Positions 1-64,000 of a stretch of DNA of 64,000 nt are shown piece after piece. The notes below the pieces were generated by a model. It made no database searches, was not told where the DNA came from, and saw only the letters and a list, made by a program, of their open reading frames with translations. The position numbers and the translations under genes are program-made. Where the stretch lies: assembly GCF_035594765.1 (NCBI RefSeq), contig NC_085842.1, forward strand, positions 22,234,782 through 22,298,781, read 5' to 3'. Within the stretch, counting starts at the first letter, position 1; every line of letters starts with the position of its first letter. Origin of the DNA: Anolis carolinensis (lineage: Eukaryota).

Positions 1-329
1 ATTTAGTTTTGTTGTTTACTTCTAGGCCCAAATGTCATTAGCCTTTTATATAGATTTGTATTATGTTGCTTATATTTTGTCCTTATGTTGTTTGGGCCTC
101 TGCCCCATGTAAGCCGCCCCGAGTCCCCGCGGGGAGATGGTGGCGGGGTATAAATAATGTTTCATTATTATTTTATTTTTATTATTAACAACAACCACCA
201 CCACCATTTTCTTTCTCCAAGGCCAAAGAGGATGACTCCCTTTGCTTCACTTGTTCTATAAGGCCATCAACATTCAAAGTAAAGAGCTATGCAATGATAA
301 TGAAGGGAACCCATTTCAGCTCCATTTAC

Positions 330-570
330 CTCCAGAAAACTCATTGAACTCACTCATTTTGGGCGATCCTCTGCATTCAGGTTTCCTGCAATCCCCAGGA
401 GCGTGTTGCCTAGCCGAGGGATACCGGAAGGGAACGTTTTCTGTGTGGTGCTTCCACTTGTTGGCTGTTTCCGGCCGCTCTAGGATATGAACCCTATCAC
501 TTTAACTCCTTCAATGCCAAAGCTGTGCTTGACGAGGAGAGTTTGGCCTCGTCCAATAGGGATGCTGTTT
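330..570 (-). promoter_or_regulatory. Paralogous exon 1/promoter of a gene-C-like ZNF lying left of the window
   Basis: Homologous to 21151-21440; same donor; ETS-like ACCGGAAG 423-430; CCAAT 553-557. Confidence 0.45.
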
Positions 571-694
571 TGACCAGGGAAGTTATGCATTTAAAGATAT
601 TAATAAAGTATCTCAAGGGCCTACTTTAACACACGCAAACTCTCTCACACACCATGTATTGTGTATTTTAATATATGTATTTGGTAGAAATACT

Positions 695-830
695 NNNNNN
701 NNNNNNNNNNNNNNNNNNNNNNNNNNNNNNNNNNNNNNNNNNNNNNNNNNNNNNNNNNNNNNNNNNNNNNNNNNNNNNNNNNNNNNNNNNNNNNNNNNNN
801 NNNNNNNNNNNNNNNNNNNNNNNNNNNNNN
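695..830. other. Assembly gap
   Basis: Run of N; others at 33533-33691 and 62693-62859. Confidence 1.
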
Positions 831-1300
831 TTGCTGTGGCGAAGTCTGGTGGTATGGGAAATAAAGTATTGAGGAATTGGTGGTAGTTAAGGTAAAGGGG
901 AACGGTTTTACCTTATATTAAGTCCATTATAAATGGGTTATATAGCTGTGTGGAAGGGCCTTGAGTCTACACTGCCATATAATCCAGTTAAAATCTGATA
1001 ATCTGTATTTTATAGGCAGTGTGGAAGAGGCCTAAGTGAGGCCTAACTCTGCCTGTCCCCTGGGTTGAGTGGGTTGCTAGGAGACCAAGTGGGCGGAGCT
1101 TAGCATTCTAACTGGCAGCAATTGGATAAAAACTATTATTCCTCTCCCTCTAATTAGGACTTTCTTTTTCATTTCTTTTTTGTTGTATGAACGTAGAGGC
1201 ATGGATGAGGGATTGTGCTGCCAAGTTTAGTGTTTCTCGGATGTGTAGTTTTGTTGTTTTGTCCTAGGCCGAAATTTCATTACCCTTTTATATATATAGA
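831..1300 (-). mobile_element. Non-autonomous Helitron (3' end in gap)
   Basis: 5' TCTATATA at 1300; same family as 48792-49282. Confidence 0.75.
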
Positions 1301-2462
1301 CTAGCTGTGCCCGGCCACGCGTTGCTGTGTCTGAGTCTGGTGGTGTTGGTCAGTCTACATTAGGTTGTATTTATGCTGTGACCTCCACCCTTCTTTATAC
1401 TCACATTAGTAGTAGTATTTGAAGTCTGTTACCTTCTTCAATTTTTGTGTTGATTGAGAATTGCTTGAGATCCCTGTTGTCTTTGGTTTGTTGTTAGTTG
1501 TAATGTCTGATTCTGCTGAGTGCGGTTTATAGTTTTATTGTGGTACAATATTCCTTTTTTTTGTTTTGCCTGTGTAGGTGTTTATTATTGTTGTTGTTGT
1601 TGTGGTCATGAAGGTTGGATAAGTTAGATGCGATTGTATTGTTTTTTGGAGGCCCAGTGTAGCACTGACTGGCCTCTCAGCCTCAGTGCCTGGCTGTTTC
1701 TTGCCTGTGATGGTGTTGATTCTTATTGTTGTTGTTGTCATTGTTATTATTGTAATTGTTTTTTTGGAGACCAAGTGTGAATGTAGGGATTGGGGAGGTG
1801 GATGAGTTGTGTTGTCAAATTTTGTATTTGTTATAGTCACAATGCGTTGTTGTGAGTTTTGTGGGTCCGGATTGTGGTTTTGTGGTGTAGTTGTGTTGTT
1901 ACAACCGGGAGAAAAGGCTTTTGTGTTGTGTTGTCAAGTTTTGTATTTCTGGGGCGTTTAGTTGTGTGCCAAGTTTTGTATTTCTGGGGCGTTTAGTTGT
2001 GTTGTTATAGTCATGATGTGTTGTTGTGAGTTTTATGGGTCCGGATTGTGGTTTTGTGGTGTGGTTGTGTTGTTACAACCTGGAGGGAAGGCTTTTGCGT
2101 TGTGTTGGCAAGTTTCGTATTTCTGGGGCGTTTAGTTGTGTTGTTATAGTCACGATGCCTTGTTGTGAGTTTTGTGGGTCCTGTGTGGTTTTGTGGTGTG
2201 GTTGTGTTGTTACAACCGGGAGGCAAGGCTTTTGCATTGTGTTGCCAAGTTTTGTATTTCCGGGGCGTTTAGTTATGTTGTTATCGCATGATGCGTTGTT
2301 GTGAGTTTTGTGGGTCCGGATTGTGGTTTTGTGGTGTGGTTGTGTTGTTGTAACCTGGAGGCAAGCCTTTTGCATTGTGTTGCCAAATTTCGTATTTCTG
2401 GGATGTTTAGTTTTGTTGTTATAGTCACTGCGCAAACAACTTTATCATTTTATATATATAGA
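1301..2462 (-). mobile_element. Non-autonomous Helitron with internal tandem repeats (~1790-2430)
   Basis: 5' TC at 2462; 3' subterminal CACAGCAACGCGTGGCCGGGCACAG-CTAG end at 1301. Confidence 0.8.
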
Positions 2463-2489
2463 TATGTGTGCGTGTGTGTTTGTGCATCT

Positions 2490-3420
2490 TTGTGTTGTCC
2501 AAGGCTTTCATGGCCTTAAATCACTAGGTTGATTTGCTTTTTCCGGGCTGTATGGCCGTGTTCCAGAAGCATTCTCTCCTGGTGTTTTGCCCACATCTAT
2601 GACAGGCACCCTCAGAGGTTGTGAGGTCTGTTGGAAAATAGGCAAGGGAGGTTTATTTATCTGTGGAATAAAGTCAAGGGTGGGAGAAATAACTCTTGTC
2701 TGAGGCAAGTGTAAATGTTGCATTTGGCCACCTTGATTAGCATTGAGTAGCCTTGCAGCTTCAAAGCCTGGCTGCTTCCCACCGAGGGGAATCCTTTGTT
2801 GGGAAGAGTTAGCTGGCCCTGATTGTTTCTTGTCTGGAATTCTATTAGAGGTTTTTTAAAACTAGATTTGGTTTATTTTCATGGTTTCCTCTTTTCTGTT
2901 GAAATTGTCCACATGCTTGTGGACTTCAATGGCTCCTGTGTGTAGTCTGACATGGTGTTTGTGAGAGTGGTCCAGCATTTCTGTGTTCTCAAATAGTATG
3001 TTGTGTCCAGGTTGGTTCATCAGGTGCTCTGCTATGACTGACTTCTCTGGTTGAGTTAGTCCGCAGTGCCTTTCATATTCCTTGATTCGTGTTTGGGTGC
3101 TGCATTTGGTGGACACAGCATATTATTTGAGAACACAGAACTCCAAAAACCACCATGTTATGAACTCCACAAGCATCTGGACAATGCCAACAGAAAGGAG
3201 GAAACCATGAAAATGAACAAAATCTGGCTACCAGTATTTTTTTAAAAAATCTGAAATCAGGACAGTAAATAAAGGGCAACAGTTTTTTAAAAAAGAGAAT
3301 GAAACAATCAGGGCCAGCTAACACCTCCCAATAAAGGATTCACCCAGGCAGGAAGCAGCCAGGATTTGAAATTGCAAAGACATTCAGTACTAATCATGCC
3401 GGCCAATTGCAATATTCACA
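2490..3420. mobile_element. Penelope-like element fragment with inverted arrangement
   Basis: Minus-strand GIY-YIG C-terminal peptide (RIKEYERH..S.IAEH..H...F.NTE.LD) to ~3110, then the same family on the plus strand. Other copies at ~11180-11550, 22348-23071, 34068-34295, 35485-35663, 42765-43100, 43580-43962, 53755-54205, 56390-56626. Confidence 0.8.
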
Positions 3421-4368
3421 CATGCATTTAAAGATCTTAATAAAGTATCTCAAGGGCCTATTTTAACACACACACACACAATGCGTATTTTAATATATGT
3501 ATTTTGTAGAAATACATTTTAATATGTCCTATATATGTATATATGTGTGTGTGTGCATCTTTGTGTTGTCGAAGGCTTTCATAGCCTGAATCACTGGGCT
3601 GGTGTGAGTTTTATGGGAATAAAAAACAGACGCAGAAGAATATGAGTGGAAACTTGTATGTATATATCATATTTAATAACCTGGACCTACCTGTGCTGAA
3701 AACCCAGCACTGCCAATGTTGGCATTTTATAAAAACATAAGATCCAAGACATGAATAATCCTGTTGTTTTTCTAAAAATAATGTGATCAAATTCAAACCA
3801 GCACCACATTCCTTGCTACCTCAGTGTAGTCTAGGAGAGTGATTTAGGGGCATCCCATGTAACAATTAGTGTTTCCTCATAGTCTGACCAATTCCTCTTC
3901 TTTGAGAATTCACTATTGCAAGATATTAAGTTGAAACTTTTTGTTACAGCAGGAGCAGTTTTATCATCTCTCTTCCATCTCCTGGATCTCTTGCAAGATT
4001 TAATGTCAGGGACCTTTCAAAACATCTATGTCTTCGAAACCATTTTTCTTTTGAAGAGCTCTGCCTCTGATGAAAGCCTTTCCTACTAACAGGTTTAGAT
4101 GTGCCACTTCTCGCCTGATGCATAATTAGTTGCATTCTTTTTCCTGAAGAGTTTTTTCCCACATCAGTCCAAGCATTCAAACAGTTGTACCATGTGAGTT
4201 TTCATACGAATTAACAGTTCTGAAGAGATGCCAAAAGTTCTCACACAGGTCCTCTCCTGTTCAACAAGGTCAGATTGACAGCTGAAGCCTTTCCCACATC
4301 AGGAGCATATAAACAAGTGGACTCCTTAACATGACATTAGGTTACGGGGCCAAACAAAACACTTCCCA

Positions 4369-4422
4369 CTATATCTTCTCCCCTGTGTGGATTCTCTGAT
4401 GGACTCTGAGAGCAGAGCCATG
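4369..4422 (-). pseudogene. Displaced 3' end of ZNF exon A (HGSALRVHQRIHTGEKI*)
   Basis: Matches the end of paralog B; lies on the far side of the Gypsy element. Confidence 0.9.
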
Positions 4423-4793
4423 TGTCATGGAGCCAGATCCCAGGGCTGAATTTCCAAGACCTGAATCTGACTTCATAACATAAACAATCCTGCAAGCACC
4501 TGGCGGGAGAAGATAAAATGAGCCTGGGAACTCAGAGTTGAAAGTGTAAACAATTATAATTGCTGTAGTGTGTGGGAATAGAAATCATGGTGGTAATGTG
4601 ATCCCGAAGGTGGGGTTTGATGATGATATTTGCGTGTGATATTACGTTGCATCAGAAGTGATAAAATTAGATGTATGTAAACATTAGGTCATTCTCGACT
4701 TTTCCAAAGTCATGTATTCTTCAATAAAGATTGTGTTTGAGAGCAGCTATCTTTGATCTGCGTTCAGACTGGTCCTTTGAAGTGAGCCTGACA
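4423..4793 (+). repeat. 5' LTR (371 bp)
   Basis: No difference from 9741-10111 found by eye; GATAAAA 4660-4666, Inr-like TCATTCT around A4691, AATAAA 4723-4728. Confidence 0.97.
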
Positions 4794-4795
4794 TT

Positions 4796-4807
4796 AAAGT
4801 CGAGAAT
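4796..4807 (+). promoter_or_regulatory. Self-priming primer-binding site
   Basis: AAAGTCGAGAAT, 2 nt after the 5' LTR, is the exact reverse complement of ATTCTCGACTTT (4691-4702) at the predicted transcript start; there is no TGG (tRNA CCA) complement. Confidence 0.9.
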
Positions 4808-4847
4808 CCATTTCTCACCCTCCTGCGGAATTCGCAGTGAAGTGATA

Positions 4848-7800
4848 ATGAGCGAAGAAGGAGATCAAAGCCCAAATGAGGCAGAGAGGCCTTTGCAAGG
4901 GGCCCGGCCGAAGAGAGAAGAAACGCTGCAAGCCATAGCTTCCTCTACGGGGTACCCCAGGCCGAACGGCGTGACCCAGAGAATTCCCAGGGGAGGAAGA
5001 GGCGTCTCTGCGGCTGCAGAAACCAGTTGGGGATCTGGAGGAAGTATGCCGGAGACCGTGGCCCTGCGGTTATCCATCCTGGAAACTAATTTATCCAGGC
5101 TGTCGGAAACCGTGGGGAGATTGGTGCCATTATTGGAAGAGAATCTCCAAAAGGAGCCCAGCCGATATGGCGCCGAGAGAGAACCAAGTAAAGGAGATTG
5201 GAGCCAGAGGGGCCAGCGAGCGTCAACGCAGAGTCCCGTGGCGGCAAGGGACGAGGGAGATGAGGAATACTGGCAGGAGCTGCAGTTCCGGGACAGAATG
5301 GCGCGAGAAGTGGAGCGTCAGCGAGCCCTGGGAACTCTGAGGCCGCCATCTCCAACAGAGCTCCCAACCCCCCGAATGGGCGTCGGGGTGGAAAGGCCAC
5401 TGGGGCCAGGGATCGGGTCCAGTGGATTCGCAGACGAAGGCGGAGAGGAGCGGGGGATCCAGGAAGAGGAGGAGGATGTGCCGTACGACGAGGAAAGGCG
5501 AGATGAGGGGGCTACAGCGAGGCCAGTATGCGGATGGGCGGAAGAGCCGACAGCGGCGGCAGACTTTCGGGAGCCGCGCAGAATGACCACCGGAGTGGGG
5601 CGCGGCGTGTTCCAAGGAGCCGCCCGAGGAAACCTGATGCAACCCTTCCCCATGCCTCCCAGACAGCAGCAACGGGCTGCAGAATGGATGCCTAGAAGGG
5701 AAGATCTCAAACTAGAATACGGAGGGGAATCAAATGAACTGAACTTTTTTCTAATTAGCATCAGAGGATACATGGAAGACAATGCACACACATTCCCCTC
5801 CGAGGCAAGCAGGGTTCGAGCCATCGGCAACACACTAAAGCGAGGAGCAGCCAGCTGGTATGTGCAGCTTCATGCCAGACGCGACCCATGCCTGAGGTCA
5901 GTGCCCCGCTTCCTCGCCGCACTGGAAAACCGGTTCAGAGACCGGCTAGAGCAATTGAGGGCTCGAGACCAGCTGAAAGGAATAAAGCAGAGGGACAAAA
6001 CAGTACCCGAGTACGCAGAAGAATTCCTCCACCTCGCGGAAAGGGTACCAGAATGGTCTGAAGTGACCAAAGTGGAATTATTTAAAGAGGGACTACGCCC
6101 CGAGATTTTCAGCTGGGCAGCGCACAGAGACGACCCCGAAACGCTCCAGGGATGGATTCAACTAGCGGGGCGCGTCGAATCCACCCTGGCCCAAGTAAAG
6201 CGCTTCAGGAGCGGCAGCGGCCAGCAAAGACCAGTGGCGAGAGGTCGAGGAGAAACGAGGAAGCAGGAAAGACCCGGAGGGAGGCCGGGGATTCCCTCCA
6301 AAGGAGACGACAACAAACCTAAACCGGGATGCTTTGTATGTGGGAAGACGGGCCATCGAGCAGCAGAATGCTGGGCCCGGAAGGGGGAGCCGCCAAAAGC
6401 CCCAAAGCCCAAGCCAGCAACCGGGAGGCGCGCGGAAGAGGAGGTGCAGGCCCCAGAATCTTCAAAAAAACTGGTGAGTCGGGACAAACGCATGATAGTA
6501 GTGCCAATCTGCCTCTCAGGGCTAGAAAATCGGGCCACCTGCAAGGCATTTGTGGATTGTGGGTGTTCCAGAAACATTATAACCCCGGAGTTAGCAGGAG
6601 CGCTGAAATGCCAGCAGATGGCGCTTGACTCCCCAATTGCATTTTCGCAGCTAGATGGATCAGTCGCTGCTGGGGAAGTGTCTACAAAGGAAATACGGGA
6701 AATCCCATGTAAAATAGGCAAATGGGAAGGAAGGATATCCTTTGTGATAGCCCCTATTGCCACATACCACGTAATATTAGGGATACCATGGCTCGAACAG
6801 GCAAATCCTGAAGTAGATTGGAGAGGAAAAAGCCTAGCATTCAAAGAACAGCAGATGCAATGGGAGATAAGCAAAATTGCGGAAGAGGAGGACGAGGAAG
6901 ATGAAGCAGGGGAAATAGACCCACAGCTATTGCCACCTGAATACAGAGACTTTGTGGATGTTTTCAATCAGAAAGAGGCCAGTAAATTGCCTCCCAAAAG
7001 GAATATAGAAGTAGAAATTGAAATAACCCCAGGAGCAAACTTACCAAAACCAAAAGTGTATCCCATGTCTGTGCAGGAGAAGGAGGAATTGAGGAAATAC
7101 ATTGATAAAAACCTGGCGCGAGGCTTCATTAAGCCATCCAATTCTCCTCTCGGGGCCCCAGTGTTATTTAGGAGAAAGAAAGACAACTCCCTAAGATTGT
7201 GCATTGATTATCGAAATTTAAACGCAATTACTAAGGACAATAAATACCCTATGCCCTTAGTCAAGGATTTAATTACCGTATTGAAGAAAGGGAGCATATT
7301 TACTAAACTGGATTTAATTGAAGCGTATCATAAATTAAGGATCAAACCGGAGGATACTTGGAAAACTGCATTTTCCTGCGCATTCGGCCATTTTGAATAT
7401 GAAATTTTGCCTTTCGGGTTAAAAAACGGAGGCGGCTGCTTTATGCAGCTTATAAATGAAATATTACACCCGTTATTGTACAGAGGGGTGTTCATATTTC
7501 TTGATGATATCTTGATCGTATCTGAAGATAAGGAAAAGCACGTAAAATTGGTCCGGGAAGTTTTGCAGAGACTAAGAGAAGCAAAGCTGTACGCAAAACT
7601 GTCCAAATGTGAATTTAATAAAACTCAAATTGACTTTCTGGGGTATCGGATATCTCCAGAAGGGTTAGCTATGGATCCAGCTAAAGTAGCAGATGTGAAA
7701 GAATGGGGAGTGCCTCAAACAAGGAGGCAATTACAATCATTTCTGGGGTTTGCAAATTTTTACAGACCCTTCATAAAAGGCTTCGCGCAAATAACCGCAC

Positions 7801-9665
7801 CCCTTACAGAACTTTTAAAAACAAAAGGGAAAGGGGAAACAGCAAAAGTGAAAGCTCCTGGCGCCAAACTGAGTTGGACGCCAGAATGCCAAAAGGCATT
7901 CGAAACCTTAAAAGAATGCTTCACTGAAGGACCCATCCTAAAACACCCCGATATCAGGAGCCCTTTCATAATCCATTGCGATGCCTCAGACTGTGCGTAC
8001 GGGGCAGTACTATTGCAAAAAGATCAAAATGGGAACTTAAAACCCTGTGGATATTTGTCACGGAAGTTCAGCGAAACTGAAAAAAGTTGGCCAATATGGG
8101 AAAAAGAGGCATTAGCCATATTAAAAGCCTTAGAATGCTGGCGACACTTCCTCGAAGGAAGCGGAATCCCATTTGAAATTTGGTCTGACCATAAGAACCT
8201 CCAGTATTTAAAGTCTCCTAGAAAATTGTCCCCCAAACAAATTAGATGGGCGCAATACTTCAGCAGATTCGATTTCCAATTAAAGTTTTTTCAAGGGAAG
8301 CAGAATGTCTTGGCAGATGCTCTTTCACGCATGCCTCAACACGAAGGCATAACCACAGCAAAAGAGGGGACAATATTCTCTGACAAACAATGGGGCTTAG
8401 CCGTCAGGACCAGAGCACAAACCCAAAAGGAGGACACGGCTTTTGTTGAACTCGGCGGGGAAGAAAACTGGGGAAATGAACTGAAACAGTATTATGAAGG
8501 TGATCAATGGATCGCATCCAACGCAGAAAAGGGGGAACAGAAGGGGGGATTTTGGTTTGTAAACAAGAAACTGTATATCCCAGCAATGTTAAGGATTAAG
8601 ATTCTGCATCGTTTCCACAACAACCAGAGCGCTGGTCATACAGGAATTACAAAAACAACAAAGGCAATAGCAAAGCATTGTTGGTGGCCAGGAATGAGGA
8701 AGGACATAAAGAATCATGTTGTTCAATGTGATGATTGTGCCAGAAATAAATCGGGGGGAGGGAAGCCTATGGGATTGTTACAAACAGTAGCGGAACCTAC
8801 CAGACCTTGGGAATGTGTAGCTATGGACTTTGTGGGAGAACTGCCGGTTAGCAAAGGACATCGTTATATCTGGACAGTATTAGACCTGTTTTCTAAACAG
8901 GCCCACTTTATAGCGCTGACGAAACTACCATCGGCTGAGAAACTAGCTGAATTGTACATAAATCATATTTACAAACTACATGGATGTCCCAGTAGAGTAG
9001 TTAGTGACAGAGGAGTACAGTTCACAGCAAAATTTTGGGAAAAATTCTTGGAAATGCTAGGAGCAGAAAGGAGTCTAAGTTCTGCTTTTCACCCCATGAC
9101 AAACGGGGCGGTAGAACGTACTCAGCAAACGCTTGGGCAGTTCCTTCGAATGTACTCTAACGTGAGACAAAATGACTGGTCTAGGTGGTTGGCTTTTGCG
9201 GAACTAGCCTTTAATTCAACTATACATTCAGCAACAAATAAAACCCCCTTTGAAGTAGTTTACGGGTATGAAATACAGCCTTTACCCCAGTTGCCAAGGT
9301 GGACAGAAAATGAGGAAACAGAGGCAGGGAAATGGAAAACGCAAATGCTAGAATGCTGGAGTCAAGTGACTGCATCCTTAAAGGAAGCGCACAAAAAGTA
9401 TAAAGCGTTCGCAGACAGAAAGAGGGTGGAAGGCGATAAATTAAATGAAGGAGATCTAGTGTGGTTAAGTACCCAAAACATCAAATTGGGGCTACCTTCG
9501 AGAAAACTGGGCCCCAAATATATTGGACCATTCAGAATACAAGGTGTTATCAATGAAGTGACTTTCCAGTTGGCATTGCCAAAAAGTTTAGGGAAAATAC
9601 ACCCAGTATTCCATCGCAGCTTACTGAAAAAGTATATGGGGACTTTGGACAAAATGGACACATAG
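4848..9665 (+). CDS. Gag-Pol polyprotein, 1605 aa, single reading frame
   Basis: First ATG after the LTR at 4848; retrotransposon/PEG10-like capsid, CCHC knuckle CFVCGKTGHRAAEC, protease FVDCGCS, RT PFGLKN/FLDD, RNase H (CDAS, EKEAL, SDHKNL), integrase HHCC + DDE (MDFV, SDRG, ERTQQ) + GPY/F (GPF..HPVFH); no chromodomain. Confidence 0.96.
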   Translation: MSEEGDQSPNEAERPLQGARPKREETLQAIASSTGYPRPNGVTQRIPRGGRGVSAAAETSWGSGGSMPETVALRLSILETNLSRLSETVGRLVPLLEENLQKEPSRYGAEREPSKGDWSQRGQRASTQSPVAARDEGDEEYWQELQFRDRMAREVERQRALGTLRPPSPTELPTPRMGVGVERPLGPGIGSSGFADEGGEERGIQEEEEDVPYDEERRDEGATARPVCGWAEEPTAAADFREPRRMTTGVGRGVFQGAARGNLMQPFPMPPRQQQRAAEWMPRREDLKLEYGGESNELNFFLISIRGYMEDNAHTFPSEASRVRAIGNTLKRGAASWYVQLHARRDPCLRSVPRFLAALENRFRDRLEQLRARDQLKGIKQRDKTVPEYAEEFLHLAERVPEWSEVTKVELFKEGLRPEIFSWAAHRDDPETLQGWIQLAGRVESTLAQVKRFRSGSGQQRPVARGRGETRKQERPGGRPGIPSKGDDNKPKPGCFVCGKTGHRAAECWARKGEPPKAPKPKPATGRRAEEEVQAPESSKKLVSRDKRMIVVPICLSGLENRATCKAFVDCGCSRNIITPELAGALKCQQMALDSPIAFSQLDGSVAAGEVSTKEIREIPCKIGKWEGRISFVIAPIATYHVILGIPWLEQANPEVDWRGKSLAFKEQQMQWEISKIAEEEDEEDEAGEIDPQLLPPEYRDFVDVFNQKEASKLPPKRNIEVEIEITPGANLPKPKVYPMSVQEKEELRKYIDKNLARGFIKPSNSPLGAPVLFRRKKDNSLRLCIDYRNLNAITKDNKYPMPLVKDLITVLKKGSIFTKLDLIEAYHKLRIKPEDTWKTAFSCAFGHFEYEILPFGLKNGGGCFMQLINEILHPLLYRGVFIFLDDILIVSEDKEKHVKLVREVLQRLREAKLYAKLSKCEFNKTQIDFLGYRISPEGLAMDPAKVADVKEWGVPQTRRQLQSFLGFANFYRPFIKGFAQITAPLTELLKTKGKGETAKVKAPGAKLSWTPECQKAFETLKECFTEGPILKHPDIRSPFIIHCDASDCAYGAVLLQKDQNGNLKPCGYLSRKFSETEKSWPIWEKEALAILKALECWRHFLEGSGIPFEIWSDHKNLQYLKSPRKLSPKQIRWAQYFSRFDFQLKFFQGKQNVLADALSRMPQHEGITTAKEGTIFSDKQWGLAVRTRAQTQKEDTAFVELGGEENWGNELKQYYEGDQWIASNAEKGEQKGGFWFVNKKLYIPAMLRIKILHRFHNNQSAGHTGITKTTKAIAKHCWWPGMRKDIKNHVVQCDDCARNKSGGGKPMGLLQTVAEPTRPWECVAMDFVGELPVSKGHRYIWTVLDLFSKQAHFIALTKLPSAEKLAELYINHIYKLHGCPSRVVSDRGVQFTAKFWEKFLEMLGAERSLSSAFHPMTNGAVERTQQTLGQFLRMYSNVRQNDWSRWLAFAELAFNSTIHSATNKTPFEVVYGYEIQPLPQLPRWTENEETEAGKWKTQMLECWSQVTASLKEAHKKYKAFADRKRVEGDKLNEGDLVWLSTQNIKLGLPSRKLGPKYIGPFRIQGVINEVTFQLALPKSLGKIHPVFHRSLLKKYMGTLDKMDT

Positions 9666-9688
9666 AGTTATTGTTTGATTTGTTTCAG

Positions 9689-9796
9689 AACTATGATGAA
9701 AGAAGAACCGAAGAGGAGGACGAAGAAAACGAGGGCGCCATGTCATGGAGCCAGATCCCAGGGCTGAATTTCCAAGACCTGAATCTGACTTCATAA
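9689..9796 (+). CDS. Predicted second exon of spliced Gag (NYDERRTEEEDEENEGAMSWSQIPGLNFQDLNLTS*)
   Basis: Acceptor TTGTTTGATTTGTTTCAG ends at 9688; in frame with the phase-0 donor CTG|GTGAGT at 6473/6474; open for 35 codons into U3. Confidence 0.6.
   Translation, partial: NYDERRTEEEDEENEGAMSWSQIPGLNFQDLNLTS
9698..9735 (+). promoter_or_regulatory. Polypurine tract region
   Basis: Purine-rich GAAAGAAGAACCGAAGAGGAGGACGAAGAAAACGAGGG ending 5 nt before the 3' LTR. Confidence 0.75.
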
Positions 9797-10111
9797 CATA
9801 AACAATCCTGCAAGCACCTGGCGGGAGAAGATAAAATGAGCCTGGGAACTCAGAGTTGAAAGTGTAAACAATTATAATTGCTGTAGTGTGTGGGAATAGA
9901 AATCATGGTGGTAATGTGATCCCGAAGGTGGGGTTTGATGATGATATTTGCGTGTGATATTACGTTGCATCAGAAGTGATAAAATTAGATGTATGTAAAC
10001 ATTAGGTCATTCTCGACTTTTCCAAAGTCATGTATTCTTCAATAAAGATTGTGTTTGAGAGCAGCTATCTTTGATCTGCGTTCAGACTGGTCCTTTGAAG
10101 TGAGCCTGACA
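9741..10111 (+). repeat. 3' LTR (371 bp)
   Basis: Direct repeat of 4423-4793, preceded by the polypurine tract and followed by TSD CCATG. Confidence 0.97.
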
Positions 10112-11114
10112 CCATGACTAAAAGTACTGCCACACTGTGAGCACTGGAAGATTTCCCTGGAGTCCGAACATTTGGGCGTCATATCCGTGTGAGTCCGCAC
10201 ATGGAAAACCAGCTCTGAAATGACTTCAAAGGCTTTCCTGCAGACAAAACAGGCTAATGAATCTCCTCTTGAGTGGGTTCTCTCATGTTCGATAAGTTCA
10301 GACTTTTTGTTGAAGCTCTTCCCACAGTAGGAACACATCGCCATGTGCGTTCTTTCGTGGGCTCTCAAGCGCGGGCTGCAGCTGAAACACATCCCGCAAT
10401 ACGAACATTTGTACTGGTTTTCGCTGGTGTGAGTTCTCCGATGGACTCTGAGGCTTGAGAAGGTCCCAAAGTTTTCTGCGCACTTTGAACATTTATAAGG
10501 TTTCTCCCCTCTGTGGAGCCCCTGGTGCTGAAGGAAACTCGATATCTTCATGTATGCCTTCCCGCATATTGGACACACGTGTATTTTCTTCCTTCTCTGT
10601 TTTTCCTGCTGGGTGTTGTAGACAAAGGTATTCCCGCAAGTTGAGCATCTGTGTGGCTTCTGGCCCATGTGGATTCTTTCGCTTTCTCCGCAGTTCGAAC
10701 AGGTGTACAGTTTCTCCCCGACGTGGCTTCTTTCATGAGACAGAAGGTCAGAGCTGCTGCTGAAGCTTTGGCCACAATGCCAGCACTGATATGGCTTCTC
10801 CTTCTCCTCTTCATGGGGGCTGTTGGGCATTGTGAGGTGCAAACTCAGACCAAAGTTTTCGTCACGTTCCTCATATTTCACATTCTGAACCTCCTGGATG
10901 TTGGGTTCATTTTCGGTTTTGCAAACCACCTGTGGGCAAACCAACTGACACTCTCTCTCCTCTTCATCCCCTCCATTCTGCCTCTCTGGCTTATACTGAC
11001 TCTCATCAGGTTCTTGATCTGTTTTCAATAACATCACTGGGAGCTCCATTTGCTCAGGATGCTCCAAGATGGGTTTCTTCTCCTCCTCACTTTCTTCCAT
11101 CCACCCTCCATCTG
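10039..11114 (-). pseudogene. ZNF exon A: duplicated C2H2 terminal exon, last finger broken by the Gypsy insertion
   Basis: Near-identical to 24738-25774; acceptor CAGCAG at ~11115; 6 intact fingers, then the frame runs into the antisense LTR; no SCAN exon of its own upstream. Confidence 0.8.
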
Positions 11115-11645
11115 CTGAAAGAGAGACAAATATACAAAACATGAAACAGAGCTTTCCAAGATGAGTTAACTAGACAACACAACATAAATAAAGTAAATCA
11201 AAAACAACATGCTGAAAACAGAGGATTTCCAGACATGAATCAATAAGGGGCAGTAATGTCTCCGAACCAATGATTCCCCCAGTCAGGAAGAAACCAGGAC
11301 ATTAGCAAGGCCATTAATGCTAATCAAGGTGATTAAATACAACATTCATACTGGCCTCCAACAGACAAGAGTTCTTTCTCCCACCCTGGACCTTCCACAG
11401 ATATATAAACTTCCTTGCTTAGTTTTTTCCAATATACCCCACAACCTCTGAGGATGCCTGCCATAGATGTGGGTGAAACGTACTGAGAGAATGCTTCTGG
11501 AACATGGCCATACAGCCCGGAAAACACACAACAACCCTGTGATTCTGGCCATAAAACATAAAACATAAAAAAAACAATTCCTCAACCTTATTTTCACTAA
11601 TTTCACAGATAATATGAGGATATGTCCAATTTTGACCATTTATAG

Positions 11646-12022
11646 TAGGGGTCCTCAAACATTTTAAGCAGAGGGCCGGTCCAGAATCCTTCAGGCTATT
11701 GAGGGGCTGAATTATCACTTAAAAATACGAAAAAATTCCTCTGCACATTGCACATGTCTTATTTGAACAGCAATGAAAGAACAATACAATATTTTAAAAT
11801 AAAAACAATTTTAACCAACATAAACCTATCAGGATTTCAATGGGAAGTGTGGGCCTGCTTCTGGCCAATGAGATAGTCAAGTTAATTAGGATTGTTGTTG
11901 TTGTGTGCCTTCACGTCCTTTCAGACTTTGGGTGAGCCTAAGTCTAAAACTGAGGGGGGAGGCCAGAAAAATGACCTTGGAGGGCCACATCTGGCCCACG
12001 GGCCTTAGTTTTGGGGGCCCTG
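11646..12022. mobile_element. Non-autonomous hAT element
   Basis: TIRs TAGGGGTCCTCAAA / TTTGGGGGCCCTG; 8-bp TSD ATTTATAG/ATTTATAT; empty site ATTTATAG in the paralog at 26109-26116. Confidence 0.85.
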
Positions 12023-12761
12023 ATTTATATACTATAATAGAATGTATATATCTGTAAAATGTTTAAAAGCAGTGCTTACAAAATTTTACAAAAACTGTCC
12101 AGACCCTCCTTGAAAACTGCAGCTTTTATGTGGAATTTCAAGGCAGGAAAAGTAGATGGAGGAGGCAAAAGAATGGTTTACCCCAAGGCAACGTTCTTGC
12201 ACCAACCTTGTTTAACATCTTCCTAATGTTTAAACTGAATCATTTTTTGGTTGGTACCACCGCTATATCTATACGGGACACATTACTGGACTTCTCACTG
12301 AAATGTGATATTGCAGGTACTAGCAAATCCTATTGAAATGAACAGCTTCCAGAGGAAGCAAAATATTAAAGCATAATGGTTAAGATTAAGATCGCCTATT
12401 CCTATCATAATTACAACTATACTCCTCGACCTTTTGTACTGGTTGCTCTTTCCCTGATTACTTGATATTAATTCAGGGCTCCTCCCTACCCAATGTGACC
12501 TTGAATGAATCTATTGCACTTTATTTAAAAAATCTGTAACTTATAATGTGCACCTTGCTTATCCACTATTGCAACCTCATTGTTTTTAATTCGATGTTTT
12601 AATACTGTGTTGTTTTTTGTTTTTTTTCGGTTGCTGTGTATATATTATTATTGGTTTTGTTCTCTGATGTTTCATATTTTATTTTGTATTGTTTTGTATC
12701 CGATTTTGCTGTAAGCCGCCCCGAGTCCCCTTCGGGGGAGATGGAGGCGGGATATAAATAA

Positions 12762-12762
<1 letters not shown>

Positions 12763-12843
<81 letters not shown>
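12763..12843. repeat. (TTC)n(TTA)n microsatellite
   Basis: Direct reading; others are (AAT)n 27943-27991 and 55668-55714, (TA)n ~32187-32268, (GATA)n ~40975-41058. Confidence 0.95.
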
Positions 12844-12845
<2 letters not shown>

Positions 12846-13493
12846 TGGAGGACTTAGAAAATGTCTAGAGGGATTTGATTGTACTCTTTTATTAATATGG
12901 ATTCTCTCTAAATCTCTAGGTCATTCAGTACAACTCCATGATCAACTGTCAGCACAAGCTCACCACAGAGTTATACTGAGGACCTCAGCTGTATCAAACT
13001 TCTAGCTCTCATGGTGTTTGGGACTCTAGCTCCCAGAATTCCTGACCATTAGACAAGTGGGCTAGGACTTCTTGGAGTTGGGAGTCCCAAATGTCATGAA
13101 TAAATATGGTATATGTTTTGAACGAATTGAAGACACAATTCAAAAAGATTAAGACCTGCAATGACTAACTACCTGCTTACTGAACTGCAATTAAAAGTTG
13201 CTGATAAGAACTGTGACAAATAATTAACTGCTGACATTGCTGACGTGATAGGCTTTTGGGCAAAAACAACGTGTTTATATTAATTAGAGACAATGGTTCT
13301 TTTAAGTTAAGGAAATGTTTACAAGATTCCTGACATTAAGAAGAAAGTCAAAGCAGAGTTTCTTGAGAATCAACACCAATTGAATACTGTTTTTAATTCA
13401 CATTTTTCCCACATTCATGGAGCCCTGTGTCTCTAACAGAATACTGACTTTAAACCCAAACATTCCATATTAACACGAATAGACCTTTGATAT

Positions 13494-14524
13494 TCATTTC
13501 TCACCTCTATGGACTCTCTGGTGTGTCTTGAAGGCTGAGCCATGTTTAAAGTTATCTCCACATTCCAAGCAAATGAGGGTTTTCTTGGTATCAGGGCACT
13601 CTAGTTTCTTATCCTTGTGAGTCCGCACATGAGCCATCAGTTCCGAGTTGAATTTGAAGGCCTTCCCGCAGTCGAAACACACAAATGAATCCTCCCTGGC
13701 GTGGGTTCTCTCATGTTCAATAAGCTCAGACTTATTTCTGAAGCTTTTCCCACAGCTGGAGCAAACCACCACGTGGATTCGCTCGTGGGCTCTCAAACAC
13801 GCAATACTACTGAAACACATTTCGCACTGCAAACATTTATACTGCTTCTCTCCCGTGTGAGTCCGGCAGTGAGTTCGGAAATTCGAGTAGTTTCCAAAGT
13901 TTTCTCCACACGTCAAGCATTTGTAAGGTTTCTCTCCCCAGTGGACTCCCTGGTGTTTAAGCAAACCCGATCTGTGCATGTACTTTTCCCCACATTCTGC
14001 ACAAGTATGGAATTTCTTCCCTCCATTTGTTTCCTCTTGAGGGTTGCAGCCAAAGGTGTTCCCACAGTGAGAACATTTGTGGGGCCTCTGTCCCATGTGG
14101 ATCCTCTCACTTCCTCCACAGTGGGAGCATCTATACAACTGTTCGCCCACGTGGTTTCGCTCATGAGACAGAAGATCTGAGCTGCTGCTGAAGCTTTGGC
14201 CGCAGTGCCAACACTTGTACGGCTTCTCCAATTCAAGAGAGCTCTCCTGCGTGCCTTGTTTGCATCTATCATATTTCATATCGACATCCTGTTGGATAGT
14301 GGACTCATCACCACCTTTACAACCACCGTGTGAATCAACATACAGATCCCTTTTCTCCTCTGTGGCATTCCCATTCTGCCCGTCTGTCTTCTGTTGACCT
14401 TTCTCAGATTCTCCCTGACACAGAAAATGGTTATCATTTTCTGTTTTCAGGAATGCTGACATTTTCTCAGGTCTATCCAGGAACGGATTTTCTTCCTTCC
14501 TGTCTTTCAGCCACTCACCGATTT
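13494..14524 (-). CDS. Gene C coding exon 3 (7 C2H2 fingers plus 2 degenerate); full protein 618 aa
   Basis: Acceptor TTTCTCCTAG at 14525, phase 1, in frame with ORF 13494..14462. Confidence 0.9.
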
Positions 14525-14857
14525 CTAGGAGAAATATCAGAATGCAAAAATATATGGATGCTGAAGTCCCATTATATACAATGGTGTAGTAAAATGTTAT
14601 CCCTTGTATAAAATGGAAAAGTCAAGCTTTCCTTTTGAGATTTTTTTTCCAACGGGAAGGGATTTTCAAGCTATGAATGGTAGATTCTATTAATATGGAG
14701 GGCCATATTTTAATAAATAACTAATAGCCAATTAAAAGACCATACACAGAAAAGTATCAGATAGTAGGTTCTTCTAAATACAGTCAGTTCCTGAGTTACA
14801 AACAATATAGGTTCTGTAAGTTTGTTTTTAGGTTGAATCTTTATGTAAGTTTAAACA

Positions 14858-15183
14858 GGAGCCGCCGTGGCACAGAGGGTTAAACTTGCTGAACTTGCTA
14901 ACTGAAAGATTGATGATTTGAATCCAGGGAAAGGGGTGAGCTCCCACTGTTAGCCCCAGCTTCTGCCAACCTAGCAGTTTGAAAACATGCAAATGTGAGT
15001 AAATCAATAGGTACTGATCTGGCAGGAAGGTAACGGCGCTCCATGCAGTCATGCCAGCCACATGACCTTGGAGGTGTCTATGGACAATGCTGCCTCTTTG
15101 GCTTAGAAATGGAGATGAGGACTAGCCCTCGGAGTTGGACACAACTAGACTCAATGTTAAGGGGAAACTTTTGCCTTTACCTT
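14858..15183 (+). mobile_element. Sauria SINE
   Basis: tRNA-like head, (ACCTTT)-type tail, TSD TTTAAACAGG; other copies at 40638-40964(-), 50250-50572(+), 52910-53140(-), 53364-53686(-), 57845-58085(+). Confidence 0.85.
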
Positions 15184-16153
15184 TTTAAACAGGCACATTT
15201 TAAAAGTCTGATTCCAATCAATTTGTTTTAGTTTTGGATGCCATAGGGAAGGGTTATCACCCTTGTGGTGTTTGTTTTGCTGTATGTGCCCCTGTTCAGA
15301 AGATTTTCAACATTTTGGATTGTCGTGGAAACAAGGATTGGTGATAAAGCTTCAGTGAAGGTACCTTTTCCCAATGAGATCTCTTACAGGAGTTAATTAC
15401 CCTTCCTAGGGGTAGAATTCCTCTCACTTCCTTTGGAACTAGCAGTTGTATACAAATCAGATGCTTGTAACTTGGGGACTGCCTGTAGTCCACACATCCA
15501 AGGGGCTTGAGCAATGAAAAGACAACCTCCTTATTTCAGACTCTGGCAAGTAAAATTTATTATTTTATTTATTTCCCACATTTGTACCCTGCCCTTCTTG
15601 CCCCGAAGGGGACTCAAGACAGCCTTACAACAGGCAACAATTCAATGCCAATGACATACAATTCAGAAAATAAACAATTATAATTAAAAACCAAACAGTT
15701 AAAAACATCTAATTATAAAAGCATCAAGTAAAATCATGAAAATTCAAGTAATATTCCAAGGCCTGTCCAGTTATCAGTCGTATTAATTCATTTTCATTAT
15801 TGCACTGCATTAATTACTGCTTGAATGCTTGGTCCCACAGCCACGTCTTACGTTTTTTCCTGAAGGTCAGGAGGGAGGGGGCTGACCTGATTTCATTGTG
15901 GAGGAAGTTCCACAGACGAGGGGACACCACTGAGGAGGCCCTGTCTCTCATCCCCACCAGTTCCCCCCCCCCCCCCCCCGACGATCTTAACCTCCGAGAT
16001 GGATCATAAAGGGCCAGGTAAGCTGTGCCAGCAACAAATGAAGACTTTTTAAACATTACCTTTTCTGAATACAACTCTCAGAATTCCTCTGTATAAGCAG
16101 GTCACCTTCTCAACTTGCTCCACAAGTGCCTTCATAAGAAAATGGAGACTCAC

Positions 16154-16229
16154 CCAATAGGTTTGCACTGGCTTTATCTTTCTGTTTGGTTTCATGCCTA
16201 TCTTCCGTGTCTGAAAGCTCCTGCATTTC
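16154..16229 (-). CDS. Gene C coding exon 2 (76 nt, EMQELSDTEDRHETKQKDKASANLL)
   Basis: Acceptor TCTTCCCCAG, donor G|GTGAGT, open frame, phase 0 to 1, joins exons 1 and 3 in frame. Confidence 0.75.
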
Positions 16230-16581
16230 CTGGGGAAGATTTATAAACTTTGAATGCATGAAGCAAATTAAGGAAATACAGAACATGGTTTAGACAAATT
16301 ATTCTGGGTACCAAAGGATAACTACCTATGGTATATTTGAACTTGGAAACCAACTACAAAGTCCAATCCACTCTAATTAGGCTCAGATTGTTGTCGAAAC
16401 AACTTTAATTTATGACAACCCTTTGAATGACAGATCTTGATTCTCAGTTGACAACTCATATCTTGAAAACTGAGGATTGTGACTTCCTTGATTGAATTAA
16501 TCCACCTATAGAGAAAACTTCTTTTTCTACTGCTTTCCAAGCATTATCAACCTTTCCAATGAATCACATCATTTCATGACA

Positions 16582-16872
16582 CAGTAGAGTCTCACTTATC
16601 CAAGACTCGCTTATCCAAGGTTCTGGATTATCTAATGAATTTTTGTAGTTAATGTTTTCAATATATCATGATATTTTGATGCTAAATTCGTAAATATAGT
16701 AATTGCAACATAACATTACTGCGTATTGAACTACTTTTTCTGTCAAATTTGTTGTATAACATGATGTTTTGATGCTTAATAGGCTTTTCCTTAATCTCTC
16801 CTTATTATCGAAGATATTCACTTATCCAAGCTTCTGCCAGCCCGTTTAGCTTGGATAAGTGAGACTCTACTG
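16582..16872. mobile_element. Tc1/mariner (pogo/Tigger-like) MITE family, ~290-330 bp
   Basis: TIR CAGTAGAGTCTCACTTATCCAA with TA flanks in most copies; others at 19188-20904 (split by RTE), 29180-29492, 29724-30044, ~41056-41379, 43124-43431, 52484-52805, 59106-59428, 60848-61176, 61488-61810. Confidence 0.88.
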
Positions 16873-17379
16873 TATTTCCAAAGTACAACAGCCTCAGTTT
16901 GGTCTTTCTGGCTTCTAGGGAAAATCCAGGCTTGATTTACTCTAAGACCCATTAATCTTTTTGGCAACCCATGATCATTTCTCCAGCCCCATATTTCACA
17001 TGACAGTATTGAGGAGTTACTAGTTTGGATGACAATTACACTGCATTCGCAAGATTGTACTCCTCTCACAAAGGTTTGACGTGGGCCTTAAAAATATTTT
17101 TGTGGGACATGGGGCATCCAGAGATCTCCCACAAACAGAAATATTTCAAATTATTTTCAAAGCCATGAAGACGGGTCTCTTGGAAACCTCCAAAGGGAGT
17201 TGTGTCTCATAACCCCTAGACCTGTCCCTCCCAAACTGCAAAACCAACTTGCTACATAAAAATAGCCACTGTTAGCTGCCAAACAGCCATTACCTGGGTT
17301 GAAACTGCCAGGTAGCCAAATTATCTTTCCTTATTGATAAAAGCGCCTCAAAACAGTTTTTCAAGGAGGCCCTGCTCAC

Positions 17380-18129
17380 CTGCTCTTCCAAGTCTCTGTC
17401 TCTTTGCTGACTCTGCAGGAAATCTTCTGCCAGGGCCACAGCCTTGGCACATGTCACGGGGCCATTGTCCCAGAGGTAGCCCAGCATCTCTGCTGGGACC
17501 ATAGCCAGAAAATGTTCCAAGGTCACCAGCTCCAGCATCCGCTCCTTGGTGTTTCTGTCTGGGTTCAGCCACTTCCGACACTGCTGCTGGAGCTGCTTGC
17601 AAAGCTCCCGAGGCCCATCAGCCTCTTGGTAACGCAAGGTCCGAAAATGCTGGCGCCGCATCTCCAACCTGGCAGCATCTCCAGCTAAGGCTTTCTCCCT
17701 TTTCTTCCCATAGCTATCAGCATCCAGGTGGGCCCCGAATACCAACTGGGTTCCCTCAACAAGATGTGGCTGAGTTCTTGGGGAAACACACAACTTGCTA
17801 GCCTGCTTGTTGGGTTTTGTCTCTCCCTGGGAGGGCACTTCCGATGTTTTAGGATCCCTTTGTTGTTCCACCTCAGAGGTTTGTGGGGTTTCCTCTTCTG
17901 AACAAACCGGCTGCAGTGTCCTAAGAAACTCTTCCAACTGCGCATCCCAGTTCTTTGACGGCTCTTCTACTGGTTCCTGTTTTATCCTTTGAGGATCTTC
18001 TTCTCTGCTTCCCCGATGCTCTTCACTTGCATTCTCATCTTCTGCCTCAAGGCCTACTGAATCCTGCTCTTCCATTTTTATTTCTGGAAGCAGAAAAACA
18101 GTAACCCCTGTCTCCTGAGGGTCATCCAT
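17380..18129 (-). CDS. SCAN-ZNF gene C, coding exon 1 (SCAN domain)
   Basis: RQHFRTLRYQEADGPRELC..W.L.P..TKE.MLELVTLEHFL SCAN motif; donor CAG|GTGAGC; 750 nt, phase 0. Confidence 0.9.
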
Positions 18130-19301
18130 TTCCTATCACAGAAACCAGGATCCTTGTATTTATTTGTTCTCCCTCTTTTAGTTGCACCCCTTGAAGAATG
18201 CCTCAGTACAGCTGCTTTGTCCTTCAAGTCTGATCAGTCCAACAGGTTCATTAAAAAACAGTTCAGATATCATCCAGCCCTTGTAAGGCCTTGCAGTTAC
18301 TGATGGAGGCCAACCATACTTTAGGATGATATGTCTGGTGTTTGTTGTTCATTTGTTTCTTCCTTCCTCTCATGTATATCCCATCATTCTCCCAAAATGT
18401 GATTGAGGGTTAAGAGGAAATCTTGCTAAGAAGAAAAAATGACACATAGTGAAAAGAAGGTAAGGGAGGCCAAAGGCTCAAACCTCTAGAATTATTTAAT
18501 TGTATGAGAAAGTTAGTATTTTATTCTATACATTCACGTACAGCAGTATTCATATACAGCACTCACGTTTTCAAGTACCCTCAGCTTCCTTTAGTCGTCA
18601 GTAAATTGTAAGAACTTCAGTGCATAGACCAAAAACCTAACTATTCCAGGATTCTGTTCCCACTGCAATCAACAAGTTGTATCCTGGAAAGTCTCTTTCT
18701 CTGGAGATTTTTAAGCAGTCTGGAAGGCCATCTTTCGGGAGTGCTTGGATGGCGTCTTCCTTTATGGAAAAATTGAGATAGACTGGATAGCCCTGTGGTC
18801 TCTTCCAACTCTCTATGTGTCTATGATCCACAAGCCAAACATAAAGGCAATAGCATCTTTCTGTTCATATTCGCCAGGAATTCATAACTCATGAGCATGC
18901 TTCCTCTGAAAGTAATATACAGACATATCTCAGTTAACACAGTAGGCCTTGAGGCAGTAGGCCTTCTAGGGGCAGCTGCTCTTCACTATGGCTGATGTTA
19001 ACAAGTACACGGTGCTACAATAAGATTGATTGGAAGAGCATCCCATTTTTAATACTCTGAGCTTCATTGCATTGTTTACTGCTGGCATCTTGCTGCAGCC
19101 CAGCACCAAAAGGTTGTGTTTCTACCATCTCCCATCACTATCCTCCTGATAGCAATGCCACCTAGAAAAGGAAGAGGAAGAAAAGTACAGTAGAGTCTCA
19201 CTTATCCAACACTCGCTTATCCAACGTTCTGGATTATCCAATGCATTTTTGGAGTCAATGCTTTCAATATATCGTGATATTTTGGTGCTAAATTCATAAA
19301 T

Positions 19302-20682
19302 TACTTACTTACTTACTTACTTAGGCGATCCCTCGTCGTTTGAGGACGATAGTCTTCCAACCTTGGTATCTTGGGCGTGTGTTCTTAGGTGACTGAAGAG
19401 ACCGATTCTTGACCCGCATATTCTCCCGCAGTGAGGACATCGGTTTCCAGGTGGAAGGCGGTCCCGGTCGGGGTTAGCTTGACGCTCCTTCCTCTTGGCA
19501 CGTTTCTCCCTTAAGCCCTCCGTTCGTGCCTCTTTGAACTCCGCAGCACTGCTGGTCACAGCTGACCTCCAATTAGAGCGCTCAAGGGCCAGGGCTTCCC
19601 AGTTCTCAGTGTCTATGCCACAGTTTTTAAGGTTGGCTTTGAGCCCATCTTTAAATCTCTTTTCCTGCCCACCAACATTCCGTTTTCCATTCTTGAGTTC
19701 GGAGTAGAGGAGCTGCTTTGGGAAACGGTGATCGGGCATTCGGACAACGTGGCCAGTCCAGCGGAGTTGATGGCGTAGGAGCATCGCTTCAATGCTGGTG
19801 GTCTTTGCTTCCTCAAGCACGCTGACATTTGTCCGCCTGTCTTCCCAAGAGATTTGCAGGATTTTCCTGAGGCAACGCTGATGGAAACGCTCCAGGAGTT
19901 TGGTGTGACGTCTGTACACAGTCCACGTTTCGCAGGCGTAGAGCAGGGTTGGGAGGACAATAGCTTTATAAACAAGCACCTTGGTCTCTCTACGGATGTC
20001 CCGGTCATCAAACACTCTCTGCTTCATACGGAAAAATGCTGCACTCGCAGAGCTCAGGCGGTGTTGTATTTCAGTGTCGATGTTGACTTTTGTGGAGAGG
20101 TGGCTACCAAGGTAGTGGAAATGGTCAACATTTTCTAATGTTACACCGTTAAGCTGTATTCCTGGCTTTGCAGAGGGATTAGCTGGTGCCTGTTGGAGTT
20201 CTATAACAGATGTTGTGGTGACCTTGGTTTTGGCTCTCAGTCTGCTGAGGTTAAATAGCTTGCCATCTGTCCGATAGATGATTTCCACTCCGGTGGGAAG
20301 CTTCCCATCAACAAGGTGAAGTATCATAGCGATGAAGATGGAAAATAAGGTGGGGGCAATAACACAACCCTGCTTGACACCTGATTCCACCTTAAATGGG
20401 TCACTTTGGGAGCCGTTGCTGTCCAAGACTGTTGCCATCATGTCATCATGGAGGAGCCGCAGGATGTTCACAAATTTGTCAGGGCACCCGATTTTTTGGA
20501 GGATGGTCCAGAGAGCGCTGCGATTCACTGTGTCGAATGCCTTTGCAAGGTCAATGACTGCCATGTACAGAGGTTGGTTTTGTTCCCTGCATTTTTCTTG
20601 GAGCTGTCGTGCAGTGAAGATCATGTCCACTGTTCCTCTGGAGGGACGGAAGCCATTCTGGGATTCTGGGAGGGTGTCTTCA
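19302..20682 (-). mobile_element. 5'-truncated RTE-clade LINE nested in a Tc1/mariner MITE
   Basis: RT motifs DLAKAFD, GVKQGC..PTLF, YLGS; C-terminal CPHC..H..H; (GTAA)n tail; 13-bp TSD TAAATTCATAAAT at 19289-19301 and 20683-20695; YADD segment deleted. Confidence 0.92.
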
Positions 20683-21150
20683 TAAATTCATAAATACAGT
20701 AATTACTACATAGCATTACTGCGTATTGAACTACTTTTTCTGCCAAATTTGTTGTCTAACATTATGTTTTGGTGCTTCATTTGTAAAATCATAACTTAAT
20801 TTGATGTTTAATAGGCTTATCCTTAATCCCTCCTTATTATCCAACATATTCGCTTATCCAACATTCTGCCGGCCCGTTTATGTTGGATAAGTGAGACTCT
20901 ACTGTAAATGTAAACTTTAAAAGTGTAAAAAAAAAAGTTCTGTAGCAGAATTCAGTATTGTTTTTATAATGTTGATTTTACTGCGTTTTATTGTTGTGAT
21001 ATGCCTTGTTGTATTTGTTTGTTTTCGGGCCTTGTCTCGTGTTAGCCGCCCCGAGTCCCTGTTGGGAGATGGGGCGGGATAGAAAAATAAAGTTACTTAC
21101 TTACTTACTGTGCACTGATAATGGAGAGAACCCATTTCAGCTCTATTTAC

Positions 21151-21440
21151 CTCCTTTCCCTCCGGAAAACTCATTGAACTCGCTCATGTTGGGCGATCCT
21201 CTGCATTCAGGCTTCCTGCAATCCCCAGGAACGTGGGATGCCCTCAGTTCAGAAGCCCAAGTTCTTGTTTTCTAGCCGAGGCCGAGATGGAGGGACACCG
21301 AAAGGGAATGTTTTCTGTGTGGCGCCTCCACTTGTTGTCTGCTTCGAGCCGCTCTAGGATGTGAGCCCTATCACTTTAACTCCTTCAAAGCCAAAGCTGT
21401 GCTTGACGAGGAGAGTTTGGCCTGTCCAATAGGGATGCTG
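21151..21440 (-). promoter_or_regulatory. Probable non-coding exon 1 and promoter of gene C
   Basis: Donor GAG|GTAAAT at 21151/21150, local CpGs, CCAAT at ~21426; non-TE sequence conserved in the paralogous block 290-570. Confidence 0.5.
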
Positions 21441-21581
21441 TTTTGACCAGGGAAGTTATGCATTTAAAGATCTTTATGAAGTATCTCAAGGGCCTATTTT
21501 AACACACACACACACACACATATAATGTGTATTTTGATATATGTATTTGGTAGAAATATATTTTAATATGTGATATATATA

Positions 21582-22292
21582 TCTATATATATAAATGAGT
21601 GATGGCATCATGGTGACCAACAAAACAACAAAACTACAGGCCCCCCAACCTCGAAATTTGACAACACAACCCATCATCCATGCCTCTAGGTTGACACAAC
21701 AAAAAGAAATGAAAAATAAAGTCCTAATTAGAGGGAGAGCAATAATTGTTTTTATCCAATTGCTTCCAGTTAGAGGACTAATCTCTGCCCACTTGGTCTC
21801 CTAGCAACCAACTCAGCCCAGGGGACAGGCAGACTTAGGCCTCGGCCTGTTTCACAGATTATCTAATTTGCACTGGATTATATGGCAGTGTAGACTCAAG
21901 GCCCTTCCACACAGCTATATAACCCATTTATAATCTTATATTATCTGCTTTGCACTGGATTATCTGGACTCCACACTGCCATATAATCCACTTCAGTGTG
22001 CATTTTATACAGCTGTGAAGAAGGGGCCTCATATAATCCAGTTCTAAGCAGATAATATAAGATTATAAATATAATATGTAATAATTACTGTGATATAGAA
22101 TCATAGAATAGTAGAGTTGGAAGAGACCTCATGGGCCATCCAGTCCAACCCCATTCTGCCAAGAAGCAGGAAATCGCATTCAAAGCGATTAATAATAATA
22201 CAGAACAATATAATCTCTAAAATCAGGACAGTAAATAAAGAGCAACACTCTGAAAGCATAAGCCACAGCAACGCGTGGCCAGGCACAGCTAG
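21582..22292 (+). mobile_element. Non-autonomous Helitron (contains a CR1 tail fragment ~22096-22185)
   Basis: A|TC start, GCCACAGCAACGCGTGGC hairpin, CTAG|T end, no TSD. Confidence 0.82.
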
Positions 22293-22300
22293 TATGTGTG

Positions 22301-22341
<41 letters not shown>

Positions 22342-36289: not shown

Positions 36290-36424
36290 CAGTGGTTCTC
36301 AACCTGTGGATCCCCAGATGTTTTGGCCTTCAAATCCCAGAAATCCTAACAGTTGATAAATTGGCTGGGATTTCTGGGAGTTGTAGGACAAAAAAACTGG
36401 GCACCGACAGATTAAGAACCACTT
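36290..36424. mobile_element. hAT/Charlie-type MITE
   Basis: CAGTGGTTCTCAA TIR; TSD ATCTAGAG/GTCTAGAG. Confidence 0.8.
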
Positions 36425-36885
36425 GTCTAGAGATTCTTAAAGAAAAGTCTCCTCTCTGGAGAAAAAAAACCCGTTTTTTTTTTTAAAAAAATCACATTTT
36501 TGTACTTTTGCAGGGATCCTGCACCCATAACCACCATAAAAGTGAAAGGCCTAGTGTATCTCCTCCTAGTGTATCACTGCTGCATCATTTTGGGTGTTTT
36601 GCTTCTTTAAGAGATCCTCTCTTGTTTTCTCTTTTTTGAGAGTGAATAATCAACCTTCATAAAAGTGGGGGGTCTATAATATCTATTTGAAGGGAAATAA
36701 CATAAAAAGACTCTCTTTTCTACTCCACTCTCTTTTGACATCTAGCTCGTTTAAGACATCCTCTCTTGTTTGAGAATGGATAATACATCTTCACCTGGAA
36801 GCATTTCGCCATCCTCAGCTGAATGGCCAAAGAAGGCCTTTGAAACAATGGTGCCTTTGTTGTAGCAAAGTCCTTGAAATATTGG

Positions 36886-37590
36886 TTAGGCACTATTCAT
36901 AAAGTAGTTTGCCAGAGTATCTCTCACTAGCATCCCATTCTGCTGATCTTCAAGCGATGTTGGGAATGAGAGGAGTCCCTCGGGGGCCTGGTCAAACACA
37001 CTCTGGTCTTCCGAACACAGCGCATCCACCAAATCGTGCCCACGGTTTTCGCATATATTGTGGAGGACGACACACCCCACGACGACAGGGATGATATTGT
37101 CTTCCGACACCTCCAAGCGTGTGGCCAAGCATTTCCACCGGCCCTTCAGCCGCCCGAAGGCAAGTTCGGCGATCTTCTTGCAGTCCTCCAGTCGGGAGTT
37201 GAAACGCCTTTTGGACGGGTCGAGGTTGTCAGTGAAGGGAGTCATAAGCCATCGCTTCAAGGGATAGGAGGCGTCAGCCAAGATCAATGGGGGAATCTCG
37301 ACATTGCCAATGGTCAAGGTGGGATTCCCGGGCACAAAAGACCCCTGGTCCATGCCGTCGCACAGCACCTGGTTTCGGAAGAAGGAGGCGTTTTCATCTT
37401 TGCCACACCAGCTAAGTTCGATATCGACGAAACGGCCCCTGTGGTCCACAAGGGCTTGCAACGACATCGGGAAGAAGCCCTTCTGGCTGACGCTGGTCCC
37501 CTTCCGCACGGTGCAGAGGATGGGGATCTGGGTCCGGTCCACAACCCCCACGCAGTTTGGGAAGCGCATATTCGCAAATCCTGCCATGAC
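36886..37590 (-). CDS. Harbinger-derived gene coding exon 2 (DDE_Tnp_4-like domain); total 423 aa
   Basis: Acceptor TTTCTGAAG, phase 0; FPNC.GVVD, LADASYPL, LMTPF, FN..L, ELAFGRLKGRW, LHN motifs. Confidence 0.9.
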   Translation of the reverse strand, partial: VMAGFANMRFPNCVGVVDRTQIPILCTVRKGTSVSQKGFFPMSLQALVDHRGRFVDIELSWCGKDENASFFRNQVLCDGMDQGSFVPGNPTLTIGNVEIPPLILADASYPLKRWLMTPFTDNLDPSKRRFNSRLEDCKKIAELAFGRLKGRWKCLATRLEVSEDNIIPVVVGCVVLHNICENRGHDLVDALCSEDQSVFDQAPEGLLSFPTSLEDQQNGMLVRDTLANYFMNSA

Positions 37591-37656
37591 CTTCAGAAAT
37601 ATAAGGAGACAATGTTAGAAAGAGTCTGTGTGCTTAACTCCCACTACTATCTAGAT

Positions 37657-37770
37657 CAGGCATGGGCAAACTTCAGTCCTCCAGGTGTTTTGGACTTCAA
37701 CTACTGGCTGTTACGAATTGTGGGAGTTGAAGTCCAAAACACCAGGAGAGCCAAAGTTTGCTCATGCCTG
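37657..37770. mobile_element. hAT MITE in the Harbinger gene intron
   Basis: CAGGCATGGGCAAACTT TIRs; perfect 8-bp TSD ATCTAGAT. Confidence 0.9.
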
Positions 37771-39248
37771 ATCTAGATCATGGTTTCTTAAACCTTTTCC
37801 ACTAGCCATTCCTCTCCACTTGAGAAATATTTACATGACTCCAGGTATAAAAATCAAACATTTACTGAAAATAAATAGTCATTTGCCACAGTGGTCCATG
37901 CTCTTGTTACGTTGAGAATAGATTACAGCAACGCGCTCTACGTGGGGTTATCTTTGAAGACTGTTCGGAAGCTTCAAATATGTTTAATGGTTTTAATGAT
38001 TTTAATTTATAGCTATATGTGTTTAGTTATTATGATTTTTTCTATGATATGTATGTTGGCACTGAATTTCTGCCATTAATATAGTAAATAAATAAATAAA
38101 TTTGCATGGCTTGCTAAACAGGCTGATCCTTCTTTTTGTGGAGTACATTTTCAGCAGAGTCCACTGTAAACACTGCACATTGTTGCTAACAGACTTGTAT
38201 AACTGTGGGACATTCATAAAACTTTTCCTGTTGCTAATTTTTTGTGACTACAACATTGAAATAAAGGGAACTCATTTTGGGTTGGGACGCACAATTTAAG
38301 AGGTAGTAGTCTAGATTAGCAATGAGAAGTATACATCAGTCCCATAGGCATTTATATGGACAGAGGATAGCCCCATGCTGCTTTCCTTTCATAAACTGGT
38401 GGAAACATTCAGGTGTTTATATCTGAGAAAAGCAAGACAAAAATAAAGTAAATTAAAAATCAATCAGTCAATAGTTCCTTCTCAGGCTCTTATTTTCAGT
38501 AATCCCAGAACTGAAGAGATCCCAAGGACCATCCAGTCCAACTCCCATCCTGCCATGCAGAAATACATAATGAAAGCACTCCCGGCAGATGGTTATCCAG
38601 CTGGCAAGGGTTTTGTTGTTCTTTGGTAAAGTTCCATGTTCAAAGATGGCACTATATAAATAAATGATTATAATGATAGCAAGAACAACAAGAACAAAGA
38701 ATACAAAACCCCAGGCAGCTATGTCTTGGTGCAGAATTTGGGTTTTCCTCCGAGTTAGCTTAACCCATTAATGCAGTCTTGCCCTAGGTTAAGCTAGATC
38801 AGCCCCATCTGGCATTTAGTTGCCACAGGACTGTTTCATCTGCAAACTGATTATAGTACAGATGTGCCTTTAGTCTTGCAGATGTTTTGCAGGATTTCAA
38901 CTCTCAGAATTAATAACTGTTGGCCAAGATGGCCGGAGCTTCTGGAAGTTGATGTCCAAGATAGTTGGAGGACTAAAGTTTGGGAACCACTGGCCTAGAG
39001 CATCCCCAGCAAGTATCTGTCCACCTTTTTTTCATAGACATCCAGAGAAGGAGATCCTATCACCTCTCTAGGCAATTGGTTCCATTGTCAAACATCGCTT
39101 ACTACCAAGTTATTTGTAATATTCAATCAAATATTCAAACAATTAGATATGGTTTTATTCTCAGGATAAATGGCGCTGGGAAAAAGCATCCCCTTCCACA
39201 ACCTATTGGGATGATTTCAGTCCAGAAGGAACAGAGAAACCCCACAAG

Positions 39249-39485
39249 GAGTGCATCTACACTGTAGAATGAATATAGTTTGAGACCTCTTTAACTGCTA
39301 TGGCTCATTGCTGGGGGATATGAATTGGGATTTGTAATGGTATCAAATCCTGGCTGTTGTAGTTTGGTAAGGCACCAGCACTTTTTGTTCGAGGCCTTGT
39401 AAGACTACAATTCCCATGATTCCACAGCATTGAGCCATGGCAGTTAAAGTGGTATCAAACTGCATTAATTCTACAATGTGGATCA
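39249..39485. mobile_element. Harbinger-like MITE
   Basis: GTGCATCTACACTGTAGAA ... TTCTACAATGTGGATC inverted ends; related pieces at ~33326-33458, 54220-54315, 58770-58920. Confidence 0.55.
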
Positions 39486-39696
39486 ATGATTCCCAAACTC
39501 TAGTCCTCTAACTGTTTGGACTTCAACTCCTAGCAGTCTGGGCAAATGATTCTGAGAGCTAAAGTCCAAAACACTTGGAAGAGCAGAGTTTGGGAAACAT
39601 TAGCATGGATGTCTTCAATGCTGGCCGGATGACTACATGCCAATCGAACAGTGCTTTGGCCCTGAAAGCTCTCCTAATACAACTAATCAGAAGTAC

Positions 39697-40263
39697 CTCC
39701 TGAGGGTCTTTGAGAACCACCAACTTCTTGAAGAGGAGCTTCTCAATCGCCAGGCAGACTTCGATGAAGACCTCTCCGACAGTGGAGCGCCCGACTCCAA
39801 AGCGGTCAGCCACTGCCCGGTAGCATTCGGTGGTGGCCAGCTTCCAGAGGGCGATGCCTGTCCGCTTCTCCACGCTCAGCGGGGCCCTCATGGTGGTGGT
39901 CTGGCGGTGCAGCTCTGGCCGAAGTGCCTCACAGAGCTCCAGGAAGGTGTCCTTGGTCATGCGGAAGTTCTGCAGCCACTGGTCGGGGTCCCAGGTCTCC
40001 AGCACCACCCGCTCCCACCAGTCCTGGGTGATCTGGCGGGACCAGAAGCGGTGCGGCCCAGCATCCAGCTCCTCAGCAATCAGCCGGGTCTCGCTCTCAG
40101 GGCAGATATCTGGCAGGAGCTGGTGGAGGAGCGAGATGTGATGGGCCATCACCCGACGAATGGTCCTCCGGGCCCGGGCTGCGACACCCCCCCGGTGCAA
40201 GTGAAGCCGGACCAAGCTGTGGGTAGCCAGGATCACGAGGATGATCGCTTCCATGTTCTCCAT
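39697..40263 (-). CDS. PIF/Harbinger transposase-derived gene (HARBI1/ALP1-like nuclease family), coding exon 1
   Basis: Kozak ACCATGG; W..NFRM...F..LC and helix-turn-helix AL.KLAT...YR.VA.RFGVG.ST motifs; donor GAG|GTACTT; 567 nt. Confidence 0.88.
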
Positions 40264-40977
40264 GGTTAGCAGAGAATAAGAAGAGGAAGAAACCCTATAA
40301 TAACACAATTTTTGAAGTTTAGAGGCGGGAAATCCACTCTGGCTGGATCTACACTGCCCTATATACCAGGATCTGATCCCAGATTAAACTGCAAACACTT
40401 TGGTTTTTTTTACAGGACATCCTGCAGCACATTTTGCTATAATTTCTCAATTAATATCTCATCAAGTTTCAACCAATTCAACATAATTTGTGCCATGAAA
40501 ACGAAGTTCCTGGGTTATAACGACCACTTTCAAAGTAAGTATAGCACAATTAAATAGGAAATAACACTATCAGACCAGGAACAGAATTATTTTTTTCCAA
40601 ATTTGTTATATAGTGTAATAGATATCTATATATATATAAAGGTAAAGGTTTCCCCTGACATTAATTCCAGTCATGACCAACTCTGGGGGTTGGTGCTTAT
40701 CTCCATTTCTAAGCCGAAGAGCCGGCGTTGTCCATAGACACCTCCAAGGTCATGTGGCCGGCATGACTGCATGGAGCGCTGTTACCTTCCCGCTGGAGCA
40801 GTACCTATTGATCTACTCACATTTGCATGTTTTCGAACTGCTAGGTTGGCAGGAGCTGGGTCTAACAGTGGGCCCTCATTCCACTCCCGGGATTTGAACC
40901 TGGGACCTTTCGGTCTGCAAGTTCAGCAGCTCAGTGCTTTAACACACTTCGCCACTGGGGCTCCTTATATATAGATG

Positions 40978-41015
<38 letters not shown>

Positions 41016-41018
41016 AAT

Positions 41019-41059
<41 letters not shown>

Positions 41060-41572
41060 GTTTAACTTATCCAAGATAAACGGGCCGGCAGAACATTGGA
41101 TAAGTGAAAATCTTGGATAATAAGGAGGGATTAAGAAAAAAGCCTATTACACATAAAATAAAATTACATTATGATTTTACAAATTAAGCACCAAAACATC
41201 ACATTTTACAAGAAATTGACAGAAAAAGCAGTTCAATACACAGTAATGTTATGTAGTAACGAATTTAGCCCCAAAACATTGCAACATTTACTACAAAAAC
41301 AATGACTACTAAAAGGCAGACTGCCTTGGATAATACAGAAGCTTGGATAAGTGAAGCTTGGATATGTGAGACTCTACTGTACTTGCATTCTCTTTGATCC
41401 CTTAATGGCTTCAAATAGGTGGTAATATTGCAAGAAAGCATTTAAAGAGGGCAAAATGAACAAGCTGGAAGAAAAAAATGAAGGAAGAATGGGAAATTAT
41501 AGGAAATGAATTAAGTCACAGCTTAGGTTCCCCCAAAGTTTCAACCAAATAGGAAGTAAGATCTATATATTG

Positions 41573-41766
41573 CAGGCTTGGGCCAATTTGGGCCTTCCAA
41601 GTGTTTTGGACTGCAACTCCCACCATTCCTCACAGCCTCAGGCCCTTTCCTTTTCCCCCTCAGCCGCTTAAGCGGCTGAGGGGGAAAAGGAAGGGGCCTG
41701 AGGCTGTGAGGAATGGTGGGAGTTGCAGTCCAAAACACCTAGAAGGCCCAAGCTGGCCCAGGCCTG
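41573..41766. mobile_element. Fully palindromic hAT MITE
   Basis: 194-bp hairpin with the same CCGCTTAAGCGG centre; TSD not clear. Confidence 0.85.
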
Positions 41767-41779
41767 GTCTATACCTCAC

Positions 41780-42240
41780 TTGGCTTCTCTTCTATCTGGC
41801 TTCAATCTCTGCTCCTTTGCCACCCCTCAAAAAGGTTTGAAAGCTAAAGGTTTAAAACGATAGAGCAGCGTATCCTAGACTAGTATTTTCTCAACCCTCT
41901 TCTTCCACTTTGGACTTCACTTCCCAGAATCCTTGATCATAGGCCAAACCAGCTGAGGCATCTGGGAGTTGAAGTCACTTAGATCGCTGAACGTGGGGGC
42001 GTGAGCGTACGCGCTGACGTCATCCACCCTCCAACATGTTTTGGACTCCACTTCCCAGAGTTCTCTCCCATTGGCGAGCCCAAGCAGAGGCTTCTGGGAG
42101 TTGGAGTCCCAAAACCGCTGAACGGGGAACGCTTGGTCCAATGGGGAAACCGCTCTCAAGGCGTCAGGAGAGCAGGAGGCCTGGATGGGCAGGGCGCCAT
42201 TTCTTGTCCATTGTGGGGGCCAAAATGGCGCCTGCTCAAT
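41780..42240 (-). promoter_or_regulatory. Probable exon 1 and CpG promoter of the Harbinger-derived gene
   Basis: Donor CAA|GTGAGG at 41780; CRE TGACGTCA 42015-42022; CCAAT boxes ~42070 and ~42139; two YY1-like sites (GCGCCATTT ~42194, AAAATGGCG ~42222); local CpG retention. Confidence 0.6.
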
Positions 42241-43986
42241 CTTAAAGGTGAAGAGTCGTTTAAATAGCTTAGAATAAGGCAGAAAAGGAAACTCTGTAGG
42301 GGTGTTAGCTCTTCCTTATTGCTATCCAAAGCTATTTGGCTGGAGTTGAACTTAAAAAATGGATGTGAACACCTGTGGAATGTCCAGGGTGAGAGAAATA
42401 ACTCTTGTCTGAGGCAAGTTATGCTAATGCTAATTTTATATACATATACATATATATAATATACAATAATTTATAAATATATATTGTATATACATATAAT
42501 ATTGATAATAATATTATAATTTAATACATTATACTAATAATAATACAATATAATAATATTAATTATATATTGTATAATAAATGTAATATTACTAATAATA
42601 TTACTATATAATGATATAGTACAATATAGTAATTTAATGCTTATATTGTGCTATGCTAATAATATATTGTATGTACATTTGATTTGTAAGCCGCTCTGAA
42701 GTCCCCTTCGGGGTGAGAAGAGCGGGATATAAATGTAATAAAATAAATAAATAAGTGTATATGATGCAATTGGCAACCTTAATTAGCATTGAATGGCCCT
42801 GCAGCTTCAAAGACTGTCTGCTTCCTGCTTTGGGAGGAATCCTTTGTTGGGTGGTATTAGCTAGCCCAGGCTTTGAAGCTGCAAAGCTATCCAGTGCTAA
42901 TCAAGGTGGCCAATTGCAACTTCCACACTTGCCAGATATGAACCCCACTTGCCTTAGTTTCCAACAGACCTCACAACCTCTGAGAATGCTTGCCATAGAT
43001 GTGGGCAAAACATCAGGAGAGAATGCTTCTAGAACATGGCCACACAGCCCGGAAAACTCACAGCAAACCAGTGATTCTGGCCATAAAAGCCTTCAACAAC
43101 ATATCAGCAATATGTTTTATATACAGTAGAGTCTCACTAATCCAAGCTAAACGGGCCGGCAGAAGATTGGATAAGCGAATATCTTGGATAATAAGGAGGG
43201 ATTAAGGAAAAGCCTGTTAAACATCAAATTAGGTTATGATTTTACAAATTAAGCACCAAAACATCATGTTTTACGACAAATTTGACAGAAAAAGCAGTTC
43301 AATATGCAGTAATGTTATGTTGTAATTACTGTATTTACGAATTTAGCACCAAAATATCACGATATATTGAAAACATTGACTACAAAAATAGCTTGGATAA
43401 TCCAGAACGTTGGATAAGTGAGACTCTATTGTATTACAATATAGTAATTTAACGCTTATATTGTGCTATGCTAATAATATATTGTATGTACATTTGATTT
43501 GTAAGCCGCTCTGAGTCCCCTTCGGGGTGAGAAGAGCGGGATATAAATGTAATAAATAAATAAATAAATAAGTGTATATGATGCAATTGGCAACCTTGAT
43601 TAGCATTGAATGGCCGTGCAGCTTCAAAGACTGGCTGCTTCCTGCTTTGGGGGGAATCCTTTGTTGGGTGGTATTAGCTATCTCAGGCTTTGAAGCTACA
43701 AAGATATTTAATGCTAATCAAGGTGGCCAATTACAACTTCCACACTTGCCTCAAACAGACAGGAGTTCTTTTTCCCACCCTGGACATTATTCCATAGATA
43801 TATAAACCCCACTTGCCTAGTTTCCAATAGGCTTCACAACCTCTGAGGATGCCTGCCACAAATGTGGGCAAAACATGAGGAGAGAATGCTTCTGGAACAT
43901 GGCCACACAGCCCGGAAAACTCACAGCAAACCAGTGATTCCGGCCATGAAAGCCTTCGACAACATATCAGCAATATCTTCTATCTA

Positions 43987-44484
43987 TCTATATATATAAA
44001 AGAGTGATGGAATCCTGGTGACCGCCAAAACAACAAAACTAAATACCCCACAACTTCAAAAATTGACAACACAACCCATCATCTACGCCTCTAGGTTGAT
44101 ACAACAAAAAGAAAAGAAAAAGTCCTAATTAGAGGGAGAGGAATAATTGTTTTTATCCACTTGCTGCCAGTTAGAAGGCTAAGCTCCGCCCACTTGGTCT
44201 CCTAGCAACCCACTCACCCAGGGGACAGGCAGAGTTAGGCCTCACTTAAGCCTCTTCCACACTGCCTATAAAATACAGATTATCAGATTTTAACTGGATT
44301 AGGTGGCAGTGTAGACTCAAGGCCCTTCCACACAGCTATATAACCCATTTATAATCTTATATTATCTGCTTTAACTGGATTATCTGGACTCCACACCTTT
44401 ACCTTAACTACCACCAATTCCTCAATACTTTATTTCTCATACCACCATACTTCACGACAGCAATGCGTGGCCGGGCACAGCTAG
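43987..44484 (+). mobile_element. Non-autonomous Helitron
   Basis: TC...CTAG|T termini, same family. Confidence 0.8.
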
Positions 44485-44619
44485 TGTTTTATATATTTGC
44501 AGCCTTGTAGCTATTCTTGGCTCTTGAAGAAGCAACAGTATAGCCACTTTAACAAATATTATGTTGGCAAAACAAAACAAATCAAAAAACCTCAACCAAC
44601 CACAAATTAGAGAGCTGGG

Positions 44620-46885
44620 CCAAACCTAACAAAATGAATTTCAACAGGAAGATATGTACAGTAGTACATTAAGGGAGAAAAAATGAAATGCACAAATACA
44701 GGATGACTGACAGTCCATGTGAAAGGAGCCTAGGAGTCTTAGTGGACAATAAGTTGAATGTGAGTCAACAGTGTAAGGCAGAAACTTAAAAAGCCAGTGA
44801 TTCTAGGCTGCAACAATAGGAATCTAGTGTCGAGATCGAAGGAAGTCATAGTCCCAGTCTGTGATGTTTTGGTCAGACCTCACTTGGAATAATCCTTGTT
44901 TTGAGAGAAAGGCAACCAAAATGATCAAAGGTTGGAAAGCCTTTGAGTGGAGTGCCACAGGGTTCCGTCCTGGGCCCGGTTCTGTTCAACATTTTTATTA
45001 ATGACTTAGATGAAGGATTAGAAGGCAGGATCATCAAGTTTGCAGATGGGACCAAACTGGGAAGGATAGCCAATAATCCAGAAGACAGGAGCAGAATTCA
45101 AAGCGATCTTAACAGATTAGCGAGATGGGCCAAAACTAACAAAATAAAGTTCAACAGGGACAAATGCAAGATACTCCATTTAGGCGGAAAAAAATGAAAT
45201 AATAATAATAAAAATACTTTATTTATATACTGCCCTATTTCCGCAAGAGGAGATAGGTTTAGAACATAAAGTAAAACATTCAATTGTCAAAAAGGAGACC
45301 ATACAACAAAATCAAATATCAAAACATACAATCCTGCTAAACGGGACTACCCAAATTTTTCAGGGTTTTTTTTTAAAGGCTAGTTTACTCATGAATTATA
45401 ACTGATTAACCAAATCCCCATGAGTGTCCACTGAAGTTTATCAATGGAGCCCAATTTCTACATTATTTTGCATTATGGAACTACTTTTCATGATTCGCTA
45501 AAAAAAAAAATTCACCCCCCCCCCCCCATATTTTTCTTGCTATGGTCCTGTGCTAAAACAACCACAAACAATTTAAAATCCAGTTTCAAATTAGTCCAAT
45601 AGACAGGTTCAAAGTGCCAATGGCCAGAATTTCAGAATAGACATGGTCAACTATGAAAGTGGAAGTCTCTGCATCAGAGTGTGGTGGAGGCTCCTTCTTT
45701 GGAGGCTTTTAAACAGGCTGGATGGCCATCTGTTAGGGGTGCTTTGAATGCAATTTTCCTCCTTAACAGAATGGGGTTGGACTGGATGGCCCACAAGGTC
45801 TCTTCCAACTCTAGGATTCTATTATTCCAAGCCAAGCCCTCTGAGGAGTGGATTAGGGAGCTGGGTATGTTTATCTTGGAGAAAATGTTGAGGGGGAACA
45901 TGATAGTGATGCTTAAATATTTGAAAAGAATGTCCTATTGAGGAGAGTCGAGCTTCTTTTCTGCTGCCCTGAAGATTAGGATACAATGGAGCAATGGAGT
46001 CAAATTGCAGGGGGGAAAAGATTCCACCTAAACATTAGAAATAACTCCCTGATGGTAAGAGCTGTTCCACTGTGGAAAACCCTGCTGCCTTGGGGTGTGG
46101 TGGGGTCTCCTCCTCTGGAGGTCTTGAAGCAGAGACTGGATGGCCATCTGTTTGGGGTCGTTGTGATTGTGTATTCCTGCTTGGCAGAATGGGGTTAGAT
46201 TGGGTGACCCTTGGGGTCTGTTCCAACTCTAGGATTCTTTGATTTTGTGACAACCATGTGCATTTATGCTGGGATGTGCTTGTCACCTCTGAATAACTGT
46301 TTCTTCAACAAGGAGGTGACATTAATAACATTGTTAAAGCAGTAATCTCTTTTGTAACTTTTTCATCCGATGAAATAGGTGAACATTTCAACTGAACATT
46401 AGGAAGAACTTATTGACTGTAAGAGTTGTTGAACAGTGGAACTCTCTGCCTTGGAGTGTGAAGGAGGCTCCTTCTTTGGAGGCTTTAAAGCAGAGGCTGG
46501 ATTTTTTTTTGTGTGTCAAGAGCAACCGGAGTTGCTTCTGAAGTGAAAGAATTGGCTGTCTGCAAGGACATTGCCCAGGGGACGTCCGGATTTTTTTTTT
46601 GATGTTTTACCATCCTTGTGAGAAACTTCTCTCATGTCCCCGCATGGAGCTGGAGCTGATAGAGGGAGCTCATCCGCGCTCTCCCCGGGTGGGATTCGAA
46701 CCTGGCAGCTTTCAGGTGAGCAACCCAACCTTCAAGTCACGAGGCTTTTATCCCCTAGGCCACTGGAGGCTCTAGAGGCTGGATGGCCATCTGTCATGGG
46801 TGCTTCGATTGTGCTTTTCCTGCCTGGCAGAATGGGATAGGATTGGATGTCCCATATGGTCTCTTCTAACTCTATGATTCTATGA
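44620..46885 (+). mobile_element. Pile of CR1 LINE fragments (plus a SINE at ~46513-46760)
   Basis: SGVPQGSVLGPVLFNIFINDL RT at 44943-45197; several CR1 3' ends (TCTTCCAACTCTA..ATTCTAT). Confidence 0.8.
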
Positions 46886-46940
46886 ACATCCACAAAACAT
46901 TATGTGCCACCATCCACATTTTGGATATTGCTACGTTTCT

Positions 46941-47806
46941 TTATAGAATCATATTGGAAGGTTGCTTTGCACATGTATATCCTTTCTCCCCAGTGTGCAT
47001 TTTTTCATGCTTGACGAGGTTTCCTTTCTGACTAAAGCTTCTCCCACATTCCCTGCATGTAAAGGGTCTCTCGCCGGTGTGGATTCTCTCGTGTATCATC
47101 AGGTTTCCCTTCTGATTGAAGCTCTTCCCACACTCAGAGCACTGAAACGGCCTCTCTCCCTTGTGGATCCGTTCGTGGACGGCGAGGTTGGAGGTATCTG
47201 TGAAACTTTTGGGGCACCACACACATTTAAATGGCTTCCTCCCCGAATGAATCTTCTCGTGCCTCATCAGGATTCCTCTGCGGCTGAAACGGCGTCCACA
47301 ATCGGAGCACTTGTACGGCTTCTCTCCTTTGTGGATTCTCTCGTGTGCGGTAAGGTTGGAGCTGTTCGCAAAGCTCTTCTCGCACACGGAGCATTTGTAA
47401 GGTTTCTCTCCAGTGTGCACCCTCTCATGCTTCTTCAGAGCTCCCTTATCACGGAAAACCTTCCCACACTCCGAGCATTTATACACTTTCCTTCCTCGTC
47501 GGGATCGTTCGCCGGCTCCAAAGTCTGCACTGCCACTAGAGTTTTTTCCAGGGAAATGGATTTCTTCATGTGTTCTGGTTTCTGCTCGATCAAATGTTTT
47601 TCCAACTTTGGGAAGACTTTTATCCATCTCCTTATCTAGATGGACTACATGGTCACCTGCTAGTCCCTGCTGACTCCTGTAACTAATTCTTTCTCCATAG
47701 TATTGTGTGATCTTGCTTCTTCCATGCACCGGATCTCTTAATTCCAATTGTTCTGGGCTATGTTTCTGAAAAGTACCTTCCTTATTGCCAAGGACCTTTT
47801 CCCTTC
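46941..47806 (-). CDS. Gene E coding exon 3 (6 intact tandem C2H2 fingers); full protein 618 aa
   Basis: Acceptor TTTTTGTGCAG; TGEKP-type linkers; in frame with ORF 46941..47936. Confidence 0.92.
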
Positions 47807-48154
47807 CTGCACAAAAATAAAACAATCCAAAACAAAGAAATATTAGAAGAATTCCCATTGCTAGGATCAACGGGGCAGTGAAACCATTCCAGGTTTTGGA
47901 TAGCTTTAAATGAGCAACCGAAGGGGGCATCTCCACTGTAAAATTAATGCAGCTTCTGTGAAGTTTGCAGGCATACCAACTTTATGAAGAGGCACTTTAT
48001 TTTCAATGGACCCTTGTCAATTTTCAGAAGTGATGGCAATACTAAATATTTATTTGTCATAACTGGAAAGTTTCTGTATGGTTACACATCAATTGTACCT
48101 AGGATCATAAATCACACTTATCTCCCAAAATACCATAATAGAAAGGGCTTCAAT

Positions 48155-48790
48155 TCTGTCCTCCATGCTGTTTAACATTTACATGAAACCACTGGGAGAG
48201 ATCATCCAGAGTTTTGGAGTTTGGTATCAAATTTATGCGAATGACACCCAACCCTATTACTCCTTTCCACCAAAAGCCAAGGATGCTGTCCTGGTCCTGA
48301 ATTGGTGCCTGTCATCAGTAATGGACTGGATGAGGGCTAACAATTTGAAATTAAATCCAGACAAGACAGAGGTATTCCTGATCACTCGTAAGGCGGACCA
48401 GGGTGTGGGATTACAGCCTGTGTTGGATGGGGTCACACTTCCCCTGAAGACACAGATGCATAGTCTGGGGGTGCTCCTGGACTCGGCTCTGACACTTTAA
48501 CCACAGGTGTCGGCACCTTTGTACAATTAAAGTTTGTGCGCCAGCTGCGCCCATACCTTGGGATGCCAGATCTGGCCATGGTTGTCCACGCTTTAGTCAC
48601 AACCCGCTTGGACTACTGCAATGCTCTCTATGTGGGGCTGCCTTTGAAGATAGTTCAGAAGCTGCAACCTGTTCAAAGATTGGCAGCCAGGTTACTAACT
48701 AGAGTGTATTGTGAGAGAACTACTTCATAGTGCGGCAGCTCCATTGGCTGCCAGTCTGCTTCCGGGCTAAATACAAAGTGCAGGTCATCT
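48155..48790 (+). mobile_element. L2 LINE RT fragment
   Basis: LFNIYMKPLG..YANDTQ..W...N.LKLNPDKTE, HALVTTRLDYCNALY; frameshifted. Many isolated L2-type tails elsewhere (e.g. 95-160, 12710-12760, 33110-33170). Confidence 0.8.
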
Positions 48791-48791
48791 A

Positions 48792-60659: not shown

Positions 60660-62040
60660 TTCTTAATAAATTTTTATTACATTCCTGTTCACTCTGTTAC
60701 AAAAGAAAGAAAAACCTTTACAATTCGTATCATTAATTCTTTTCCTTCTCCATTTCTTTATGGTCCCACCAGAGCCTCATTTCTTCTGGTGTGGGTTGGT
60801 TTCCATCTTCTCTCCTTAATGTTTCTTCAATAAATTTCTTCCATATACAGTAGAGTCTCACTTATCCAACATAAATGGGCTGAAAGAACATTGGATAAAC
60901 GAAAATGTTGGATAATAAGAAGGGATTAAGGAAAAGCCTTTTAAACATCAAATTATGTTATGATTTTACAAATTAAGCACCAAAACATCATGTTTTACAA
61001 CAAATCGACAGAAAAAGCAGTTCAATACATGGTAATGTTATGTAGTAATTACTGTATTTATGAATTTAGCACCAAAACATTGCAATGTATTGAAAATATT
61101 TACTACAAAAACAATGACTACTAAAAGGCAGACTGTGTTGGATAATCCAGAATGTTGGATAAGCGAGATTCTACTGTACTTTCAAAATCATTTTTTTCCT
61201 TAGGCCTTTTTAAACATTTAAATTACATGTTAATTTATCATTTATTGCTAATTTCCAGATTTCTTTTTGCCATTCTTCTACTTTAATTTCCACCTCTCCT
61301 TTCCAATTTCTTGCTATTAATAACCTTGCAGCCGTTAATAACATTGTTATCGAATTCTTTGCATTTTCTTTCAATTCGTCTGTTTTATAAATAGATAATA
61401 GTATAATCGTGGGGTTTATATTGATTTTTTTTTCTTCATAATACTTTCTATCTCTACTATAACCTTTTCCCAAAACCTATGTACATACAGTAGAGTCTCA
61501 CTTATCCAAGCTAAATGGGCCGGCAGAACCTTGGATAAGCGAATAGCTTGGATAATAAGGAAGAATTAAGGAAAAGCCTATTAAACATCAAATTAGGTTA
61601 TGATTTTACAAATTAAGCACCAAAACATCATGTTATACAACTAATTTGACAGAAAAAGTAGTTCAATATGCAATAATGTTATGTTGTAATTACTGTGTTT
61701 ACGAATGTAGCACCAAAATATCACGATATATTGAAAACATGGACTACAAAAATGCATTGGATATTCCAGAACCTTGGATAAGTGAGTCTTGGATAAGTGA
61801 GACTCTACTGTATTTACGTTCCCACCACATTTGAATGTACATCCCCCTTTCTTGACAACCCCTTGACAACATTTTTCTGAGCAGCTCTTGTCCATATTAT
61901 GTATCTTTGTTGGGGTCAAATACCATTTCCATGCCATCTTTTAGTAGTTTTCTTTTATTCTAATTGATAGATTTTTGAGGTGTCTTGCTCTCCATAATTT
62001 TTCCCAATTTCTTTCTCCTATTTTTATTCCCAGTTCTTCT
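60660..62040 (-). mobile_element. Decayed L1-clade ORF2 3' end split by two MITEs
   Basis: WKWYLTP.K, C...C, LLTAARLLIARNWK motifs. Confidence 0.7.
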
Positions 62041-63307
62041 TTAGCTAATCACCTTCAAGAAAAGGCAATGACCAGCTATCCTAGGACAGGAAGGAACTGG
62101 CTGAGTTGAGGGACCTTCATGGAATGAATTCAACATTCCAGAAAGGTCTCATTCTGTTTTCCACGGCAACTGAAAAAGACTATAGCCACTAACACAGGTG
62201 AATTTCAGTACACCAGGATTAAGGTTATGTGGCCCAGCATGTTCCCACTGATCTCTTCTACTAGGTGAGTCAACGGGAACGCCTGTGGTTTGCCACCCTG
62301 TTTGCCAGGAGCAATGCCCAAAGGACAACTCTGCTCAAGAGGCATACATTGAGGTGAATGAGTGAGTTTGGGATCCTTTTGCAATTTGCTGCTGAATTCA
62401 AAAGACTTCTTTCCCATAAGATTCTCAGTCCATTATTATTATTATTATTTGAAACACAACAAGATGAGTCCACAGCAGACACTCTACTGACTGTTGTACT
62501 GGATCACATGCCAGACACTTCCCAAGTGTCTAGGACTGTGTGATGTATCGGTGAATAATGTGTGCAGATCCCAGTAAGGTGACCTTCTGCAGCTGGCAGG
62601 TGGGGATTTTGTCAGCGCCGATTGCGTTTAAGTGCAGGCCAAGGTCTTTGGGCACTGCACCCAATGTGCCGATCACCACTGGGACCACCTTGNNNNNNNN
62701 NNNNNNNNNNNNNNNNNNNNNNNNNNNNNNNNNNNNNNNNNNNNNNNNNNNNNNNNNNNNNNNNNNNNNNNNNNNNNNNNNNNNNNNNNNNNNNNNNNNN
62801 NNNNNNNNNNNNNNNNNNNNNNNNNNNNNNNNNNNNNNNNNNNNNNNNNNNNNNNNNNNCCCTTCTCACCCGAAGGGACTCAGGGCGGCGTACAATTGGC
62901 AACAATTCAATGCCGATACATCATTAAAAACAACAACATATAAAAATATATTACAACCAATTAAATACAGTATAAAATATAAAACATAAAACATATGCTT
63001 AAAATCCGTTCGTCCAATATCCTCCAACTTTATATAATAATATAATCATCATCATTATCGTCATCATTATTTATTTATTTATTTATTTACAGCATTTATA
63101 TTCCGCCCTTCTCTCCCCGAAGGGGACTCAGGGCGGATCACATTACACATATAGGCAAACATTCAATGCCTTTTAACATAGAACAAAGACAAACAAACAT
63201 AGGCTCCGAGCGGGCCTCGAACTCATGACCTCTTGGTCAGAGTGATTCATTGCAGTGATTCATTGCAGCTGCTCTCCAGCCTGCGCCACAGCCCGAGCCC
63301 ATCATCA

Positions 63308-63922
63308 CCATTGATCATATCCTCAGTTGCTGTAAGAAAATCGCACAGACTGACTACAAACAGAGGCACAACTATGTGGCCCAAATGATTCATTGGAACT
63401 TATGCCTCAAGTACCACCTCCCAGCAGTAAAGAACTGGTGGGATCACAAACCTGCAAAAGTATTGGAAAATGAGCACACAAAGATACTGTGGGACTTCTG
63501 AATCCAGACTGACAAAGTTCTGTAACACAACACACCAGACATCACAGTTGTAGAAAAGAAAAAGGTTTGGATCATTGATGTCGCCATCCCAGGTGACAGT
63601 CGGATTGACGAAAAACAACAGGAAAAACTCAGTCGCTATCAGGACCTCAAGATTGAACTTCAAAGACTCTGGCAGAAACCAGTGCAGGTGGTCCTGGTGG
63701 TTATAGGCACATTGGGTGCCCTGCCAAAAGATCTCAGCCGGCATTTGGAAACAATAGACATTGACAAAATTACGATCTGCCAACTGCAAAAGGCCACCCT
63801 ACTGGGATCTGCACGCATCATCCGAAAATACATCACACAGTCCTAGACACTTGGGAAGTGTTCAACTTGTGATTTTGTGAAACGAAATCCAGCATATCTA
63901 TCTCGTTTGCTGTGTCATACAA
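63308..63922 (+). mobile_element. R4/Dong-clade retrotransposon 3' end
   Basis: HILSCC..YKQRHN and RLE motifs, (AAT)n tail; a related minus-strand copy lies at ~62432-62692. Confidence 0.8.
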
Positions 63923-64000
63923 TAATAATAATAATAATACCTTTATTTTTATATCCCGTCTCCATCTCCCCGAAGGGACTCGGGGCAGCTCACATGGGGA

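What the first reader, a model, noticed from the sequence alone, without database searches (positions are those of the whole stretch)
4691..10111. Spliced RNA would keep every cis signal, predicting pol-less 'spliced' daughter elements
The predicted intron (6474-9688) excludes R, U5, the self-primer, the PBS, the PPT and U3. The ~2.2-kb spliced RNA could therefore be packaged and reverse-transcribed in trans. Inference: the genome should contain ~2.5-kb LTR-gag-LTR copies with precise intron loss, a direct route to gag-only non-autonomous elements and gag-derived genes.
Basis: inference. Interest (0 to 1): 0.7.

Follow-up and report, generated by a model that had tools for sequence, protein, structure and literature searches.

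The report
Lizard retrotransposon splices, leaves no daughters
A young lizard jumping gene has a precisely spliced form, lacking its enzyme region, in two likely-RNA sequencing runs, and this form likely serves to make extra coat protein; none of about 1,680 genomic copies of it and its sister family checked by motif has lost that region, so the short RNA is likely kept out of copying.

Summary
The element (window 4423-10111) is an intact, young, single-ORF Ty3/gypsy retrotransposon with a Tf1/sushi-type self-primer; RefSeq names of its proteins say Anolis carolinensis. The anatomy is confirmed. The intron 6474-9688 spares R, U5, self-primer, PBS, the purine tract and U3. The splice is supported: a precise GT..AG joint in two RNA-guessed runs of one study, not in two deep DNA-like runs, and RefSeq models of a 577-aa Gag. 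The prediction fails. No intron-less copy was found among 905 copies by donor motif, 770 by exon-2 motif, or 777 of a sister family with the same splice layout (95% upper bound about 0.3-0.4% each). In 123 copies, 23 disabling lesions are all private and shared pol changes are mostly silent, so lineages that spread kept their own Pol. Best reading: copia-style splicing makes Gag-only mRNA, and only Pol-making RNA is copied (cis preference). Whole-pol splicing in a vertebrate Ty3/gypsy was not found in ten paper searches. The scan noted short-intron Gag switches in gypsy elements on other DNA. Target duplications are mostly 6 bp, not 5.

The parts
4418..4422 (.). Left target-site duplication CCATG (5 bp here; the family mostly makes 6 bp)
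4423..4793 (+). 5' LTR, 371 bp, identical to the 3' LTR; ends TGTCATG..CCTGACA fit the Sushi end motifs
   Evidence: motifs from PMC3601003 Table 3 passage
4691..4702 (+). Self-primer, predicted 5' end of the RNA, about 30 nt after an AT-rich box at 4660-4667
   Evidence: perfect complement of the PBS in 120 of 124 copies, four covarying types in this family and a fifth in the sister family; RNA start not mapped
4796..4807 (+). Primer-binding site, complementary to the self-primer
4848..9665 (+). Single Gag-Pol ORF, 1605 aa: capsid, CCHC knuckle, PR, RT, RNase H, IN, SH3; no chromodomain hit
4848..6473 (+). Gag coding part of exon 1 (542 codons, ends at a codon boundary)
6474..9688 (+). Optional 3,215-nt GT..AG intron covering PR, RT, RNase H, IN and the pol stop
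   Evidence: joint in runs X13 and X16; donor GTGAGT in 135 of 135 motif-matched copies; retained in all genomic copies tested
9667..9688 (+). T-rich 3' splice-site tract between the pol stop and the purine tract; removed by the splice
   Evidence: a second role in plus-strand priming is untested
9689..9796 (+). Exon 2 coding part: 35-aa acidic tail that reads through the purine tract into U3 to a TAA stop
   Evidence: 35 or 27 aa in 60 of 61 copies, 30 aa in one
9698..9735 (+). Purine-rich tract holding the likely PPT (exact primer not mapped)
9741..10111 (+). 3' LTR with AATAAA at 10041-10046
10112..10116 (.). Right target-site duplication CCATG

Best explanation
This single-ORF Ty3/gypsy element has a spliced form lacking all of pol, which likely serves as a Gag-only mRNA, while copying is likely confined to the unspliced RNA that makes its own Pol, so no intron-less daughters were found. 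Shown: splice sites conserved over subfamilies 84-99% alike and in a sister family 67% alike; a precise joint in two runs; an in-frame acidic tail ending in U3; zero spliced DNA copies by three kinds of search; no shared disabling lesion. Inferred: that the two runs are RNA; that the short RNA is translated and raises the Gag:Pol ratio, as in Drosophila copia; that Gag-Pol captures the RNA it is translated from (cis preference) while spliced RNA goes to ribosomes.
For: Splice: joint skipping 3,215 nt with CT..AC ends on minus-strand copy L062 in X13 and X16 (depth 40 and 46), 0 in X1 and X6; same joint seen as inserted letters. RefSeq XP_062829673.1 equals the window's 542-aa Gag plus the 35-aa tail; 8 of 8 NCBI models of this family and 2 of 2 of the sister family that were read for it carry the junction. 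Donor codons invariant in 123 copies while neighbours vary. No daughters; LTR-PBS junctions (745) do not exceed exon-2 matches (770), and 23 PBS hits lacking or oddly spaced from the exon-2 motif were none spliced. Cis need: 98 of 123 copies have an intact ORF, 23 lesions are all private; pol variants shared by two or more copies are 110 replacement to 441 silent against 140 to 191 for singletons, p 2e-12. From the singleton rate (16 stops or frameshifts per 293 silent changes) about 36 would be expected among 667 shared silent changes; 0 seen. Precedent: no spliced genomic copia copy in one strain (10.1101/2023.05.27.542554, passages); none for BARE1 (PMC3735527, section 16 part 1).
Against: The joint rests on one contig in each of two runs of one study, with 28 nt on the short side, and the RNA label is the tool's guess; X12, X17 and X19 (also RNA-guessed) listed no such joint. 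It belongs to a 96%-alike subfamily, not provably to the window copy. RefSeq models are predictions and their read support was not seen. No protein data. The absence of spread of defective copies shows a cis need for the ORF but does not separate co-translational capture from a signal in the intron or from decay of broken RNAs. Motif searches were exact-match and miss older, more decayed copies; peptide searches scored 150 of 3,727 and 82 of 10,529 candidates. One assembly of one animal was searched. 22 of the 123 copies were picked as nearest to the intact window copy.
Confidence: 0.65

Rival explanations
1. The splice disarms the RNA directly: a needed cis signal lies in the intron, most simply the T-rich splice-site tract just upstream of the purine tract, or a packaging or dimerisation signal in pol. 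Spliced RNA could then enter particles but would not finish a copy.
For: In both families the acceptor sits between the pol stop and the purine tract; in the sister family only 22 nt separate it from the LTR, so the T-rich tract abuts the purine run. A U-rich element upstream of the PPT is recalled as needed in Ty1 and some retroviruses (recalled; two look-ups failed).
Against: It does not explain why point-defective copies, which keep all signals, also never spread. Silent-site variation along pol shows no clearly protected window at 150-nt scale. It can hold together with the best explanation.
Confidence: 0.2
2. Splicing happens mainly in body tissues, or is imposed by the host as a brake, and germ cells make almost only unspliced RNA, so spliced copies are never inherited.
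For: Tissue of the two runs is unknown; host-regulated splicing of P and gypsy in Drosophila is described in passages seen.
Against: Donor, acceptor and an in-frame tail are kept across subfamilies, a sister family and A. sagrei models, which points to selection on the element where it replicates, the germ line.
Confidence: 0.1
3. One reading: spliced RNA is packaged in trans and gives gag-only two-LTR daughters, which exist but were missed (old, rare, polymorphic or in other species).
For: All named signals are retained; copia's short RNA can be reverse-transcribed though disfavoured (passage citing Yoshioka 1990); A. sagrei Gag-only models could not be checked against DNA.
Against: 0 of 905, 0 of 770, 0 of 777; none of 6 resolved internal deletions has GT..AG ends, all have 4-15 nt microhomology.
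Confidence: 0.05

Closest known systems
Drosophila melanogaster copia 2.1-kb Gag RNA (passages in PMC5580714, PMC3735527, 10.1101/2023.05.27.542554; the primary papers were not read)
   Same: Single ORF; an optional ~3-kb intron removes all of pol; the short RNA keeps both ends; no spliced genomic copy was found in the strain checked.
   Different: Copia is Ty1/copia and tRNA-primed (recalled); this is a self-priming vertebrate Ty3/gypsy, and its Gag tail runs through the purine tract into U3.
BARE1 of barley (PMC3735527; abstract, section 16 part 1) and EVADE-type Ty1/copia of Arabidopsis (PMC5580714; passages)
   Same: Splicing gives Gag-only mRNA; spliced RNA is not copied into the genome.
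   Different: Short intron with frameshift; exclusion is explained by a second promoter without R (BARE1) or early termination (EVADE). Here the spliced RNA is predicted to keep R and the LTR poly(A) site, so exclusion needs another cause. BARE2 spreads in trans; no such parasite was seen here.
Tf1/sushi group of Ty3/gypsy (PMC6317226, PMC7175516, PMC4600332, PMC3601003; passages)
   Same: Self-priming PBS, Sushi-type LTR ends, single ORF as in Tf1, Tf2-type SH3 domain.
   Different: Tf1 gets excess Gag by degrading Pol; PEG10 uses a frameshift (PMC11011659 passage). No chromodomain hit here; TSD mostly 6 bp.
Spliced Ty3/gypsy transcripts: Ogre, CRR, env RNAs of Athila, Bagy2 and gypsy (passages)
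   Same: Splicing inside a Ty3/gypsy element.
   Different: Those splice between ORFs, remove rt only, or make Env; none of the passages describes removal of all of pol for Gag.

Membership tests
Ty3/gypsy (Metaviridae) | LTRs with TG..CA and domain order PR-RT-RH-IN | tested here: met
   best solved relative is Ty3 Gag-Pol, E 5e-128
Tf1/sushi group | PBS complementary to the element's own 5' end (self-priming) | tested here: met
   120 of 124 copies perfect, five covarying types over two families; RNA 5' end not mapped
Tf1/sushi group | LTR end motifs TGTYANR..CNTNACA | tested here: met
   TGTCATG..CCTGACA against PMC3601003 Table 3
Tf1/sushi group | Placement of RT in the clade by phylogeny | not tested
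   no named reference set of RTs was at hand
Chromovirus in the strict sense | Chromodomain at the integrase C-terminus | tested here: not met
   ORF ends 9 residues after SH3_Tf2-1; no chromo hit at E 0.001
Copia-type spliced-Gag strategy | Optional intron that removes pol and gives a Gag-only frame with a stop | tested here: met
Copia-type spliced-Gag strategy | Short RNA translated, Gag in excess | not testable with these tools
   no protein or ribosome data
Copia-type spliced-Gag strategy | Ty1/copia superfamily (IN before RT) | tested here: not met
   works like copia, is not a copia
Spliced gag-only non-autonomous elements | Two-LTR genomic copies with TSD and precise intron loss | tested here: not met
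   0 of 905, 0 of 770, 0 of 777

The most novel reading that the evidence does not exclude
A squamate-wide lineage of self-priming Ty3/gypsy elements has replaced frameshifting by whole-pol splicing and copies, LINE-1-like, only the RNA that makes its own Pol; the acceptor sits just before the PPT so that one cut both makes Gag mRNA and removes a replication signal. Short Gag models of five snake species end a few residues after a Met where polyprotein relatives read M-V-S, the same donor-like position (protein models only).
Probability: 0.3. Interest if true: 0.65.

Novelty: new variant of a known kind. Interest (0 to 1): 0.42.

Why it matters
How an LTR element picks the RNA to copy from the RNA to translate is little known outside a few models. 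Here the spliced RNA keeps every named signal and is still absent from about 1,680 insertions, a sharp natural case. It also extends the copia way of making excess Gag to a vertebrate Ty3/gypsy group related to the sources of domesticated gag genes, while arguing against splicing-plus-retrotransposition as an easy route to such genes in this genome. In practice it explains over a hundred 'uncharacterized' anole RefSeq proteins (clusters of 89 and 27 members) as spliced transposon Gag.

Tried and rejected
Whole-element DNA search returned only 23 scored full-length copies of 2,627 candidates and cannot show short ones. No RNA holder is on record in the run list; depth of contigs was not used as expression. 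Joints in X1 have short sides, unknown middles and GAT(C) letters, read as ligation products, not deletions. The one non-AG exon-2 hit (L094) and the one non-T hit at -4 (L095) are point variants with intron sequence upstream; the two sister-family hits are one rearranged copy with a point change; the seven loose donor hits have no similarity to the element, and the reversed control gave three. Cryptic splicing as source of internal deletions: rejected for 6 of 7 (one not resolved by the script). A window of protected silent sites in pol: none clear. A. sagrei polyproteins to confirm the splice there: none found among longer proteins. Ten paper searches gave no report of whole-pol Gag splicing in a vertebrate Ty3/gypsy; subscription papers and supplements were not seen. 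The corn-snake OCA2 insertion is a copia and unrelated. Two papers on U-rich tracts upstream of the PPT were not held.

Full report
What the element is. Window 4423-10111 holds two identical 371-bp LTRs with a CCATG duplication and one 1,605-codon ORF: capsid, CCHC knuckle, protease, RT, RNase H, integrase, Tf2-type SH3. The closest solved relative is Ty3 Gag-Pol. Its Gag is identical, over the region searched, to RefSeq XP_062829673.1 of Anolis carolinensis, on a contig as long as G000:C2. The family is young and large: 23 scored full-length copies at 99-100%, 905 donor-motif matches, 745 LTR-PBS junctions. A sister family, 67% alike in DNA over pol, has 777 exon-2 matches.

Cis signals. Bases 4691-4702 are complementary to 4796-4807 and close a long stem (z -3.4). 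Primer and PBS match perfectly in 120 of 124 copies where the LTR end was called, in four sequence types; the sister family has a fifth. Such covariation is strong support for Tf1/sushi-type self-priming (PMC6317226, PMC4600332, PMC7175516; passages). The RNA start was not mapped. The purine tract (9698-9735) and U3 lie after the acceptor. The TSD is not 5 bp as a rule: of 147 stretches, 124 had a called LTR end; TSDs were 6 bp in 96, 5 bp in 14, 4 bp in 1, absent in 4 and not callable in 9. In the sister family 9 of 12 were 6 bp, 2 were 5 bp, 1 not called.

Is the splice real? The donor reads GTGAGT in 135 of 135 motif-matched copies; its two codons show no variant in 123 copies while flanking codons vary. 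Exon 2 is an in-frame acidic tail of 35 or 27 residues in 60 of 61 copies. Seven runs were laid (X13 twice). X13 and X16, both guessed as RNA and from one study, each hold one contig with a joint skipping 3,215 nt with GT..AG ends on the element strand (depth 40 and 46; 28 nt on the short side); X1 and X6, far deeper and DNA-like, show 0 for that row. X12, X17 and X19 listed no such joint on the window copy. RefSeq models carry the junction in 8 of 8 family models and 2 of 2 sister-family models read. The sister family has TTG|GTAAGT at the same codon and its acceptor 22 nt before the LTR. A. sagrei models of two further families end in the same Leu, acidic run, Met-Ser pattern, unchecked against DNA. 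The splice is thus well supported, though not by a run recorded as RNA.

Are there spliced daughters? Donor side: the end of exon 1 is followed by GT in 555 (narrow motif) and 905 (broad motif) places, and by anything without T at +2 in 0 and 7 places; the 7 have no similarity to the element. Acceptor side: exon 2 is preceded by AG in 769 places and by another base plus G in 1; a test at -4 found 1; both are point variants with intron upstream. Sister family: 775 AG and 2 GG, the latter one rearranged, intron-bearing copy. A peptide across the junction matched only in halves (150 of 3,727 candidates scored); the sister family's spliced model matched to residue 521 of 529 at most (82 of 10,529 scored). 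Among the first 100 listed LTR-PBS junctions, 23 lacked the exon-2 motif or were oddly spaced by my comparison of the lists; all were fetched and none is spliced. Upper 95% bounds are 0.33% (905, arithmetic), 0.39% (770) and 0.38% (777; one search gives the figures for 771 and 777). Six resolved internal deletions have 4-15 nt microhomology and no GT..AG placement; a seventh was not resolved. Limits: exact motifs miss decayed copies; one assembly.

Why none? In 123 copies compared with the window copy, 98 have an intact ORF. The 23 lesions (8 stops, 8 frameshifts, 7 breaks) are each found once. Pol variants shared by two or more copies are 110 replacement to 441 silent; singletons are 140 to 191 (p 2e-12). 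Free complementation in trans would let broken lineages spread: at the singleton rate about 36 shared stops or frameshifts are expected, and none is seen. The 123 are not a random draw: 22 nearest to the window copy, the rest taken along contig C1 by motif, plus one from C4; 47 of the 60 taken in order along C1 are intact. So a lineage spreads only with its own ORF. The simplest mechanism is capture of the unspliced RNA by the Gag-Pol made from it, with spliced RNA used only for Gag; this step is inferred. A signal lost with the intron, such as the T-rich tract abutting the purine tract, may add to it and is untested; its precedent in Ty1 and retroviruses is recalled, not read.

Comparison. 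Drosophila copia removes a ~3-kb pol intron for Gag; its short RNA is disfavoured for reverse transcription and no spliced genomic copy was found in one strain (10.1101/2023.05.27.542554, passages; PMC5580714, passages). I recall one report of a spliced copia copy in the genome, not checked. BARE1 spliced copies could not be amplified from barley DNA (PMC3735527, abstract and section 16 part 1). Tf1 uses Pol degradation (PMC7175516, passages). PMC5580714 found no conserved splicing in Arabidopsis Ty3/gypsy. PMC11011659 (passages) notes an anole element without a frameshift, with no mention of splicing in the passages seen. Ten searches found no account of this in vertebrates. Among next-closest Gag proteins, some lizard models end in G-N-x-x-L-L-like tails recalled as typical of frameshifting elements, while models from five snake species end just after a Met where relatives continue M-V-S: a lead only. 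Earlier scan notes describe short-intron Gag switches in gypsy elements of other genomes (not tested here).

Verdict. Observation largely right; prediction refuted in this genome. What remains is a copia-like Gag splice in a vertebrate self-priming Ty3/gypsy with strict exclusion of the spliced RNA: a new variant of a known kind, interest 0.42.

Noticed in passing
window 4423-10111 and 147 fetched copies: Target duplications are mostly 6 bp with a 5-bp minority in both families (96:14 and 9:2); 6 bp is 0.4% among plant LTR elements (PMC6317226 passage).
   Followed up: partly
window 4300-4417 and 10112-11169, minus strand: The element is inserted antisense inside a coding exon of a C2H2 zinc-finger gene; finger sequence continues on the far side. 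A paralogous exon lies at 13494-14621.
   Followed up: partly
runs X13 and X16 at window 9689-9694: Loose contig ends join foreign sequence at or next to the acceptor, suggesting that host exons splice into the element's 3' splice site.
   Followed up: no
L137:5685-8051 (G000:C1 near 248.105 Mb): A sister-family copy is an inverted rearrangement with an LTR at each end, both halves sharing one private change; it looks like a product of self-integration.
   Followed up: partly
G000:C3:71012545-71033414; L124: Head-to-tail runs of element copies about 5.3 kb apart, and a tandem sister-family copy.
   Followed up: no
RefSeq models: Many 'uncharacterized' anole proteins, and one labelled as an RPA 32 kDa isoform (XP_062818535.1), are spliced transposon Gag.
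   Followed up: partly
P0104, P0112, P0115, P0116, P0146 (snake models): Short Gag models stop a few residues after a Met where polyprotein relatives read M-V-S, a possible splice donor at the same place.
   Followed up: partly

What the first reader, a model, noticed from the sequence alone, without database searches (positions are those of the whole stretch)
6471..9796. Gypsy element appears to splice out its entire pol as an intron, making Gag with an acidic tail encoded by the PPT and LTR
Seen: gag and pol share one frame with no stop, so the element needs another way to make excess Gag. A consensus donor CTG|GTGAGT (6473/6474, phase 0) lies at the end of Gag, after the CCHC knuckle and before the protease. 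A U-rich acceptor TTGTTTGATTTGTTTCAG| ends at 9688, 23 nt after the pol stop. Joining them removes 3215 nt (all of PR-RT-RH-IN) and continues in frame through NYDERRTEEEDEENEGAMSWSQIPGLNFQDLNLTS* (stop 9796, inside U3), giving a 577-aa Gag. Established: spliced gag RNAs are known for Ty1/copia elements such as Drosophila copia, whereas sushi-ichi/PEG10 use -1 frameshifting. Inference: this lineage controls the Gag:Pol ratio by splicing, and its polypurine tract doubles as coding sequence for an acidic Gag tail.
Basis: partly seen in the sequence, partly recalled or inferred. Interest (0 to 1): 0.9.

Follow-up and report, generated by a model that had tools for sequence, protein, structure and literature searches.

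The report
Lizard Gypsy element splices out pol
A young, intact Gypsy-type jumping gene of the green anole carries conserved splice signals that remove all its enzyme genes as one 3.2-kb intron, giving an mRNA for the coat protein (Gag) alone. This trick was known for copia-type elements of flies and plants, and I found no report of it for vertebrate Gypsy elements.

Summary
The element (window 4423-10111) is an intact Ty3/gypsy retrotransposon with identical 371-bp LTRs, a 5-bp target duplication and one 1605-codon gag-pol frame.

Joining the donor (6473|6474) to the acceptor (9688|9689) removes 3215 nt and gives a 577-aa Gag. NCBI RefSeq already annotates exactly this two-exon CDS at this locus (LOC134297058, Anolis carolinensis). 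It annotates the same plan in clusters holding about 160 distinct protein models from diverged families.

I fetched nine loci from five squamate species:
- The donor sits at the same alignment column in all nine (NTG|GTRRGT, phase 0).
- It is the most conserved 9-mer of 210 windows, above all at third codon positions.
- A pyrimidine tract plus AG lies between the pol stop and the polypurine tract in all nine. The annotated models use it in eight.

Limits:
- I saw no RNA junction directly. The one reads call gave only short contigs, without this joint.
- The acidic tail is specific to Anolis. Snake tails differ.
- Two frameshifting relatives also keep GTGAGT, and the one that could be checked (a gecko element) has no acceptor.

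Verdict: probably a real Gag-only splice, a new variant of the copia strategy. Its role in the Gag:Pol ratio is inferred. The scan had already flagged this on other copies in this genome (s1-517347 and others).

The parts
4418..4422 (+). Target-site duplication CCATG, 5' copy
   Evidence: The same 5 nt occur at 10112-10116. An uninterrupted paralog of the target ZNF sequence at 24707-24846 carries a single CCATG.
4423..4793 (+). 5' LTR (371 bp, TG...CA)
   Evidence: 100% identical to 9741-10111. AATAAA at 4723.
4691..4702 (+). Inferred start of R and of the transcript: a 12-mer complementary to the PBS
   Evidence: ATTCTCGACTTT is the reverse complement of 4796-4807. That this marks the transcription start is inferred from Tf1-type self-priming.
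4796..4807 (+). Self-priming primer-binding site (not a tRNA site)
   Evidence: It is complementary to LTR position 269-280. The same arrangement is seen in five of the six Anolis loci.
4848..6473 (+). Exon 1 coding part: Gag (542 codons; capsid and CCHC knuckle)
   Evidence: Pfam Retrotrans_gag, Ty3_capsid and zf-CCHC. Identical to residues 1-542 of RefSeq P0001.
6474..6479 (+). Splice donor GTGAGT (exon side CTG)
   Evidence: Rank 1 of 212 GT sites. Same alignment column in 9 loci. Most conserved 9-mer of 210 windows, third-position identity 0.84 against 0.34 overall.
6474..9688 (+). 3215-nt intron that holds all of PR-RT-RNase H-IN (pol coding part 6474-9665)
   Evidence: The Pfam domain order is protease, RVT_1, RT_RNaseH, Integrase_H2C2, rve, SH3_Tf2-1. 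The RefSeq CDS skips exactly this stretch.
9666..9688 (+). Spacer after the pol stop, with pyrimidine tract and acceptor ...TTTCAG
   Evidence: Rank 2 of 480 AG sites. A Y-tract plus AG sits at the same place in the other eight single-ORF loci, in sequences that do not align between families.
9689..9796 (+). Exon 2 coding part: 35-codon tail and stop (stop at 9794-9796, in U3)
   Evidence: Translation. Identical to residues 543-577 of P0001.
9698..9740 (+). Polypurine tract region, read as the acidic part of the tail
   Evidence: A purine-rich run directly upstream of the 3' LTR. Its role as plus-strand primer is inferred from position.
9741..10111 (+). 3' LTR; its first 56 nt are coding in the spliced model
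   Evidence: Identical to the 5' LTR.
10112..10116 (+). Target-site duplication CCATG, 3' copy

Best explanation
The element is a recently inserted, apparently autonomous Ty3/gypsy retrotransposon of Anolis carolinensis. It belongs to a self-priming lineage whose Gag resembles PEG10 and sushi.

Its full-length RNA (inferred start near 4691, poly(A) signal at 4723 in the LTR) has two roles. It is the genome, and it is the mRNA for a single Gag-Pol polyprotein.

A fraction of this RNA is spliced by the host spliceosome from the donor at 6473|6474 to the acceptor at 9688|9689. This removes all of pol. The resulting mRNA of about 2.2 kb encodes Gag (542 aa) plus 35 residues read from the polypurine tract and the first 56 nt of U3. 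The stop lies in the last exon, so the message should escape nonsense-mediated decay.

This supplies Gag in excess over Pol without frameshifting or readthrough, as in Drosophila copia.

Shown here: the sites, the frame, their conservation, and the public annotation. Inferred: that splicing happens in vivo at a useful rate, and that its purpose is Gag:Pol stoichiometry.
For: 1. RefSeq protein P0001 (LOC134297058, 577 aa) is 100% identical to exon 1 plus exon 2. Its CDS range equals window 4848-9796. Locus L001 is identical to window 3348-11296.
2. Clusters holding about 160 distinct RefSeq models share Gag-only lengths. The 13 I read from A. carolinensis and A. sagrei all end with the same kind of tail.
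3. All nine fetched single-ORF-type loci solve uniquely as two exons with GT-AG and a phase-0 donor. Eight of them use an acceptor 19-35 nt after the pol stop, or directly before the polypurine tract where pol is broken. Species: A. carolinensis, A. sagrei, Pantherophis guttatus, Ahaetulla prasina, Crotalus tigris.
4. The donor falls in one alignment column, about 27 residues before the protease active site, inside a protein linker that is otherwise hypervariable. It is the most conserved 9-mer of 210 windows among seven families: nucleotide identity 0.83 against 0.47, third positions 0.84 against 0.34.
5. By the approximate score the donor ranks first in 7 of 9 elements and second in the other two. 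The acceptor ranks first or second in 7 of 9.
6. The Crotalus tigris model joins the same donor to a 12-nt terminal coding exon 10 kb away. That is hard to explain without spliced reads, so the donor is probably used in vivo.
7. Among family copies, indels in coding parts are in-frame or rare. None lies in exon 2, while two lie within 10 nt after its stop (table 4). This is weak evidence.
8. The gecko relative that uses -1 frameshifting has no acceptor-like site in its stop-to-LTR spacer (best rank 120 of 352).
Against: - No junction-spanning RNA was seen. The only reads call returned Logan contigs of about 100-200 nt from runs whose RNA status is a guess. No 6473->9689 joint was among the 15 joints listed; 17 more were not shown.
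- In two of those runs contig depth over gag is lower than over pol, the opposite of an abundant Gag mRNA. The tool warns that such depth cannot rank parts of a gene.
- I could not read the evidence lines of the RefSeq models, so RNA-seq support for the intron is inferred.
- GTGAGT is also conserved, and ranks first, in frameshifting relatives. Part of its conservation may therefore have another cause.
- A T-rich box upstream of the polypurine tract is common in retroelements for plus-strand priming (own knowledge). It could mimic an acceptor tract.
- The tail sequence is not conserved outside Anolis.
Confidence: 0.68

Rival explanations
1. The sites are real and sometimes used, but the spliced product is not there to raise the Gag:Pol ratio. 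It could be a minor by-product. It could be a regulator or copy-number brake, comparable to the truncated Ty1 Gag p22. Or its value could lie in an RNA that still carries R, PBS and PPT.
For: - The tail is not conserved between anoles and snakes.
- Contig depth does not show gag in excess in two of the three possible RNA runs.
- Frameshifting relatives, which already make excess Gag, keep the donor too.
- Tf1, also a single-ORF self-priming element, adjusts the ratio by protein degradation (own knowledge).
Against: - The acceptor co-occurs with the single-ORF layout in 9 of 9 loci and is missing in the one frameshifting element that could be checked.
- The spliced message encodes a complete capsid plus nucleocapsid Gag.
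- No 6473->9689 joint was among those listed for the likely DNA run, so pol-less copies were not seen.
Confidence: 0.15
2. There is no meaningful splicing. The RefSeq models are products of the annotation pipeline. GTRAGT is kept because it encodes a needed Val-Ser at the start of the protease region, or because it binds U1 for another purpose. The T-rich stretch before the polypurine tract is a priming aid that happens to end in AG.
For: - No direct junction evidence.
- GTGAGT is kept in frameshifting relatives that lack the acceptor.
- In three families the AG merges into the purine run of the polypurine tract.
Against: - Third-position identity at the donor is 0.84 against 0.34 overall. Ser is AGT in 10 of 11 sequences, and the one exception (GGT, Gly) still keeps GT at +5/+6. 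This points to a constraint on the nucleotides.
- The spacers do not align between families, yet each is pyrimidine-rich and ends in YAG.
- An ab initio gene finder has no reason to skip a 1063-codon open pol frame (inference).
- The Crotalus model with a 12-nt terminal coding exon 10 kb away implies real spliced reads from this donor.
Confidence: 0.12
3. Gag excess comes from -1 ribosomal frameshifting or transcriptional slippage at the A7 run (A AAA AAC-like) just before the donor, and not from splicing.
For: The A7 run at 6464-6470 resembles a slippery heptamer.
Against: - Gag and pol are in the same frame, so a shift would not be needed to reach pol.
- The A7 run is private to this copy; the contigs covering that site have G at 6465.
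- RefSeq relatives read SSEKL at that spot.
Confidence: 0.02

Closest known systems
Drosophila copia 2-kb spliced gag RNA (Yoshioka et al. 1990, as cited in PMC5580714)
   Same: Single gag-pol ORF. An intron of about 3 kb covers all of pol. The spliced subgenomic mRNA encodes Gag only.
   Different: Copia belongs to Ty1/copia (Pseudoviridae) and lives in an insect. Here the element is a vertebrate Ty3/gypsy, the acceptor sits directly before the polypurine tract, and the new C-terminus is read from the polypurine tract and U3. The spliced RNA was shown experimentally for copia, not here.
Plant Ty1/copia shGAG strategy: Arabidopsis EVD and barley BARE1 (PMC5580714, PMC3735527)
   Same: Alternative splicing of a single-ORF element gives a dedicated Gag mRNA. 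The splice sites are conserved across families.
   Different: The plant introns are short, remove the protease, and create a stop by frameshift. EVD couples splicing to premature termination. Here the whole pol is removed in frame. Oberlin et al. report no such conserved splicing in Arabidopsis Ty3/gypsy elements.
Sushi-ichi, PEG10 and the squamate relatives that use -1 frameshifting
   Same: Related Gag (Pfam Ty3_capsid / PEG10-type capsid).
   Different: Those have gag and pol in different frames and make excess Gag by inefficient frameshifting. The window element has one frame, no frameshift signal shared by the family, and an acceptor that the gecko element lacks.
Tf1 of Schizosaccharomyces pombe
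   Same: Single gag-pol ORF and self-priming PBS complementary to the 5' end of the transcript (own knowledge of Tf1).
   Different: Tf1 is reported to reach excess Gag by preferential degradation of Pol products, not by splicing (own knowledge). Tf1 has a chromodomain; none was detected here.
Cer1 of C. elegans, with its spliced cerv mRNA (PMC10309623)
   Same: A Ty3/gypsy element with no stop between gag and pol whose genomic RNA carries host-type splice sites that are used.
   Different: The Cer1 splice builds a five-exon regulator (CERV) from gag pieces and a 3' ORF. It does not give a complete Gag.

Membership tests
Ty3/gypsy (Metaviridae) LTR retrotransposon | Direct LTRs ending TG...CA, flanked by a short target-site duplication | tested here: met
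   371-bp LTRs, 100% identical. TSD CCATG. An empty-site paralog carries a single CCATG.
Ty3/gypsy (Metaviridae) LTR retrotransposon | Domain order Gag(CCHC)-PR-RT-RNase H-IN | tested here: met
   Pfam hits lie in that order along the ORF.
Tf1/sushi group | Self-priming: PBS complementary to the 5' end of the element's own RNA | tested here: met
   A 12-nt complement between 4796-4807 and 4691-4702. Equivalent pairs occur in five of the six Anolis loci. The transcription start itself was not mapped.
Tf1/sushi group | Chromodomain at the C-terminus of integrase | tested here: not met
   No chromodomain family at E <= 0.01. The protein ends 9 residues after the SH3_Tf2-1 match.
Sushi-ichi/PEG10-type expression | gag and pol in different frames with a -1 slippery heptamer | tested here: not met
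   One frame of 1605 codons. The A7 run is private to this copy.
copia-type Gag-only splicing strategy | Single gag-pol ORF | tested here: met
   An uninterrupted gag-pol ORF was read in 6 of the 9 single-ORF-type loci; the other three have a broken pol.
copia-type Gag-only splicing strategy | Donor after gag and acceptor after pol, so that the intron equals pol | tested here: met
   Sequence, RefSeq CDS structures, and conservation.
copia-type Gag-only splicing strategy | Spliced subgenomic RNA detected | tested here: inconclusive
   Contig-level reads showed no such joint, but the contigs are too short and the run type is uncertain. A search with the junction part of the stored RefSeq protein was blank. 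RefSeq models imply support, but their evidence lines could not be read.
copia-type Gag-only splicing strategy | Gag translated from the spliced RNA is what supplies the excess Gag | not testable with these tools
   Needs expression experiments.

The most novel reading that the evidence does not exclude
A whole squamate clade of self-priming Ty3/gypsy elements has swapped -1 frameshifting for host-spliceosome control of Gag:Pol. It did so by pairing an older conserved GTRAGT at the gag-protease linker with a newly evolved acceptor wedged between the pol stop and the polypurine tract. As a result, replication signals (the polypurine tract and the integrase-recognised LTR end) are at the same time protein-coding. 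The strategy has been kept since before anoles and snakes diverged.
Probability: 0.45. Interest if true: 0.75.

Novelty: new variant of a known kind. Interest (0 to 1): 0.62.

Why it matters
How single-ORF LTR retrotransposons make more Gag than Pol is an old open point for Ty3/gypsy. The literature I could search describes splicing for this purpose only in Ty1/copia (PMC5580714, PMC3735527, PMC12786077).

If confirmed, this would show independent evolution of the same solution in a vertebrate Ty3/gypsy lineage. That lineage is the sister kind of the ancestors of PEG10 and the RTL genes.

It would also explain more than a hundred 'uncharacterized protein' gene models in anole and snake RefSeq as transposon Gag mRNAs.

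Finally, it would offer a natural case where a polypurine tract and an LTR terminus are under both replication and coding constraint.

Tried and rejected
1. Direct RNA test. The look-up of sequencing runs found 20 holders, none on record as RNA. Read laying on three possible RNA runs and one likely DNA run returned only short Logan contigs. No 6473->9689 joint was among those listed. This neither supports nor excludes splicing.
2. No such joint was listed in the likely DNA run, and all fetched loci keep the intron. No support, but 17 joints were not shown.
3. A search with the last 108 residues of the stored RefSeq protein P0001, for short junction-spanning fragments from assemblies. One unrelated small hit.
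4. Word-based protein searches, with a single protein and with an alignment, found Anolis only. The exhaustive profile search was needed to reach snakes and geckos.
5. Gecko (Paroedura) and Logan Gag-only hits with acidic ends looked like further spliced cases. They turned out to be frameshift-type elements.
6. Frameshift or slippage at the A7 run was rejected.
7. The 35-codon open tail as evidence was rejected as weak, because purine tracts lack stop codons.
8. I did not build or search a joined exon1+exon2 sequence. Exons were handled by reference. The joined product appears only as the stored public protein P0001 that a search returned.
9. No MaxEntScan or SpliceAI was available. The scores come from a rough matrix written from general knowledge.
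Full report
**What is there.** Window 4423-10111 is a complete LTR retrotransposon.
- The two 371-bp LTRs (4423-4793 and 9741-10111) are identical and end TG...CA.
- They are flanked by a 5-bp duplication, CCATG. An uninterrupted paralog of the target sequence at 24707-24846 has a single CCATG, which fixes the boundaries.
- From the ATG at 4848 one frame runs 1605 codons to TAG at 9663-9665.
- Pfam places Retrotrans_gag/Ty3_capsid and a CCHC knuckle in the first 542 residues. After them come protease, RVT_1, RNase H, Integrase_H2C2, rve and SH3_Tf2-1.
- There is no tRNA-type primer-binding site. Instead, 4796-4807 is the exact complement of 4691-4702 in the LTR. This is the Tf1-type self-priming arrangement.
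- Locus L001, from assembly GCA_035594765.1 of Anolis carolinensis, is identical to window 3348-11296.

**The observation.**
- The donor is CTG|GTGAGT with the exon ending at 6473, in phase 0.
- The acceptor ...TTTCAG ends at 9688, 23 nt after the pol stop. The intron is 3215 nt.
- Exon 2 (9689-9796) gives 35 residues and a stop inside U3, for a 577-aa product.
- By a rough position-weight score written from general knowledge, the donor ranks 1 of 212 GT sites and the acceptor 2 of 480 AG sites on the sense strand.
- The length of the open tail is not informative in itself, because purine tracts have few stops.
- The A7 run is private to this copy. The contigs covering that site in four sequencing runs have G at 6465, a substitution that does not change the frame.

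**Public annotation already holds this model.**
- A protein search with exon 1 alone returned RefSeq protein P0001 (LOC134297058, A. carolinensis). It is 577 aa, 100% identical, and ends with exactly the predicted tail.
- Its gene range is window 4848-9796.
- Eighteen further clusters of 566-578 aa, and clusters of 529, 414, 401/402, 473 and 477 aa, together hold about 160 distinct RefSeq sequences from A. carolinensis and A. sagrei.
- Gag identity to the window falls to about 55% in these clusters. All 13 sequences I read end in the same kind of tail.
- I could not read the evidence lines of these records, so RNA-seq support is inferred.
- My reasoning for that inference is that a gene finder has no cause to skip a 1063-codon open pol frame unless spliced reads tell it to.

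**Conservation.** I fetched nine loci of the single-ORF type (some with pol now broken) from five species.
- The species are A. carolinensis (four loci), A. sagrei (two), Pantherophis guttatus, Ahaetulla prasina and Crotalus tigris.
- Each CDS solves uniquely as two exons with GT-AG and a phase-0 donor.
- Six loci have an uninterrupted gag-pol ORF of 1430-1605 codons. Four have identical LTRs.
- In a codon alignment the donor falls in one column, [L/M]|V[S/G], about 27 residues before the protease active site. The surrounding protein linker is otherwise hypervariable.
- Among seven diverged families the 9-mer NTG|GTRRGT is the most conserved of 210 windows. Nucleotide identity is 0.83 against 0.47 overall, and third codon positions 0.84 against 0.34. 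That is the signature of a constraint on the RNA, not on the protein.
- The stretch between the pol stop and the polypurine tract is 19-35 nt. It does not align between families, yet in all nine it is pyrimidine-rich and ends in YAG.
- By the rough score the donor ranks first in 7 of 9 elements, and the acceptor first or second in 7 of 9.
- The C. tigris model uses the same donor but a 12-nt terminal coding exon 10 kb downstream. This is best explained by real spliced reads, so the donor is probably active. Its native acceptor-like site is still present.

**What weakens the story.**
- *No junction RNA was seen.* All listed runs are kept as Logan contigs, and their RNA status is a guess. The family is so repetitive that the contigs are about 100-200 nt. 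None of the 15 listed joints is 6473->9689, and 17 more were not shown. In two runs contig depth over gag is lower than over pol, though the tool warns against reading depth this way.
- *The tail is not conserved outside Anolis.* The four Anolis families all read the polypurine tract in the Glu/Asp frame and then Met-Ser from the LTR start. The snakes end VMSQK* (before the tract) and DIASFPRGDACQAWKPY*. In snakes the acidic patch is encoded in exon 1, directly before the donor.
- *Frameshifting relatives keep the donor-like site.* They are a gecko element with G GGA AAC and a Logan contig with U UUA AAC. Both also keep GTGAGT (Val-Ser) at the homologous place, 41-47 nt after their gag stop. 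It ranks first of 245 in the gecko element. The gecko element has no acceptor-like site in its stop-to-LTR spacer, where the best rank is 120 of 352.
- *Consequence.* The donor-like motif is therefore older than the single-ORF layout, and part of its conservation may have another cause. It is the acceptor that tracks the single-ORF layout, but that rests on a single frameshifting element.

**Mechanism proposed.**
- The full-length RNA, from about 4691 to the 3' LTR poly(A) site, serves as genome and as Gag-Pol mRNA.
- A spliced fraction of about 2.2 kb encodes Gag plus the tail.
- Its stop lies in the terminal exon, so it should escape nonsense-mediated decay.
- This gives Gag in excess, as in Drosophila copia.
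- The spliced RNA keeps R, PBS and the polypurine tract, so pol-less copies could in principle arise. I saw none.

**Comparison with what is known.**
- Gag-only splicing is documented for Drosophila copia, barley BARE1 and Arabidopsis EVD with other Ty1/copia elements.
- Oberlin et al. state that Arabidopsis Ty3/gypsy elements show no such conserved splicing (PMC5580714; PMC3735527; PMC12786077).
- Ty3/gypsy elements are known to splice for other products, such as Cer1 CERV (PMC10309623).
They found no description of a Gag-only splice in a vertebrate Ty3/gypsy element. A study of metaviral capsid genes that used the anole genome does not mention it.
- I therefore class it as a new variant of a known kind.

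**Earlier scan notes.** The scan had already flagged the same feature on other copies in this genome. Note s1-517347 carries a follow-up that reached a similar conclusion. I treated those notes as leads only.

Noticed in passing
window 10039-11142, minus strand: The element sits inside the last coding exon of a SCAN-C2H2 zinc-finger gene. The annotated ZNF reading frame now runs 73 nt into the 3' LTR and takes its last 24 residues and its stop from it. An intact paralog at 24707-24846 shows the empty site.
   Followed up: partly
window 6528-6560; also L002-L006: The protease active-site motif reads D-C-G (FVDCGCS) in all four Anolis families, where D-S/T-G is usual. The snake relatives have DSG or DTG. 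The Anolis copies are young, with identical LTRs, so this unusual protease is presumably active.
   Followed up: no
window 9757-9790; L007 1495-1527: The U3-encoded end of the tail (PGLNFQDLN) resembles the natural Gag C-terminus of a frameshifting relative (EPLNFQSLP), whose LN codons lie in its U UUA AAC slippery site. This may be chance or a remnant.
   Followed up: no
L012 10290-10375 (Paroedura picta); L007 1490-1580 (Logan contig, species unknown): Relatives use -1 frameshifting at G GGA AAC (the PEG10 heptamer) and at U UUA AAC. Both keep a top-scoring GTGAGT 41-47 nt after the gag stop, within the distance that would escape nonsense-mediated decay if it were spliced.
   Followed up: partly
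L010 2730 and 12745 (Crotalus tigris): The RefSeq model joins the element's gag-end donor to a 12-nt terminal coding exon 10 kb downstream, outside the element. This would be a chimeric transcript driven by the transposon donor.
   Followed up: partly
cluster of P0017: P0059: One spliced Gag model is named 'replication protein A 32 kDa subunit isoform X2' in RefSeq. It is probably a transposon copy mis-assigned to the RPA2 locus.
   Followed up: no
window 6464-6470: The A7 run just before the donor is private to this copy; the other copies seen have G at 6465. It forms an in-frame slippery-looking heptamer with no evident role.
   Followed up: yes
window 695-830, 33533-33691, 62693-62859: Three runs of N (assembly gaps or masked stretches). 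They were left untouched.
   Followed up: no
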